Of a stretch of DNA of 64,000 bases, positions 1 through 64,000 are shown piece after piece. Made by a program: the position numbers and the translations under genes. Source of the stretch: a virus; the IMG/VR virus record IMGVR_UViG_3300024988_000010. One strand, given 5' to 3'. The notes beneath the pieces are model-generated. The model made no database searches and was not told where the DNA came from. It was given only the letters and a program-made list of their open reading frames with translations. Each line of letters starts with the position of its first letter. The first letter of the stretch is position 1.

Positions 1-1
1 C

Positions 2-235
2 AGTCACCTGATCGTCCAGCGAACCGCCACCGGCACGCTTCCCGACGAAGGCCCGGCCAAGCTGCTCAGGCTTGCCCTGGCCGACATGGTGGCCGACCTC
101 GAGCCGGAGAGCGCGGGGAAGATCGCGGCCCGGTTCGATGTGTTGCTGGCCGAGGTGAAAGCGGACAGGGAAGCATTGCAGAGGAAGGCGGGGGTGTGGA
201 GCGGGATGGAGAGGAAGAAGCGGTATTACGATTGA
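2..235 (+). CDS. 3' end of a hypothetical protein truncated by the window edge
   Basis: Frame open from base 2 to TGA at 233-235 (SHLIVQRTATGTLPDEG...RKKRYYD*). No recognisable motif. Confidence 0.4.
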   Translation, partial: SHLIVQRTATGTLPDEGPAKLLRLALADMVADLEPESAGKIAARFDVLLAEVKADREALQRKAGVWSGMERKKRYYD

Positions 236-507
236 GGGGCGGGAACGGTTTTCCGGGGCGGCCTCCCCCTGCCCCGGTATTCCCGGAAATCCTCGGCCAG
301 AACTTCGTGGTCCGTCAGCTTCTCAATCGCCGCGATCTTGTCGGGCGTGGGGCGGGCCAGCAGCTGTTCCCAGGCGGAGACGGCCTGCTTTGAGACCGTG
401 ATGCCGGGGAACTTCTCGGCGAGTAGGCCCGCGAAGCCAGCGTGGCTGTAGCGGTTGGCTTTTCGCCAGAGGGTGAGGGGGTGGAGGGCGTGGGGGGTGT
501 GGAGCAT
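226..507 (-). CDS. Cro/XRE-like helix-turn-helix protein
   Basis: 93 aa. LTLWRKANRYSHAGFAGLL...VSKQAVSAWEQ...P..DKIAAIEKLT fits a Cro-like HTH pattern. Confidence 0.6.
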   Translation of the reverse strand: MLHTPHALHPLTLWRKANRYSHAGFAGLLAEKFPGITVSKQAVSAWEQLLARPTPDKIAAIEKLTDHEVLAEDFREYRGRGRPPRKTVPAPQS

Positions 508-521
508 TCTGTATCCCTGTT

Positions 522-866
522 CTATCCGTTGCTCGTCGTCGCCGCTTCATTCCGCGCCAGTTGAGCGTTCACTTCTGCAGTGACATCGCGGATGTCCCTT
601 GCCCCTGCGGCGCGTGCCCACAATTGTCTAATCATCCTGTTGCTCTCCTCCAACGATGCTCGGAGCCTCGCATTCTGCTCCTGCATCGCCTGGTAATCGT
701 CCATCATCTCGTCGTCCGCCTCGTCCGGTGGCAGCGCGAGAGCCGCTCGTGATTGTTCAAGGGCAGCCTTCCATATTCCGTCCTTTTCATTCGGAGTAAC
801 ATTTTTATCCACTTCGTCCAGCAACTCTGCCAGAGCTTTCCTTAACGATTTCACTCGTCCAGTCAT
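522..866 (-). CDS. hypothetical protein (coiled-coil)
   Basis: 114 aa, helical heptad character, preceded by an AAGGAGG RBS on the minus strand. Confidence 0.6.
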   Translation of the reverse strand: MTGRVKSLRKALAELLDEVDKNVTPNEKDGIWKAALEQSRAALALPPDEADDEMMDDYQAMQEQNARLRASLEESNRMIRQLWARAAGARDIRDVTAEVNAQLARNEAATTSNG

Positions 867-1051
867 ACCGCCTCCTTCTTTGTCCTATCCCTTATCGCAT
901 ACTCCACCGAATGCCTACCACGCCCCATCTTGTCGCGCAAGCGGAATGATTGCCTGAACGTCAAATAAAGTGATTGACCATTCGGCAAATCGCCTCTAGT
1001 GTCCCCCCATGCATTCGGACGATGAAGTCCGGCATGAGCAAGGAGGCCAGT

Positions 1052-1261
1052 ATGGCTGATAACGACAGCAAAATCCTCGAACAAATCCGCGAGGTCATTT
1101 CTCAGATTGCACCGCTCGTTGACCGCGAAGAGGACGGATGCTTCGACATCCACGGCTGGTCAGGCGGAAATCTCGACGATGCGTACTCCTTGGGCGAGAC
1201 GGACGGGGAAGCGTCCCTCGCTGAGCGAATCCGCAAGCTACTCAGCGATACGAACTCCTAA
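1052..1261 (+). CDS. hypothetical protein
   Basis: AAGGAGG at 1040-1046 precedes ATG 1052 (MADNDSKILEQIREVI...). Confidence 0.6.
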   Translation: MADNDSKILEQIREVISQIAPLVDREEDGCFDIHGWSGGNLDDAYSLGETDGEASLAERIRKLLSDTNS

Positions 1262-1270
1262 CCACCCACC

Positions 1271-1316
1271 GGGGCGGCCTCCGTGTCGCCCCACCCCAAC
1301 AACTCACCAAGGATGG
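1271..1316 (+). repeat. 46-bp hairpin-plus-leader repeat, copy 1
   Basis: GGGGCGGCCTCCGTGTCGCCCCACCCCAACAACTCACCAAGGATGG. 44/46 identical to 3274-3319. Confidence 0.9.
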
Positions 1317-1321
1317 ACAAC

Positions 1322-3265
1322 ATGACTACCCAAAACATCGAAATCACCAAGCTGTCGAAAAGCCCGCTTAACGCTCGCAAGACGCTGACGCAGAGCGGCA
1401 TCGAGGACATGAAAGCCTCGATCCTCGCCCACGGCCTGATGCAGAATCTTGTCGTCACGGAAGCCGGGGACGGCACCTATCACGTCATCGCCGGGGCACG
1501 CCGCTTGGCCGCCCTCCAGCAACTACAGGCCGAGGGCAAGCTGACGGAGGATTACGCCGTCCCCTGCCAGATCGCCTCCGAGGAACAGGCGGCGGAATTG
1601 AGCCTCGCGGAAAACATCGTCCGCTCCGCCATGCACCCTGCCGACGAGTTCGAGGCGTTCGCGGCCCTCGCCGACAAGGGACGTTCCGCCGAGGAGATCG
1701 CCCTGAACTTCGGCGTCACGGCGAAGCACGTCGAGCAGCGGATGAAATTGGCCCGCGTAGCCCCCTCGCTGCTGGCCGCCTACCGGGCCGGGGAGATGAC
1801 CCTCGAATCGCTCATGGCCTTCACCGTCACCGACGACAAGAAGCGTCAGGTGAAGGTGTGGAAGGGGCTGAGCGGCTGGCAGAAGGACAGCCCGCGAGAA
1901 ATCCGCGGCATCCTCACCGAGAACTCGATCAAAGGCGACTCGACGCTCGCCCGGTTCGTCGGCTTGGAGGCCTACGAGTCCGCTGGCGGGGTTATCCGCC
2001 GCGACCTGTTCGGGGACGACACCTATCTCGACAGCCCCGACCTCGTGAGGGAACTCGCCAGCCGGAAGCTGGAAGCCGCCGCCGAGCAACTGAAAGCGGA
2101 CGGCTGGAAGTGGGTGGAAACCGCCCTTGAGCGGGACTGGCAGTTCGCCAACCAGTGCGAAGAACTGGAGCCGGTACCGCTCGATGCCCCGAAGGAATGG
2201 CTGGACGAGAAGGAGAAGCTGCAAGCCGAGTTCGACGCCCTCGACAAGCATCTCGACGAGATGGACAGCGATTCCGAGGAGTGGGACGCCCTAAGCGAGA
2301 AGCACGAAGGGGTGCAAGACAAGCTTTACGAACTTGAGACGAAGATCGAGGAATACGGCGTCTTCACCCCCGAGCAGAAGGCGATGTCCGGGTGCTACGT
2401 CACGGTGGGCAACGGCGAGGTCCGCATCGAAATGGGGCTGATGAAGCCGGAGGACAGCAAGGAAGTGGGTGAGCCGGAAAAGGATGTCCGCGAAGCGCGG
2501 AAGTCCGAGGCGGAAGCCAAACCGACTGGGCTCTCGAAGCCGCTCATCGATGACCTGAAGGCCTACCGGCTGGGAGCCGCACAGGCAGAGATCGCCAAGC
2601 ATCCACAGATCGCGTTCGACCTGCTGGTGTTCAAGGCGGCCAAGAACTGCTGCGGCCTCAGCCACGCCTATGACGGGCCGAACGTCTCGTTCAATGCGAA
2701 CTTCGGCGGCCCCGCATCTTCGGCTGCCCGCGAGTTCGTGGCGGAGCAGTTGAAGCCGATCAAGGATTCCCTGCCGCTGGATTGGCTGGAACTGGACAAC
2801 CAGCAGGACCAGTTCGCCGCCCTGCAAGCCCTGACATTGGAGCAGAAGCACGCCATCCTCGCCTACTGCGTGGCCAGCACATTGGAGCCGAAACTACTTC
2901 CGAAGGCGGGGCCGGACGACGACCGCCGGACGGCCTACGACATCGCACTGGCCCAGACCGGGGCGAACGTGGCCGGATACTGGCGACCGACCAAGGACAA
3001 CTACCTTGGCCGCCTCACCAAGGACCAGCTGCTCGACCTCGGTGCCGAGTTGCTCGGCCAGCAGTGGGCCTCGCACCGCCGGAACAGCAAGAAAGCCGCT
3101 CTAGCCGAGGATCTGCATCAGGCGTTCGCGGGGCCAAAGAAGCACGGCAAGACGCCGGAGCAGGTGGAACGCCTGACCAACTGGCTCCCCGCCGGGATGG
3201 AGTTCGGCTCGCTCCCGCAGCCCGAGAAGCCCGCCAAAGCGAAGAAGGCACGGAAGGCCGCATAG
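1322..3265 (+). CDS. ParB/RepB/Spo0J-family protein, long plasmid/ICE type
   Basis: N-terminal ParB box (LNARK...GLMQNLVV...VIAGARRLAAL), ENIVRSAMHPADEFEAF, HTH, and a long C-terminal region. Confidence 0.9.
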   Translation: MTTQNIEITKLSKSPLNARKTLTQSGIEDMKASILAHGLMQNLVVTEAGDGTYHVIAGARRLAALQQLQAEGKLTEDYAVPCQIASEEQAAELSLAENIVRSAMHPADEFEAFAALADKGRSAEEIALNFGVTAKHVEQRMKLARVAPSLLAAYRAGEMTLESLMAFTVTDDKKRQVKVWKGLSGWQKDSPREIRGILTENSIKGDSTLARFVGLEAYESAGGVIRRDLFGDDTYLDSPDLVRELASRKLEAAAEQLKADGWKWVETALERDWQFANQCEELEPVPLDAPKEWLDEKEKLQAEFDALDKHLDEMDSDSEEWDALSEKHEGVQDKLYELETKIEEYGVFTPEQKAMSGCYVTVGNGEVRIEMGLMKPEDSKEVGEPEKDVREARKSEAEAKPTGLSKPLIDDLKAYRLGAAQAEIAKHPQIAFDLLVFKAAKNCCGLSHAYDGPNVSFNANFGGPASSAAREFVAEQLKPIKDSLPLDWLELDNQQDQFAALQALTLEQKHAILAYCVASTLEPKLLPKAGPDDDRRTAYDIALAQTGANVAGYWRPTKDNYLGRLTKDQLLDLGAELLGQQWASHRRNSKKAALAEDLHQAFAGPKKHGKTPEQVERLTNWLPAGMEFGSLPQPEKPAKAKKARKAA

Positions 3266-3273
3266 CAACCACG

Positions 3274-3319
3274 GGGGCGGCCTACGGGTCGCCCCACCCC
3301 AACAACTCACCAAGGATGG
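3274..3319 (+). repeat. 46-bp hairpin-plus-leader repeat, copy 2
   Basis: GGGGCGGCCTACGGGTCGCCCCACCCCAACAACTCACCAAGGATGG, with a cUACGg tetraloop hairpin. Confidence 0.9.
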
Positions 3320-3325
3320 TTCACC

Positions 3326-3604
3326 ATGTCTCAAATCAAACTGAATCCCGCCGCCTCAACAGCAGCACGCCGCCGATTCGCTGAAGCCCAATCCGAACGC
3401 GAATGCCAGTTCATGGCGGGCGTGAAGGGCGAGGCACTCATCAGTCCTATTGAGGAGGCCGTGAGGGCGTACATCGAGGCCGATCCGCTGTACCGGGCAG
3501 CTCCAGCGCTACTTGAAGCTCTCCGAGCTGCCGAAGGCGTAATCCATTGGGCTGTTGACCACGGGGCGAAGTCCGAGCCCGTTCTGAAAATGGTGCGGAA
3601 GTAG
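3326..3604 (+). CDS. hypothetical phage protein
   Basis: 92 aa, starts just after repeat copy 2. Contains the AAPALLEAL motif common in small phage proteins. Confidence 0.6.
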   Translation: MSQIKLNPAASTAARRRFAEAQSERECQFMAGVKGEALISPIEEAVRAYIEADPLYRAAPALLEALRAAEGVIHWAVDHGAKSEPVLKMVRK

Positions 3605-3633
3605 ATCAAAGCCACGGCGACCGACGAGGCCGC

Positions 3634-5322
3634 GTGACCCGGACCGTTCAACTCCACCGAGCGACCCTCCACCTCGGCGACTGCATTGAGGCTCTGAAGA
3701 CACTCGCACCGGAGTCGGTGGACAGCATCGTCACCGATCCACCCTACGCGTTCCCAGGCGGATTCATGGGGAAAGGCTGGGACAACTTTGATGGCCGGGA
3801 AGACTGCGGTTTCGGGTATTGGCTCGCAGGTTTCACGGATGGCGAAGGTCATTTCCGGGTCCAGAGACACGAGCGGGGCACGCACGTTTGTGCGTTTCAA
3901 CTCAAGCTTCGCCGCGACGACAGAGCGGCGCTGGAGCGGATCATGAGGTTTGTCGGATACGGCTCGATACATGATCTCGACGGCGACGGGGCAAGCAAGC
4001 CGCAATCGGTGTTTGTCGTGCAAGATAAGGAAGGGTGTGACCGGCTGGTATCGCTGTTCAGGAAGTACCCGCTGACGGCCAAGAAGTCTCTCGACTTCGA
4101 GATCTGGGCTGAGGCGGTGGAGGAATGGCTTGACCGGCCAAGAGGCAACCGATGGACGGGAACAGCCGATCAAACGCGGGCCGCCGTACTGAAGGCACGC
4201 CTAGAGGACGTAAGGAGGTACACGGATGTCCCTTGGTCAGGCCACAAGTTTCAAGACTGGTGCAGGCTGTGGGCCAAGGAATGTTATCGCGTGTTGAAAC
4301 CGGGGGGGCACCTCCTCGCCTTCGGTTCTCCGCGGGGCTATCACCGTCTCTCAGCCGGTATCGAGGACGCGGGGTTCGAGATCCGCGACCAGATAATGTG
4401 GGTCTTCGGCAGTGGATTCCCCAAATCGCACAACCTCGAAGGCGACTGGGAGGGCTGGGGCACGGCTCTGAAGCCAGCTCATGAGCCGATCGTGGTCGCC
4501 CGGAAGCCTTTCAGAGGGACAGTTGCTCAGAACGTCCTAGCCCACGGCACCGGTGCCCTCAAGATCGAGGGCTGCCGGGTGCAGCCGACCGGAGAAAGCC
4601 GCCAGAGGGTCAGCGAAGCATCTCAAGATCGACGTTACACGGAAACGGGCGGGACGAACTTCGCCGCCAAGCCCGGCATTCGTGGCGGAGATCCGGCCGG
4701 AAGATGGCCCGCCAATCTGATCCACGACGGCAGCGATGAAGTCCTCTCCTGCTTCCCCGACGCCCCAGGCCAGTCGCGGGCCGTCACGGGCGACGAGCCT
4801 AGCAGCAAGACGAACAACGTCTATGGTCAGTTCGACGGGCGCCCAGCGACTCAGCCGAGGGGCGATTCGGGTTCCGCAGCACGCTTCTTTTACTGTGCCA
4901 AGGCGAGCCGGAAGGACCGGGATGAGGGGCTGGAGCGGTTTGAGAATCGGCCCGCAGGAGTTAAGAACGAGAGCGGTCGCGGCTTCTCAGACGGCGACCC
5001 CTACCGGGCGATCCTGCGGAAGAACACGCATCCCACGGTCAAGCCGACCGATCTGATGCGTTACCTGTGCCGCCTCGTGACCCCACCGGGCGGAACGGTT
5101 TTGGATCCATTCCTCGGAAGCGGTTCGACAGGCAAGGCCGCCCTTCTGGAAGGGTTCCGGTTCATCGGCATCGAGCGGGAGCCGGAGTATTTCGACATCG
5201 CCTGCGCCCGCGTCGCCGGAGGGGGAGCCGTCCTAGACCAGGGCGTGCCTGCCACTGTCCCGATGGCGAAGGCGGAGCCGGAAAGGCCAGCCCAGCCAGA
5301 CCTGTTCGGCGGGGCAGCATGA
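3634..5322 (+). CDS. N6/N4 DNA methyltransferase (beta class) with an in-frame LAGLIDADG endonuclease domain
   Basis: Motif IV VTDPPY, RVLKPGG, GFPKS, HPTVKP and motif I DPFLGSGSTG. YWLAGFTDGEGHF (3817-3849) begins an insert of about 150 aa. Confidence 0.88.
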   Translation: MTRTVQLHRATLHLGDCIEALKTLAPESVDSIVTDPPYAFPGGFMGKGWDNFDGREDCGFGYWLAGFTDGEGHFRVQRHERGTHVCAFQLKLRRDDRAALERIMRFVGYGSIHDLDGDGASKPQSVFVVQDKEGCDRLVSLFRKYPLTAKKSLDFEIWAEAVEEWLDRPRGNRWTGTADQTRAAVLKARLEDVRRYTDVPWSGHKFQDWCRLWAKECYRVLKPGGHLLAFGSPRGYHRLSAGIEDAGFEIRDQIMWVFGSGFPKSHNLEGDWEGWGTALKPAHEPIVVARKPFRGTVAQNVLAHGTGALKIEGCRVQPTGESRQRVSEASQDRRYTETGGTNFAAKPGIRGGDPAGRWPANLIHDGSDEVLSCFPDAPGQSRAVTGDEPSSKTNNVYGQFDGRPATQPRGDSGSAARFFYCAKASRKDRDEGLERFENRPAGVKNESGRGFSDGDPYRAILRKNTHPTVKPTDLMRYLCRLVTPPGGTVLDPFLGSGSTGKAALLEGFRFIGIEREPEYFDIACARVAGGGAVLDQGVPATVPMAKAEPERPAQPDLFGGAA

Positions 5323-5492
5323 TCCTCCCTGGCCTCGACCGCTTCCACCTCTGTGCCCTCTACGCGGCACGAATCGCCGTATCCGAGGGCAGGCTGGGCG
5401 AGAGCGAGTATGTCAGGCAGATGACTTACCGGATGTGCGAGGGAGGGGCGTTCAGGGACGAGAACCCAGAGACCACGGAGGAAGCACGATGA
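5319..5492 (+). CDS. small hypothetical protein
   Basis: ATGA overlap with the methyltransferase stop (MILPGLDRFHLC...). Confidence 0.5.
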   Translation: MILPGLDRFHLCALYAARIAVSEGRLGESEYVRQMTYRMCEGGAFRDENPETTEEAR

Positions 5493-5650
5493 AGATCGAA
5501 TTCACGGTATTGGCGAACGATCCTCCGGAACCGTTGGAAATCCAGATCGACACCGATTCGAACCAACTGACCGTTCGCTTGCCGGTCGTGGAAGAGCGGA
5601 TCGACAAGTATCAGTGGCGGTTCCAGCTCACCCCCGTTGAGGCCGCGTGA
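5489..5650 (+). CDS. small hypothetical protein
   Basis: ATGA overlap upstream, GTGA overlap downstream, GGAGG RBS. Confidence 0.55.
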   Translation: MKIEFTVLANDPPEPLEIQIDTDSNQLTVRLPVVEERIDKYQWRFQLTPVEAA

Positions 5651-6666
5651 CCTGGGTCCAGAAAACGCTCTTCAGCGAGGAACCAGAGCCTTCCTGCCTC
5701 CTGCCCCTCGATCAGTACGACGTGATCGCGGTGGGTTACAGCGGCGGCAAAGACAGCCTCGCCTCCCTGCTTGACCTGCTGGATCGTGGCGTCCCGCCCT
5801 CCAAGATCGAGCTTCACCACCACGATATCGACGGCCAGGGCGAGGCCCTCATGGACTGGCCTTGCACGCGGGCCTACGTGAAGGCCACCGCCGAGGCGTT
5901 GGGCATACCGGTTGTCTTCTCCTGGCGGGAAGGCGGGTTCGTCCGTGAAATGCTCCGCGACCGGACGGCGACGGCTCCGGTGGTCTATGAGCGTGGCGGC
6001 GAGACCGTCACCCTGCCCACGAAGCGGGAGACGCCGGGGACGCGGCTGAAATTTCCGCAGGTCAGTGCCGACCTCAACGTCCGCTGGTGTTCCGCGTATC
6101 TCAAGATCGACGTGATGGCCCGCGTGCTGGCCAATGATCCGGCCTACCAGGGGAAGAAAATCCTGGTCGTCACCGGGGAGCGGCGGCAGGAGTCGTCCGC
6201 CAGGGCCAGGTACGCCGAGAGCGAGCCGCACCGGACGAACACCCGGAGCCGCACCGTCCACCAATGGCGGAACGTCATCGACTGGAGCGAGGAGCAGGTC
6301 TGGGACGAAATCCGGCGGTGGAACGTCCGCCCACATCCGAGTTATTCCCTCGGCTGGGGAAGAACCTCTTGTCTTGCCTGCATCTTCGGGGACGCAGACC
6401 AGTGGGCCAGCGTGAAGTCCATCGCCCCGGAACGCTTCCAGCGGATCGCTGGGCTTGAGCGGGACTTCCGCAGCACGATCAGGAAGGGTCAGACGGTCGA
6501 GGAAATCGCCGCCAAAGGCCGGGAGTTCGTGTCCGATAAGCCATCCGAACCTCGGGCGTTGGCCATGTCGCCGGACGCGTTCACCAGGGAGCACTTCTTC
6601 CTGAAACCGGGGGAGGTGTGGACGGTTCCGGCGGGGGCGTACAAGCGGTGCGGAGGGCCGAGTTGA
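5647..6666 (+). CDS. PAPS-reductase-family (PP-loop) protein
   Basis: YSGGKDS PP-loop, RWCSAYLK, TGERRQES.AR, W...QVW, and C-terminal SCLACIF. Confidence 0.85.
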   Translation: MTWVQKTLFSEEPEPSCLLPLDQYDVIAVGYSGGKDSLASLLDLLDRGVPPSKIELHHHDIDGQGEALMDWPCTRAYVKATAEALGIPVVFSWREGGFVREMLRDRTATAPVVYERGGETVTLPTKRETPGTRLKFPQVSADLNVRWCSAYLKIDVMARVLANDPAYQGKKILVVTGERRQESSARARYAESEPHRTNTRSRTVHQWRNVIDWSEEQVWDEIRRWNVRPHPSYSLGWGRTSCLACIFGDADQWASVKSIAPERFQRIAGLERDFRSTIRKGQTVEEIAAKGREFVSDKPSEPRALAMSPDAFTREHFFLKPGEVWTVPAGAYKRCGGPS

Positions 6667-6673
6667 GCATGGC

Positions 6674-6870
6674 GGCCAGGAAGGGCTTGGGCGTTCCCCG
6701 CTACGCGGGTCGGTCCCTGCAGCACTCCGCTTCGCTGCGGTCCCTTCGGGACGGCTTCGCCTGCCTCCGGCACCTAACGCAGGAAGAAGGGGGTCTGCGA
6801 CCCCATCGCGGTAAAGGCCAAGCCCTGCGGGTGTCCGGCCAACGATTTTCTCTCTGCCCTTCGGGCATTC
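6674..6870. other. structured non-coding element (long stem with internal hairpins)
   Basis: AGGGCTTGG 6682-6690 pairs with CCAAGCCCT 6818-6826, and GGGTCG 6707-6712 with CGACCC 6798-6803. These enclose small hairpins (GTCCCTTCGGGAC, GGCTTCGCC, TGCCTCCGGCA). Confidence 0.6.
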
Positions 6871-6978
6871 ACTCGCTCATACAAAATCGCCGTCCGGCCA
6901 GCCTTGACCACTCCCCCCGCCGCTTCGCCAGCGTGGCAGAAGTTCAGTGCCGCTTTTTGCGGACTGACCTTCGACAAC

Positions 6979-6996
6979 AACCAGAGCAAGGAACGC
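6979..6996 (+). repeat. leader repeat AACCAGAGCAAGGAACGC, copy 1 (others at 7283-7300 and 7572-7585)
   Basis: Identical 18-mer at 7283-7300 and the first 14 nt again at 7572-7585. Each copy lies just before an ATG. Confidence 0.85.
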
Positions 6997-7001
6997 CAAC
7001 C

Positions 7002-7226
7002 ATGAAAAAGCACTACAAGCTGGAAGTCTCCGTGAAAATCCTCGAACGCGGCAAATGGTCGTTTGAAGACAGGGAGGCCATCGCCTTCACCGTCAACGAG
7101 CTGATTCCCGCCGGAGTCCATCCGGTTGACTACGCCCGGCAGCGGCTGCGGGAAGAAGTCGCACGGCACGCCAGCCAGACGACCATCAAGACGAAGGAAG
7201 AGATTACTTCCAGCGTGGAGATTTGA
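7002..7226 (+). CDS. hypothetical protein
   Basis: ATG 7002 after the leader repeat (MKKHYKLEVSVKIL...). Confidence 0.6.
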   Translation: MKKHYKLEVSVKILERGKWSFEDREAIAFTVNELIPAGVHPVDYARQRLREEVARHASQTTIKTKEEITSSVEI

Positions 7227-7304
7227 GGCCAAAGTTTAAGACAAACCGGGGCGGCTCGAAAGGGTCGCCCCACAGGAGAAAAAACCAGAGCAAGGAACGC
7301 TGAT

Positions 7305-7550
7305 ATGAAAACCAACCCCACCTTATTTGCCCGCCGCAGGAAGCTGAACCAGCTCAACGAACTACTCCGCGAACTGTGGCAGTTGGAGCAGTACAACTTG
7401 GAGGACTGGAGGGCGGAACCCGACCCGGAGGACAAGGCACGCTACGCCCGGAACTGCGGCGAGTACGCTCGGCAGATCGACGCGTTGGAATGGGCTATCG
7501 GGGAGCTAAAGAGGCCGGGCATCGTCCGGCGGTTTCGCAAGGCTGCGTAG
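7305..7550 (+). CDS. hypothetical protein
   Basis: 81 aa, follows a hairpin (7248-7271) and the leader repeat. Confidence 0.6.
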   Translation: MKTNPTLFARRRKLNQLNELLRELWQLEQYNLEDWRAEPDPEDKARYARNCGEYARQIDALEWAIGELKRPGIVRRFRKAA

Positions 7551-7592
7551 ATCGAGACACCGACAACCTACAACCAGAGCAAGGATGCAACC

Positions 7593-8015
7593 ATGAACGA
7601 CCTACTTACGCAAATGGCCGACCAACTGAGCGAAGCCATCGGCCTCGCTGAAGCTCTGCGGGACCAGAGCCGAGACTTCCCCCAAGTGTTCGAGCTGAAT
7701 GCCTACATCGAGACCGTGACGCAGCTCGTGGCGGAAGCACGTGCGGCAGTCGCCGAGCGACCGGCCCAGCCCACCCTCACCCCCGAGGAAACCGACTGGC
7801 TGGCGGCCTACAACGCCCACGTCCACCACATGCAAGTCGAGGCTGCAGACCGGGGCTGGGACGCAGCCGCATCTAGGGACACGCACGACCGCTGGCTGAA
7901 ACTCTCCCTGACGTACCGCGAACGGCACGGGGAGCCACAGTTACCGATGACCTGCACCAACCGGGATTCGCATGAGCGGGCGAGACAGCTTTATGCGAAG
8001 CGGAGGGCGGCATGA
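7593..8015 (+). CDS. hypothetical protein
   Basis: 140 aa, follows the third leader copy. ATGA overlap with the next gene. Confidence 0.65.
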   Translation: MNDLLTQMADQLSEAIGLAEALRDQSRDFPQVFELNAYIETVTQLVAEARAAVAERPAQPTLTPEETDWLAAYNAHVHHMQVEAADRGWDAAASRDTHDRWLKLSLTYRERHGEPQLPMTCTNRDSHERARQLYAKRRAA

Positions 8016-8296
8016 GCGGCCTTTTGGAACTGTACCTGGCCCAGCCTCATTTCTCGCCGATGCACGCCGGGAAGCTTCGGAAAGCCCTGCTTCGCCCGCA
8101 GCGTTACTCCGGTGGTCCCGTCACAAATCGGGCCGCCTACGCGGAGAGCCGAGTTGCGGCAGGGAATGTCAAGATCGACCGAGAGAAGCAACGCTATGAG
8201 GACACCGACACCGGATATTTCTACGCGTTCAGCGACATCACGCTGGCCTTGGTGGATTACACGGAGTGGCTTCTGAGCCGGAAGGAGGCGGCATGA
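8012..8296 (+). CDS. hypothetical protein
   Basis: 94 aa, translationally coupled on both sides. Confidence 0.6.
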   Translation: MSGLLELYLAQPHFSPMHAGKLRKALLRPQRYSGGPVTNRAAYAESRVAAGNVKIDREKQRYEDTDTGYFYAFSDITLALVDYTEWLLSRKEAA

Positions 8297-8472
8297 CCAC
8301 CAGCCAGAAAACGCTGGAAGACCTCGCCCGCATCAAAGCCCTGTTTCAACTGCGGGCCATAACGGCGGCAATGGAAATCCCTGCACCGGAATCGGTGGAT
8401 TGCCCCACCTGCTGCGACCACCACGACCCGGACGCGATCCCCCTCCCATGCCAGACCGGTGACGGCGAATGA
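8293..8472 (+). CDS. small hypothetical protein with a CxxC motif
   Basis: AAGGAGG RBS, ATGA overlap, CPTCCDHH motif. Confidence 0.5.
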   Translation: MTTSQKTLEDLARIKALFQLRAITAAMEIPAPESVDCPTCCDHHDPDAIPLPCQTGDGE

Positions 8473-8690
8473 CCACCCCCGCCGAAGTCCCAGCCGGGTC
8501 CGAACTGATACACTCCCACGCCGACCACATCGGCAAGGCCGAGGTGTTCCATGATGGCTTCACCTACTTCCTCGCCATGCAGTACACGAACGGCAAGACG
8601 TTCCCCAGCGGCTCCAAGAGGACGGTCCACCGGACGCAGAGCGGCGACCGATACCGCGAGTGGGTGCGGAGCATCTTCAGCGGAAACTGA
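8469..8690 (+). CDS. hypothetical protein
   Basis: 73 aa, ATGA overlap, followed by a terminator. Confidence 0.6.
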   Translation: MTTPAEVPAGSELIHSHADHIGKAEVFHDGFTYFLAMQYTNGKTFPSGSKRTVHRTQSGDRYREWVRSIFSGN

Positions 8691-8701
8691 CACCCTCTCC
8701 A

Positions 8702-8726
8702 CCCCCGGCCAGACCGGGGGTTTCTT
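8702..8726 (+). terminator. intrinsic terminator
   Basis: CCCCCGG-CCAGA-CCGGGGG followed by TTTCTT. Confidence 0.75.
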
Positions 8727-8987
8727 GTGGAGTGGGGGTGAGTTAGGTGGCTGACTCACGGGGAGAGGACGGGACATCGGGGCCGGAGGGCCGGAATTTC
8801 AGGGGGCACCAAACTTTAGCCCTAAGCCAGGAATTGTGTGCCGCAACGCGGGGGACAGGGGAACCGAACGCCAAGGACCGAGGGCCGGGAACAGGGGCCG
8901 GAACGCGGGGGACCCGGTTCCAGATTTTTGCCACTACACAACCTGCCCTAACGTCGACTTTCGCCGCGAAATTGGCCACTCCGCCCC

Positions 8988-9016
8988 TTGCGCCCCGGCC
9001 CCTTCAGGTATAGGAT
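8988..9016 (+). promoter_or_regulatory. possible sigma70-type promoter
   Basis: TTGCGC-N17-TAGGAT upstream of GAGGAGG and ATG 9038. Confidence 0.4.
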
Positions 9017-9037
9017 TCCGCCGAGGAGGGAGCCACC

Positions 9038-9451
9038 ATGAGATCGCTGCACGTCTTCACGTCCGTCATCGGCCGGCTGCTGGGTCAGCACGCAACCCTC
9101 CGGCCCGATCCGCCCCATCGTCGCCCCGGCCCGCTCTACCCCATCCGGGGACTCGCCTGGACGGCCGAGTTTATCGCCTCGAAGGCCTTCCTCCAGACGC
9201 CCGAGTGGAAGCGGGCCCGCTACGACGCCCTACGCGCGAGCGACGGCCGCTGCCAGCTCTGCGGCCGCAGCAAGCACGAGCTTCCGCCGGGCGAGTACCT
9301 GAACGTCGACCACATCTTCCCCAGGAAGACGCATCCGCACCTGGCGCTCGACCTGGAAAACCTCCAGGTCACGGACTCGGACTGCAATATCGGGAAGGGG
9401 AATCGGCACGCCGACGACTGGCGGCGTCCCAAGGCACGCGGGGGTGCGTGA
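9038..9451 (+). CDS. HNH endonuclease
   Basis: CQLCG...VDHIFP...DLENLQVTDSDCNIGKG. Confidence 0.88.
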   Translation: MRSLHVFTSVIGRLLGQHATLRPDPPHRRPGPLYPIRGLAWTAEFIASKAFLQTPEWKRARYDALRASDGRCQLCGRSKHELPPGEYLNVDHIFPRKTHPHLALDLENLQVTDSDCNIGKGNRHADDWRRPKARGGA

Positions 9452-9831
9452 GCGAGTCGCAGGTCATCAATTCCTTGATGCGGTGGCTCTATCTCCACGG
9501 CCTCGAACCCATCCGCAACAACACCGGCGCGTTCAAGAAGACCTACCGCTCCAAGAAGACCGGCCTCGAGACTACCCACTTCGTCCGAGTCGGCAGGAAA
9601 GGAAGCGGCGACATCCTCGTCTGCGGGCGGACGGGCCGGTGGATCGAGATCGAGGCCAAGGACGGCTCCGGCGTCCAGCGTCCGGAGCAGATCGATCGGC
9701 AAAGACACGTGGAGGCCTTGGGAGGCGTCTACATCCTCGCCCGATCCATCGACGACCTCGAGAACAGGAAGGATGTGATCCTGGGCGCGAGCGGTCAGAA
9801 CGGGATCTCGTCGTCGAAGCCCGCGGGATAG
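9448..9831 (+). CDS. VRR-NUC / PD-(D/E)XK nuclease
   Basis: GTGA overlap with the HNH gene. ESQV...GSGDILVC...IEIEAK...QRPEQ...GGVYILARS. Confidence 0.8.
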   Translation: MSESQVINSLMRWLYLHGLEPIRNNTGAFKKTYRSKKTGLETTHFVRVGRKGSGDILVCGRTGRWIEIEAKDGSGVQRPEQIDRQRHVEALGGVYILARSIDDLENRKDVILGASGQNGISSSKPAG

Positions 9832-10229
9832 GTCGGCGCGTGATCCGGCTGCGAAGCGCCCTGCCGATCTTCGCTCCTCGGCCTGTCGAGCATGACCAAT
9901 GAGGAGTTGAATCCCTGGAGCACGACCTCCGTCGAGTATCGATCCTGGCCGGACTGATCCACCCACTTCCGCGTTTGGAGGGAGCCTTCCAGGTAGAGCT
10001 TCATCCCCTTGGCGACGTAATTCTTGACGACCGACACCAAGCCTTCGTTGAAGACCACAACGCGATGCCATTCGGTCTTTTCCATGCGTTCGCCGGTCGA
10101 GCGGTCCTTCCAGGTCTCGCTGGTGGCGAGCGAGAAGTTGGCGATCTCCTTCCCTCCTTGAGTCGATCTGATCGTCGGATCTGCTCCCACGTTTCCCACC
10201 AAGATCACTTTGTTAATGCTTCCAGACAT
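9795..10229 (-). CDS. ssb: single-stranded DNA-binding protein
   Basis: INKVILVGNVGADP...TEWHRVV...EGSLQTRKW, with the acidic tail DDEIPF. Confidence 0.97.
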   Translation of the reverse strand: MSGSINKVILVGNVGADPTIRSTQGGKEIANFSLATSETWKDRSTGERMEKTEWHRVVVFNEGLVSVVKNYVAKGMKLYLEGSLQTRKWVDQSGQDRYSTEVVLQGFNSSLVMLDRPRSEDRQGASQPDHAPTYPAGFDDEIPF

Positions 10230-10254
10230 AAAACTCCTTTCGACTGGATGTTAA

Positions 10255-11187
10255 TTACAGGTCGTCCGCCGTCGGCTCGACCGTCAGGCGTAAATCCGCC
10301 TCCGCCGCCGCCTGTTTGCACTCCTCGTGCTGGGGCAGCAGGGCCTTCTGCTGGGCGGAGGTCAGCGTCCTCCAGAAGCCCTGATACGACGCGGTGCCTT
10401 CCTCGGCGTAGGCCATCGCCTGGTCGAACAGCTGGGCCGGGTCGATCCCTCCCACCGGCATCGCCGCCTCGGCCCACTCGCGGAGCTTCACGCCCATCTG
10501 CTTCGTGATGAGCGGCTGCTTCGACTGGAACAGGGTCAGCAGGGGCTCCGGGCATTTCACGACTTCCGGCTCGTGGGTTTTCTCGTCCAGGAGCAGCGAC
10601 AGGGTCATCTCGAAGACGAAGTTCTTCTCCTGGATGGCCTGCAGCCCCATCGGCACGACCTCTTCCTTCTCCCTGCCGTCCTTGATGACCTTGACGAACT
10701 TAACCTTCTCCCTGGCCCTCAGGCAGAAGACGAGATGCATCGGCGAGGCGAGCATCCGATTCATCATCCGCTTGTGCTCCATCTTCGCCTTGGCCCAGTT
10801 GGGCGTACCGCCCCGCTTGTTGTTCTCGGCGATGTCCGAGCAGCCGCCGTAACCCTCCCATTCGTGCGTCATGGAGTCGATCACGAGCACCTTGCAGCCG
10901 TGCCGCTCGAAGGCCTCGACCGCCTCTATGTAACGCGCCGGAGTAAATGGCTCCTTCATGTCCGCGATCTGGTATCCGTTCGGCAGGGCGGCCTTGATCC
11001 CCGGGCTGTCGGCGTACATGCTGCCCCGACGGTTCTCCGTGTCCAGGAAGCCGACCTTGCCGTCCTCGCCTGCGAGGCCGGCCGCGAGCAGGAGCGCCGA
11101 ATAGGTCTTTCCGGAGCCGGATACTCCCGCCAGGCTGATGAGCGTCGGTACGGACTTCCTGCTGGCCTGCTCTATCTTGATCGTCAT
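10255..11187 (-). CDS. AAA_24 / Sak4-like phage ATPase
   Basis: Real start at MTIKIEQASRK (AGGAGG RBS). Walker A GVSGSGKT, LDTENRRG, Walker B VLVIDSMTHEW. Confidence 0.8.
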   Translation of the reverse strand: MTIKIEQASRKSVPTLISLAGVSGSGKTYSALLLAAGLAGEDGKVGFLDTENRRGSMYADSPGIKAALPNGYQIADMKEPFTPARYIEAVEAFERHGCKVLVIDSMTHEWEGYGGCSDIAENNKRGGTPNWAKAKMEHKRMMNRMLASPMHLVFCLRAREKVKFVKVIKDGREKEEVVPMGLQAIQEKNFVFEMTLSLLLDEKTHEPEVVKCPEPLLTLFQSKQPLITKQMGVKLREWAEAAMPVGGIDPAQLFDQAMAYAEEGTASYQGFWRTLTSAQQKALLPQHEECKQAAAEADLRLTVEPTADDL

Positions 11188-11195
11188 GTACCCTC

Positions 11196-12266
11196 CTAGG
11201 TGAAAATGAGTTGCGGCATATCGGTGTCGACCAAGACGTGCGGAGGCCTGGCCTCGCGCCACGGTCTGTCGCCGAACCTCCCCCGACAGTCGGCGTATAG
11301 CGTGATCATCTCGGCGATCTTCCGCTCGGCCGCCCCCCAGTAGATGTTCGCGTCCACCCCCGGTTGGTCGCCCCGCCTGAGTTGGACGATGCGGAGGTCG
11401 AACGGCTCGGAGGATTCGACGAAGACGAAGCCGAAAGGAGGGCTCTGGGCCTCCAAGAAGCCCTCGACCCAGCCGTCGCGAGCGGCCCCGTGGATCTCTA
11501 TCTCGCCCGACGCCAAGGCCTGGCGGCACAACTCCCTGACGTACGAGTAGAAGACGCACTGGAGATAGTACCCCTCGTAGTAGATGGCCTCGAACACGGC
11601 CCGATCGGTGGCCTTGCCTCGCGAGTTGGAGAAGGTCTTCACGTCGATGGTGGAGCGGGGCTTCACGTAGTCCATGCGGGCCTTGAGCATGATCCCCGTC
11701 GACGGCTCCCGGATGAAGAACGAGACCTCGGGCATCCCGCCGGTCAGCGCCTTCACGGCGTAAGGGTCGGCCGCCAGGGCTTCGGACGCCTTGCGGATCA
11801 GCCGTGATTCTTCCTTCCCGAGGAAGGTCTTTCCTTCGTTCTCCTCGGCGTGCCGCTTGAGCTCCAGATCCCAGATCGTCGCGGGGATGCCGCTGCCTGC
11901 GATCCGATCGATCAGGTCTTGCTTCCGCTTCCCCGATTTGGGGAGCTGATTCTCCACCAGCCAGGCTTTCATGTCGTCCGTCGTTTGAAGCGCCCCCGGG
12001 AAGTCGTCCAGGTCGAGCTTCAGCGCATAGGCGGCGGAGAATCGTTCGGGTTCGAGCGCGAGACAGTGGACGGCCTTCCCGAACCGCCTCGCCCCCCCGT
12101 CGTCCTCCCGCTCGAACTCGGGGTTTATGTGCCGATGCCAGTACCTCAGCGGGGAGACGGATAGGTCCTTCATGCCGCTGCACGACAGGCCGTCGGCCTC
12201 GTGATACGCCTCCTCCTCCATGTCCAGGTAGATGCCCGGTTCGATCGACTCTCCGAAATTAGCCAT
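11196..12266 (-). CDS. RecE/exonuclease VIII-like PD-(D/E)XK nuclease (DUF3799 type)
   Basis: GIYLDMEEEAYH...LSCSGMK...FGKAVHCLALEP...PEVSFF...LKARMDY...IDVKT...YYLQ. Confidence 0.85.
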   Translation of the reverse strand: MANFGESIEPGIYLDMEEEAYHEADGLSCSGMKDLSVSPLRYWHRHINPEFEREDDGGARRFGKAVHCLALEPERFSAAYALKLDLDDFPGALQTTDDMKAWLVENQLPKSGKRKQDLIDRIAGSGIPATIWDLELKRHAEENEGKTFLGKEESRLIRKASEALAADPYAVKALTGGMPEVSFFIREPSTGIMLKARMDYVKPRSTIDVKTFSNSRGKATDRAVFEAIYYEGYYLQCVFYSYVRELCRQALASGEIEIHGAARDGWVEGFLEAQSPPFGFVFVESSEPFDLRIVQLRRGDQPGVDANIYWGAAERKIAEMITLYADCRGRFGDRPWREARPPHVLVDTDMPQLIFT

Positions 12267-12279
12267 GCCCACATCGCGT

Positions 12280-12336
12280 TTTAGTTGTTGACATGACCAC
12301 GCATAATACGCATTGATACGCCTGTCAACCGCTAAA
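12280..12336. promoter_or_regulatory. divergent control region with inverted TTGACA boxes and internal direct repeats
   Basis: GTTGACA 12287-12293 and TGTCAAC 12323-12329 enclose ACGCAT/ACGCAT/ACGCCT. AT-rich gap between divergent operons. Confidence 0.5.
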
Positions 12337-12347
12337 CGAGGTTTGCA

Positions 12348-12536
12348 ATGACGGAAATACTCCTCCCCAAGGAAGTCGCCGAGCTGCTCAAGATCAGGCC
12401 CGACACGTTGCGGGTCTGGCGCAAGAACGGGCTGGGTCCTCCTTGGTTCCCCCTCAACGAGAGCAGGCGCCCGAAGATCCGCTACCGAAAAGAAGACGTG
12501 CTCAGGTACATCGATCAAATGACCAACCATCACTGA
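12348..12536 (+). CDS. excisionase/AlpA-like HTH (HTH_17)
   Basis: LLPKEVAELLKIRPDTLRVWRKNGLGPPW...IRYRKEDV. Confidence 0.85.
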   Translation: MTEILLPKEVAELLKIRPDTLRVWRKNGLGPPWFPLNESRRPKIRYRKEDVLRYIDQMTNHH

Positions 12537-12553
12537 AGGCGACGAGGCGGGGG

Positions 12554-13267
12554 ATGACTTCATACAGGGTGAAGGGCTGGGAGCGGTTCCAGCACTACAA
12601 GGATCGCAAGCCGCCGTGGATCAAGCTCCAGCGGGACCTCCTGGACGACTACGAGTTCCACTGCTTGCCGGTCGCTAGCAGGGCGCTAGCGCCCATGCTC
12701 TGGCTGCTGGCGAGCGAGAACGAGGACGTGTCGAGCGGCGTCGTGGAAGGCCCGGACGAGAGGATCGCCTTCCGACTCCATCAGGGAGTCAAGGATTTCC
12801 AGGCCGCGCTCAAGCCCCTGATCGAGAAGGGTTTCGTGCGACTGGAGCATGATGCTAGCGACCTGCTAGCGGCATGCGAGCACCCCGCTATCCCAGAGAC
12901 AGAGAAAGAGGCAGAGGGAGAAAGAAACAAACCGCGCGGGAAGAGGCGGGTGTCGCTCGACGAACTGAGCGTCGGCCACGTTTCGGACTGGCTCGCCAAG
13001 AAGCGGGCCGAAGGGCGATACGGGCGACACGACGAGCACTTCGTCCTGGAGTACTTCAAAAACTACTGTCAATCGAAAGGTAAACGCTATGACGACTACG
13101 TTGCTGGATACCGACAAGCCTTCGAGTGGGACCGCTGCCAGCCCAAGCTTCCAGGCGGAACCGGAGTTCAAGCCCCTGGCCACCGTCCTGCCGGTCAGCC
13201 GACCAAGTCCGACCGCCTCAAGGCCGCCGCAGCCCAGGCCAGGGCCGACCTTGGCCTCCAGCCCTGA
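12554..13267 (+). CDS. phage replication initiator-like protein (O-like)
   Basis: VKGWERFQHYKDRKPPWIKL N-terminus, central ETEKEAE linker, position after the HTH gene. Confidence 0.65.
   Translation: MTSYRVKGWERFQHYKDRKPPWIKLQRDLLDDYEFHCLPVASRALAPMLWLLASENEDVSSGVVEGPDERIAFRLHQGVKDFQAALKPLIEKGFVRLEHDASDLLAACEHPAIPETEKEAEGERNKPRGKRRVSLDELSVGHVSDWLAKKRAEGRYGRHDEHFVLEYFKNYCQSKGKRYDDYVAGYRQAFEWDRCQPKLPGGTGVQAPGHRPAGQPTKSDRLKAAAAQARADLGLQP
12842..12930 (+). repeat. putative embedded origin: 11-bp-spaced repeats plus a purine tract
   Basis: TGCTAGCG at 12853 and 12864, TGCGAGCA at 12875, followed by AGAGACAGAGAAAGAGGCAGAGGGAGAAAGAAAC. Confidence 0.45.
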
Positions 13268-13685
13268 AGCCCAGCATCAGCTGACCGAACTCCTGACCCA
13301 GTGTTTCGACGCCTTGAAGGTCTATGGGAAGGAGCCGGAGCAGGTCGTGAACCTGATCAAGGTATTCGTCATGGTTTTGGGGGACTACACCTTCGAGCAG
13401 GTGCATGCGGCCTTCCGCACCTACCTCAAACAGTCGAACGAGCTCCCGGCCCCTTCGGACATCGTGAAGATCATCGAGCCTCCCCCGCCGGTCTACTCCT
13501 CGGCGATGTACGTCCAGATCAAGAAGAACCTGCGGGAGGGGAACGTCTTCGTCACGGACGAGGAGAAGGCCTACGTCAGGGCTTACGAGAAGCAGGAATT
13601 GGCGAAGGTGCGCGGCGGCACGGAGAGGTATCGGGACGCGCAGTCCCAGCTTGAGGACCACAGGCTGGCGATGGCCCATGATTGA
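13251..13685 (+). CDS. putative helicase loader/inhibitor-like protein
   Basis: TTG start overlapping the O-like gene. LGDYTFEQVHAAFRTYLKQSNELPAPSDI pattern. Start uncertain. Confidence 0.5.
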   Translation: MASSPEAQHQLTELLTQCFDALKVYGKEPEQVVNLIKVFVMVLGDYTFEQVHAAFRTYLKQSNELPAPSDIVKIIEPPPPVYSSAMYVQIKKNLREGNVFVTDEEKAYVRAYEKQELAKVRGGTERYRDAQSQLEDHRLAMAHD

Positions 13686-14034
13686 CCTGCTCGCCAAGGC
13701 CCAGGCCAAGGGGACCGACGCCGAGTTCAGGGCGTGGGTCCAGCGTCAGCCAAGCTGCCTCAGCGGACGCTACAGCGAATGGCTGGAGAGCGGCGAAGGC
13801 CGGAACCCCGCCTGCCACGTCCGCAGGGCTGCGAGCAGCGGTACGGGCTTCAAGGCCAGCTACTCCTGCATCCCCATGACCCAGCTCGAACACCATCTCC
13901 AGCACCAGCACGGGGAAGTTGGAGTGCTCGAACGCTTCGTCCCAAAGATCGGAGGCTGGACGGTGGAGGAAGCCAAGGATTGGTTCGACCGGAAGGTCAT
14001 CGAATATCGCAGGGTGTGGGTGGAGAGGAACTGA
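13678..14034 (+). CDS. DUF968-like / degenerate HNH-type phage protein
   Basis: AWVQRQPSCLSG...ACHVRR...SCIPMTQLEHHLQHQHG. Confidence 0.55.
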   Translation: MIDLLAKAQAKGTDAEFRAWVQRQPSCLSGRYSEWLESGEGRNPACHVRRAASSGTGFKASYSCIPMTQLEHHLQHQHGEVGVLERFVPKIGGWTVEEAKDWFDRKVIEYRRVWVERN

Positions 14035-14061
14035 AACGGGCTGCAATCTTCTTCGACGCCT

Positions 14062-15051
14062 TCAGCCCGCCTCACCCTCATCCGACGCGTCGAGCCCGGC
14101 CATCAGCTCCCTGGCCCATTCGGGCCGCTCGATCACCGCGAGGATCAGCGACTCGAGCGCCCCCGGCGAGAGCCTCGCCACGTGCATCAGCATTTCCGCG
14201 ATCGGGCGCTCCCCGGGCTGCACGGCCAGGAAGCGACGCCAGAGTTCTCCGCCCGTCTGGAGCATCCAGGGCTCGAAGTCGATCCCGTCGGCTGCCGCGA
14301 CCACGCGACGGTAGACGTCCTCGGGCAGGCGGTTCAGGCCGTGGAGGCAGACGAGCTCGGCCGTCCCCTTGACCAGCTCCTTGGCCATGAGATACCAGTT
14401 CGTCCCCCGCCCCACGACCATCATGCGCCCGCCTCGCCTCAGCACGCCGCCATATCCGACGACCCCGGCGAGGAACGCTCGGCCCACGTCGGTCCTGGGC
14501 GGCGTCACTTTGCCGAAGGCGACCTTGTGCGTTATGGCCGCCTCCAAACGGTCGGGCGATATCCCCCAAACGGTCGTCACGGCGTGCTTGGCAAGTTCGA
14601 TCAAGGCCGGCTCGTGCCCCGCCTCTCGCTCCTGAAGGCAGCTGATCAACAGGAAGGCCTGGAACTTGAAGACGCCCGGCTCGTCCGAAAGGCCCTTCTC
14701 CTTGGCACGCTCCCGGCCGCGACGATGGGACTCCGCGGCGAGCATGCCGCCGTGACGGGCTAGCACGGGGTGGCCGTGGAAAGGGTGCGTCGGATCCGTC
14801 TTCGCCCGCCTCCAGAACTTCGCCGGAGAGCCGAAGACATGATCGGCCTCGGCCCAGTACTGAAGCAGGTTGATCAGGGCGTACTGGTCGTAGAGCAGCA
14901 CGAGTTCCGGGTGGACGGCCTCCAGCCCTTCCCGAACCAGGTGGTGGAATGTCATCCCGGCGTGCTGGGCGGCCCCCTGGATCAGCCAGTTGAGGGTGAA
15001 CCGCTTGTTGATCTCGTCGCGCAGGCCGGCGTCGCTCTCCGTGGGATTCAC
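14062..15051 (-). CDS. uncharacterised 329-aa protein (inserted against the phage gene direction)
   Basis: Long ORF with GC-rich codon usage. KRFTLNWLIQGAA...FHHLV and AKELVKGTAEL segments. Confidence 0.75.
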   Translation of the reverse strand: MNPTESDAGLRDEINKRFTLNWLIQGAAQHAGMTFHHLVREGLEAVHPELVLLYDQYALINLLQYWAEADHVFGSPAKFWRRAKTDPTHPFHGHPVLARHGGMLAAESHRRGRERAKEKGLSDEPGVFKFQAFLLISCLQEREAGHEPALIELAKHAVTTVWGISPDRLEAAITHKVAFGKVTPPRTDVGRAFLAGVVGYGGVLRRGGRMMVVGRGTNWYLMAKELVKGTAELVCLHGLNRLPEDVYRRVVAAADGIDFEPWMLQTGGELWRRFLAVQPGERPIAEMLMHVARLSPGALESLILAVIERPEWARELMAGLDASDEGEAG

Positions 15052-15209
15052 GCTTTAGGTTCCGGCGTGGGCCGCGTCTTGGGCCAGTCGGGGTTGAAGG
15101 GGTCGAGCTTCCGCCGCGGCTCGGGAGCGGGCGTCGGCGCGGGCGGCGTCCTCGGGGCCGGGGCCTCTCGAGGCTCGACGGGCGGTGCCAAGGGTTCGGC
15201 TTGCGGCAT
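15048..15209 (-). CDS. 53-aa proline-rich peptide (not in the ORF track)
   Basis: MPQAEPLAPPVEPREAPAPRTPPAPTPAPEPRRKLDPFNPDWPKTRPTPEPKA*. Its stop overlaps the GTG of the 329-aa gene (GTGA). Confidence 0.65.
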   Translation of the reverse strand: MPQAEPLAPPVEPREAPAPRTPPAPTPAPEPRRKLDPFNPDWPKTRPTPEPKA

Positions 15210-15335
15210 GCGACAAAACTCCCGCTCTGGACCACCGGACGGCCTCTGGATGCATGTAGCCTATCAAGGTCGAGGCCCGCCCGCCAACTTCGACGGCCCG
15301 GGAGGCCTGCGGGTTCGCCCGCGACCATGCGGTCC

Positions 15336-15586
15336 GGGAAAGAATCCCCGCCCGGGAAAGAATTGCCTCGAAACCTAGAGTAATCTCAGCCGGTTAATTA
15401 ATTCCTTCCCGGGAATTCTTTCCCGAGGCATTCTCCCGCCCCCTACCCTCCACGAAATAGAGGGGTGTCTCGGGGAAAGAATGGAAAGAAAGGAAAGAAT
15501 ATAACGTATAATATAATTCTGTTGTATTTATTATATATTTTCGCCGTGAATTCTTTCCCAATTCTTTCCCAGGCCTTGGAAAGAAT
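15336..15586. repeat. GGAAAGAAT iteron-like array around an AT-rich core
   Basis: Eight exact copies of GGAAAGAAT or its reverse complement (15337, 15355, 15415, 15474, 15492, 15550, 15561, 15578) plus variants. 15501-15540 has only 5 G/C in 40 nt. Confidence 0.85.
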
Positions 15587-15971
15587 CTCCTGACGCCCCC
15601 CCGGCGTAGGCATACGCCCAGAGGATCAGCAGCCCCTGCAGCGGCAACCTGAGAAGCAGAAGCCACTCCGGGACGCCGAACCTACCCGCCTCCTGGCACA
15701 TGTAGACGTTCGCCGGGAAGACGGCGACGAGTAGGGCGATCAGGCCCCAGGCCGCCAGCCTCGACGTCCTCGAGACCAGCAACAGAATGCCGAGGGCGAC
15801 CTCGAAGAAGCCGCTCAGCAGCACCAGCTCACGGTGCAGCGGCAGGTAGGGCGGCATGATCTTCATGTAGGTCTCGGGCGTCGCGAAGTGGGCGACGCCT
15901 CCCGCGACGAAGAGGGAGGCGAACAGCACCTTGCCCGCCAGCCTCGTGATCTTGCGACCTCGCTCGACCAT
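15531..15971 (-). CDS. DoxX-like membrane protein
   Basis: LFVAGGVAHF..PE.Y..IMPPYLP...LVLLSGFFEVALG...AWGLIALLVAVFPAN...RLPLQ. Confidence 0.85.
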   Translation of the reverse strand: MVERGRKITRLAGKVLFASLFVAGGVAHFATPETYMKIMPPYLPLHRELVLLSGFFEVALGILLLVSRTSRLAAWGLIALLVAVFPANVYMCQEAGRFGVPEWLLLLRLPLQGLLILWAYAYAGGASGDSFQGLGKNWERIHGENI

Positions 15972-16069
15972 GCGCCCACCCCAGTAATGGCCCGACCTCT
16001 TCTCGCCTGCTACCAGCAGTTGACATCCTCGCATTTTTATGGCTCCCTTACACCAACCAGGGGGGGGCT

Positions 16070-16720
16070 ATGGTTTCAGGGGATCGGCGCGAGTCCGAGG
16101 ACTACGAGCACATCGACGTCACGCAGTGGCGTCCTGCGAACCAGCCGATCGTCACGCCCGAGCGCGCCGCCAAGGGCGACCTCGTCTACAACACCCCCTG
16201 CTCCGAGTGCAACGGCCGCGGCTCGTTCCCCGACCCCTACGGCCGCGGCATCGTCCCCTGCCGAACATGCCACGGCCGCGGCACCAACCAGGTGATCGGC
16301 GACATCGCCCTCCAGCACGTGCGGTTCGCGCAGGCCCAAGTCCAGAACGTCATGAACTGGCTCTGGGAGCGAGGCACGCTCGACGACCAGCACCTGCACG
16401 ACGGCCAGACGTACGAGCAATGGCAGATGGTCCAGCAGGCGAGGCTCGGCCTGCGGCGCAAGGTCGCCGCCAGCGGGGAGGCCACCGACGGGGACGACCT
16501 GCGCGAGCGGGGCTTCACACTGCTCCTCATCCGCGTCCCGGCGCGGCACCAGAAGTGGATCGACCACGCCGTCCACACGAACGCCGCCTCCGGGCACGTC
16601 CGCTTCATCGCCCAGAGGAACTGCCGCTTCTACCGCGAGGCGTTCGACTGCCTCTCAGGCAAGCTCCCCCCGATCATGGAGGAGCTGAAGGCGCTGCGCG
16701 AGGCCAAGGGTGCGAATTAG
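16070..16720 (+). CDS. zinc-finger protein, candidate late-gene regulator (Q-like)
   Basis: CSECNGRG...CRTCHGRG zinc motif. Last gene before the terminase. Confidence 0.55.
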   Translation: MVSGDRRESEDYEHIDVTQWRPANQPIVTPERAAKGDLVYNTPCSECNGRGSFPDPYGRGIVPCRTCHGRGTNQVIGDIALQHVRFAQAQVQNVMNWLWERGTLDDQHLHDGQTYEQWQMVQQARLGLRRKVAASGEATDGDDLRERGFTLLLIRVPARHQKWIDHAVHTNAASGHVRFIAQRNCRFYREAFDCLSGKLPPIMEELKALREAKGAN

Positions 16721-16745
16721 CGCTCACGCCCCCCTTATGTTCTTG

Positions 16746-16774
16746 TTGACATCAACGTATATAAATTTTACAAT
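16746..16774 (+). promoter_or_regulatory. near-consensus sigma70 promoter for the late operon
   Basis: TTGACA (16746-16751), 17-nt spacer, TACAAT (16769-16774). Confidence 0.75.
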
Positions 16775-16875
16775 AATCGCATTAGGAGGCCCTTCGTATG
16801 CTTCCAATCACCTCGCAACCCATTGATTTTTCGTTGAACGGGCAACCGAAATGCCCAAACTCACCCAGTAACACC

Positions 16876-17394
16876 ATGGCCGACGAGCCAGAATCCCAGC
16901 CGAAGCCCGGCCAGCCAACCAAGTACAAGCCCGAATACTGCGAGCAGGTGAAGAAGCTCGCCCTCCTCGGCCTCACCGACGTGGAGATGGCCGAATTCTT
17001 CGAGGTTTGCGAGGACACCTTCTACGAATGGAAGAAGGTCCACCCCGAATTCTCCGAGGCCGCTAGCGCGGGCAAGGTCAAGGCCGACGCCGAGATCGCC
17101 CACTCGCTCTACGACCGCGCCAAGGGCGCACAGTGGACCGAGCAGGCCGCCTTCAAGATCCGCAACCAGACCGGCCCCGGCCAATTCACCGAGGAAGTCC
17201 AGATCGTCGAGGTCCGCAAGGCCGCCCCTCCCGACACCCAGGCCGCCTCGCTCTGGCTCCGCAACCGCCGCCCCAAGAGCTGGCGCGACACCCAGCACAT
17301 CGAGCAGACCGTCGCCCAGGTCGAGGCCCCCACCGAATTCACGTCGCCTGAAGAGGCCGCCAGGGCCTACGCCGAGGCCGTCAAGGGCCAGTGA
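16876..17394 (+). CDS. terS: terminase small subunit
   Basis: GQPTKYKPEYCEQ...LGLTDVEMAEFFEV..TFYEWK..HPEF...PPDTQAASLWLRNR. Confidence 0.85.
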   Translation: MADEPESQPKPGQPTKYKPEYCEQVKKLALLGLTDVEMAEFFEVCEDTFYEWKKVHPEFSEAASAGKVKADAEIAHSLYDRAKGAQWTEQAAFKIRNQTGPGQFTEEVQIVEVRKAAPPDTQAASLWLRNRRPKSWRDTQHIEQTVAQVEAPTEFTSPEEAARAYAEAVKGQ

Positions 17395-18992
17395 CCTGGC
17401 CGCCCGACGTCAAGGCCGAGTATGAGAGGCGGCTCCGCCTGCTGAACCGGCTGAACGCCGACCCGATCCTCCGCTCGGCGGTGATGCAGCATTACGCGAA
17501 CAGCCCCGCCGACTGGATCGGCGACTGGTGCGTGACCTTCGACCCCCGCATCCAGCCGCCCAACCCGAAGCTGATGCCCTTCATGCTCTTCCCCAGGCAG
17601 AAGGAATACGTCCGGTTCCTCCACTGGTGCCTGACCAACAAGGAATCGGGCCTGACCGAGAAGTGCCGCGACATCGGGGCCACCTGGCTCGCCTGCGGCT
17701 TCACGGTCTGGATGTGGCGGTTCCTGCCCGGCTCCGTAGTCGGATGGGGCAGCCGCAAGGAAGAGTACGTCGACAAGAAGGGCGACCCCAAGGCGATATT
17801 CCCGAAGCTCAGGCAGATCATCGAACACCTGCCGCCGTTCATGCGGCCCGTCGGCTTCGACCCGACGTCCCACGACACCCACATGAAGCTCCTCAACCCC
17901 CAGAGCGGCTCCGCCGTCACGGGCGAGGCGGGCAACAACATCGGCCGCGGCGGTCGAACGACCATCTACTTCAAGGACGAGTCGGCGCACTACGAGCAGC
18001 CAGAACTGATCGAGGCGTCGCTCGGCGACAACACCGACGTCCAGATCGACATCTCGAGCGTCAACGGCTCGGCCAACGTCTTCTACCGCAGGCGCATGGC
18101 GGGCGAAATCTGGACTCCGGACGGCCCCCACACCCCCGGCAAGGTCCAGATCTTCGTCTTCGACTGGCGCGATCACCCGGGCAAGACCCAGGAATGGTAC
18201 GACCGGCGGCGCAAGCGGGCCGAGGAAGAAGGCCTGCTCCACGTATTCGCCCAGGAAGTCGACCGCGACTATGCCGGGGCGATCGACCGCGTCATCATCC
18301 AGCCCGACTGGGTGAGGGCGGCCGTCGACGCACACGTGAAGCTCGGCTTCGGGGCGGACGGCGAGAAGGTCGCCGGCCAGGACGTCGCGGACGAAGGGGG
18401 CGACAAGAACGCCCTCGCGATCCGGCACGGCGTCATCCTGAAGTATGCCGAACACTGGGGCGGCGACGCGGGCGAAGCGGCCAAGGCGGCCGTTCCCCGC
18501 TGCATCGAACACGGCGTGCGCGACCTTTACTACGACAGCATCGGCGTCGGCGCCGGCTTCAAAGTCGGAGTCAACAACATGACGCTGCCGCCCGGCCTCA
18601 AAGTCCACCCGTGGGACGCTGGTGCCGCCCCGCTGGACCCGCAGAAGAACATCATCCCCGGAGACAAGCAGTCGCCGACCAACGAGGACCAGTACGCCAA
18701 CCTCAAGGCCCAGAGCTGGTGGCGGCTGAGGACCCGGTTCTACAAGACGTTCCGGGCCGTCCATCACGGCGACGTCTACGACTCGGCCGAGCTGATCTCC
18801 CTCGATTCGACGCTCCCCAGGCTACACGAGCTCCAGATGGAGCTCTCGCAGGCCGTCCACAAATACAACGCAGTGGGGAAGGTGCTGGTCGACAAGAAGC
18901 CGGCCGGGGCCAAGTCTCCGAATCTCGCGGACGCCGTGGTCATCGCCTACAACCCCATCCGGCCGCCCAAAGGCTTTTTCGATTTAACATAG
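17391..18992 (+). CDS. terL: terminase large subunit
   Basis: [10 protein letters not shown] ATPase motif, YFKDESAH Walker B, ISSVNG, RNaseH-like QDVADEGGD, and SPNLADA. Confidence 0.93.
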
Positions 18993-18999
18993 GATTCCC

Positions 19000-20619
19000 A
19001 TGTGGTTTAAGAAGAAGCAGCCCGAGACACGGCCGGAAGAACCGGCCCGCGGGGGCTTCTTCTCGACCGACGGCTTTCCTCCGGCCCGCGACAACGCGGT
19101 CAGGCGCCACAAGCGGCTCCAGGAATACCTGGCCCTCACGTTCCAGCGGACGGTCGACGACCTGAAGGCGGTCGACGAGGCGGGGAACCCCGTCACGGTC
19201 GCCATGGACGACGCCCAGGGCCTCCAGCGCGTCAAGGCCATGAACGGCCTCGGAATCGGCGGCTACATCCCCGAGACCCAGTTCGCGTGGTACTGCGGGC
19301 AGGGCTTCATCGGCTACCAGGCGGCGGCGCTCATCAGCCAGAACTGGTTCGTCGACAAGGCCTGCACCATGCCGGCCAAGGACGCCACCCGCAACGGGTA
19401 CGAGGTTTCGGTCAACGACGGCACCGAGGTCGACCCCGAGGTGCTCGACTACATCCGCGAGCAAGACAAGAAATACGAGGTGCTCCGCAACTGCGTCGAG
19501 TTCGTCAAGCTGGGGCGTGTCTTCGGCATCCGCGTGGCGATGTTCGTCGTCGATTCGAGCGACCCGGAATACTACGCCAAGCCGTTCAACCCCGATGGGG
19601 TGAAGCCCGGAAGCTACCGCGGCATCAGCCAGATCGACCCCTACTGGATCACGCCGGAGCTGGGCCAGGAGGCGGCGGCAAACCCCGCCGCAATGGACTT
19701 CTACGAGCCGACCTGGTGGCGGATCAACGGCAGGCGCGTCCACCGCACGCACCTCGTGATCTACCGCAACGGCGACCTGCCCGACATCCTCAAGCCCGCC
19801 TACCTCTACGGCGGCATCCCCGTGCCCCAGAAGATCGCCGAGCGCGTCTACGCGGCCGAGCGGACGGCCAACGAGGCCCCGATGCTCGCCATGACCAAGC
19901 GGCTCACCGTGCTGAAGGTGGACATCACCCAGGCGATGGCCAACCAGGAGGCGTTCAACGCCCGGATGGAATACTGGACGCAGATCCAGAACAACTTCGG
20001 GGTGAAGATCATCGGCGGCGACGAGGAGATCGAGCAGTTCGACACGACCCTCGCCGAGCTGGACGCCGCGATCATGACGCAGTACCAGATCGCCTGCGCC
20101 GCCGCCGAGGTGCCCGCCACCAAGATGCTGGGCACGCAGCCCAAGGGTTTTAATGCCACCGGCGAGTTCGACGAGGCGAGCTACCACGAGATGCTGGCTT
20201 CGCTCCAGCAGCACGACCTATCGCCGCTGGTCAACCGCCACCACCTGCTGCTGATACGCTCCGAGGTGGCCCCGAAGTTCAAGATGAAGCCGTTCAACAC
20301 GGAAGTCTCCTGGAACGAGCTCGACGAGCAGACGGCGGCCGAGCAGGCCGAGACCGAGCTTAAGAAGGCCCAGGCCGCACAGGCCTACGTGGAGATGGGC
20401 GCGGTGGACGGATTCGACGTGCGGTCCAAGCTCATCGCCGACAAGCACTCCGGCTTCAACGGCATCGACCCGGTCGTGCCGGGCGGGCCCGGGGACCGCG
20501 AGGCGGAGCTGGAGAACCGGGAAGCCGAGCGCGAGCGGCAGGACGCCGAACTGTCGGCACTGCAGGCCGGGCAGGCTTCGGAGTCGGAAGAGAATCCCGG
20601 AGAGAACGGGGCCGAGTAG
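19000..20619 (+). CDS. portal protein (DUF1073 type)
   Basis: [50 protein letters not shown]. Follows TerL. Confidence 0.9.
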
Positions 20620-21495
20620 ATGCCCTCGGTCCGCAAGCAGGCGTGGCTCGGCAACCCCCGCAAGAAGGGGGTAGTCGAAGGAAGGGTCCTGAACCCCAAC
20701 GCCGCGATCGAGCAGCGCTATTACACGACCCTGCGAGTCCTGATCGACCGCATGACGGCCGAGACGGAATTCGAGCTGAAGAAGCTCTTCGAGACCGATG
20801 CGGCCGAGGAGTTTTTCGCCACTGACCGAGTCGAGCGATTCGCGGAAGACGCCAGCTTATCGAGCCAGGCGCGCATCCTCACTAACGCCCTGATCAAGAA
20901 ATACGCCGACCTCTTCGCCTCGCTGTCCAAGCCCATGGCCGAGGAGTTCGCGCGCGAATCGGACAAGTCCAGCGACGTGGCGGTCAAGTCGAGCATACGC
21001 TCCATGACCGACGACCTGACGCTGCCGACCGGGGCGATCACCTCCGGCCCACTGAAGGAAATCCTGAACGCCACGGTCGCCGAGAACGTCGGCCTCATCA
21101 AGTCGATCCCGGCCCAGTACCTCTCCGGGGTGCAGGGCGCGGTCATGCGTTCCATCACGACCGGCAACGGCATGCAGGAGCTGGTGCCGTACCTCCAGAA
21201 GCACAAGGGGATCACGCTGCGGAGGGCGCGATTCATCGCCAGAGATCAAACGGTTAAGGCATTTTCAAGCTTGAGCCGAGAGCGGATGAAGCGCATCGGC
21301 GTCACTCGCGGGATCTGGCGCCATACCAGCGGTTCCAGGGAGCCGCGCCAGACGCACATCCACATGGACGGCGAAGAGTATGTCCTCGAAGAGGGCATCT
21401 ACGACCCCTCCGTGAAGCGCAAGGTCAAGCCGGGCGAGTTGCCCGGGTGCCTCTGCAGGAGCCAGCCAATTTTAAACTTCGGAGTACAGGAATGA
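20620..21495 (+). CDS. head morphogenesis protein (SPP1 gp7/MuF family)
   Basis: RARFIARDQT...WRHTSGSREPRQTH...PGELPGCLC. No C-terminal toxin extension. Confidence 0.9.
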   Translation: MPSVRKQAWLGNPRKKGVVEGRVLNPNAAIEQRYYTTLRVLIDRMTAETEFELKKLFETDAAEEFFATDRVERFAEDASLSSQARILTNALIKKYADLFASLSKPMAEEFARESDKSSDVAVKSSIRSMTDDLTLPTGAITSGPLKEILNATVAENVGLIKSIPAQYLSGVQGAVMRSITTGNGMQELVPYLQKHKGITLRRARFIARDQTVKAFSSLSRERMKRIGVTRGIWRHTSGSREPRQTHIHMDGEEYVLEEGIYDPSVKRKVKPGELPGCLCRSQPILNFGVQE

Positions 21496-21680
21496 TCGAA
21501 CTGGTGAAACGCACCACAGACGGCGACTCCGTCGAGATACGCCTCCTCGGGGCGATCCGCTACACCCGAGTCGGCGTGATCGGCGTGCTCAGCGTCTTCG
21601 GACGCGAAGTCTACCACCGCATCGACACGCGTCGTTTCCTCTTCGGCCTCGACTGGCACCGGCGCGCCGAGAGGGGTTGA
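21492..21680 (+). CDS. small hypothetical protein
   Basis: ATGA overlap with the MuF stop. Confidence 0.5.
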   Translation: MIELVKRTTDGDSVEIRLLGAIRYTRVGVIGVLSVFGREVYHRIDTRRFLFGLDWHRRAERG

Positions 21681-21681
21681 G

Positions 21682-21828
21682 ATGGCCATCGTGACGATCA
21701 GCGTCCACTGCCGCGTGAAGCACTGGTGGCTCATCAAGGCGATCAACTACCCTCTGCTCGCCCTGGGCCTCGAGGCGTGGATACCTTCCATCTGCATCGA
21801 AGCGAAAGTCGTCTCCGATGCAGCCTGA
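21682..21828 (+). CDS. small hypothetical protein (48 aa, not in the ORF track)
   Basis: [48 protein letters not shown]. Fills the gap before the next gene. Confidence 0.45.
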
Positions 21829-23452
21829 GACGGCGCCCGGACAGGGGCCGATCCGCGCCGCCGGCGTGCTGTTCGCCTCTGGCGACACGGTCCTGCTCCT
21901 GAAGCGTTCCGACACCGGCCAATGGGCCTTCCCCGGCGGCAAGATCGAGGACGGCGAGTCTCCCGAGCAGGCGGCCGCACGCGAGTCCCGCGAGGAGATC
22001 GGCGTCGAACCGACGGCCCTGGAGGAGATCGACCGGTCCGACGACGGCCGCGTGGCCTTCACCACGTTCCTGGCCCGCACGGATGCCTTCGAGCCCACCC
22101 TCAACGACGAGCACACCGAATTCGCCTGGGCCGACCTGGCCTCGCCCCCGCAGCCGCTCCATCCCGGCGTCGAGAAGACCCTGAAGAAATACACGGCGAA
22201 CAAGCACGTCGCCCCGCCCGCCGCGGACGCCGCCGAGACGGCACGCCGTGCGGACCTCAACGGCTTCATCACCATCGAGCGCAACCCCATCTCGCGGGCG
22301 GGCGTGTTCCCGTATCTGGGCCGCAGCATCGGCGCGCCGGAGCCGGACAGGGTTTACAACGTCTACCGCCCCGCGGAAGAGTTCACGCCGGAGATGCTGG
22401 ACAGCTTCAAGCTGATCCCCATCGTCGACGACCACACCATGATCGGCGAGGGACACACCCCGGCCGAGTCCAAGGGCGTGCACGGCACCACCGGCGAGGG
22501 CGTCGTCTTCGAGGACGGCGTGCTCTACGCCCCGCTTCGCATCTTCAGCGAGAAGCTGAAATCCCTCATCGAGAGCGGGAAGCGGGCCCTCAGCCTCGGA
22601 TACCGCTGCGCCTACGAGAAGGCCTCCGGCGTCTTCGACGGCGTGCGCTACGACTACATCCAGCGAAACTTGCGCGGCAACCACCTCGCGCTCGTCGACG
22701 CCGCACGCTGCGACGTCGCAGTCCTCGACAACCACCACGCATACGACAACCACATGGCGTTCGATCACTTCGATCTGGCGCTCGACAACCACCAAGAGGA
22801 GAAGGCTATGGCCGACGAAACCAAGAAGGACGAATTGGAAGACCGCCTGAAGAAGGCGGAGGACGGCCTGAAAGCCGCCCTCGACTGGATCGACGCCCGC
22901 AAGGCGCAGGACGAGGCCGAGGAGAAGGAGGCGGCAGAGAAGGCCGCCAAGGACGCCGAGGAAGAGGCCAAGAAGAAAGAGGCCGAAGACGAGGCAAAAG
23001 AGGATGAGAAGGCCGAGGACGAATCGAAGGACGACGAAGCCGAGAAGAAATCCGCCGAGGACGCCGCCGAGATCAAGGCCCTGAAAGCCGAACTCAAGGT
23101 CCTGAAGTCGGCCATGGACTCGCTCGGCAAGTCCACCAAGGACGCCCTGACGAAGGTCGCCCAGGACAAGGTGACGCACAAGTCGCTGCTGTCCGAGGTT
23201 TCCCGCCGCAACGAGCTGGCCGGCAAGTTGTCCCAGCACTTCGGCGCGTTCGACCACGCCGAGATGACCCTCGACGAGGTGACCGCCTACGGCGTCAAGA
23301 AGCTGGGCATCCCCTGCCCCGCCGGCCACGAAGAGACCGCCCTCAACGTCTTCTTCGCCGCCAACAAGCCGTCCAGGAACGCGTTCACGCTCGACTCGGC
23401 GGACGCCAAGCGTTCGAGCGAGATCGACGCCTACCTCAACAAGTCCAAATAA
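21818..23452 (+). CDS. NUDIX hydrolase fused to DUF2213 prohead protease/scaffold
   Basis: Nudix box [23 protein letters not shown], then [11 protein letters not shown]...LSLGYRC...GNHLALV, then a charged scaffold tail. Confidence 0.88.
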
Positions 23453-23464
23453 GGAGACCAGCAC

Positions 23465-24436
23465 ATGGTTGCAGCATTCCAATCCACCGTTAACATCTGG
23501 TCCGCGGCCGGCGTCGTGGGCGAACAGGCCTTCGACGGCCCGATGCGCGCCGCCCCCTACAACCTCTACAGCGCGGGCGTCCCCAACCTCATCGGCAACG
23601 CCTACACCGTCACCTCCGGCGGCAACCCCGACCCGGTCCCGGGCAGCGGCATCGCCGGCACCGCGCAGGTCGGCGGCTCCGGCACCTTCGCCGGCATCCT
23701 GATCAACCCGAAGGATTACGCCTCCTACGGCACGACCGGCCTCGGCGGCCCGCTGAACCCCACGCTGGTCCTCCCCGACTACTCGATCGGCCAGCTGGCC
23801 ATCATGGGCGAGTTCTTCGTGAACCTCCCCGGCCCCGCCAGTATCGGCGACCTCGTTACCTACGACCCGCTGACCGGCGCGCTCAACAGCGTCACGCCGA
23901 CCACGAGCTTCACCGCCCAGATCAGCACCACCACGCTGACCGTGAGCGCGATCTCGAAGGGCCAGATCGCCGTGGGCCAGATCATCTCCGGCACCGGCGT
24001 CACCCCCGGCACCCGCATCACCGCGCTGGGCACCGGCAAGGGCGGCACGGGCACCTACACGATCAGCGTCTCGCAGACCGTGGGCACCGACACCGTCATG
24101 ACGGCGGCCAACGCCCCGGCCACCGCCTGGGCGGCCTCCAACGCCAGCATCGCCACCTCCGGCGGCGTCGACACCCTCACGGTGACGACCCTGACCTCCG
24201 GCGCGCTCCAGGTCGGCCAGCAGGTCTTCGGCGCGGGCGTCGCCCCCAACACGGTGATCACCGCGTTCGGCTCCGGCGTCGGCGGCACGGGCACCTACAC
24301 CCTCAACACCAGCGGCCAGACCGTCGGCGCCGAGGCGATGACGGGCCCCTCCAACCTGTTCGTGCCGAACTGCGTCGTCTCGCGGTTCACGGCCAACACG
24401 GCCGGCGGCCTCGCGGTGATCAAGCTCACCAACTAA
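23465..24436 (+). CDS. capsid cement/decoration protein with two inserted beta-rich repeats
   Basis: Lies between scaffold and [12 protein letters not shown] and GEFFVNL core. The unit TLTV...GQ..G.GV.P.T.ITA.G.G.GGTGTYT occurs twice. Confidence 0.7.
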
Positions 24437-24462
24437 CGTCCAACCCGAAGGGATAGACCATC

Positions 24463-25554
24463 ATGAAAGAGACCACCATTCACTCGGCGCTGGACGCACG
24501 ACACGTCCACGCCCTCAACTTCACCAACGTGGAGCACTACCCCGACCTGGCCCGCATCGGCATGGACGGCTTCGACAAGATCGTCGAGGCCGGCTTCGGC
24601 ATGGACTCGATCCAGGGAGGCGTGACCCAGGGGAGCATCTCCGTCCAGCTGCAGTTCCTGCAGCAGTTCCTGCCCGGCTTCGTGAGCGTCATGACGGCCG
24701 CCCGCAAGATCGATGAGATCGTCGGCATCAACACCGCCGGCTCCTGGGAAGACGAAGAGATCGTCCAGGGCATCATCGAGAACACCGGCACGGCCGTCCC
24801 CTACGGCGACCAGACCAACGTGCCGCTGGCCAGCTGGAACGAGAACTGGGTGCCCCGCACCGTGGTCCGCTTCGAACTCGGCATGCGCGTCGACGTGCTG
24901 GAGGCGAAGCGTTCCGCCCGCATCATGGTCGACACGGCGGGCCGCAAGCGCGAGTCCGCGGGCCTCGTCCTCGAGCAGCAGCGCAACGCGGTGGGCTTCT
25001 ACGGCTACAACTCGGGCAACAACCTCACCTACGGCTTCCTGAACGACCCGAACCTGCCCGCCTACAAGAACGTGGCGGCCACCGGCACCGGCAGCTCGAC
25101 CCTCTGGACCACGAAGAACTTCCAGCAGATCACGCAGGACCTGATCACGGCCTTCGCCCAGCTCCAGCTGCAGTCTCAGGACACGATCAACCCGGAAGTC
25201 ACCGCCACCACCCTGGCCCTGGCGACCGCCGATTACCAGTACCTTTCGGTGACCACGGACTTCGGCCTGAGCGTCCGCGAGTGGCTGCGCCAGACCTACC
25301 CGAAATGCCGCGTGGTCTCCGCCCCGCAGCTCAACGCGGCCAACGGCGGCTCGAACGTGTTCTACCTCTTCGCCGACTCGGTGACGGACCTGTCGTCGGA
25401 CGACGGCAAGACCTTCGCCCAGCTCGTCCCGGCGAAGTTCCAGGTGCTCGGCGTCCAGCAGATGACCAAGGGCTACGAGGAGGACTACTCCAACGCCACG
25501 GCGGGGACTTTGTGTAAGCGGCCTTTCGCCGTAGTCCGCTATAGCGGAATTTAG
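24463..25554 (+). CDS. major capsid protein (DUF2184 type)
   Basis: 363 aa. AARKIDEIVGI...GSWEDEEIV, RNAVGFYG, YGFLNDPNLP. Confidence 0.88.
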   Translation: MKETTIHSALDARHVHALNFTNVEHYPDLARIGMDGFDKIVEAGFGMDSIQGGVTQGSISVQLQFLQQFLPGFVSVMTAARKIDEIVGINTAGSWEDEEIVQGIIENTGTAVPYGDQTNVPLASWNENWVPRTVVRFELGMRVDVLEAKRSARIMVDTAGRKRESAGLVLEQQRNAVGFYGYNSGNNLTYGFLNDPNLPAYKNVAATGTGSSTLWTTKNFQQITQDLITAFAQLQLQSQDTINPEVTATTLALATADYQYLSVTTDFGLSVREWLRQTYPKCRVVSAPQLNAANGGSNVFYLFADSVTDLSSDDGKTFAQLVPAKFQVLGVQQMTKGYEEDYSNATAGTLCKRPFAVVRYSGI

Positions 25555-25578
25555 TTCATTATCAAGGAGTCACACCGC

Positions 25579-25983
25579 ATGTACCATATCTACAGCACTC
25601 TGGCCAACGACAACGAATACATCCGATACAGCGAGCACGGGCCGCGCGGCGTCAACGTCGCCGAGCGTTCGGTGCTCGTCAAGGGCGGATCGGGCGTCCA
25701 CCAGAAGCGCCTGGGCACGCCGCTGGGCGTCCACACGGCGGTGTCCGACGAGGACTTCGCGTGGCTGAAGGAGAACTTCTCCTTCAAGCAGCACATGGCC
25801 AACGGCTACATCCGCGTCGAGAAGAGCAAGCTCGACCCAGAGGTCGTGGCCGCCGACATGGTGACCCGCGACCAGAAGACCGACGCCTGCCCGATCGTGC
25901 CGCAGGATTTCAGCGACAAGCCGGCCAAGGACGGCCTGACCGCGATCGAGCCCAAGACCAACAAGAAGTCGAAGGCCGCCTAA
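25579..25983 (+). CDS. virion/head-completion protein
   Basis: 134 aa directly after the MCP, with an AAGGAG RBS. Confidence 0.65.
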   Translation: MYHIYSTLANDNEYIRYSEHGPRGVNVAERSVLVKGGSGVHQKRLGTPLGVHTAVSDEDFAWLKENFSFKQHMANGYIRVEKSKLDPEVVAADMVTRDQKTDACPIVPQDFSDKPAKDGLTAIEPKTNKKSKAA

Positions 25984-25992
25984 AGGCTTCCC

Positions 25993-26442
25993 GTGTCGGG
26001 CGTGATCCACTTCCACGAGGTCGCGTTCCGGCAGGCCTACCCCGCGTTCGCGGACGTTGGCCGACACTCCACCGTCGCCCTCCAGGCCTACTGGGACGCG
26101 GCGACGGCCTACATCTCGAACCGCGGCGGCGGATGCTACGGCGGCGGGATGACCGTCGCCCAGCGGACGCTCGCGCTCAACCTGATGACGGCCCACGTCG
26201 CCTTCCTCAACGACCAGATCGCCTCCGGCGACGTCGGCGGGGTGGTGACGGGGGCGACCATCGACAAGGTGAGCGTGACGCTGGAACCTCCCCCTTCGGG
26301 GAACAACTGGCAGTACTGGCTCAACCAGTCGCCGTACGGCAAGCAGCTGCTCGCCCTGCTCAGCGTGGCGAGCGTCGGCGGCTTCTACGCCTCCACCGCC
26401 GTGCCCGGCCGCGCCGGGTTCTGGTTCGGGAACGGCTTCTGA
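25993..26442 (+). CDS. head-tail adaptor (DUF4054 type)
   Basis: AFRQAYPAF...LNLMTAH...WLNQSPYGKQLLALL. Confidence 0.85.
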   Translation: MSGVIHFHEVAFRQAYPAFADVGRHSTVALQAYWDAATAYISNRGGGCYGGGMTVAQRTLALNLMTAHVAFLNDQIASGDVGGVVTGATIDKVSVTLEPPPSGNNWQYWLNQSPYGKQLLALLSVASVGGFYASTAVPGRAGFWFGNGF

Positions 26443-26993
26443 TGGCTGGCGTGAAGCGATCGAATCCCAAGGCCTTCGAGACGCTGGAACTTCGCCTGAA
26501 GGAACTCGCCCGCGTCGAGACGAAGATCGGATGGTTTCCAGGCGCAAAGTACGAAACGGGGGTCCCCGTAGCGTACGCCGCGTCACTGAACGAATACGGC
26601 CACGGCTCCACCCCGCCCCGCCCTTTCTTCCGCCCCACGATCATGCAGGAGCGGACCGCATGGGCCGGGTACGCCGCCCAGGGCGCGAAGGCGATCCTCC
26701 GGGGCGACCGCACCGCCTTCCAGGTCATGGACGCGATCGGGGGGCGCGCGCAGGAGGACGTGAAGGAGACCATCAATCAAATCACCTCGCCCCCGCTCTC
26801 GCCGATCACGCTGGAGCTGCGGGCGATGAAGCACAAGGACCCCTCGCTGAAGGTGACGGGTCAGACGGTCGGCATCGCCGCCTCCCGCGTGAACCAGCCG
26901 GGCTACAAGCTCGCGGCGGGCACGCCCACGAAGCCGCTCTTCGACACGGGCCTGCTGATCACCACCCTCACGCACGTCACGGAGGCCAAGTGA
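26442..26993 (+). CDS. neck protein
   Basis: TGATG coupling. KIGWF...NEYG...PPRPFFRPT...KPLFDTG.L. Confidence 0.8.
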   Translation: MAGVKRSNPKAFETLELRLKELARVETKIGWFPGAKYETGVPVAYAASLNEYGHGSTPPRPFFRPTIMQERTAWAGYAAQGAKAILRGDRTAFQVMDAIGGRAQEDVKETINQITSPPLSPITLELRAMKHKDPSLKVTGQTVGIAASRVNQPGYKLAAGTPTKPLFDTGLLITTLTHVTEAK

Positions 26994-27355
26994 TACCAGG
27001 CTCAAATCTGCTTTCCGCCGCCCAGACCGTGATCGCGAAGCAGAGCTTCACCTACTACAAGTTCAAATCGCGGACGACCAACGAGATCGGCGAGGACGTG
27101 GCCGAATACTGCCCTCCCGTCAGGGTGCAGGGCAGCATCCAGCCCGTCCCCCGGAACCTCTACCAGGCCTACGGGCTGGAATTCCAGAGCAACTACATCA
27201 ACGTCTACGCCCCGCGGAAGTTCATCGACGTCACGCGCGACGTCTCCGGCGACCAGGTCGTGTTCCAGGGGCGGAAATACCAGGTACTGTCGGCGACCCC
27301 GTGGCACGGCATCGACGGCTGGGACCAGATCCTCTGCGTCCAGGTGCCCTGCTGA
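26990..27355 (+). CDS. head closure protein
   Basis: GTGA overlap. QGSIQPV...GDQVVFQGRKYQV...GW. Confidence 0.75.
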   Translation: MIPGSNLLSAAQTVIAKQSFTYYKFKSRTTNEIGEDVAEYCPPVRVQGSIQPVPRNLYQAYGLEFQSNYINVYAPRKFIDVTRDVSGDQVVFQGRKYQVLSATPWHGIDGWDQILCVQVPC

Positions 27356-27380
27356 CGCCGGCAACCAGAGAGGACGCGCC

Positions 27381-27920
27381 ATGCTCGACAACGAACTCAT
27401 CGCCCTGATCCGCGCCACGATCATCGCGCAGGAGGCTGCGGCCGGAATCCCCGGCCTGCCGATCAAGCAGGCGTTCCAGCCCACCCAGCAGGGCGCCAAC
27501 ACGGAGCCCACCGGCTATCTCTACAAGATCGGCGACCGCCGCGTCGGCTTCCCGCGCGTCAGCGACGCGTGGGACGAGCAGAACTCCAGGATGGTCCACA
27601 CCGAGCTGCAGAAGTACGAGACGACCTTCCAGTTCTCGGCGCTGGCGACCCAGGACCCGAAGGCCCCGCGGCAATACACCGCCTCGGACGTGCTCAACCT
27701 CGCGGCCTACACGCTCCAGTCCTCGGCGGCCATCGCCGCCTTCGAGGCGCGGGGCGTCGGCGTGCTGCGCGTGACGGACGTACGCAATCCCTACTTCCTC
27801 GACGACCGCCAGCGGTTCGAGGCGTCGCCGTCCTTCGACGCGACCTTCACCCACGACCGCGTCGTCGTCACGACCTCGCCGGTCGTGGCGATCGAGGAAT
27901 ACCAGATCATCCCCATCTAA
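27381..27920 (+). CDS. tail terminator/completion protein
   Basis: 179 aa before the sheath gene. QAFQPTQQG, VRNPYF.DD..RFE..PSFD. Confidence 0.75.
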   Translation: MLDNELIALIRATIIAQEAAAGIPGLPIKQAFQPTQQGANTEPTGYLYKIGDRRVGFPRVSDAWDEQNSRMVHTELQKYETTFQFSALATQDPKAPRQYTASDVLNLAAYTLQSSAAIAAFEARGVGVLRVTDVRNPYFLDDRQRFEASPSFDATFTHDRVVVTTSPVVAIEEYQIIPI

Positions 27921-27930
27921 GGAGCCACCC

Positions 27931-29439
27931 ATGTCGATCGACATATCCCGCTACATCCGCGTGACCTCCGGCGTCGGCGCCGGGGCGAACCTCGGCGTCC
28001 GGCAGCTCAACGCCATGCTGATCACGACCAACCCGCTCTGCCCGACGGGGACGTTCCTGTCGTTCGCCTCGGCCGCGAACGTCGGCTCGTACTTCGGCAC
28101 GACCTCGGACGAATACAAGCGGGCGACCTTCTACTTCGGCTGGGTGAGCAAGAACGTGACCTCCCCCCAGGCCCTGAATTTCTGGTTCTGGAACGAGGAC
28201 GCCGACGTCCCGTCCCGCATCTACGGCAAGCCGAATCCCGCGCTCCTCCCCGCATTCACGGCCATCTCGTCGGGCTCCTTCACGCTGACGCTGGGCGGTG
28301 CCACCCACACGCTGACCGGGATCAATTGCTCGGCGGCGGGCTCGCTGTCCGCGGTGGCCGGGATCATCCAGACCGCCATCCGCGCGTACTCTTCCGGCGG
28401 CTCCGCCTGGACGGGGGCGACGGTGGCCTTCGACGCCACGCGCGGCTCCTTCAACCTGACCTCCGGCGCCTCCGGCGACGATTCCGTCGCGGTGACGGCG
28501 GCCGTGAGCAACGACCTGGCCTCGCCCCTCGGCTGGCTCGCGGGCGCGATCTTCTCGAACGGCCAGGGCGCCCGGACGATCCCCGACATGCTCACCCAGC
28601 TCAACAACACGAACGACAACTTCGGCAGCTTCGCGTTCATGGACGCGCTCTCCCTCGACGAGGTCGTCTCGGCCGCCGAGTGGAACGACTCGCTGCCCAG
28701 CAACGTGAAGTTCATGTACTCGGTGCCGTGCACCGCCTCCAACGCCTCCGCCCTCAGCTCGGCCCTGCGCGGAATCGGAGGCAGCACGCTGACGCTCGCC
28801 CCGCTGGCGGCCGAGTATCCCGAGATGTGCCCGATGATGATCCTCGCCGCCACCAACTACAACGGCCGCAGCGCGGTCCAGAACTTCATGTTCCAGGAGT
28901 TCGACCTCACCCCGTCGGTGACCACCGACGGGGACGCCGACCTCTACGACTCCCTGCTGGTGAACTACTACGGCCGCACCCAGAGCGCCGGGCAGAACGT
29001 CTCGTTCTACCAGCGCGGCCTTATGTTCGGCCTGGCGAGCGACCCGTCGGACCAGAACACCTACTGCAACGAGATCTGGTTCAAGTCGGCCTGCACGGCG
29101 CGGCTGATGAACCTGCTGCTGGCCCTCTCGCGGGTCTCGGCGAACTCCACCGGCCGCGCCCAGATCCTCGCCTCCCTCCAGGAGGTGATCGACCTGGCCC
29201 TGTTCAACGGCGTGATCTCGGTGGGAAAGCCCCTGAACTCGACGCAGAAGCTCTACATCACCAACGCCACCGGCGACAACGCGGCGTGGCACCAGGTGCA
29301 GGACGTCGGCTACTGGGTGGGCTGCGTCATCGAATCGTACGTCGCCAGCGGCGTGACGCAGTGGAAGGCGACGTACACGATCATATACAGCAAGGACGAT
29401 ACGATCCGCCGCATCGACGGCACGGACATCCTCATCTAG
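27931..29439 (+). CDS. tail sheath protein (DUF3383 type)
   Basis: 502 aa. VGSYFGTTSDEYKRA.FYF, NYYGRTQ, YQRG.M.G, NEIWFK, YSKDDTIRRIDG. Confidence 0.9.
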   Translation: MSIDISRYIRVTSGVGAGANLGVRQLNAMLITTNPLCPTGTFLSFASAANVGSYFGTTSDEYKRATFYFGWVSKNVTSPQALNFWFWNEDADVPSRIYGKPNPALLPAFTAISSGSFTLTLGGATHTLTGINCSAAGSLSAVAGIIQTAIRAYSSGGSAWTGATVAFDATRGSFNLTSGASGDDSVAVTAAVSNDLASPLGWLAGAIFSNGQGARTIPDMLTQLNNTNDNFGSFAFMDALSLDEVVSAAEWNDSLPSNVKFMYSVPCTASNASALSSALRGIGGSTLTLAPLAAEYPEMCPMMILAATNYNGRSAVQNFMFQEFDLTPSVTTDGDADLYDSLLVNYYGRTQSAGQNVSFYQRGLMFGLASDPSDQNTYCNEIWFKSACTARLMNLLLALSRVSANSTGRAQILASLQEVIDLALFNGVISVGKPLNSTQKLYITNATGDNAAWHQVQDVGYWVGCVIESYVASGVTQWKATYTIIYSKDDTIRRIDGTDILI

Positions 29440-29452
29440 AAAGGTTCAATCC

Positions 29453-29896
29453 ATGGCACAAGACATCTCGGGCTTCGGGCTCGTCGTCAACGTGATCGCG
29501 TCGAGCACCTTCCCCGCCGGGTTCGTCGTGACGCAGTTCGCGGACGACTCCGACCCCTTCGACATCCCCTCCGTGCAGATCGCCGACAAGGCGATGGGCG
29601 TCAACGGCGACCTCGTGGTCTGGTCGCGCGCCGTGCCGATCGACGTGAGCATCTCCGTCATCCCCGGCTCGCCCGACGACGCGAACCTCGGCATCCTCGC
29701 CCAGGCCAACCGCCCCGGCCGCGGCAAGGCCCCCGCCCTCGATTCGATCACCCTGACCGGGATCTATCCGGACGGCACGCAGATCACGCTCCAGTCGGGC
29801 CGGCTGACGAACGCCCCGTTCGGCAAGAGCGTGGCCTCCGCCGGGCGCATGAAGAGCAAGACCTACACGTTCACCTTCCAGAACTCGATCGGCTAG
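29453..29896 (+). CDS. tail tube protein
   Basis: 147 aa after the sheath. TQFADDSDPFD, MGVNGDLVVWS. Confidence 0.85.
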   Translation: MAQDISGFGLVVNVIASSTFPAGFVVTQFADDSDPFDIPSVQIADKAMGVNGDLVVWSRAVPIDVSISVIPGSPDDANLGILAQANRPGRGKAPALDSITLTGIYPDGTQITLQSGRLTNAPFGKSVASAGRMKSKTYTFTFQNSIG

Positions 29897-29900
29897 GCCC

Positions 29901-30341
29901 ATGGACCTCATCCAGCCCAAGCCGTTCGTCGTCGCCGACCAGGACGGCGTCGAACGCACCTACACCCTCTCCAAGTTCCCGGCCGTCGACGGCCGCGAGA
30001 TCGTCGCGAAATACCCGCTGAGCGCCCTGCCGAAGCTGGGCGACTACAAGGTGGGCGAGGAGACGATGCTCAAGCTCATGTCCTACGTCGCGGTGGACGC
30101 GAACGGCTCGCCGCTGCGCCTGTCCACGCGGGCCCTGGTGAACAACCACGTGCCCGACTTCGAGACGCTCGCGAAGGTCGAGATGGCGATGCTGGAGTAC
30201 AACGTCAGTTTTTTGCGCGATGGGCGGATCTCCGAGTACCTGCAGGGGTTCGCCGCGAAGCTCCAGGAGTCGACTTTCCGAACGTTGACGGATTTATTGG
30301 CGCGATCGTCGCAAGCCGGCTCGCCACCCTCCACGAACTAG
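29901..30341 (+). CDS. tail assembly chaperone (G-like)
   Basis: Between tube and tape measure. Contains the in-phase slippery heptamer T TTT TTG at 30209-30215. Confidence 0.8.
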   Translation: MDLIQPKPFVVADQDGVERTYTLSKFPAVDGREIVAKYPLSALPKLGDYKVGEETMLKLMSYVAVDANGSPLRLSTRALVNNHVPDFETLAKVEMAMLEYNVSFLRDGRISEYLQGFAAKLQESTFRTLTDLLARSSQAGSPPSTN

Positions 30342-30448
30342 AGACCGTCTACTCTCTGGAGAGGGCGTTCTGGCTGTGGGAGGTCCATATGGTCGCGCGT
30401 TGCAACGATCACGCCGCCGCCGAGTCGGCGAAGGCGAGGCGTAGATGA
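30209..30448 (+). CDS. -1 frameshift extension of the tail chaperone (GT-like)
   Basis: The -1 frame is open from the slippery site to TGA 30446-30448: ...VDFPNVDGFIGAIVASRLATLHELETVYSLERAFWLWEV... Confidence 0.7.
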   Translation, partial: FFARWADLRVPAGVRREAPGVDFPNVDGFIGAIVASRLATLHELETVYSLERAFWLWEVHMVARCNDHAAAESAKARRR

Positions 30449-30505
30449 GTCTTGAATATTAAGATAATCGGTGTATCGTAAGCCCCCCCAATATTTAGGA
30501 GGCTT

Positions 30506-31024
30506 ATGACTGGAGGATACAAGAGATACTACAGGAACGACATCACGCTCGATCGCGTCAGAAAACTTATCGACTACGATCCGGAAACCGGCGAGTTCAC
30601 AAGAAAGGCGACGACCTCGAAGAAGATTAGACCCGGAGGCAAAGCTGGCGGAATCAATGTGAATGGCTACAAAGTTGTATCCCTGGACGGTCGCGTCCAT
30701 CTCGCTCATCGCATCGCCTGGCTGGTCTCTCATGAACGATGGCCGGAACACGACCTTGATCACATAAATGGCGATCGGTCTGATTGCCGTCTAAGAAATC
30801 TTCGCGAGGCAACTCCTTACGAGAATCTATGGAATAGAACCCTCCAGCGAAACAATAAATCCGGTCACAAGAACGTCTCCTGGTCCAAGCCGGTTCAGAA
30901 ATGGGAAGTTCGACTGCGACGGAACGGGAGGCAAATCATCATCGGATACTTCGACGACCTTGAGGAGGCGGCACGCATGGCAACGGAAGCTCGTCTGAAG
31001 TATCATGGAGATTTTGCCAGGTGA
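30506..31024 (+). CDS. HNH homing endonuclease with C-terminal AP2 domain
   Basis: AHRIAW...DHINGDRSDCRLRNLREAT..N..N, then SGHKNVSW...W.V....IGYFDDLEEAA. Lower GC than neighbours. Confidence 0.9.
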   Translation: MTGGYKRYYRNDITLDRVRKLIDYDPETGEFTRKATTSKKIRPGGKAGGINVNGYKVVSLDGRVHLAHRIAWLVSHERWPEHDLDHINGDRSDCRLRNLREATPYENLWNRTLQRNNKSGHKNVSWSKPVQKWEVRLRRNGRQIIIGYFDDLEEAARMATEARLKYHGDFAR

Positions 31025-32526
31025 GTGTCTTAGATACCTTTTATTTGATTTTCAAGACCGACGCGAAGGGCGCGTCGAACGACGTCAAGAACCTCGACAG
31101 GCAGATCTCCGAGCTCGCCGCGAAGGGGAAGCAGAGGAGCGAGGCCGAGAGCAAGCAGCTTCAGGAGCTCCGCAAGCAGCGCCAGGAAGTCACTCGCGAC
31201 CTGAAGGACGAGCGCAAGGCGGTCGAGGAGACGGGCGGCGCCTACGCGAAGATGTTCGAATCGCTGGCCGTCGCCGGCGGCGCGTATCTCTCGTTCGCGG
31301 CCCTCAAGTCGGGCGTGCTGAACGCGGCGGACTTCAACCGCCAGATCTCGATCCAGTCGCAGATCATGGGCGTGAACACCCGCGAGATGAAGGCCTACGC
31401 CTACGCCGTCGAGCAGGCGGGCGGCACGGTGGGCGGGTTCCAGTCCGCTTTGCAGGCCGCCTTCGGCGCGGCGTCCTCCGCCGGGCTCCCGCTGCCGGGC
31501 GTGGACACCCTCATGCGTCGCTACCACGCCGCGATCCGAGGCATGTCCCCGAGCGGCAAGGCCAACTACCTCGCCCAGCTCGGCGTCTCCGACCCGGGGC
31601 TGGTGCGGCTGCTGGAGTCCTCCGACGAGGAGTTCGAGCGGCGGATCAGGCAGGGCAAGGAGCACGCCGAGGTGACGCGCCAGCAGGCGAAGGCCGCCGA
31701 CGAATTCGCCGAGTCGTGGTCCAGGGCCACGCAGAGCATCGACCAGATGTTCAGCGTCGTCAGCGGCGACGTCCTCCCCGCGGTGACGAAGGTGCTGGAC
31801 AAGTTCAGCGACCTCGCCCCCATACTCAAGGAGAGCAAGGTCGAGACGTACGGGGCCTTCGGGGCCCTGAGCGGGATACTCGCCGGCAAGGGCGTGGGGT
31901 CCGTCGTCCGTTGGCTCGGCGGTAAGGCGAGCGACCCGTCCAGCGCCGACGCAAGGGGCGGCCATAAGGCCGCGATGGACTTCTGGATCTCACGCGGCTA
32001 CACCCGCGAGCAGGCCGCCGTCATCGTCGCCAACGAGCAGGCCGAGAGCGGCGGGGACCCCCGCGCCGTCGGCGACGGAGGCACCTCGTTCGGGCTCTTC
32101 CAATGGCACGACCCGGCGCGCCGCGACCGCATCCTCAAGAACACCGGCATCGACGTGAAGACGGCCTCGGCCGAGGACCAGCGGAAGGCCGCCGCGTGGG
32201 AACTGGAAGCCACGGGGATCGGCCCCAGGCTCCGCGACGCCTCCGGGATCGACCAGGCCTCCGCGATCTTCACCCGCGACTTCGAAAACCCGGCGGACTG
32301 GCGGGGCCAGTCGGTCCGGCGCGCCCGCATGGCGCTCGACATCGCCGGCTCCGCGCCCTTCAACGCGTCATCCTCCGGCGGGTCCACCGCCAGCGTGAAG
32401 ATCGACCAGATCAACGTCCACACCCAGGCCACCGACGCCGCCGGCATCTCGGCGGCGATCGGCCAGGAGCTGAATTCCCACCTGAGGTCCGCCATGAGCA
32501 ACATCGACGACGGGGTCGCCTACTGA
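31021..32526 (+). CDS. short tape measure protein with a C-terminal tail lysozyme domain
   Basis: Helical Ala/Gly-rich N-terminal part, then AAMDFW..RGYTREQAA.IVAN..AESG.DP.AVGDGG..FGLFQW. Confidence 0.85.
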   Translation: MSVLDTFYLIFKTDAKGASNDVKNLDRQISELAAKGKQRSEAESKQLQELRKQRQEVTRDLKDERKAVEETGGAYAKMFESLAVAGGAYLSFAALKSGVLNAADFNRQISIQSQIMGVNTREMKAYAYAVEQAGGTVGGFQSALQAAFGAASSAGLPLPGVDTLMRRYHAAIRGMSPSGKANYLAQLGVSDPGLVRLLESSDEEFERRIRQGKEHAEVTRQQAKAADEFAESWSRATQSIDQMFSVVSGDVLPAVTKVLDKFSDLAPILKESKVETYGAFGALSGILAGKGVGSVVRWLGGKASDPSSADARGGHKAAMDFWISRGYTREQAAVIVANEQAESGGDPRAVGDGGTSFGLFQWHDPARRDRILKNTGIDVKTASAEDQRKAAAWELEATGIGPRLRDASGIDQASAIFTRDFENPADWRGQSVRRARMALDIAGSAPFNASSSGGSTASVKIDQINVHTQATDAAGISAAIGQELNSHLRSAMSNIDDGVAY

Positions 32527-33107
32527 TGGCCCTGATCCCCGCCGCCCTCTCCTCGAACCTCGCGGCCGCCCTGGAGCTGCTGGCGCTCGGCTCGAACGTC
32601 GACGTCGTGGCGGTGTACGACGGATTCACGCAGGTCTTCGCCGAAGCCCGCCCCATGAAGGCTTCGGTGCGCGAGACCTCGCGGATCATGGAGCACCCGG
32701 CCGAGAACGGCGTGATCATCGCCGACCACCACGTGATCAACCCCGTGGAGGTGGACCTCTCGCTGCTCATCCCGGTCCAGTTCTACGGGTCGACCTACGC
32801 GCAGATCCGCCAGGCTTTCGCGAACGCGACGAACCTCTCGGTCCAGACGAAGACCGGCGTCTACCTGAACATGGTGATCGCCGACATGCCGCACGAGGAG
32901 AATCCCGACCTCTACGACGCCATCGCCATGCTGCTGCGGCTGAAGCAGGTGCTGCTGGCCCCCGGCGCCTCCACCTATTCCCCGGCGGACCCGGCGAACC
33001 TCGACCTGGCGAGCGGGGGGCTGCAATCCGCCGCCGTCCTCGGCCGCAAGGCGCTCGCCGCGGCCACATCGATCGCCTCCTACGCCGACCTCGGCCGGCT
33101 GCTCTGA
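32526..33107 (+). CDS. baseplate/distal-tail (Dit-like) protein
   Basis: TGATG coupling. IMEHPAENG.IIADH...P...SVQTKTGVY.NM. Confidence 0.75.
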   Translation: MALIPAALSSNLAAALELLALGSNVDVVAVYDGFTQVFAEARPMKASVRETSRIMEHPAENGVIIADHHVINPVEVDLSLLIPVQFYGSTYAQIRQAFANATNLSVQTKTGVYLNMVIADMPHEENPDLYDAIAMLLRLKQVLLAPGASTYSPADPANLDLASGGLQSAAVLGRKALAAATSIASYADLGRLL

Positions 33108-33496
33108 TGCTCCAGATTCCCATAGCCTCGCTGCCCAACCAGGCCTTCACCGTCATCCTCGACGGGGCGACCTGGGACGTCGCGATCCGCGCGGCGGCCG
33201 GGGTCATGACCGTGAGCCTGTCGCGGGACGGCGCCCCCGTAGTCGACAACGCCCGCGCCGTCGCCGGGTCGTTCATCCTTCAGGCGGAATACGAGGAGTC
33301 GGGGAACTTCTTCTTCGCCACGCAGGACTTCGAGCTGCCCGACTACGCGAAATTCAACGTCAGCCAGCACCTGATCTACATCGGCGCCGCCGAGCTGGCC
33401 GCGATCCGCTCGCCCAAGACGCCCCCCGTCACCGCGGCCGACTTCGACCCCGTCGCCGCGCTCCCGCTGCGGTTCGCCCCGCAGGGATACGCGTAA
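33107..33496 (+). CDS. baseplate protein
   Basis: IPIASLPNQAFTVILDG. Position in the baseplate cluster. Confidence 0.75.
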   Translation: MLQIPIASLPNQAFTVILDGATWDVAIRAAAGVMTVSLSRDGAPVVDNARAVAGSFILQAEYEESGNFFFATQDFELPDYAKFNVSQHLIYIGAAELAAIRSPKTPPVTAADFDPVAALPLRFAPQGYA

Positions 33497-33501
33497 GGCC
33501 C

Positions 33502-34368
33502 ATGCCCTCGGCTTTCGACGGCCGCCTCATGCGGCTGACCGTCCAGCTCCCTTCCGGCCCGCAGTCGTTCGACCAGCAGTTCGCGATCCAGGCTTCGGGG
33601 CGCAAATACGCGGGAGGCATCCAGGGAGAGGCCCAGGTGCGCGTCTTCAACCTGACGCGCGAAGCCCAGAACTACATCCTGACCCAGGCCTCCCCGCTCG
33701 CCCGGCCCGGCGTCGAACGCACCCCGATCAACATCGCCCTCGACGTCGGCCGCGAGTCGACCGGCCTCTTCCGCCTCTACGAGGGCTACGCCTTCCAGGG
33801 CGGGATGACCCAGCCCCCCGACATAGGCATCACCTTCAGGGCGCTGACGAACAACCTGCTCACCGGCGTCATAGCCGGGTCGAACGCGGGCGGCCTCGCC
33901 GCCCTCGACCGGCTCGCCTCCAACGTGGCGCGGGCCAACGGCCTGGAGCTGAGCTTCCAGTCCCGGCAGGCGGGCAAGCTCGTGTCCAACTGGTCGGTCT
34001 CGGGCTCGGCCCAGAGGCAGATCGAGCAGCTGGCGCTCGCCGGCGACGTCGACGCCTTCGTGGACGGCTCCACGCTGGTCGTGCTCGACCACGACGCCCT
34101 GCGCGACGGGGCGGACGTCCTGATCTCGGCCGACACCGGCATGGTCGGCATCCCGCAGGTCACCGACTCCGGCGTCGTCGTCCGCGCGATGATCGACCCG
34201 GCGATCAAGGTCGGCTGCGGGGTGACGATCGTCAGCAAGCTCAACCCCGCCGCCAACGGCTCCTACAAGGTCGTGCAGCTCAACTTCGAGGCGGCCAGCC
34301 GCGAGACGCCCTTCTGGTACACGCTCGCCTGCTCGAACCTCGCCTATTATCAAGGGGTGGACGGATGA
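33502..34368 (+). CDS. baseplate hub protein
   Basis: AQVRVFNL...TGMVGIPQ.TD.GV....IDP.I..G. Confidence 0.8.
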   Translation: MPSAFDGRLMRLTVQLPSGPQSFDQQFAIQASGRKYAGGIQGEAQVRVFNLTREAQNYILTQASPLARPGVERTPINIALDVGRESTGLFRLYEGYAFQGGMTQPPDIGITFRALTNNLLTGVIAGSNAGGLAALDRLASNVARANGLELSFQSRQAGKLVSNWSVSGSAQRQIEQLALAGDVDAFVDGSTLVVLDHDALRDGADVLISADTGMVGIPQVTDSGVVVRAMIDPAIKVGCGVTIVSKLNPAANGSYKVVQLNFEAASRETPFWYTLACSNLAYYQGVDG

Positions 34369-35081
34369 CCGATTTCCGCAATTCTCCGCCGTCGCGCAAC
34401 CCGGCCGACGTCGATTCGCTGGCGGGGCTGCTCCGCCTGTTCCTGACCAAGACGCAGCAACGCTGGGACGACATGCTCCCGGCCGCCGTCATGGCCTACG
34501 ACCGGGCCCGCAACGTGGCGCAGGTGCAGCCGCTGATCGCCTCGGTGACCACCGACAGGGTCGTGGTCCAGCGGGCCCAGGTGGCCGAGGTCCCCGTCCT
34601 CCAGCTCGGCGGCGGCGGCTTCGTGCTCAGCTTCCCGGTCAGCTCCGGCGACCTCGGCTGGATCAAGGCCAACGACCGCGACATCTCGCTGTTCCGCCAG
34701 ACCTGGTCCGCATCGCCGCCCAACACCCGGCGGATGCACAGCTTCTCCGACGCGATGTTCATCCCCGACGTCATGATGCGAGGCGTGGCGATCGCCCCGG
34801 AAGACTCGGCCAGGGCGGTGTTCCAGTCGCTCGACGGCTCGGTGCGGATCGCCCTCGGCGAGGACCTGATCGAGATGCACGCCCCCTCGGGCGTGGGGAT
34901 TGGTGGGACGCCCGACGAGAACGCGATTTTCGACGTGCAATCCACCGCCAAGGCGGCGATGCCTTGGCCCCGCATGAGCGAGGCGCAGCGCGACGCCATC
35001 CCATCCCCCAGGGAAGGCATGGTGGTCTGGAACCTCGACACGCACGCCCCATCCTCTTACGACGGCACGGCCTGGAGCTGA
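34365..35081 (+). CDS. baseplate central spike protein (Gp138/gpV-like)
   Basis: MLPAAVMAYD...VQP...VPV..LGGGGF..SFP...GD.G...ANDRDIS...RMHSFSDAMFIP. Confidence 0.85.
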   Translation: MTDFRNSPPSRNPADVDSLAGLLRLFLTKTQQRWDDMLPAAVMAYDRARNVAQVQPLIASVTTDRVVVQRAQVAEVPVLQLGGGGFVLSFPVSSGDLGWIKANDRDISLFRQTWSASPPNTRRMHSFSDAMFIPDVMMRGVAIAPEDSARAVFQSLDGSVRIALGEDLIEMHAPSGVGIGGTPDENAIFDVQSTAKAAMPWPRMSEAQRDAIPSPREGMVVWNLDTHAPSSYDGTAWS

Positions 35082-35084
35082 ACC

Positions 35085-35435
35085 ATGACCCGAACTCTAG
35101 GCCTCTCCGACTCGTCGCACGACCTCTACCTCGCGCCCGACGGAAACCTCGCGGTCCTCTCCGGCCGCGACGCCGTGGCGGCCGCGTGCCAGACCGCATC
35201 GCTGGCCCAGCTCGGCGAGATGGTGCTGGCGACGACCTCCGGCCTGCCGAACTTCCAAGCGGTGTGGACGGGCGCGCCCAACCTCGCCCTCTGGCGGCAA
35301 TACCTCTTGAACACCCTGCTCGGCGTCGAGGGCGTCCTGGCCGTGTCCGACCTGACGGTCGACCGCACGGGCGGCGTCCTGTCCTACCGGGCGACCATCG
35401 AAACGACATTCGGAAAGACGACGGTGAATGGCTGA
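35085..35435 (+). CDS. baseplate wedge initiator (gp25/gp46-like)
   Basis: DLYLAPDGNLAV...GEM...GLP...TIET.FG. Confidence 0.75.
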   Translation: MTRTLGLSDSSHDLYLAPDGNLAVLSGRDAVAAACQTASLAQLGEMVLATTSGLPNFQAVWTGAPNLALWRQYLLNTLLGVEGVLAVSDLTVDRTGGVLSYRATIETTFGKTTVNG

Positions 35436-36609
35436 TTACCAGTACATAGCGGCGACCGGCGTCATCTTGCCCCAGACGTCGGACATCCTCTCCGGCGTCC
35501 AGCAGGAATACCGCGACGCCTTCGGCGCCGACCTCGTCGTCACGCCCGACACGCCCCAGGGCGTGCTCATCACGGCCGAGGCCCTCGCCCGCGCCGAGGT
35601 GGTGCGCAACAACGCCGATCTGGCGAACCAGATCAACCCCAACGTCGCGGGCGGCGTTTTCCTCGACGCGATCATGGCCCTCACCGGCATGCAGCGGACG
35701 CCGGCCACGAAGACCGTGGTCCCCGCCGTCACGCTCTCCGGCGTGGCCGGGACGGTGATCGCCGCCGGGGCGCTGGCGGCCACCGCCGCCGGGGACCGCT
35801 TCGCCTCGCTGTCCACCGTCACCCTCGACGGCGCCGGCTCCGCAACAGTCGACTTCGCGGCCGTGGAATACGGCCCGGTCCCCTGCGGGGCGGGCGACCT
35901 CACGACGGTCGTCTCCGGCATCCTCGGCTGGGAGACCGTGACCAACCCGAATGCGGGAGTTCTCGGATCGGCCGTCCAGTCCGACCAGGCGGCCCGGGCC
36001 CTCCGCCGCAACACGCTCGCCTTCCAGGGCGTGGCGCTGGCCGAGGCGATCACCTCGGCCCTCTACAACGTGGAGGGCGTCCGCAGCCTGGCGTTCCGCG
36101 AGAACGTGGCGGCGACGACCCAGGTGATCGACGGGATCAGCATGGTCGGCCATTCCATCTACGCCTGCGTCGACGGCGGCTCCGATACGGACGTGGCGGC
36201 GGCGCTGCTGGAGAACAAGAGCTCCGGGTGCGCCTGGAACGGCGGCACCAACGTCTCGGTGGTCGAGCCCGCCAGCGGGCAGTCCTACGCGGTCCAGTTC
36301 GACCGCCCGGAGGTGATCGGCGTCCTGATCAAGGTCACCACCACCAACGGCGACGCCGGGAACATCACCAAGGCGATCCTCGACTACGCGGCCGGCGACA
36401 TCGACGGCCTGGCTGGCTTCGTCGTCGGCGCCGACGTGTCGCCCTTCGAAATCGCGGGGGCGGTCATGGCCGAGCAGCCGGGCTACTACATCTCGAAGGT
36501 CGAGATCAGCCGGTTATCCCCGGTGTCCTATTCCACCGCTCCGATCGCGATCGGCATAAACCAGATCGCCCACACCCAGCTCAGCTACATCACGGTCGTC
36601 ATCGCATGA
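35428..36609 (+). CDS. baseplate J-like protein
   Basis: TPDTPQGVLI...NQINP..AGG.FLDAI...G...SD..AR..R. Confidence 0.9.
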   Translation: MADYQYIAATGVILPQTSDILSGVQQEYRDAFGADLVVTPDTPQGVLITAEALARAEVVRNNADLANQINPNVAGGVFLDAIMALTGMQRTPATKTVVPAVTLSGVAGTVIAAGALAATAAGDRFASLSTVTLDGAGSATVDFAAVEYGPVPCGAGDLTTVVSGILGWETVTNPNAGVLGSAVQSDQAARALRRNTLAFQGVALAEAITSALYNVEGVRSLAFRENVAATTQVIDGISMVGHSIYACVDGGSDTDVAAALLENKSSGCAWNGGTNVSVVEPASGQSYAVQFDRPEVIGVLIKVTTTNGDAGNITKAILDYAAGDIDGLAGFVVGADVSPFEIAGAVMAEQPGYYISKVEISRLSPVSYSTAPIAIGINQIAHTQLSYITVVIA

Positions 36610-37262
36610 CGACGATCCAGGAGTTCAGTTTCTCGGTCGACCTGCTGCGGGCGCTGCTCTGGCAGTACGAGAAGGCGGAGAACCTGCAGTCGCTGCTCGC
36701 CGACAAGAAGGCGTGGTACGACGCCAACCAGACGCAGTTCTGGGAGGGGTGGATCCGAGACGTGTTCGACCTGCGCACCGCGAGCGAGTTCGGCCTGATC
36801 GTCTGGAGCGTCATCCTCGACCTGCCGCTCTTCGTGAATTCGCCCCCCGACCCGGGCAAGCCGACCTTCGGCTTCGACGGCGCGGGCGGCGACGTGAACT
36901 TCGACAACGGCAACTTCACCGACTCGTCCGGCTCGTCCTACTACCTGCCGCTGGAGACCAAGCGGCTGGCCCTGCGGCTGCGCTACTTCCAGCTCACCTC
37001 GGCGGGCACGGCCCCCGAGATCAACCGGATGCTGAAACACCTCTTCGCGGACCGCGGAAAGGCCTTCCTGAACGACTTCGGGAACATGGCCCAGCAGTAC
37101 GTGTTCGCCTTCCCGGTGACCTGGGACCTCGCCTACCTGTTCAACAACTACGACATCCTCCCCCGGCCCGCCGGCGTCTCGTCGACCTGGGTGGACGCCA
37201 CCCTGACGTATTTCGGCTTCGAGCCGTACGGCGGGGTCTTCGATCAATCGACATTGCAGTAA
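36606..37262 (+). CDS. baseplate wedge protein (DUF2612 type)
   Basis: LLWQYEKA..L..L...VFDLRTASEFGL.VW...ILPRPAGV. Confidence 0.88.
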   Translation: MTTIQEFSFSVDLLRALLWQYEKAENLQSLLADKKAWYDANQTQFWEGWIRDVFDLRTASEFGLIVWSVILDLPLFVNSPPDPGKPTFGFDGAGGDVNFDNGNFTDSSGSSYYLPLETKRLALRLRYFQLTSAGTAPEINRMLKHLFADRGKAFLNDFGNMAQQYVFAFPVTWDLAYLFNNYDILPRPAGVSSTWVDATLTYFGFEPYGGVFDQSTLQ

Positions 37263-37271
37263 GGACACAGC

Positions 37272-38390
37272 ATGCCAATCAACGGCTATTTCGACGCGCC
37301 TTTCGCCGTCGCCGGCAACCTCCAGACCGTGCCCGACACCATCCAGGGCAACGGCAGCGTCAGCTACACGGAAGGCTTCGGCATCCTCTACAGCACGGCG
37401 GTGGCGAGCGGCGGCATCAACTTCCCCCGCGCCCAGTTCAACCAGCTGATGAACGACATCACCACGGCCCTGCAGTACATCCAGCGGGGCAACGCCGCGG
37501 CGTTCATCACCTCGGCCATGAACGGCGGCACGCCCTATTCGTACCCCCAATACGCCACCGTCCTGAAGGACGGCGTGGCCTATCAGTCCCTGCAGGATTC
37601 CAACACCGACACGCCCCCGTCCTCGAAATGGGCGGTGCTCGACTTCACCTCCGGCTCGCGCTCGGCGGTCCCCGGCACCTACCTCAACCTGAAATTCGCC
37701 TGGGCCTCGGCGACGACCGCGACCCTCACGGCCGACGAGGCGGTGGTCGCCACCGCGCTGAACGGCACCGCCTACAAGGGGTCGAGCCTGAACCTGCCCC
37801 TGGATCTTGCCACGGTCGGCGCGGGCGGGATGGATTCCGGCTCGCCGCCGACGAACGGCAACCTCTACGTCTACCTCATCTACAACCCGACGACCTTCAC
37901 GTTCGCCCTGCTGGCCACGAACAGCGGCACGGGAGCGACGATCTACCCCGGCGCTTATATGCCCGCCGGCTACACGGCCTCGGCGCTCGCCAGCGTCCTG
38001 CGGACCAACGGCTCCGCCGAGCTGGACTCCTTCACGCAGATCGGCCGCGAGGTGTACTTCCCGCCCGTCGCCATCCTCTCCGGCGCCGCCGGGAAGGCGA
38101 CGCTCGGCTCCCAGTCGGTCGCCGCCGCCGTGCCCGTGGGGGCGAAGTCGGTCAGCGGCTACATCTACCAGAGCCAGACCGGGGCATCCATCCAGACCAA
38201 CGTGGCCGTCGCCTCCGACGCCGCGGGCACGGCCCTTCAGCAGGGCGGGCGCACCAGCGCTTTCACCGGCACTTACAACAACCTGAACTTCCGCCTGCTG
38301 CCGATCCTCACGCCCCAGACGATCTACTGGACGTCCGCAGACACGCGGGCCTCGTCGATCGACATGGGCGTCTCCAGCTACACGTTCTAG
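37272..38390 (+). CDS. tail fibre protein
   Basis: PFAVAGN..TVP...GSVSY..GF...FNQLM..IT anchor region, then a beta-rich body. Confidence 0.75.
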   Translation: MPINGYFDAPFAVAGNLQTVPDTIQGNGSVSYTEGFGILYSTAVASGGINFPRAQFNQLMNDITTALQYIQRGNAAAFITSAMNGGTPYSYPQYATVLKDGVAYQSLQDSNTDTPPSSKWAVLDFTSGSRSAVPGTYLNLKFAWASATTATLTADEAVVATALNGTAYKGSSLNLPLDLATVGAGGMDSGSPPTNGNLYVYLIYNPTTFTFALLATNSGTGATIYPGAYMPAGYTASALASVLRTNGSAELDSFTQIGREVYFPPVAILSGAAGKATLGSQSVAAAVPVGAKSVSGYIYQSQTGASIQTNVAVASDAAGTALQQGGRTSAFTGTYNNLNFRLLPILTPQTIYWTSADTRASSIDMGVSSYTF

Positions 38391-38394
38391 GTCC

Positions 38395-38703
38395 GTGGAA
38401 GCCTGCTTCACCTTCGCCCAGGGCGAGACCGTCGCCGAGGCCTTCCCGCTCGGCCTCGACCCGTCGGGCAAGCGGTTCGATTCGCGGTTCGCGTTCCTGC
38501 CATCGTCGCTCGACCTCTCCAGCGAGGACGGCGGCCTGACGGTCGACGGCGAATCGCTCGTGGTGAACATCCCCTGGGCGACCACCGCCGGGATCGTCCC
38601 CGGCCTCTATCCGTTCGACATATTCATGACGAGCCAGGACGGCGACCGCACGCAGGTCGAGTCCGGCCTGGTGCGCGTGACCCAATCCGTCACGCCGGCA
38701 TAA
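38395..38703 (+). CDS. hypothetical tail-associated protein
   Basis: 102 aa. GLYPFDI.M...RTQVESG.V.V..SVT. Confidence 0.55.
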   Translation: MEACFTFAQGETVAEAFPLGLDPSGKRFDSRFAFLPSSLDLSSEDGGLTVDGESLVVNIPWATTAGIVPGLYPFDIFMTSQDGDRTQVESGLVRVTQSVTPA

Positions 38704-38732
38704 ATCCGCAACCCCAGAGCAGCGAGGAACAC

Positions 38733-41700
38733 ATGAGTTGTGATGCGACCCGCGTCGGCCCCCAGGGGCCGCCGGGCATCAATTGGAGGAGATATTTCTC
38801 CGTAGACGCGAAGTACGTACCGTCCGACGCGATCTTCTATGCGGGAAGCTCCTATATCTGCATCCAGCCCAACACCGGCGTCGCGCCTACGGGGGAGGTC
38901 GGCGACCCGTACTGGAACCTGCTCGCGGAAGGGGCCGAGAACGCGGGGCCGGGCGGCGCGAACGGGGCTGTCCAGTACAACGCGGCGGGCTTCTTCGGGG
39001 GAATCCCCGGCAGCCGCGTGCAGGCCACCGGCGAGCTGGTCTCCTTCAAGTCGCAGCACGACGCGGACACGCCGCTGACCATCGAGGCGGCGAGCCCCAC
39101 CCAGTCGGGCGACCTCCAGCGCTGGGCCGACTCCGAAGGCGCCGTCCTGTCGCGCATCGCGTCGAACGGCAACCTGACCACGCCGAATTTCAGCGGTTCC
39201 AGCCACGGGACGAACACCGGCGACCAGTCCGTCGTCGTGGCTTCCGACAACGGATTCTCCGGCACCTCGTCCGGCGTGTCGACCGTGACGATCACCCTCT
39301 CGACGACCGAGGAGGGGATGCTGAAGGGCGACGGCGGCGCGCTCACCCAGGCGACCCCGGGCGAGGACTATTCCGCCGGGACGTCATCCCTCTCCACCGG
39401 CATCCTCAAGTCGACCACCGGCACCGGAAATCTCACGATCGCCGTGGCGGCCGACTTCCCGACGCTCAACCAAAACACGACCGGCAACGCCGCCACCGCA
39501 ACGGCCCTCCAGACCCCTCGCACCATCAACGGCGTCGATTTCGACGGCACCGCGAACATCACCATCACGGCCGCCCCCGGCGGATCGGCGGGCGGGGACC
39601 TCTCCGGCTCCTATCCCAACCCGACGGTCGCAGGCATCAACGGGACTCCCCTCGGAGCGACGACGGCGACGGCGGGCAACCTGCTGATCGGCGACGGCTC
39701 CGAGTGGTCGAGTGAAGCGATGGGCGGAGACGCCACGATCGACGCGGCGGGGAACCTGAGCATCGCCGATTCCGCCGTGACGACGCAGAAGCTCGCCGAT
39801 TCCGCGGTGGCCACCGCGAAGCTGGCCGACGCTTCGGTATCCACCGACAAGCTCGCGGCCAAGGCCGTGACCTACGCGAAGATGCAGGACGAGTCGGCTT
39901 CCACGCTGCTCGGCAACCCCACGGGAGGCGCGGCCGCTCCGTCGGAGATCACGCTCGGCGCGGGCCTCGCCTTCAACGGCCCCGCCCTCGCCGTGACGGG
40001 CGACGCGCTGGTGACGGCCACGGGTTCGACCACGCCCCGAAGCCTCAAGGACCGATTCGCCGACGTGCACAACGCCAAGGACTGGGGCGCCTCCCCGCTC
40101 GCCACGCCGCTGGCGAACCGGCAGGCGATCCAGGCCGCCGTGGTCTACGCCTACAGCCTCGGCGGCGGCGAGGTCTACATCCCCGCCGGTACGTACCTCA
40201 TCGACATCGGAACGCCCATCATCCTGCCGTCCAACATCACCCTCTCCGGCGTGCGGGCGCAGACGCGCCTCGTGCCCGACATGAGCACCATCCTGCCCGA
40301 CAAGATCTACCCGCTGGCGACCGGGGCGATGGTGATCACCGGCGACCCGACGACCGGCAACCGCGCCGGCCTGGTGTCCGGCCAGACCGTCAACCCGGCG
40401 TCGATCGTGGAGAATGTCCACGTGAAGGACCTGGTCTTCGACAATTCGGCGTCCACCACCCCCATCCCTGCGGGCTATCACCTGAACGGGGTCCAGCTGT
40501 GGTTCTGCCACAAGTCGAGCATCACCTGGTGCGAGTTCTACAACTTCCCGAACTCCGGCCCCTACATGGCGGGCTACCGCCACGCCGAGATCGCCCACTG
40601 CATCGTTGACCACTGCGGGCACCTGACGTCCGAGGCGGGCTCCCTGAACGGCATCTCGACGCCGGGCTGGATCGACGCGACGGACCGGGAGAATTCGAGC
40701 CTCGACCTCAAGATCCACCACAACTACGTCTCGAACTGCCGCCAGGAGGGCATCCAGAACTCCACCTGCAAGGGCGTCATCATCAGCGACAACGTCCTCA
40801 TCGGCAACCAGGACTTCGGCGTCGAGGGCGAGGCCCAGACGCCGGGGACGACCGCGACCTCCGCCACATACGGCTACGAGGTCCCGGCCGACGCGATCGT
40901 CGAGCGCAACTACATCGACGGCTACTCGCCGACGCTCGGAACCTACGGCACGGGCGGGATCTCCTGGGGCAGCGCCAACCAGGGGAAGATCGCCATCCGC
41001 AACAACACCGTCCGCTTCACGGACAACTCCGCCGGGGTGGCGCCCGGCTACGGCACCACGACCTTCGCCTACATCGGCGGGTCGGGCATCTCCTTCCGGC
41101 AGAACAACAACGGCGTCTTCCAGGTGGCCGACAACCTGCTCGAAGGGATCGTGCCCGGATCGGGCGGGGCCGTCATCACCTGCTCCAACGGCCTCGACTC
41201 GGTGCACGTCACCGGCAACCACGCCGCGAACTGCAACTCGGCCCGCAACTTCTTCAACATGGCGACGGGCAACGTGAAGGAGTTCGTCGCCCACGACAAC
41301 AGGGCGATGGACGGCACGTTCCTGCGGATGTTCGACCTGAGCTTCACCGCGGGATCGGCGAATACGCTGGCGAACACGAACATAGCCATCACCGACAACA
41401 CGCTGTCGGGCTCCTCATCGGGCTTCGCCGTCCTGCGATTCCCGAACAACGTGACCGTGCAGCGGCTGACCTTCAAGGGCAACCAGGCCAACGCGATCAA
41501 CTCCAGCTCCAACGGCTCGGAGGGGCTGCTGCGGATCACGGCCGCGACGGCGGGCGGCTTCACTCTGTCCGTGTCCCGGATGGAGATGGAAGGCAACACG
41601 GCGTCGTACGCCGGGAACACCATCTGCCCGCTCATGTTCGACGCCTCGGTGGCGGCCTCCTCGATCACGCTGCTGTTCGCAAAGAACAACAACTTCGGCA

Positions 41701-42074
41701 CGCCGACCACACCGGCGCTGACGAACGCATTCTCGGCGATCGCGACGCTGTACGAGGCGGGCAACGGCTATCCGGGCACGCCCAACCTGATCACGAAGCA
41801 GTCGGCCGGCAACGTGACCCTCACCAACTCGGTCGACGTGCTGGTGGTCAACAAGACGGCGGCCCAGGCGACCACCGTGACGCTCCCCCCGGCGCCGATC
41901 ACGGTCGGGAAACCGTTCACGATCAAGGACGGCAAGGGCGACGCGAACGTCAACAACATCACGATCACCCCCTCGTCCGGCACGATCGACGGCCAGGCGA
42001 GCTACGTCATGGAGTTCAACTACGACTCCAAGACGGTCATGTTCAACGGTACGGAATGGAATGTAATCTCATGA
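38733..42074 (+). CDS. large tailspike-like protein with a right-handed beta-helix (pectate-lyase-like) domain
   Basis: AKDWGA...NRQAIQAA...GGGEVYIPAGTYLI followed by many Asn/Ile-rich coils. Low-complexity fibre N-terminus. Confidence 0.8.
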   Translation: MSCDATRVGPQGPPGINWRRYFSVDAKYVPSDAIFYAGSSYICIQPNTGVAPTGEVGDPYWNLLAEGAENAGPGGANGAVQYNAAGFFGGIPGSRVQATGELVSFKSQHDADTPLTIEAASPTQSGDLQRWADSEGAVLSRIASNGNLTTPNFSGSSHGTNTGDQSVVVASDNGFSGTSSGVSTVTITLSTTEEGMLKGDGGALTQATPGEDYSAGTSSLSTGILKSTTGTGNLTIAVAADFPTLNQNTTGNAATATALQTPRTINGVDFDGTANITITAAPGGSAGGDLSGSYPNPTVAGINGTPLGATTATAGNLLIGDGSEWSSEAMGGDATIDAAGNLSIADSAVTTQKLADSAVATAKLADASVSTDKLAAKAVTYAKMQDESASTLLGNPTGGAAAPSEITLGAGLAFNGPALAVTGDALVTATGSTTPRSLKDRFADVHNAKDWGASPLATPLANRQAIQAAVVYAYSLGGGEVYIPAGTYLIDIGTPIILPSNITLSGVRAQTRLVPDMSTILPDKIYPLATGAMVITGDPTTGNRAGLVSGQTVNPASIVENVHVKDLVFDNSASTTPIPAGYHLNGVQLWFCHKSSITWCEFYNFPNSGPYMAGYRHAEIAHCIVDHCGHLTSEAGSLNGISTPGWIDATDRENSSLDLKIHHNYVSNCRQEGIQNSTCKGVIISDNVLIGNQDFGVEGEAQTPGTTATSATYGYEVPADAIVERNYIDGYSPTLGTYGTGGISWGSANQGKIAIRNNTVRFTDNSAGVAPGYGTTTFAYIGGSGISFRQNNNGVFQVADNLLEGIVPGSGGAVITCSNGLDSVHVTGNHAANCNSARNFFNMATGNVKEFVAHDNRAMDGTFLRMFDLSFTAGSANTLANTNIAITDNTLSGSSSGFAVLRFPNNVTVQRLTFKGNQANAINSSSNGSEGLLRITAATAGGFTLSVSRMEMEGNTASYAGNTICPLMFDASVAASSITLLFAKNNNFGTPTTPALTNAFSAIATLYEAGNGYPGTPNLITKQSAGNVTLTNSVDVLVVNKTAAQATTVTLPPAPITVGKPFTIKDGKGDANVNNITITPSSGTIDGQASYVMEFNYDSKTVMFNGTEWNVIS

Positions 42075-43192
42075 TGAAACGCACCCTCCCCTTCCTCTTC
42101 GCCATCCTGCTCGGCGCCGCGTCCGCGGCCCACGCCTACGACCCGCCATACCTGGGGACGAGCGCCACCAACACCAACCCTCGCCGCCAGGGCGAAGCGA
42201 ACACGGGGCTCTGGACTCCTTCCACGGGAGTGATCGCCTTCTCCAGCCTGGGGACGACGCAGGCCCAGATCATCAACACCGCCAACGCCAGCAATTACAT
42301 CACCCTCACCGGGTCGCTGTCCGGCTCGCCCGTCGTCGCCGTCGACGGGACGAGCTCCAACCCGGCCCTCACGCTCAGCGGCAAGGGGACGGGCGGCGTC
42401 GTCTTCCGCGTCAACGGCAACACCCAGGCGTCGGTTCTCTCCTCGTCCAACACCGTCAATTCCCTCACCTTCGCCGGGGCCGCGACCAACACGCCGCCTT
42501 CGATCGGCGTGACCGGGAGCGACACGGACGTGGCCCTCACCCTGACCACCCAGGCCGCCGGGGGCATCAACCTCCAGACGGGCGGGGGCGGGCGGCAGGT
42601 CCGCGTCGCCAGCACGGCGAGCGCGGTGGATTACATCCAGCTCACCGGCGGCGCGACCGGAACCCCGGGCACGGTCGCGGCGAGCGCGCAGGGATCGGAT
42701 GCGGACATCAATTTCGCGGTCAACCCCAAGGGCTCCGGGGCGGTGACCAGCACCGGCTACGTCATCCCGGCGGGCGTGAACCGTGTGGCGACTCAGGTGG
42801 ACAAGACCAACGCCACGCTCGGAAACGTGACCGGGCTGACGGCGCCGATCAAGAACGGAAAGACCTATTCCTTCCGCGCCGTCCTGCACGTTGCGGCCGA
42901 CGCGACGGGCGGCCACAAGTACGCGGCGACCAGCAGCGGCACGGTCTCGGCGATCATCTACGAGATCAGGTCGCTGTGCAACACCACGTCCGTGAACGTC
43001 ATCACCTCCCGGCAGACGACGCTCGGCGGCTCGGCGGGCCAGGCGGGATGCGTGGACCCGTTCACGGTCGTGGACGGCACGGTCACGGCGTCCAGCGACG
43101 GCACGCTGGCGATCCAGTTCGCGCAAAACACCGGTTCCGGTACGTCGAGCGTGCTGGTCGGATCGAGCTTCATCGTCCAGCAGATCAACTGA
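42071..43192 (+). CDS. fibre-like repeat protein with a predicted Sec signal peptide
   Basis: MMKRTLPFLFAILLGAASAAHA|YD, then three Thr/Gly-rich repeats of about 50 aa ending in KG.G-like motifs. Confidence 0.7.
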   Translation: MMKRTLPFLFAILLGAASAAHAYDPPYLGTSATNTNPRRQGEANTGLWTPSTGVIAFSSLGTTQAQIINTANASNYITLTGSLSGSPVVAVDGTSSNPALTLSGKGTGGVVFRVNGNTQASVLSSSNTVNSLTFAGAATNTPPSIGVTGSDTDVALTLTTQAAGGINLQTGGGGRQVRVASTASAVDYIQLTGGATGTPGTVAASAQGSDADINFAVNPKGSGAVTSTGYVIPAGVNRVATQVDKTNATLGNVTGLTAPIKNGKTYSFRAVLHVAADATGGHKYAATSSGTVSAIIYEIRSLCNTTSVNVITSRQTTLGGSAGQAGCVDPFTVVDGTVTASSDGTLAIQFAQNTGSGTSSVLVGSSFIVQQIN

Positions 43193-43260
43193 CGACGAGG
43201 ATCCTACGAAAAGGGCGATGCAAAACCCTCATTGAATCCTTACATGGAAAGGCCCACACT

Positions 43261-43749
43261 TTGCCCCAGATCCGCAAGCCCGCGTCCTCGGTGACGCGCA
43301 AGGAATTCGACGCCCTCGCACGGAAGGTCGAGTCGGCGTCATCCACCCTCCGCGAGGACCGCAAGCGGATCACGGCGCTCGAGAAGAGCGACCGGGACCT
43401 GGAGGAGCGAATGGAGCGGAAATTCGTCGAGGTGAACATCAAGATCGACGCCATCGGCGCCAAGCAGCAGGACGTCTCGCAGAACCTCGACGGCCTGATC
43501 AAGGCCCAGGGCGAGGCCAACGCCAGGGTCGACGGGCAGCTCGGGCTTCTCCTCGGCGCGTTCCGCCTCGACGAGGGCGACGACGCCAAGGGCCATTTCC
43601 GCGAGGACATGACGTTCCTGCGCAAGCTCCGCATCGCGTCCGAGGACGGGAAGGGCTTCACTTACAACGCCGTGATCGGCCTCGTGGTCGCCGGAGTCGG
43701 GAGCCTTTTCGTCGCGGGCGTCTTCACGATCTTCGGCGTCAAACCGTGA
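43261..43749 (+). CDS. coiled-coil protein with a C-terminal membrane anchor (lysis-associated?)
   Basis: TTG start after GGAAAGG. Heptad region, then AVIGLVVAGVGSLFVAGVFTIFG. Start uncertain. Confidence 0.6.
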   Translation: MPQIRKPASSVTRKEFDALARKVESASSTLREDRKRITALEKSDRDLEERMERKFVEVNIKIDAIGAKQQDVSQNLDGLIKAQGEANARVDGQLGLLLGAFRLDEGDDAKGHFREDMTFLRKLRIASEDGKGFTYNAVIGLVVAGVGSLFVAGVFTIFGVKP

Positions 43750-44165
43750 CCCCCGACCTTTCCGACCCCTCGGACGTCCTCGCCAGGACGCTCTACGGGG
43801 AGGCGCGCGGCGAAGGCCGCCGGGGCATGGAAGCCGTCGCCTGCGTGGTCCTCAACCGGGCGAAGCAACCCGCGTGGTGGGGTAAGGACATTGCGTCCGT
43901 CTGCCTCAAGCCGTGGCAGTTCTCGTGCTGGAACCAGAACGACCCCAACCGCCCGAAGCTCCTGACCGTCGATGAAACCGACCAGTCGTTCCGGCTGGCG
44001 CTGCTGATCGCCCGTCAGGCCGTGGCCGGGAAGCTGGCCGACATCACCGACGGGGCGGACCACTACTATGATTACCGCATCAAGAAGCCGAAGTGGGCGG
44101 AAGGACGCGAGAAGGCGGCTCTGATCGGCCACCACGCGTTCTACAAGATCGGGCCGAAGGCCTAG
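43746..44165 (+). CDS. cell wall hydrolase (SleB/Hydrolase_2), probable endolysin
   Basis: LARTLYGEARGE...AVACVVLNR...QFSCWN...GADHYY...IGHHAFY. Confidence 0.9.
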   Translation: MTPDLSDPSDVLARTLYGEARGEGRRGMEAVACVVLNRAKQPAWWGKDIASVCLKPWQFSCWNQNDPNRPKLLTVDETDQSFRLALLIARQAVAGKLADITDGADHYYDYRIKKPKWAEGREKAALIGHHAFYKIGPKA

Positions 44166-44265
44166 CGCCCGAATTCGACCTGACGGTCTCCTGACATTTC
44201 GCTTGCGCGAACCCGCCCGACCCTCCAATCTGGTCGTAGGACCAACCCCTTTTTCGCCGCCTCGC

Positions 44266-44526
44266 ATGCCCCGCAAACGCCTCGTCCGAAACGCCTACCA
44301 CAAAGCCACCCCGCCCGACGCCGAGCTGCTCGCCCGGCCCGCCTCCGAGATGAACGTCGTCTCCCAGGCCGAGGCCCTGCTCCGCACCCGGCTCTCGACC
44401 CGCCCCGGCTTCCGCCTGCTCGACGGCACGCCCTGCGACCTGAACCGCCTCATGCGCGAGGCCAACGCGGTGCTCGCGTCCCATGGGCTCGCCCAGCTCG
44501 GCCGAAACCCGGCCTGGCACGTTTAG
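44266..44526 (+). CDS. hypothetical protein
   Basis: 86 aa inside the lysis region. Start uncertain. Confidence 0.5.
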   Translation: MPRKRLVRNAYHKATPPDAELLARPASEMNVVSQAEALLRTRLSTRPGFRLLDGTPCDLNRLMREANAVLASHGLAQLGRNPAWHV

Positions 44527-44663
44527 CAGGAGCGGGCCGACTCTTCTCGCGGCCGCGGCCCGATCCGCATTACGCCGCCCTTCTCGAACGCCCACCGACA
44601 CTCCAACCCGGCCCAAGACCGGGCGTCCAAGTCGTTTTCAACCTTTCAACCAGGGGGATATCC

Positions 44664-44852
44664 ATGGAATGGATCATCACGCGCCTATCCGAACCTTCCA
44701 CGTGGCGGGGGCTCTTCGCCATGCTCACCGCGGGCGGGATTTCGCTCGCGCCGGACTACGAAAACGCCATCATCGCGATCGGCCTTTCGATCATCGGCCT
44801 CATCAACGTCATCAAGAAGGAGAAACTCGATGGCACTCCCAAGAACAAGTAG
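44664..44852 (+). CDS. small holin-like membrane protein
   Basis: RLSEPSTWRG plus two hydrophobic segments and a basic tail. Confidence 0.65.
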   Translation: MEWIITRLSEPSTWRGLFAMLTAGGISLAPDYENAIIAIGLSIIGLINVIKKEKLDGTPKNK

Positions 44853-45183
44853 CCTCCTGGCCGCCCTGGCCCTCTGCGCCTGCGTCGGCCAGACGCCGGT
44901 CCAGCAGTATTTCGAGCTGAAGCAGCACTACGCGACCGCGATCCACTTCTCGGCCTCCTACCGGAAGGACTGCGACGCCAAGCCCAAGGCCGACCCCTGC
45001 AAGGGCGTGGTGAAGGAGATGCAGCGGCTGGATACGACCGCCTCGTTCGCCTTCGCCAAGGCCGACGACGCGTTCTTCAACGCCGACGTCGAGCCCGACG
45101 CCACCTACAAGGAGATCGTCCTCCAGAACGCGAAGGTCGCCCTGAAGAACCTGCAGAACCTCATACTCGGTACAGCCAAATGA
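44830..45183 (+). CDS. lipoprotein (spanin-like position)
   Basis: SLLAALALCAC lipobox-like signal. Confidence 0.6.
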   Translation: MALPRTSSLLAALALCACVGQTPVQQYFELKQHYATAIHFSASYRKDCDAKPKADPCKGVVKEMQRLDTTASFAFAKADDAFFNADVEPDATYKEIVLQNAKVALKNLQNLILGTAK

Positions 45184-45413
45184 ACAGCCTCCTCGTCTTC
45201 CTCACCTCCTACGGCGGCCTGATCAGCCAGGCCCTCTCGCTCGTCGCCAAGGGGATCGAGCTCGGCCCCGAGCTCATCAAGCAGATCGACAACCACGCCG
45301 AGCTGATGAAGCAGCTCGTCACGCAGAAACGCGCCCCGACCCAGGAGGAGATCGACGCCCTCAACGCCTCGATCGAGGCCGACCGGGCGATCCTCCAGGC
45401 CCCGATCGAATAG
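45180..45413 (+). CDS. small amphipathic hypothetical protein
   Basis: ATGA overlap, 77 aa. Confidence 0.6.
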   Translation: MNSLLVFLTSYGGLISQALSLVAKGIELGPELIKQIDNHAELMKQLVTQKRAPTQEEIDALNASIEADRAILQAPIE

Positions 45414-45499
45414 CTCGGGGCTGCGACCGCCATCGGCACGGCGGCCCTGCGCGGGCCGCGGCCGATGACCTGACCGAACGACCCTTTCAGTGAACTTGA

Positions 45500-45536
45500 C
45501 GCCTCTCCGGGTAACCCCCCGGGGAGGCGATTTTTT
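45500..45536 (+). terminator. intrinsic terminator ending the late operon
   Basis: CGCCTCTCCGGG...CCCGGGGAGGCG followed by ATTTTTT. Confidence 0.8.
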
Positions 45537-45539
45537 CGC

Positions 45540-45567
45540 TTGTATTTATTTCCAAATGCAATAGTGT
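45540..45567 (+). promoter_or_regulatory. possible promoter for the phosphoesterase/NTase unit
   Basis: TTGTAT-N16-TAGTGT in an AT-rich patch just after the terminator. Confidence 0.4.
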
Positions 45568-45574
45568 CCGCGTC

Positions 45575-46123
45575 ATGAGTGAAATCTTCTTCATCGCCGA
45601 CACCCACTTCGGACACCGCCGGATCATCGAATTCGATGAGACCAGGCCGTTTCGATCGTTCCCCTCGATAGAGGAGCACGACGAGGGACTGGTGCGCCGC
45701 TGGAACAGCGTGGTCGGCCCGAAGGACGTTGTCTGGCATCTCGGCGACTTCTGCTTCGGCAAGAGGAACCTGGAGATCGCCGCCCTCCTGAACGGCAACA
45801 AGAAGTTGGTCATGGGCAACCACGACATGTACACGTCCGCCGACTACCTGAGGTACTTCACGAGGCTGTCCGGTGCGGTCGAGTTCAAGGGGGCGGTCCT
45901 GACGCACGTGCCGATCCATGAATCGCAGATGGAGAGGTGGGCGTTCAACGTCCACGGTCACCTGCACACCAAGCGTGCGATGCGTCCTCCGACGCTTCAA
46001 TTGGACGGCACGATCATGGAGGGCGTGCCCGATTGGCGTTACGTCTGCGTCTCCGCCGAGCAGGTGGACCTGACGCCGGTGACGTTCGACTGGATTCTTG
46101 AAAAGCGCAAGGAGGCGAAATGA
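45575..46123 (+). CDS. calcineurin-like metallophosphoesterase
   Basis: IADTHFGH, HLGDF, MGNHD, LTHVP, NVHGHLH. Confidence 0.9.
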   Translation: MSEIFFIADTHFGHRRIIEFDETRPFRSFPSIEEHDEGLVRRWNSVVGPKDVVWHLGDFCFGKRNLEIAALLNGNKKLVMGNHDMYTSADYLRYFTRLSGAVEFKGAVLTHVPIHESQMERWAFNVHGHLHTKRAMRPPTLQLDGTIMEGVPDWRYVCVSAEQVDLTPVTFDWILEKRKEAK

Positions 46124-47118
46124 TGGAAACGGCCTTGGTGAAAATGCAGTTCGGCAGCCACGTCTACGGGACGAACCTTCCGACGAGCGACCTCGACTTC
46201 AAGGGCGTCCATCTGCCCGAAGGCCGCGACATACTGCTCCAACGGCCGAGGAACACGATCAACGTGAAATCCAAGTCCGACGCGACGAAGAAGAACGGGC
46301 CCGACGACGTGGACTTCGAGTCCTTCTCCCTCCAGCAGTATTTCAAGCTGCTCCTGGAAGGGCAGACGGTGGCATTGACCATGCTCTTCGTCCCCGACCG
46401 CTGGGTGCGGGAGCCGAGCGGGACGTGGGAGGCGATCCGCGAGCACAAGGATCGCTGGCTGCACAGGGGAGTTTCCGCCTTCGCGGGATACTGTCGGCAG
46501 CAGGCCAACAAATACGGCGTGAAGGGAAGCCGAGTGGCTGCTTCTCGTGCGGCGATGGAGTTCTTCGAGGCCCTGATGGCCGAGCACGGCACGGGCTTCA
46601 AGATCCGTGAAGCCTGGGACCGTATCGAGGCCCTCGCAGCCGATCCCCGCTACCAGCACATGCAGATCCTGGAAGGAAACCTGCGCGGCCGCCCGGAATT
46701 GATCGTCAGGATGCTCGACGTCTGCAACCGCAAGGTCCAGGAGCACGTCACCGCCAAGGAGGCCTACAAGATATACAAGCACCTGGTCGACGAGTACGGC
46801 CAGCGGGCTTTGCTCGCGGAAAAGAACGAGGGCGTGGACTGGAAGGCCATGATGCACGCCCTCCGAGTCTGCCGGGAAGCCGAAGAGCTCCTCCTCACCC
46901 ACACGATCAGCTATCCCCGGCCCGAGGCGGAGTTGCTCCTCAGAATCCGCAAGGGCGAGCTGCCCTACCGAGAGGTCGCCGAACTGCTCGAAGCGGGCAT
47001 GGACCGCCTGGAAGAATGTCAGGCCGCGTCTACGCTCCCCGCCGAGCCGGACCGTGCATTCGCCGAGGAGTTCGTCGCCTCGGTCTACCGGACGAGGGTA
47101 TTGGGGGCCGCGGCGTGA
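46120..47118 (+). CDS. Pol-beta-superfamily nucleotidyltransferase (RlaP/Nuc-transf-like)
   Basis: FGSHVYGTNLPTSDLDFKGV, DWKAMMHALR, LLRIRKGELPY. ATGA-coupled to the phosphoesterase. Confidence 0.85.
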   Translation: MMETALVKMQFGSHVYGTNLPTSDLDFKGVHLPEGRDILLQRPRNTINVKSKSDATKKNGPDDVDFESFSLQQYFKLLLEGQTVALTMLFVPDRWVREPSGTWEAIREHKDRWLHRGVSAFAGYCRQQANKYGVKGSRVAASRAAMEFFEALMAEHGTGFKIREAWDRIEALAADPRYQHMQILEGNLRGRPELIVRMLDVCNRKVQEHVTAKEAYKIYKHLVDEYGQRALLAEKNEGVDWKAMMHALRVCREAEELLLTHTISYPRPEAELLLRIRKGELPYREVAELLEAGMDRLEECQAASTLPAEPDRAFAEEFVASVYRTRVLGAAA

Positions 47119-47306
47119 ACCGCAAGGATCTCGAGCGCATCGTCGCCTCCCTGAACGACGAACACGGCCGGGGCGGCCAGACCGAGCTCGCCCGCCGGAC
47201 CGGCTGGGACCACAGCACCGTCTGGCGGAAGCTCAACGGGAAGCTGAAGATCAGCCGGGCGGACGCGCTGCTGATCCGCGATGCAGTCCCGGAGTGGGAA
47301 GGATAG
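47115..47306 (+). CDS. small XRE-type HTH protein
   Basis: GTGA overlap. GGQTELARRTGWDHSTVWRKLNG. Confidence 0.75.
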   Translation: MNRKDLERIVASLNDEHGRGGQTELARRTGWDHSTVWRKLNGKLKISRADALLIRDAVPEWEG

Positions 47307-47308
47307 AC

Positions 47309-47866
47309 ATGGAAGGCCGCCTCTCCCGCATCCTCGCCCGGCTCCGCGACGCTTTCCGCCGCGAAGAGACGGCCGTCGATCCTTCATCGGCCATGATCGG
47401 CCTTCCGCCGTCCCAGCGGCCGCGCTGGAGCGATCCCGCCGAACACGCACGCGATTTCTCCGAGCGCTACGCCGAGCCGATCAACATCGAGGTCGAGAGC
47501 CGAATGATGGAGTTGGGCGTCGACCCGGCGAAGATCGGATGGAGGGAGGTGGGCGAGGACCACAAGGCGTTCCATCCGGGGATAGCGGACGCCGGGAACG
47601 TATCCCCGGACGGCCGGATCGTGGTCGGGGCCGGGCTGTTCAACCCCGATCGGATCGCGGAGGTCTACGGGGAGAAGGCGGGGAGGCTGTTCGAAGGCTC
47701 GCGGATCGAGGACAGGCTCGACTCGATCGTCGCCCACGAATACGAAGAGCACCGACATGGGATGAGCCACGTCGAAGCCCTGGATCGCACGCCGAGCACG
47801 GCACTCCCCATCAGCGACCGGGCCCGGGCGATCGCCGCGGCCATGCGCGACGGTTGGAAGCGATAG
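47309..47866 (+). CDS. hypothetical protein with a His/Glu metal-binding-like motif
   Basis: IVAHEYEEHRHGMSHVEAL. Confidence 0.65.
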   Translation: MEGRLSRILARLRDAFRREETAVDPSSAMIGLPPSQRPRWSDPAEHARDFSERYAEPINIEVESRMMELGVDPAKIGWREVGEDHKAFHPGIADAGNVSPDGRIVVGAGLFNPDRIAEVYGEKAGRLFEGSRIEDRLDSIVAHEYEEHRHGMSHVEALDRTPSTALPISDRARAIAAAMRDGWKR

Positions 47867-47872
47867 GCGGGA

Positions 47873-48340
47873 TCACGCCGCCGATCCGGCGTCGTCCAGG
47901 AACTCGAAACGGCGCTCCCAGCCGGTGAACGTGAACCTGAAGACGACCCAGTCGCCCTTGGTGAAGGTCCCCATCGGCATCATGATGTTGGCGTCCACCA
48001 GTTCCCGATAGGCCGGGCGGTTGGATTCGTCGCCATCGGGGTTCTTCCCCTCGATGCAGAGGCGGAGCAGGTCCTTGGCGGCGTCGGAGAGCTCGACCCC
48101 GTCGGGGATGACGTGCCTCGCCCGCTCGATCCGCTCGGACTCCCGATCGACGATCTCCTTCCATTGCGTCCGGCCGGCCTCGGTCAGCCGGAAATCCTCG
48201 CCGTCGGCTTCCATGATCCCGGCCGAGACGAGTTCTCCGAATGCGGGGAGATTCCTGGGATCGGGCCTCATCCGATGGCCCTTGCCTCGGAACCGGAGCA
48301 CGGCGACGGCCGATTCCGACAAACTTTCGGTCTGGAGCAT
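47873..48340 (-). CDS. hypothetical protein with two tandem winged-helix-like repeats
   Basis: The unit LS..A...LR...N.PA(F/Y).ELV.A.IM...F.(L/F)T..G occurs twice. Confidence 0.7.
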   Translation of the reverse strand: MLQTESLSESAVAVLRFRGKGHRMRPDPRNLPAFGELVSAGIMEADGEDFRLTEAGRTQWKEIVDRESERIERARHVIPDGVELSDAAKDLLRLCIEGKNPDGDESNRPAYRELVDANIMMPMGTFTKGDWVVFRFTFTGWERRFEFLDDAGSAA

Positions 48341-48397
48341 GGGCGGCCTCCTTGTGGCCGCATTCTACCCAAGGACGCCGGATCGCGGAATCTGACC

Positions 48398-48985
48398 TCA
48401 GTCGTGCTCTTCAATGTCGTCATCATCCCCATCATCCGAATCCCAAAATGCTTCCGGTAGACGCCACCAGTCGGTACCTGGCTTTTTCCCTTCGGTCGCT
48501 TCGCGAATCGAAACCACGCCGCACTTCTCTCCCTCTGAAGGAATCCGGTAGGCGAATTCGAGCGGGTCACCCGATTTCCCCCACCCCGGCGGCTTAAAGC
48601 TCTGCTCGAGTTTGCTCTTGATTCGACATGCTTCTTCGTAGCTGTCTGGCCGAGCGATGACGGAGGGCGCGTTCTTCGCCAGGCTCCAGCAATAATCGAG
48701 CGACTGATACGTGATCAACCGGATGGCGAAGACGGTCGCGACGGTGAACTCTGGATCTACGGATTCCAGGACAACTTCATAACCGTTGGGGCTATGCTGA
48801 CTGAATGGTGGTTGAACTGTCGCCCGAGGATTGGTGCCATCCTCGGCTGCGGCGGTGAGCCTCTTCGCCTGGTCTTCCCAGTACTGATTCGCCGAATCGT
48901 TGCCGGATGATCGCGACAACTCCAGCAATTTCTCCAGTATCTCGGCCCCTGGGACGTCACTCGATTCGCCGGCTTCGCCTGCCAT
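48398..48985 (-). CDS. hypothetical protein
   Basis: 195 aa, lower GC, acidic C-terminus. Confidence 0.6.
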   Translation of the reverse strand: MAGEAGESSDVPGAEILEKLLELSRSSGNDSANQYWEDQAKRLTAAAEDGTNPRATVQPPFSQHSPNGYEVVLESVDPEFTVATVFAIRLITYQSLDYCWSLAKNAPSVIARPDSYEEACRIKSKLEQSFKPPGWGKSGDPLEFAYRIPSEGEKCGVVSIREATEGKKPGTDWWRLPEAFWDSDDGDDDDIEEHD

Positions 48986-49087
48986 CTCGTCGACTCCCCG
49001 TAGTCGGATTCGATCACTCGCAGGTCACCATTGCAAAGTGATAGAGTAACGAGCGAACCCTAATCGGGGAACGAAAAACGCAACACC

Positions 49088-50314
49088 TCAGAAGCACGTC
49101 TTCCCCCGCACGTCGCAGATGTCGTAAGAGTGGGCCCCGTCCGCGTAGATCTCCGCCAGCGGCAAAGTGGCACCACTCCTCACCGCGAACCGCCCGTGCT
49201 TCTCGTTCACGGCCTTCTTCAGGGCCGATACCGTCTTCACCCGCTCCGACGCGCCCTCGAACAGCGTCAGTTGCCGCTCGCCCTTGGGCCGGAGGTCGTC
49301 CGCAAATAAGTGCATCCGGCCCGCCGGGGTGCCGGGGATGTAAGCCTGGCGCAGGCACGGCCTCAGGGCTTCCAGCAAGACGTCGAACTGGTCGGCGGGC
49401 TCCGGGAGGCTCGCCCTGCCCTCCCCGGCCCGCCCGTTCTTGTACCCCACCCAGACCACGACGCGGCCGGTCACGACGCCGTGGAAGGACAGCTCCTCGA
49501 TCAGCCGCTCCAGGTTCCGCACCAGCCACGCCCAGAGCGTGCCGGGATCCTCGGTCGCCTCGCCGAAGCTGCCGCCGCGCGAGAGCATCTTGTGCGGGAT
49601 GCGGCTGGTGTGGATGGGCAGGACCGGGTCGCCGTTCAGCTCCCACCACAGGGCCTCGCCCGAGGCGGTCAGCAGCTGGCGGGCGATGCGGCGGTCCATC
49701 CGGGCGAAATCCAGGCACGTCGAGACGCCCCAGGGAGAGAGCCGGGCGGCCCTCCTGCCCGCGATCCCCGAGACCTCGGTGACGGGGGTCGCGGCCAGCA
49801 GCGCCTCCTCCGCCTCCCGCCCCAGCACCGCACGCGCCCCGAACGGCTTGGCCGTGTCCGAGATCAGCTTCGCCAGCGTCTTCGTCCGCCCGATCCCCAC
49901 CGTCGCCGGGACCCTCACCCTCTCGAATATCCGGTCGCGGATCATCTCGGCGAAGGCCTGCTCGTCCTGGCCCTTGGATAGATGCGGCTGGAAGAAGAAC
50001 TCGTCGATCGAGTAGTACTCCACCCGGGGCGAATACTCCCTCACCACGTCGAGCATCAGGCGCGAGAGCACCTCGTACCAGCGGAAGTCCCGCTTCACGT
50101 AAGCCCCGTCCGGGCACTTCTTCACCGCGTCCCAGATCGGCTCGCCGGTCTTCACCCCCGCGGACTTCATCTCATACGACTTCGCGATGACGCAGGCCCC
50201 CTGGTTGCCGATCACCGCGAGGGGGAGTCCCTGGAAGTGCTCGTACCGCACCCGCTCGGCGGAGACGTAGAAGCAATCCGCATCAACGTGGCCTACTGGA
50301 TTTGCGTTCCCCAT
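49088..50314 (-). CDS. Y-family DNA polymerase (UmuC/DinB-like)
   Basis: HVDADCFYVS, CVIAKSYE.K..GVKTG, YSIDEFF, GIGRTKTLAKL. Start may be 50314 or 50350. Confidence 0.93.
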   Translation of the reverse strand: MGNANPVGHVDADCFYVSAERVRYEHFQGLPLAVIGNQGACVIAKSYEMKSAGVKTGEPIWDAVKKCPDGAYVKRDFRWYEVLSRLMLDVVREYSPRVEYYSIDEFFFQPHLSKGQDEQAFAEMIRDRIFERVRVPATVGIGRTKTLAKLISDTAKPFGARAVLGREAEEALLAATPVTEVSGIAGRRAARLSPWGVSTCLDFARMDRRIARQLLTASGEALWWELNGDPVLPIHTSRIPHKMLSRGGSFGEATEDPGTLWAWLVRNLERLIEELSFHGVVTGRVVVWVGYKNGRAGEGRASLPEPADQFDVLLEALRPCLRQAYIPGTPAGRMHLFADDLRPKGERQLTLFEGASERVKTVSALKKAVNEKHGRFAVRSGATLPLAEIYADGAHSYDICDVRGKTCF

Positions 50315-50388
50315 GGACTCCCGTATACTTTGGCGCGGGGGTTTCGACAAGGCGGGAGCGGGCGGAATCGGGGGCGGCGGGATCGACG

Positions 50389-50859
50389 GTGTGCCTCGGA
50401 ATCGCGCTGATAGGGAGCGAGCTGCCCACGGAGCTGGTCGGGCGTCACAATCTGGCCGAGCGGCTCTACGTCCGGGCCGGGAGGCCGGAATACCGCTTCC
50501 TCTACCGGGAGCCGCGGCCGCGGCTCCCCGTCGTCCGGGACGGCGTCCTGAGGCTCGCGCGCTGGGGCAACCACACGCGCCGCAGCCTGACGCTGCCCAG
50601 GACCGGCTGGACGTGGAAGTCGAGCATCGAGGCGGGACGGTGGGCTGGCTCGGGCGGCGTGTACGTCGACATCCCGGCGAACTTCGGCCTGGAGAGGCGG
50701 GGCGTCTGGTACGCGATCGAGGTGGGGATCAAGGGCATCCTCGTGCCCGACGAGTACGGCCGCGCGGTCGCCTACATGATCTGCGAGCCGGCCAGCCACT
50801 ATTACCGCGTCATGACCGGGTCGGAGCGGATGCCGGTGTTCATCGGTCAGAAGATTTGA
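50389..50859 (+). CDS. divergent SRAP (SOS-response-associated peptidase)-like protein
   Basis: GTG start gives Met-Cys (MCLGIAL). RWG motif and C-terminal RMPVFI. Divergent from the Y-family polymerase. Confidence 0.55.
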   Translation: MCLGIALIGSELPTELVGRHNLAERLYVRAGRPEYRFLYREPRPRLPVVRDGVLRLARWGNHTRRSLTLPRTGWTWKSSIEAGRWAGSGGVYVDIPANFGLERRGVWYAIEVGIKGILVPDEYGRAVAYMICEPASHYYRVMTGSERMPVFIGQKI

Positions 50860-50968
50860 GGCGAGTTTCCCGGACGCGCCGATCGGCGGGAAGTTCAAGG
50901 CGTCGGAAGAGGGCTTCGTGCAGGACGTGAGTCCCGGGCGCGGGTAGGGTTCGACTCGGAGGTGACGC

Positions 50969-51217
50969 ATGGAAACGATCTGGACCGGACGGTTGATCGG
51001 GACGTTCTGCGGCTACGGGCGAGGCCGGGTCTACAAGCTCTCGGACGACAGCGTCTGGGTGCAGGAAGACGCCATCGACGAGCCCGGCTATCTGGAAGGC
51101 GCCGAGGTTCGGCTGCTGACCAGACGCGGCTCCGGGATCATCTTCCTGCTCGTCGAAGGGGCGACGGCCAGGGTGCGGGTGGGCCTTGTCGAAAGCCCGA
51201 TGAGATCGGCCGGCTGA
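50969..51217 (+). CDS. small beta-rich hypothetical protein
   Basis: GTFCGY...VYKLSDDSVWVQ. Paralog at 55716. Confidence 0.65.
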   Translation: METIWTGRLIGTFCGYGRGRVYKLSDDSVWVQEDAIDEPGYLEGAEVRLLTRRGSGIIFLLVEGATARVRVGLVESPMRSAG

Positions 51218-51358
51218 AATCCGCCGGACGGGGTCGCGACGATTCGGCCGACCCGGCCGGGCCCCGCGGCGTCGATGCGCAAACAAATGCCATTGCCCGG
51301 CTTAGGCGGCGGATGGAATACTCCTCCCATCCCATACCTCATACCGGAGCTCCACGAC

Positions 51359-51775
51359 ATGGCCCGCTCGCGCGCGCAGAAGAACACGAAGCCTGAAATC
51401 CACGAAGAGGCCGAGGTCGCCGGAGGCGGCGTTATCGACGGGAACGGCTCACCCGCCATCTCCAAGGCCCAGGCCGTCCGCAACGCTCTGGGGGAAGGGC
51501 TGGAAGACCTCGGAGACATCGAGGGATTCGTGAAGTCGCACTACGGGATCGACATCCCTCGGCAGATGATCAGCGCGTACAAGGCCATGGAGAAGAAGCG
51601 GGCCGAGAAGAGTGGCAAGGCGGAGCGGAAGCCTCGCGGCGGCGAGACGGCCCCGGCCCGCAAATCCTCGCGGGCCGGCGAGATGGACGTCCTCGAGGCC
51701 CTGGAGGCCATGAAGCCGCTGGTCGAAGCCCTCGGCGTGGAGAAGGTCAAGCGGCTGGCGGACCTGCTGGGCTGA
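51359..51775 (+). CDS. small basic DNA-binding-like protein
   Basis: ISKAQAVRNAL...ISAYK, Lys/Arg-rich linker, LVEALGVEKVKRLADLLG. Confidence 0.65.
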   Translation: MARSRAQKNTKPEIHEEAEVAGGGVIDGNGSPAISKAQAVRNALGEGLEDLGDIEGFVKSHYGIDIPRQMISAYKAMEKKRAEKSGKAERKPRGGETAPARKSSRAGEMDVLEALEAMKPLVEALGVEKVKRLADLLG

Positions 51776-51869
51776 TCCCGTCGATCTCGCAGGCCCTCGC
51801 GTCCAGAGTCACATCGTCGCTTTTCGTGAACACCTGGACATGAGCCCCGTCCTGACGCATTCTTGCGGT

Positions 51870-52508
51870 ATGAAAGGCGCCCTCAGAATCCCCCTGCTCT
51901 TCCTGCTGATCTTCGCCGCTCCCGGCTGCTTCGCGGACTACCCCGCGAAAGTCGTCGGCGTCTCGGACGGCGACACCCTGACCGTGCTCACCGCCGAGAA
52001 GAGGCAGGTGAAGATACGCCTGCACGGGATCGACGCCCCGGAGTCGGGCCAGGATTTCGGCCAGCGGGCGAAGCAGGCCGCGTCCGAGCTGGCCTTCGGC
52101 AAGGCCGTGACAATCAGGCCGGTGGATACGGACCGCTACGGCAGGACCGTGGCCGAGGTTACGCTGCCTGACGGCCGGAGCCTGAACCGGGAGCTCACGC
52201 GCGAAGGCTGCTGCTGGTGGTACCGTGCCTACGCTCCGAACGACCGGACGCTGGCCTCGCTCGAGGCCCAGGCGAAGGCGGCGAAGCGTGGCCTCTGGAG
52301 CCAACCGGGAGCGATCCCGCCGTGGGACTGGCGGAAGGGCGTGGGCGTCCCCGCCGGGACCGGGGTGGTCGGCAACCGCAGCAGCAGGGTGTATCACGCA
52401 CCCCACTGCGGCGGAGCGGCCCGGATGAGCGAGAAGAACCGGGTGGAGTTCGGGTCGGCCGAAGAAGCCGAGAAGGCCGGGTATCGGCGGGCGGGGGATT
52501 GTCAGTGA
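51870..52508 (+). CDS. secreted thermonuclease (SNase) with an Ada-like metal-binding domain
   Basis: Signal peptide. DGDT...IRLHGIDAPE...DRYGRT...RGLW, then GNRSSRVYH.PHC...AEKAGYR.A.DC. Confidence 0.92.
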   Translation: MKGALRIPLLFLLIFAAPGCFADYPAKVVGVSDGDTLTVLTAEKRQVKIRLHGIDAPESGQDFGQRAKQAASELAFGKAVTIRPVDTDRYGRTVAEVTLPDGRSLNRELTREGCCWWYRAYAPNDRTLASLEAQAKAAKRGLWSQPGAIPPWDWRKGVGVPAGTGVVGNRSSRVYHAPHCGGAARMSEKNRVEFGSAEEAEKAGYRRAGDCQ

Positions 52509-52560
52509 CGCGACGGAACCGGAATTGCTCGCTTCCCTGACCAGAACATGGGAGCAAGCC

Positions 52561-52816
52561 ATGGCCAAGAAGACCGGCGACGTCTCGATCGGCAAGTTCG
52601 ACATCCTGGCGACCTACACCTACGCCAAGGGCCTGCTCGACGGCCTGGACGATGAGTAACCCTTCGATCTTCGCCGAACAGCTCGACCGGTTGACGCGCC
52701 GCCAGCAGAACGACAAGCTGGCGACGGCCATGACTGTGACGTCCTGCGCCCTGCTCGCGGCCACGGTTTGCCGCCAGCTGATGGCGGATCTCAGGGAGAA
52801 AGACCATGAGGGATAA
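52561..52816 (+). pseudogene. two short overlapping ORFs, probably gene remnants
   Basis: MAKKTGDVSIGKFDILATYTYAKGLLDGLDDE* (52561-52659) ends abruptly and overlaps a 54-aa ORF (52652-52816). Confidence 0.35.
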
Positions 52817-52844
52817 TTGAAGGAGCCTGGGCACGGGCCGTTAA

Positions 52845-55550
52845 TCAGTTCAAGTTGGGGTCAGCAACACGCTTGCGGGCACGCTTCCTCATGCCGATCA
52901 GAGCTGCCACATCATTCATCAGAAGCTCGTGATTCACCGGGTCCTCGACCTTTGGGCCGTGAAGAAGCCGGTGCATCATGATTTCCGCTTCCGGTTTGTC
53001 CAGCAGAGAAAACCCGTTCAGCTTGCTTTCCCCTATAATCCGCATCAACGCTGGAGTAAACAGGAGCCATCGCTTGGATATTTCGTGCAGATTTTCATGC
53101 ACAACATCCCATATATGGGTCAGAAATTGTTCCCTGATAAAAACGATCAGCATTCCTGGGTGACCGCTTGCCAAGCGGTGCTCAGCCCACAAGTAGTCGG
53201 CGGCCCCCTGCATTCTGGTTCTTTCCATGCTATTGGTGATAATAATGTGGCCATCCAGCTTGTTGCCTTCAGTCTTCATCCAATCGCTATCACTCCAAGT
53301 GTTAATATAATCGATCATCTGCCGCTGTTCTTTGATTCCGAAGTCGTACGAGCTAGCTGAGTACTTGGCGTCGTAGGTAAAGTTGTATTTAACCGGAGCC
53401 TTGAGATCGTTTTTTTCATAACAGGTAAAGCTGATGAACCCGTCCGGCTTGTCATTGCCGCCCAGCTTGAATGAGTATGGGAGAAGGCGGCGTAGGATGT
53501 TGTACACCTCCGCTTCGTACTGAGCGCCATCATATCCTGCAGGCTTGTTTTCGATGATCTCACGCGACACCCTCGACGCTTTCACCACCCGTTCGTGCTC
53601 CATCTGAAGCAGTGTTTTGACATATCTCAGAAGGGATTTCTTGAAGCTTTTCCTCGATTGCTTCTCCTCCAAAGCCGTCAGAATGCAGGGTAGACCGAGG
53701 TGTGCGATGCCGCTCTCGTCGATCGCCGGTGCCCGCTGTTCGCCCAAAGGGTTGACGACAAGAATCGGGAACATCGATCGCTGGAATTTTTCAACCTTCA
53801 CTAAACTGAATCGAGTATTGAGGAATACATAGATGGATTTGCTGGCAATATCTGGCGAACTGAGTTGGTGTAGTGCGACCCCTTCAAAGTTCTTTTCCGC
53901 AGTGAATTTCCAGTCGGTCACAAGCTGCAGGATTTTCTTTATGAACTTAGGTACTTCCTTATCATTTCTCTCATAGCGAAGATGGCTATCGAACTTGATC
54001 GGCGCGTCACACGACGGGCAGTTGGCCGCCGACTTCCCTTTGATTGCTTGGTTGTTACGGACGCATCCGATGTTTATGCATCTGCCGGTCGCGACCATGA
54101 CCTCTTTGATGAGGTTCCGCGCCTGAAGAGCGGATAGCTGCTTCTGCTGGTAGCTCCTGATCTGGCTCGCGTCTACGCCGCTCAACAGATAGTGATAGAC
54201 GTCGGTGGCCCCCATAATCATCCGTGTGGGGTCGATCCGCTGGTCCAGCGGTATGTCGAACGCCTTCAAAAAGGCCCTTTTGGCTCCTTCTTTGTGTGCC
54301 TCGTCTATGCCCGCGTCGTTCATGCGGAGCACCACCGCCCCTCCGCGTTCTGGCTCCACTGCGACGGGAATGGTTGCACCATCGAATCGGATCGTGATCG
54401 ATCTCAGATCGGCGAGAGAGGACAGCTTCAATACGCCGTGATCGCGCAGCCAGATGAGTTCTTCCCGGATACTCCGATTGTGCTCGGCGGCGGTGAGCAT
54501 CAGCTCGCTAGCTGTCGGCAGCGACGAATATTTGAAGTCGAGCGACAGCAGGTCGATTCCGGTGGATTCATCGTAGTCCCCAAGCAATTTCTTGGAGACA
54601 GAATCTGGCTCATAATCTTCGTAGAGCGTTTTGCTCGTGTCTTTCAACACAACATCAAACTCGGACTTGAACCAATCGACAATCGCTGTTCCGATGGCCT
54701 TGTTCGGGGTCTTGAGGATTAGCTTTTTACTCTCGACGTCCAGTCCAAATACCACGCGGCCAAAGTCATTTTGAAGTCGATACCATCTTCGATAGTCAGA
54801 TTTAACACGGGTGGGGTAACGGCGATGCACGAGGATCGCAACCACCCCCTGGTTCACAGTCCTGAGGCCTCGGTACGCGTAATCTTCTGATGGCTTCAGA
54901 GAGTCTAATGATCGAATCAGAGCTTCTTGCTTTCCCTGCAGGGATTCTTGCAAATCGCTCGGGATCTCCCCTTCGATCGCATACTCGCAAGTGGTGACGG
55001 CCTTTCGCCAAACGTAACGGTAGTTGATCGTTTCAAGGTCCGAAGGGTTGCGTACGTAGATGGCGAAGAGCTTAGTGAATTGAAGAATCGTCCGGGCTCG
55101 GCCTTTCGAAATGTGGTGTATCTCTGCCTCGATCTTCTGGGCGAGCTGGGATGGGAAATGATTGTCGAAGTGTTCCTTGACTGCGGACGCGTTCTGACTG
55201 AGGAACGTCGCGAGACAGGCCAGAAGGCGAGAGTGCTCGGATTGGACGAGCCTATGAGAAATTGGCTGAGGAAGCAGCTCGTCCTCTCGAACTGGCACCC
55301 CTAGTTTTCCGCAAAGGTAGAGCAAGTTGCCGAGACTCAACTGGACGAGAACCCTCTGGGTTCGCTCGCTATAACCTTCCTTCGTTTCGGGTAACTCCAA
55401 GCTGTCCGGATACACCTGGAGCGCCTGCCAGTACTCCTTGTCGCGGATGGGGACCGATTCGACTGATGCCGTTGGCTGCTGCGTATCTGAGGCTGCTTCC
55501 TCAGCAGGAAACGCCGGGGTCGAATCCTCGACAGGCAAGTCGTCCGCCAT
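52845..55550 (-). CDS. 901-aa protein with a zinc ribbon and C-terminal restriction-endonuclease-like domain
   Basis: RCINIGC...CPSC zinc motif. YEAEV...KPDG...YDAK...RQMIDYI PD-(D/E)XK-like motif. Markedly lower GC. Confidence 0.75.
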   Translation of the reverse strand: MADDLPVEDSTPAFPAEEAASDTQQPTASVESVPIRDKEYWQALQVYPDSLELPETKEGYSERTQRVLVQLSLGNLLYLCGKLGVPVREDELLPQPISHRLVQSEHSRLLACLATFLSQNASAVKEHFDNHFPSQLAQKIEAEIHHISKGRARTILQFTKLFAIYVRNPSDLETINYRYVWRKAVTTCEYAIEGEIPSDLQESLQGKQEALIRSLDSLKPSEDYAYRGLRTVNQGVVAILVHRRYPTRVKSDYRRWYRLQNDFGRVVFGLDVESKKLILKTPNKAIGTAIVDWFKSEFDVVLKDTSKTLYEDYEPDSVSKKLLGDYDESTGIDLLSLDFKYSSLPTASELMLTAAEHNRSIREELIWLRDHGVLKLSSLADLRSITIRFDGATIPVAVEPERGGAVVLRMNDAGIDEAHKEGAKRAFLKAFDIPLDQRIDPTRMIMGATDVYHYLLSGVDASQIRSYQQKQLSALQARNLIKEVMVATGRCINIGCVRNNQAIKGKSAANCPSCDAPIKFDSHLRYERNDKEVPKFIKKILQLVTDWKFTAEKNFEGVALHQLSSPDIASKSIYVFLNTRFSLVKVEKFQRSMFPILVVNPLGEQRAPAIDESGIAHLGLPCILTALEEKQSRKSFKKSLLRYVKTLLQMEHERVVKASRVSREIIENKPAGYDGAQYEAEVYNILRRLLPYSFKLGGNDKPDGFISFTCYEKNDLKAPVKYNFTYDAKYSASSYDFGIKEQRQMIDYINTWSDSDWMKTEGNKLDGHIIITNSMERTRMQGAADYLWAEHRLASGHPGMLIVFIREQFLTHIWDVVHENLHEISKRWLLFTPALMRIIGESKLNGFSLLDKPEAEIMMHRLLHGPKVEDPVNHELLMNDVAALIGMRKRARKRVADPNLN

Positions 55551-55715
55551 CGACGCGTCCTCGAAGGTGGGATGGGTGGCCCAATCCCAAATATACCATC
55601 TTCTTGGATCGGCTGGTCCAACATCGAGATGACGGCCATTTCACGCTTTACGGTTTCCATCAACTGGCCACCCGGACACTGCTCACGCGGTAACCTCCCC
55701 CCCGGAGGTCAACCC

Positions 55716-55967
55716 ATGGACACAGTCTCGGAATGTGTGCTGTCCGGCACTTTCTACGGCTAAAAGCCGGATCGCGTGTTCGAACTGTCCGACGGCACGC
55801 GCTGGCGGCAGGATGACGGCATCGACGAGCCGGGCTACTCTGAGTTCCCGCCCGCCAAGCTGCTAACGAAGCCCGGCTCCGGCATGATCCACATGGCGGT
55901 GGGGCAGGCGATCGCCATGGTGCGGGTGGTTCCGCTCGACCACGGACGGAAAGTCCGGGAGCTATGA
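55716..55967 (+). pseudogene. nonsense-interrupted paralog of 50969-51217
   Basis: GTFYG*KPDRVFELSDGTRWRQDDGIDEPGY aligns with GTFCGYGRGRVYKLSDDSVWVQEDAIDEPGY. TAA at 55761-55763 falls at the Tyr position. Confidence 0.75.
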
Positions 55968-56126
55968 TTCCCCGGATGATACGCGCCTTCCTCCTGCTCT
56001 CGCTGCTGGCTTTGACCATCGCCTGCGCTGGCGAGGGCTGCCCGGCCCATGTCGTCGTATTAGCCTGACGAGCTACCGGGCTGCTCTACCCCGCAAGCCG
56101 TCTCCATATCATCTTTCCACCTTCGC

Positions 56127-56345
56127 TCAAGCGAGCGTTCCACACTCCAGCATCACCGCCATCCGCTTCCCGGCCTCGGTCAGGGCGTAGAAGCTCTCCC
56201 GGCCCCCGGCGAAGCTGTGCCCGGCGATCATCACCCCTTCTCGCACCAGCTCGCGGAAGGCTTCGCGGTTGGAATTGACCACGGGCATATCGCCGTTTCG
56301 CTCGACGAACAGCCGGAACCCGATGAGGGCGGTGTCGGACAGCAT
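56127..56345 (-). CDS. single-repeat paralog of the 47873 protein
   Basis: LSDTA...NREAFRELVREGVM...YALTEAG. Confidence 0.65.
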   Translation of the reverse strand: MLSDTALIGFRLFVERNGDMPVVNSNREAFRELVREGVMIAGHSFAGGRESFYALTEAGKRMAVMLECGTLA

Positions 56346-56372
56346 CAGGCACCTCCGAAGGTTCCAGCCGCT

Positions 56373-56639
56373 TCAGGCTTTCACGGCGGACTTGTAGATT
56401 CCTTCGATCACCTGCATGACCGGATCATCGGGATTGGCGGACAAGGTGTAAGACTCGCCGCCGACGAAGACGGTGTAAATCTTCCTGGCAGAGGGATCGG
56501 CCTGCCCGTCCGCGACGGTGGTACACCAGTAATCGCCTTTGTCACCAGGGACGCTGTACCCCACCTCGATCTTCGAGACGTGATCGACGTTGAGGAGCAG
56601 TTCCCTGTCATCGTTCCGCCGGTAAATCCTGACGTACAT
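56373..56639 (-). CDS. hypothetical protein
   Basis: MYVRIYRR...LLLNVDHVSKIEV. GAGGA RBS. Confidence 0.6.
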   Translation of the reverse strand: MYVRIYRRNDDRELLLNVDHVSKIEVGYSVPGDKGDYWCTTVADGQADPSARKIYTVFVGGESYTLSANPDDPVMQVIEGIYKSAVKA

Positions 56640-56818
56640 CGAGTTCCTCGACGAACCAGTTGCTGATGTCCAGCCTTTCTCGCCGAACGATCCTATCCTG
56701 ATCGAGCTGGCAAGGACAGCCGAACACCACAAATAATATCCACGCGCACCTATTTCCTTGCGCGTTCCCCGGCCTACAATACTGGAAACCCGTCCAGCAC
56801 ACCCCGAAGGAGCGCGCC

Positions 56819-57085
56819 ATGAAGCCCCGCCACGCCGACCTGCTCCGCGACATGGGCTGCACCGCCGACCTGGAGACGTTCCGCCGCACGCTCGCCGAGG
56901 TGAAGGGGGAGCTCTTCCCCGACCTCACGGACGAGAACCTGGCGTTCAGCCGCGACCAGGCGGGCGACTACTGCTCGGAGGTGAAGAAGCGGTTGGCCGC
57001 CCCGAAGCTGACGCGGGTGTTCATCCTGAAGGCGCTGGTGGGCCTGCGGAAGAACCGCAAGCGGAAGGCGGGGTCGGCGTCCTGA
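56819..57085 (+). CDS. hypothetical protein
   Basis: 88 aa, AAGGAG RBS, basic C-terminus. Confidence 0.6.
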   Translation: MKPRHADLLRDMGCTADLETFRRTLAEVKGELFPDLTDENLAFSRDQAGDYCSEVKKRLAAPKLTRVFILKALVGLRKNRKRKAGSAS

Positions 57086-57094
57086 CTCCGCCCC

Positions 57095-57370
57095 TCACCC
57101 CTCCCCCAGCATCTCCCGCACCAGCCGCTCCGCCTCGACGCGGATCGGGTGTCGGCCCCGCTCAAAGTCCTCGGCGGTCGAATCCGGCGGCTCGGCCCCC
57201 AGAGCCCGGTAGGCCGCGTCGAGCGAATAGCCCGCGAGGCCCCATTCCTCGGAGCGGACGCGCTCCTCGGCGTCCCACAGGTGGGATTCGGCGGCCCGCT
57301 CCGCCCGCGTGTCCGAATCGCCGGTCGCGTAGATTTCGGCCAGGGCCTTCGTCGCCTTCTCGGTGGTCAT
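57095..57370 (-). CDS. hypothetical protein
   Basis: MTTEKATKALAEIY..., GGAGG RBS. Confidence 0.55.
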   Translation of the reverse strand: MTTEKATKALAEIYATGDSDTRAERAAESHLWDAEERVRSEEWGLAGYSLDAAYRALGAEPPDSTAEDFERGRHPIRVEAERLVREMLGEG

Positions 57371-57516
57371 GTCGGGTCCCTCCGCGTGGGAGTATGCCGC
57401 ACGATCGGGGAGGAAGGCGGCCGGGTCCGGCCCACGGGGCCGTCCGGGAGGCCCGGCCGAGATCGCAGCCGGGGGCGTGGCCGCCCCGTTCACATCAGGG
57501 GAGAGGAATCCCTGGA

Positions 57517-57630
57517 TGCAGGAAATCTGCAGGAAATCCCCGGCGAATGCAGGAAAATCACGGGATTCCTGGGATCCATGGAAATCCGCAAATCGTTACG
57601 GCTGTTGATTTTGCGGCCTTCTCGAGCTTA
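57517..57630. repeat. candidate right attachment region with three TGCAGGAAA(T/A) direct repeats
   Basis: Copies at 57517, 57528 and 57548, next to the composition switch into GC-richer DNA. Confidence 0.5.
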
Positions 57631-59521
57631 AGTGTTCTTCCATCTTGTGCATGCCGACGACGCCGACGCCCGCCTGGGCGAGCTGGGCGCCGAGGTACTT
57701 GAGGCCGCGTCCGGGGGGGATCTTGAGGACGACCTCGGCGCCGTCCTTCAGGAAGGTGATGGGGGCCCAGTTCGCGAGGCGGAGGCCGGCCTTCGCGGCG
57801 AGGGGGCGGGCGACCTCGGCGAGCTGGCCGAGGGTCATGCGGGCCAGGGCCTCCGGGGTCCGCTTCAAGACCTGGTAGACGCCGCCGGCCGAGCGGACGG
57901 CCCACCAGCGGGCGACCTGGCGGGCGGCGTCGGCGGACTCGCGGGCGCCGGCCTTGGCGGCGGATTCGAGGCCCGCCTTCGACGCCTCGCGGGCGGTGGC
58001 CTTCATCTCGGTGCGGGCGGCCTCGACGGCGGCGGCCGCGCCGGGCTGGAGCGCGGCCAGGCTGAGGACGTCGGTCACGACGAAGCAGGCGTCCAGGAGG
58101 GCCCAGGCGGCCTCGCCGGTGGTCGGGGCGTAGCCGCGGCGGAGGACGTCGCCCAGGTGGAGCATGTCGTAGAGGGGGAGGAACTGGTAGAAGCGCAGGT
58201 CGGCGTCGGAGAGGCTCGCCACCCGATCCAGGCCGTCGGCCCGGATCGTCCGGATCACGGACTGGCCGTCGTCGCCCGTCAGGTAGAGGGCGGCCTTCGC
58301 CAGCTTCTCCTTCCAGGAGGTCTGGCCCTTGGCCTGGAGATGGGCCAGGTTCTCCGGGCCGGCGTCGGCGCGGGCGATGGGGGGGATGACGCCAGGGCCG
58401 TAGGAGCGGAGGACGTCGCGGAAGTCGGGGTCGGAGGCGTACTTCTCCAGCATGGCCAGGGCCATCGCGCCGTGCTCGGCGATGGCCGCGGCGGCCTGGC
58501 GGCGGAGGGCGGGGTCGGTGTAGGAGTCGAAGACCACGTCGGCGGCGTCCGCCCCCCCCTTCGCCAGGGCGCGGTCGCCCAGGGGGCCGAACTCGACCGA
58601 GAGCCGCAGGCCGTTCGGGCTGCCGCCGGCCTGCGCGACGAGGTCGGCCGCCTTGACGTGCGCCAGCTGCCGCGCGACCGTCTCCGGCCGGTGGGTCTGG
58701 AGCTGCTCGTCCACGAACCCGGCGTTCACCCGCAGCAGGACGAGGCTCTCGTCGAGCGGCGCCGCCGTCCCCAGGGCCTCCAGCACGGGGCCGTACAGGA
58801 ACACCAGGGCGAACCCCTCCATGCCGTGCAGGCGGAAGGCTTCGAGGGCGAGCGTCGGGTGGGCCTCGACCGTCCGCAGCGCCGAGCGCAGGTCCGCGGC
58901 GCCGTGCTCCAGGCTGACCAGGCTGAGGAGGACCAGGCGGTCGACCAGCGTCGCGTCGCCGTCGCTCGTCGCCATCAGCTCGGCGACGCCCGCGGGCTCC
59001 GCGAGGATCAGCGGCAGCGCGGAGGGGTGCTTCGCGGCCAGCCGTCGTTGCGAAGGGGTCAGGCCCGCCAGCTCGGCGATGAGGATCTTGCGATCGGTGT
59101 CGTCGGCCCGCTTCAGGCCGAAGTATTCCCGCCAATGGAGCAGGAGGTCGGCCGCGGCGTCGTCGTCCAGCAGGTCGCGGAGCGTGCGGAACTCGGTGGG
59201 GTGTTTCTCGTAGAGGAACAGGGCCTCCAGGTCCAGCCGGTCCAGGAGCTTCAGCCCGCGGAGGCCGTCGGACCGCTCCACGGCCACGGCGTTGCGGCGG
59301 TAGCGCTCGACCGAGCGGGCCACGAGGTCGCGGACCTCGGGGGCGGCGTCCGCATAGCGGGCGACGAGCGCGTCCTCCTCGGAGCCGACGGGGGCGGCCG
59401 GGGCCTGGGCCGTCGCGGGGCCGTCGTCGGGGCGCGCGGGGGGCGGGGCGGGTTTGAAGGCCAGCTTGACCATCACCCCGAGCGCGGCGAGGAGGACGAC
59501 GACCGCGAAGGTTCGCTTCAT
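57596..59521 (-). CDS. host hypothetical protein with an N-terminal signal/anchor
   Basis: Starts MKRTFAVVVLLAALGVMV. 641 aa, very GC-rich codons. Confidence 0.8.
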   Translation of the reverse strand: MKRTFAVVVLLAALGVMVKLAFKPAPPPARPDDGPATAQAPAAPVGSEEDALVARYADAAPEVRDLVARSVERYRRNAVAVERSDGLRGLKLLDRLDLEALFLYEKHPTEFRTLRDLLDDDAAADLLLHWREYFGLKRADDTDRKILIAELAGLTPSQRRLAAKHPSALPLILAEPAGVAELMATSDGDATLVDRLVLLSLVSLEHGAADLRSALRTVEAHPTLALEAFRLHGMEGFALVFLYGPVLEALGTAAPLDESLVLLRVNAGFVDEQLQTHRPETVARQLAHVKAADLVAQAGGSPNGLRLSVEFGPLGDRALAKGGADAADVVFDSYTDPALRRQAAAAIAEHGAMALAMLEKYASDPDFRDVLRSYGPGVIPPIARADAGPENLAHLQAKGQTSWKEKLAKAALYLTGDDGQSVIRTIRADGLDRVASLSDADLRFYQFLPLYDMLHLGDVLRRGYAPTTGEAAWALLDACFVVTDVLSLAALQPGAAAAVEAARTEMKATAREASKAGLESAAKAGARESADAARQVARWWAVRSAGGVYQVLKRTPEALARMTLGQLAEVARPLAAKAGLRLANWAPITFLKDGAEVVLKIPPGRGLKYLGAQLAQAGVGVVGMHKMEEHLSSRRPQNQQP

Positions 59522-59823
59522 GGGAGGACCGGCCTCGTGGTGGTGGGCCCGGCAGAGGATGCGCACGGCGGCTGGGGACCCGGCGGAGGCTCCCCCGCCC
59601 GGTCCATGCAATTGTCCGCCACGCCGCGGCGTTCGTCAATTCGACCCGGCCCGGACGCCTTCGGATGCGACGGGTCGTGACCGATCCGACGATCGGCCGG
59701 GCGCGGGAGCCCTGGGCAGGGCCGGCGCGACTCCTTAGAATCGATGCGCCCCTCCCCCCGCGCCGTCGAGGTCGACCCGCGGTCAAGCATGGCGCCACCC
59801 ATGAACCGAGGACGCCCAGCCCT

Positions 59824-61332
<1,509 letters not shown>

Positions 61333-61944
61333 CCTCGCCTCGCCCCGGCGCGGACGGCTCCGTTCGCGCCGGAATCTGGGTTCGATCGCGGGAAGGGCCC
61401 TTCCCAACCGAACAACCGAAACTCATTAACCCCAAATGGTTGCGACACCCCCAACTTGGGTCCGATCGTCGTTTTCGACGTCGCGCCCGGCAACCTCTCC
61501 GGCTCCACACGCCTCGCCTCCGGGCCCGAACGACCCCGGGCGGCGCGGCCTCCCCTCCATCTACCCCGGCGGCGACGCCGCTCCACCCCGGGGTGGCCCT
61601 CGAACCGACCGGATTGTCAAGGAGCGCGGCATCCCGTCTCCCCGATGATCCGCGGACGTTGCGTCGAGATTCCACGATTCCCGGATTTTCGTTGAACCCG
61701 AGGCCGACGCCGTCAAAAATGTCGGGACCCGATCCCTTGAAAGCGGCACCAGCCTGTACTCTTTAACGTCCCCTCGGTCACCACGTCCTGGAATGCCCTT
61801 ATATGTTGCGTCCACCCGCTGAATCTCAAAATCCTCTCATTAATGAGACTCGTCGATCTCATCGGTGTGAGCCGGTCTGATATAATCGGGAAGACGTATG
61901 GGCCTTGGGATCAATGCCACTCATCCCCGAACATCAGGTGAACC

Positions 61945-62811
61945 ATGAGACTCTGCTTCACGGGTGCTTTAAGCATGACTTTGGCTTGGGCTTTCGTCAC
62001 GCTGCCAGGGTCGGCCGCGATAGGCCAGGAATTGATTCTCACGCTTCGGGGCGGGGGGCCGATCCGGGACATCGCGGTCGGAGCGAACGGCGACGTCTGG
62101 GTCGTGGACAAGAACCGAAACGGGACAAACCCGGGCGGTGGGCTCATCCGGAAATGGACCGGCGGCACCACATGGGACACCATCGTCGATGTCGGGGCGA
62201 GCGCGATTGGCGTCGGGCCAAAAGGTCAGGTCTGGCTGGTGAATGAGCCCGGCCACGTCCACACACTGTTCAAAGATCCGCCTGCACCGACCACCACCAC
62301 CGTATATCTTCACGTATATGCAATCGTCGGGCGCCCGATCTACCATACCGGTGTTGAGGTCCTCGGAGTTGAGTACTACTGGGACTCCGACAACAAGGTC
62401 CACACTTGCGCCCCGCGCGGCATGGATCTGCCGTTTCTCCGAACTAGTCCGCGTGTCGTGGCGAAGGATGCGGTATGGGTAAAGACCGTTTTGGATGCTA
62501 CGATCGCGCGTTGGAACGATGGGAAACCGTACAGCTTGCTCGACCGCAACTGTAACCACTTCAGTGACGACTTGCTCAGAAATCTCGGGACGAACGGAGT
62601 TGATGATGTCTACCTGGAGTCCGATGGACTTCGGCTACTCGCCTCGCGGATTCCTGGCAGCGCGTCCATCACGGAATTGATGAAGAAGGCAGATGGGCGT
62701 GCGGAAGATAAGGCGCTCTGGGACGACATTAAGAAGCTCACGCCCTATTCCGACGCATTGGAATATGGTGCAACGCGCGTCCTTCGGGTTCGAGACAAGA
62801 TCTGGAGATGA
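61945..62811 (+). CDS. secreted protein with tectonin-like repeats and a PPPDE/DeSI-like peptidase domain
   Basis: Signal peptide. IAVGANGDVWVV and IGVGPKGQVWLV repeats. YHTGVEV and YSLLDRNCNHF motifs. Confidence 0.75.
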   Translation: MRLCFTGALSMTLAWAFVTLPGSAAIGQELILTLRGGGPIRDIAVGANGDVWVVDKNRNGTNPGGGLIRKWTGGTTWDTIVDVGASAIGVGPKGQVWLVNEPGHVHTLFKDPPAPTTTTVYLHVYAIVGRPIYHTGVEVLGVEYYWDSDNKVHTCAPRGMDLPFLRTSPRVVAKDAVWVKTVLDATIARWNDGKPYSLLDRNCNHFSDDLLRNLGTNGVDDVYLESDGLRLLASRIPGSASITELMKKADGRAEDKALWDDIKKLTPYSDALEYGATRVLRVRDKIWR

Positions 62812-62908
62812 TCCGAAGATGGCGCAGCGGAGCCATGTGAACCTCACCTGCCTTGATAAGGGTCCCAGCCCCATCCGGGCGGTCACACACGCCAAGAAAC
62901 AAGCTGAT

Positions 62909-63153
62909 CGTCACGGATTTTGGGGGGGCGACAAGAATCGTCTTCCCCCCTCGCGGGGGAAGACAGACCGCGAAGCGGTCAGATGAGGGGGACGCGAAGC
63001 GCGGAGGCCGTGGGGATCCGATGGCCCGCCCGGGACGGCCGTCGCGCAGTCCGACCGCCGTCTCGCTCGTCGTCCCCCTCATCCGGCCCTGCGGGCCACC
63101 TTCCCCCGCCAGGGGGGAAGGCCGTCATGACGACCCCCCCAAAATCCGTGACG
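62909..63153. mobile_element. MITE-like element with 20-bp terminal inverted repeats and an internal REP-like palindrome
   Basis: CGTCACGGATTTTGGGGGGG (62909-62928) and its exact reverse complement (63134-63153). Confidence 0.7.
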
Positions 63154-63156
63154 GCC

Positions 63157-63421
63157 AGGAAACAAGGCCATGGAGCAACGGCACTTGCGATCGTCCCATC
63201 GAACGGAGGCGGAGCCGCACGATGGGCATGCGACGCCGTCGGGCCACCTCATGTCGCGGATGGTCCGGAAGCACTTGGCGTCGTCGAAGAGGTCCTGGAT
63301 GTTCACCATGACGGGGGGACTCGCGGCTCCGATTGCGGCGGCGGTCAAGGTCGTCCGAGACGTGCGATCCTACCGGATCCGACCGCCGCTCGCCCCATCA
63401 CCCCGGAATCCGTCATGAGCC
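63157..63421 (-). pseudogene. N-terminal remnant of an IS1595-like transposase
   Basis: MVNIQDLFDDAKCFRTIRDMRWPDGVACPSCGS zinc ribbon (ATG 63309), truncated. Related end sequence at 63399-63421. Confidence 0.7.
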
Positions 63422-64000
63422 GTTCAATTTTCGGACGGAATCGGGCGCGACGGCCGATGACGCCAGGCGTTCCTCCAGCATCCCTGTGACCTGTTCCCGC
63501 TCCTCAGACGGCCTGGACTGCATCAGGTTCTTCGAGCCCTGCAACATCGTCTTCAGGATTTTGAGTGGCGGCGTCGGCGCGAGATCGAAATACAGGCGTA
63601 GGACGGCCGGCCCGCCGAAGGTGGCGGCGCCCAGCCAGTCGTATTCCGTCGGCAGGTAGCGTCCGCGCGCCAGGAGCAGTTCGACGACCCTGGCGTGGCG
63701 GTTGCAGCCGCCGAGCCCCACCAGACCGCTCGCCCCGCGATCGATCAGGAAGGCGACGACCTTCGCCGCTCCTGCGTCGGCCGCACGCTGGAGGAGCGAG
63801 TGGCCGGTGGACTCGTCGGACTCGTCGAGCTTGCCCGGCGACAGGGATTCGACATACCGTCGCGCCGCGTCGACGTCGTCGCGTTCGAGGATTCCTCGCA
63901 CCGCGGCCCGTTCCTGCGACTCGGGTTCCTGGTGGAGCTTCGCGATGAACGCGCCGAAGCGGGTCGCGACCTTGCGCCAGTCGGCCTCGGTCTCGTCCGA
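63413..64000 (-). CDS. ankyrin-repeat protein, 5' end beyond the window
   Basis: Frame open to base 64000. GHSLLQRAADAGAAKVVAFLIDRGA and VVELLLARG. Confidence 0.7.
   Translation of the reverse strand, partial: SDETEADWRKVATRFGAFIAKLHQEPESQERAAVRGILERDDVDAARRYVESLSPGKLDESDESTGHSLLQRAADAGAAKVVAFLIDRGASGLVGLGGCNRHARVVELLLARGRYLPTEYDWLGAATFGGPAVLRLYFDLAPTPPLKILKTMLQGSKNLMQSRPSEEREQVTGMLEERLASSAVAPDSVRKLNGS

Follow-up and report, generated by a model that had tools for sequence, protein, structure and literature searches.

A prophage of the planctomycete Paludisphaera (Planctomycetota) carries a DNA methyltransferase gene that, judged by its sequence motifs and predicted fold, has a complete LAGLIDADG endonuclease domain built in frame into the loop that follows its motif IV. 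We consider it probable that the gene makes one unspliced polypeptide, a methylase with a LAGLIDADG nuclease loop, and that the insert homes without splicing. The gene lies in a window of 64,000 nucleotides (IMG/VR record IMGVR_UViG_3300024988_000010) and is a further example of an architecture already published for mycobacteriophage methylases. A first-pass annotation, made from the letters of this window, had proposed a LAGLIDADG domain lying in frame inside a methyltransferase, and the open reading frame (ORF) and the detection of both domains by Pfam bear this out. The features of the gene are summarized in Table 1.

The methyltransferase gene and its insert

The methylase ORF is uninterrupted over its 562 codons, and a GAGG sequence sits 8 nt upstream of its GTG start. 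In the Pfam search, PF01555 (N6_N4_Mtase) matched residues 200–523, corresponding to profile positions 22–219, with an E-value of 4.5e-34, and Foldseek indicated that the methylase part resembles CcrM, M.BceJIV, M.RsrI, and M.PvuII. The motifs occur in the class-beta order, i.e., IV (DPPY), target-recognition region, and I (FxGxG), on a Rossmann-like fold. In an alignment of methylase homologues, D35, P37, Y38, F44, M45, W49, and D50 were invariant; MGKGWD occupies residues 45–50, and FQDWCRLWAKECYRVLKPGG is found from residue 206. With DPPY at residues 35–38 and FLGSG at residues 493–497, both halves of the methyltransferase keep their motifs, as the first-pass annotation had stated, and by motifs and fold the ORF is an intact class-beta N6/N4 DNA methyltransferase. 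The gene is situated in an early phage region together with genes for a ParB_N protein, a PAPS-reductase-like protein, and an HNH endonuclease.

Table 1. Features of the methyltransferase gene, with positions in the 64,000-nucleotide window
Feature	Residues	Position	Strand	Basis or remark
Class-beta N6/N4 DNA methyltransferase with embedded LAGLIDADG domain		3634..5322	+	Whole gene, 562 aa, GTG start
N-terminal methylase segment	1–50	3634..3783	+	Motif IV DPPY and conserved FMGKxWD
Motif IV, DPPY	35–38	3736–3747	+	Intact
LAGLIDADG-specific insertion	51–195 (~145 residues)	3784..4218	+	PF00961, PDB phmmer, AF2, Foldseek
LAGLIDADG motif, LAGFTDGEG	64–72	3823..3849	+	Helix forms predicted dimer interface
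E71, metal-binding acidic position 8 of motif	71	3844–3846	+	Invariance in 26 inserts
PLTAKK, invariant P-L-x-A-K-K	146–151	4069..4086	+	P102, L103, A105, K106, and K107 in insert-alignment fragment numbering
Loop tail YTDVPWSGHKFQ	196–207	4219..4254	+	Common to insert-free alleles with a 48-residue loop
Post-insert methylase core: helix, RVLKPGG strand, motifs V–VIII	208–300	4255..4533	+	pLDDT 83–95; many invariant columns
Variable target-recognition region; module shuffled among alleles	301–460	4534..5013	+	Pairwise identity, tree test
C-terminal SAM-binding part		5014..5322	+	Contains motif I; D491, F493, G495, and G497 invariant
Motif I, DPFLGSGSTG	491–500	5104–5133	+	Intact

The insert is positioned in the loop between motif IV, on strand beta4, and the next helix. 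When the protein was aligned with 85 insert-free homologues, the extra segment comprised residues 51–207 relative to the alleles with a short loop, and residues 51–195 relative to the 48-residue-loop alleles, in which the end of the loop matches residues 196–207. In BLASTP alignments, the match to the methylase core reaches back as far as residue 195/196. The limits given in the first-pass annotation, roughly 3790–4250, are correct to within a few codons. The insert is in frame with the methylase on either side, and it brings neither a start nor a stop codon with it.

PF00961 (LAGLIDADG_1) matched residues 64–161 with an E-value of 1e-14 and 55.7 bits (Pfam cut-off, 23.1 bits), and a phmmer search of the PDB with the insert returned halves of I-OnuI-family enzymes at E-values of ~1e-15. 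The pLDDT of the insert was 85–92 within the full-length AF2 model, and the model of the insert by itself had a pLDDT of 82 and a pTM of 0.74. DSSP applied to the AF2 models gave an alpha-beta-beta-alpha-beta-beta-alpha topology followed by C-terminal helices. In Foldseek comparisons (prob 1.00 in each), the insert aligned with I-OnuI at a TM-score of 0.66 and an rmsd of 2.4 Å, and with I-CreI and I-TnaI at a TM-score of 0.70 over the whole target chains. The single motif, LAGFTDGEG, includes the acidic catalytic residue that the first-pass annotation had pointed out. The motif residues G, D, G, E, and G, an F, and PLxAKK were invariant in 26 inserts drawn from two lineages that are ~35% identical to each other, and we take PLTAKK to carry the active-site lysine equivalent to K98 of I-CreI. 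On the evidence of sequence and modelled structure, the insert is a single-motif LAGLIDADG domain of I-CreI size. By the annotation's own account, its claim would have fallen had HMM or structure prediction given no LAGLIDADG fold; the predicted fold is clearly that of a LAGLIDADG protein.

Two copies of the isolated domain were also predicted to pair. The ipSAE for two inserts was 0.70, compared with 0.00 for the best of 3 controls; 20 of 30 proteins solved as one-chain pairs attained the calibration mark for ipSAE, against 1 of 23 solved as single chains. Three dimer runs shared at least 96% of their contacts, with a partner pLDDT of at least 75, and the predicted interface is the LAGLIDADG helix (fragment residues 14–27, i.e., protein residues 58–71). 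Resemblance to I-CreI-type dimers of known structure may account for this dimer score. The loop following DPPY may lie near the dimer axis, an idea that is given no weight as evidence here. Class-beta methylases are obligate dimers (PMC7544214), and the predicted homodimer through the LAGLIDADG helices would suit such a host enzyme.

Selection, distribution, and recombination of the insert

In the LAGLIDADG core, dN was 0.06–0.19 and dS was > 1. For the best pair, dN/dS was 0.055 in the insert core versus 0.114 in the adjacent methylase core, although saturation of synonymous sites in most pairs makes dN/dS rough and leaves just dN and one or two ratios to rely on. In most pairs of insert-bearing proteins, the identity of the insert equalled or exceeded that of its flanks. 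By these comparisons, purifying selection constrains the insert no less than the methylase core, and the invariant DGEG and PLxAKK, the low dN, and the high identity indicate that it is likely to be functional. Strong, lasting purifying selection is also expected of a domesticated domain.

The combination of methylase and insert was found in about 35 clusters at 90% identity, and 42 clusters at 50% identity matched the insert at E ≤ 1e-30; all 10 of the long matches tested had the identical two-domain architecture. This architecture spans phages of Planctomycetota, Proteobacteria, and Actinobacteria, and two divergent insert lineages occupy the one site, the second of them occurring in Rhodobacter phages and Thauera. 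The insert is absent from 85 of the 120 homologous methylases, and the loop among the homologues is 4–6, 48, 92, or ~157 residues long. In the genome of the host itself, the sole LAGLIDADG domain is the methylase insert. When genome contigs were scanned with the insert alignment, most matches were generic LAGLIDADG proteins from CPR bacteria and archaea; one was a Thauera methylase with the second insert lineage, and no close relatives were detected in the representative genomes. No orthologue of the methylase was found in 60 relatives of the host genome, where the only match was a distant one of 38%, so no empty allele is available in close kin.

The C-terminal part of these proteins has a different history from the insert. 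In most pairs of insert-bearing proteins, including pairs with inserts that are 95–100% identical, the target-recognition region is 34–63% identical, and identical inserts (100%) occur with specificity modules that are only 42–54% identical. Monophyly of the insert-bearing proteins was rejected on the target-recognition module plus the methylase segment core2, whereas on the immediate flanks of the insert the insert-bearing alleles were compatible with one clade (p-AU 0.50). Given these single-clade flanks, the disjunct distribution of the insert could mostly reflect shuffling of the C-terminal module rather than homing, and the data fit an insert-carrying N-terminal module of one lineage joined to C-terminal specificity modules that have been shuffled by recombination. 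A tree of the full body gave at least 8 insert gains or losses. We do not count these as 8 homing events, given that the C-terminal module is clearly recombinant and that one clade suffices for the flank-only tree.

One pair of proteins shows a patch centred on the insert. P0004, which has the insert, and P0087, which has a 48-residue loop, are 95% identical at nt 25–108 and 98–99% identical at nt 733–1600 (859/868). Between these regions, nt 109–732 of P0004 are of the insert-bearing type, with 46–73% identity to P0087 and 72–80% identity to P0005. The result is a patch of 625 nt between flanks that are 95–99% identical. This patch looks like a homing event, and it could also arise by ordinary phage mosaicism without a nuclease. 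Among the 35 insert-bearing proteins, no further clean conversion patch was found beyond that of P0004/P0087; the P0002/P0028 pair showed none, its N-terminus being just 48–51% identical.

Explanations of the in-frame insert

The first-pass annotation had left three explanations side by side: a protein loop that tolerates an inteinless homing endonuclease, a group I intron translated in frame, and a one-gene restriction-modification or exclusion device. The first of these agrees with our results, the second is contradicted by the Rfam search, the RNA fold, and dN, and the third has no support. An insert that is removed after all, as a group I intron with an in-frame endonuclease ORF or as a degenerate intein, would be in keeping with the open in-frame ORF, which resembles fungal mitochondrial intron ORFs fused to the upstream exon, and with the PDB sequence relatives, which are intron-encoded I-OnuI-family enzymes. 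However, an Rfam search over positions 3000–6000 gave no match of any kind at E ≤ 10, and the RNA fold of the insert, with a z of –1.18, does not exceed shuffled sequence in stability. The endonuclease fold, which aligns with I-CreI-size folds, takes up all 145 residues and therefore leaves no room for a ribozyme core. Both junctions are kept as protein sequence, and dN is well below the saturated dS over the whole insert. Pfam detected no Hint or intein family in the methylase ORF at E ≤ 1; the junctions read WD/NFDG and RR/YTDV, or FQ/DW, and a conserved junction Cys/Ser/Thr or His-Asn is absent in the 26 aligned inserts, so that the annotation was right on both the Hint domain and the junction residues. 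We regard removal by either route as very improbable. The insert region showed no sign of a ShiLan-type nuclease hidden in another frame, and a minus-strand ORF at 3331–4173 that overlaps the insert, with no Pfam family, was set aside as a high-GC artefact.

Since the domain has neither a start or stop codon of its own nor any RNA or protein splicing machinery, it would be made together with the methylase and remain in the enzyme, and since the loop is permissive in length, the methylase probably keeps working. The mechanism that we propose starts from a dimer of the class-beta amino-methyltransferase, with a complete LAGLIDADG domain in the surface loop of each subunit. The paired inserts would join through their LAGLIDADG helices, bringing two E71 carboxylates into one nuclease site. 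This site would cut insert-less methylase alleles in co-resident or co-infecting phage genomes, and recombinational repair would copy the insert and some flanking sequence into the cut allele, which amounts to homing without splicing. Nuclease activity, homing, the target site, the full-length dimer, and retained methylation are what we infer from the data described here. The more specific proposal, that the insert is an actively homing, splicing-free endonuclease that takes advantage of a permissive loop and whose half-site nuclease is assembled by the obligate host dimer, and that it moves across unrelated phages and phyla with P0004/P0087 as a recent example, is a real possibility that we advance tentatively.

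Alternatively, the domain may have been domesticated: it would no longer home but would be retained because it helps the methylase, for example as an additional module for DNA binding or dimerisation next to the active site. WhiA and intron maturases are cases in which a LAGLIDADG fold has a role other than that of a nuclease. The purifying selection on the insert, as strong as that on the methylase core, would be expected in this case, as would flanks that fit one origin with largely vertical descent of the N-terminal module, and an insertion that adjoins motif IV and whose predicted dimer matches the dimeric host. In actinophages, Gosselin et al. saw no strong evidence of transfer (PMC9957025). 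However, the domain is missing from most of the homologous methylases, and the P0004/P0087 patch points to recent lateral movement. Domesticated LAGLIDADG proteins usually lose the metal-binding acid and the lysines, whereas E71 and the PLxAKK lysines are invariant here across the two divergent lineages. We consider domestication unlikely, although it has enough in its favour to be kept in view. A role against competitors, in which the DNA of other phages or of the host is the target of the tethered endonuclease and the methylase protects or marks the phage's own DNA, would make sense of a nuclease and a methylase in one polypeptide, encoded in the early region described above, and of the retained catalytic residues. 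The specificity module is nevertheless freely swapped while the insert stays constant, which argues that the specificities of nuclease and methylase are not coupled, and we give this role only a small chance.

To our knowledge, homing endonucleases are thought to survive in essential or useful genes only through removal as an intron or intein. A widespread, conserved endonuclease domain that is retained in its host protein would represent a third route to harmlessness, and the finding bears on how multi-domain proteins arise from selfish elements. The combination of a dimeric host with a half-site nuclease offers a concrete and testable structural rationale, and compact, naturally tethered I-CreI-like domains might interest meganuclease engineers.

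Comparison with known systems

The insert has the size and fold of I-CreI and I-TnaI, with one motif and its acidic position 8 and a predicted dimer through the motif helices. Those enzymes are encoded by free-standing ORFs in group I introns, whereas the present insert has no start, stop, or intron; moreover, its identity to I-CreI in the structural alignment is just 12–15%, and its nearest sequence relatives in the PDB are I-OnuI-family halves. An in-frame LAGLIDADG domain is shared with the LAGLIDADG inteins of phage methylases (for example, at motif IV of C5 methylases, and in ShiLan gp65), but the Hint domain and junction residues are missing here, and the insert is too short for both. 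Restriction-modification systems of the Type IIG/IIC-like kind usually have a PD-(D/E)XK nuclease and coupled specificities; here the nuclease domain is of the LAGLIDADG type, and identical inserts accompany modules of 42–54% identity. In another described system (2025, PMC11855218), a methylase gene of this family contains a homing-type endonuclease gene with neither intron nor intein, and translation of the methylase continues through it in frame. There, the nuclease is encoded in a different reading frame and the methylase frame yields a loop with little structure, whereas in the present gene the nuclease itself is in frame and belongs to the methylase polypeptide; the two systems also differ in nuclease family and insertion site.

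The closest counterpart is the “second LAGLIDADG endonuclease” of the Taj gp79 type. A LAGLIDADG insert in mycobacteriophage methylases was described in 2023 by Gosselin et al. (Genes 14:288; PMC9957025) in the N6/N4 methylases of cluster F, including those of Taj (gp79), Kersh, Wee, Mantra, and others, in nine related phages. No intein or intron was detectable in those inserts, and the AlphaFold model showed a separate domain (PMC9957025). In tblastn comparisons, the present insert was 54–56% identical to the Taj type over 99–100% of 171 residues, junctions included; a joint alignment placed both in the same loop of the PF01555 family, and the methylase segment core1 was 74% identical to that of Taj. 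The hosts differ, with actinophages there and a planctomycete prophage here. The insert is also far more widespread than the nine mycobacteriophage methylases: our analysis adds dozens of clusters at 50% identity, a second lineage, and, in the P0004/P0087 patch, a first candidate transfer event.

The interrupted methylase gene and its prophage setting

The methylase ORF is open over 562 codons, starts with GTG and has GAGG 8 nt upstream. Two Pfam families exceeded their curated cut-offs in the 562-residue product: N6_N4_Mtase (PF01555) and LAGLIDADG_1 (PF00961). The first 21 positions of the PF01555 profile correspond to the N-terminal 50 residues of the methylase, which contain motif IV, and the remainder of the profile begins at residue 200; the methylase is therefore interrupted by a LAGLIDADG domain, as the first-pass annotation had proposed, and its statement that both methylase halves retain their motifs was also borne out. 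The coordinates are summarized in the table.

Features of the methylase gene, its surroundings and a free-standing relative (window coordinates unless stated)
Feature	Position	Strand	Remarks
ParB_N protein	1283-3265		Upstream neighbour of the methylase
Methylase ORF	3634-5322	+	
Motif IV, DPPY	residues 35-38	+	Within the N-terminal 50 residues
LAGLIDADG-specific part	residues 51-195 (nt 3784-4218)	+	Alignment
LAGLIDADG_1 (PF00961)	residues 64-161	+	Pfam, E 1e-14
N6_N4_Mtase (PF01555)	residues 200-523	+	Pfam, E 4.5e-34; profile positions 22-219
Motif I, FLGSG	residues 493-497	+	Intact
PAPS-reductase-like protein	5647-6666		Downstream neighbour of the methylase
HNH endonuclease, free-standing	9038-9451	+	PF01844, E 1e-7; same early prophage region
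Portal	19000-20619		
NUDIX hydrolase domain fused to DUF2213	21818-23452	+	Structural-gene region, adjoins the portal gene
Pyruvate kinase, chromosomal	59665-61332	+	87-90% identical to enzymes of Paludisphaera species
Cys-rich + single LAGLIDADG protein, 281 residues, free-standing	L015:81-926		Chloroflexota MAG contig DAINCT010000439.1

The gene is part of a prophage's early region, where the PAPS-reductase-like gene is followed nearby by genes for the HNH endonuclease, an SSB and an AAA_24 ATPase. Chromosomal genes come after the prophage genes in the window, and the identity of the pyruvate kinase to Paludisphaera enzymes places the host in the Isosphaeraceae (Planctomycetota; Paludisphaera relatives) and identifies the element as an integrated prophage. 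GC3 was 73% in the methylase gene and 68% in the insert, versus 84-85% in the two neighbouring genes, which suggests that the methylase module was recently imported from elsewhere into a planctomycete prophage. In the protein search, its closest named relatives were from Delftia and Pseudomonas.

Nature of the insert

The first-pass annotation had offered three explanations: an inteinless homing endonuclease tolerated as a protein loop, a group I intron read in-frame, and a fused methylase-nuclease acting as a one-gene restriction-modification or competitor-exclusion device. It had also reported neither a Hint domain nor intein junction residues, and this was confirmed: Pfam gave no Hint or intein family in the ORF even at E ≤ 1, and among 26 aligned inserts there was no conserved Cys, Ser or Thr at either junction, nor His-Asn. 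Because, in addition, the 145 residues of the insert are fully occupied by the endonuclease fold, an intein was rejected. The intron reading was likewise abandoned, since Rfam gave no RNA family within 3000-6000 at E ≤ 10, the fold of the insert RNA did not stand out against shuffled sequence (z -1.18), and the protein sequence is conserved across both junctions. The inteinless homing endonuclease tolerated as a loop fits best among the three explanations, with nuclease activity and homing being putative.

The insert is not a decaying remnant. The DGEG of the LAGLIDADG motif, whose E71 occupies the metal-binding position, was invariant in 26 of 26 inserts, as was P-L-x-A-K-K; these inserts include a second lineage that shares only about 35% identity with the first. 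Among proteobacterial alleles, dN in the LAGLIDADG core was 0.06-0.19 with dS > 1, and in the least saturated pair dN/dS was 0.055, versus 0.114 in the adjacent methylase core. Insert identity equalled or exceeded flank identity in most allele pairs. The invariant motifs, low dN and high insert identity show that the insert is a protein under selection.

An exhaustive phmmer search of 1.84 billion cluster representatives with residues 51-195 matched 42 clusters at E ≤ 1e-30, many of them proteins of 500-860 residues with a single match at about positions 45-200; LAGLIDADG_1 lay inside N6_N4_Mtase in all 10 proteins scanned from these matches. Free-standing proteins of 145-200 residues were up to 42-51% identical to the insert; 41% identity was seen for the LAGLIDADG domain of a protein from a phage-like contig of Chloroflexota, where it is fused to a Cys-rich domain. 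Given these resemblances, a free-standing single-motif endonuclease gene is a plausible ancestor, and the Chloroflexota protein is a possible free-living relative. The N-terminus of the latter is zinc-ribbon-like, and no family is assigned to the ORF beside its gene.

Insertion site, lineages and a candidate homing event

A search of 5.8 billion proteins yielded about 35 clusters in which both domains are arranged in this way (45-73% identical), along with numerous homologues lacking the insert, such as 398-residue prophage methylases of Pseudomonas aeruginosa. We aligned 120 homologues from this search with three phage proteins. The loop after FMGKxWD comprised 4-6 residues in 64 proteins, about 48 in 22, 92 in 2, and about 157, with the LAGLIDADG domain, in 35; the column position of this domain was identical in all insert-bearing proteins. 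The LAGLIDADG-specific part was delimited to residues 51-195 because the final 12 loop residues (196-207) match the tail of the 48-residue loop. Comparison of 3784-4254 with homologues P0028, P0087, P0085 and P0104 showed that the loop has a conserved 46-48-residue version in 22 clusters, of two sequence types, and the 48-residue form is one clade on the flank tree. No recognisable domain was found in the 46-48-residue version or in the 92-residue version (2 clusters).

The insert distribution requires at least 8 changes on a tree of the entire methylase body. The reason emerges when the protein is divided: the C-terminal recognition and SAM-binding modules reject an insert-bearing clade (log-likelihood difference 478, p-AU 5e-5), while the sequences directly adjoining the insert (residues 8-50 and 208-300) are explained equally well by one such clade and by the free tree (p-AU 0.50). 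In pairs of the P0016/P0019 and P0008/P0009 type, the inserts are 100% identical and the adjacent cores 88-96%, and the recognition regions only 42-54%. Based on the flank tree and these pairs, the N-terminal module and insert behave as a single lineage, joined by recombination to many different C-terminal modules, in agreement with the recombination inside genes that has been described for the actinophage methylase family.

The inserts form two lineages, A (the window, its Delftia and Pseudomonas relatives, Taj and Kersh) and B (Rhodobacter phages, a Thauera MAG, P0034, P0040 and P0070). Lineage B inserts, such as those of the Thauera MAG (L016:2803-4659) and Rhodobacter phage RcMrWorf gp52 (L006:2303-4036), occupy the same site as that of the window, and can occur in methylase bodies 64-68% identical to lineage A hosts. 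An additional segment of ~26 residues, located between DPPY and FMxK, always accompanies them; some insert-free methylases (P0102) share it.

One pair of alleles is a candidate for a homing event. The insert-bearing P0004 and P0087, which has the 48-residue loop and falls in the P. aeruginosa-type clade, are 95% identical over nt 25-108 (80/84) and 98-99% over nt 733-1600 (859/868), but over nt 109-732 P0004 shares only 46-73% identity with P0087 and instead resembles the insert-bearing allele P0005 (72-80%). This patch covers the last 36 nt upstream of the insert, the insert and about 100 nt downstream. Such a patch, with the insert at its centre and short stretches of conversion on either side, would be expected if a double-strand break had been repaired from a donor carrying the insert; ordinary recombination could give the identical pattern. 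The genes neighbouring the two loci are unrelated to each other, and no second conversion patch was found among the 35 insert-bearing alleles.

Predicted fold, dimer and published relatives

Both halves of I-OnuI-family meganucleases matched in a phmmer search of PDB sequences (E about 1e-15). The full-length AlphaFold2 model had a mean pLDDT of 71, with low values confined to the variable recognition region and 85-92 in the insert, whose order is helix, two strands, helix, two strands, two helices. With Foldseek, this model matched CcrM, M.BceJIV, M.RsrI, M.PvuII, M1.HpyAVI and LAGLIDADG meganucleases. A LAGLIDADG fold is predicted; the outcome that the first-pass annotation had named as refuting its reading, failure to obtain such a fold, did not occur. 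The domain modelled alone (pLDDT 82, pTM 0.74) resembled the I-OnuI halves (TM 0.66, rmsd 2.4 Å) and the entire chains of homodimeric I-CreI and I-TnaI (TM 0.70 by target length).

When two copies of the domain were paired using the alignment, ipSAE was 0.70, versus 0.00 for the best of three controls, passing a calibration mark attained by 20 of 30 proteins whose solved structures are pairs of one chain, and by 1 of 23 whose structures are single chains. Contact agreement among runs was at least 96%, and partner pLDDT at least 75. The predicted interface is the LAGLIDADG helix (fragment residues 14-27, protein residues 58-71), as in I-CreI. This pass may stem from resemblance to solved dimers, and therefore demonstrates likeness rather than binding. 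Class-beta methylases are considered obligate dimers (PMC7544214), and a half-site nuclease carried by a dimeric host methylase would be a neat fit.

Two relevant papers emerged from a full-text search: Gosselin et al., 2023 (PMC9957025), and Arsenault et al., 2025 (PMC11855218). Nine cluster-F mycobacteriophage methylases, e.g., Taj gp79, carry a “second” LAGLIDADG endonuclease outside the intein, with neither a splicing domain nor an intron detectable; AlphaFold predicts it as a separate domain, and the authors saw no strong evidence of its transfer between phages (PMC9957025). In a tblastn search of 50,697 phage records, residues 45-215 aligned over 99-100% of their length with Kersh, Taj, Wee, Mantra and others, at 54-56% identity; the genes matched were exactly those published methylases, plus three Rhodobacter phage methylases at 33%. 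In a joint alignment, the actinophage inserts occupy the same columns as that of the window. The arrangement is thus already published as an oddity of phage methylases, and what is new here is its breadth, the selection pattern, the second lineage, the candidate transfer event and the predicted dimer rationale. The Taj gp79-type insertion and the window insert are the same element in the same methylase family.
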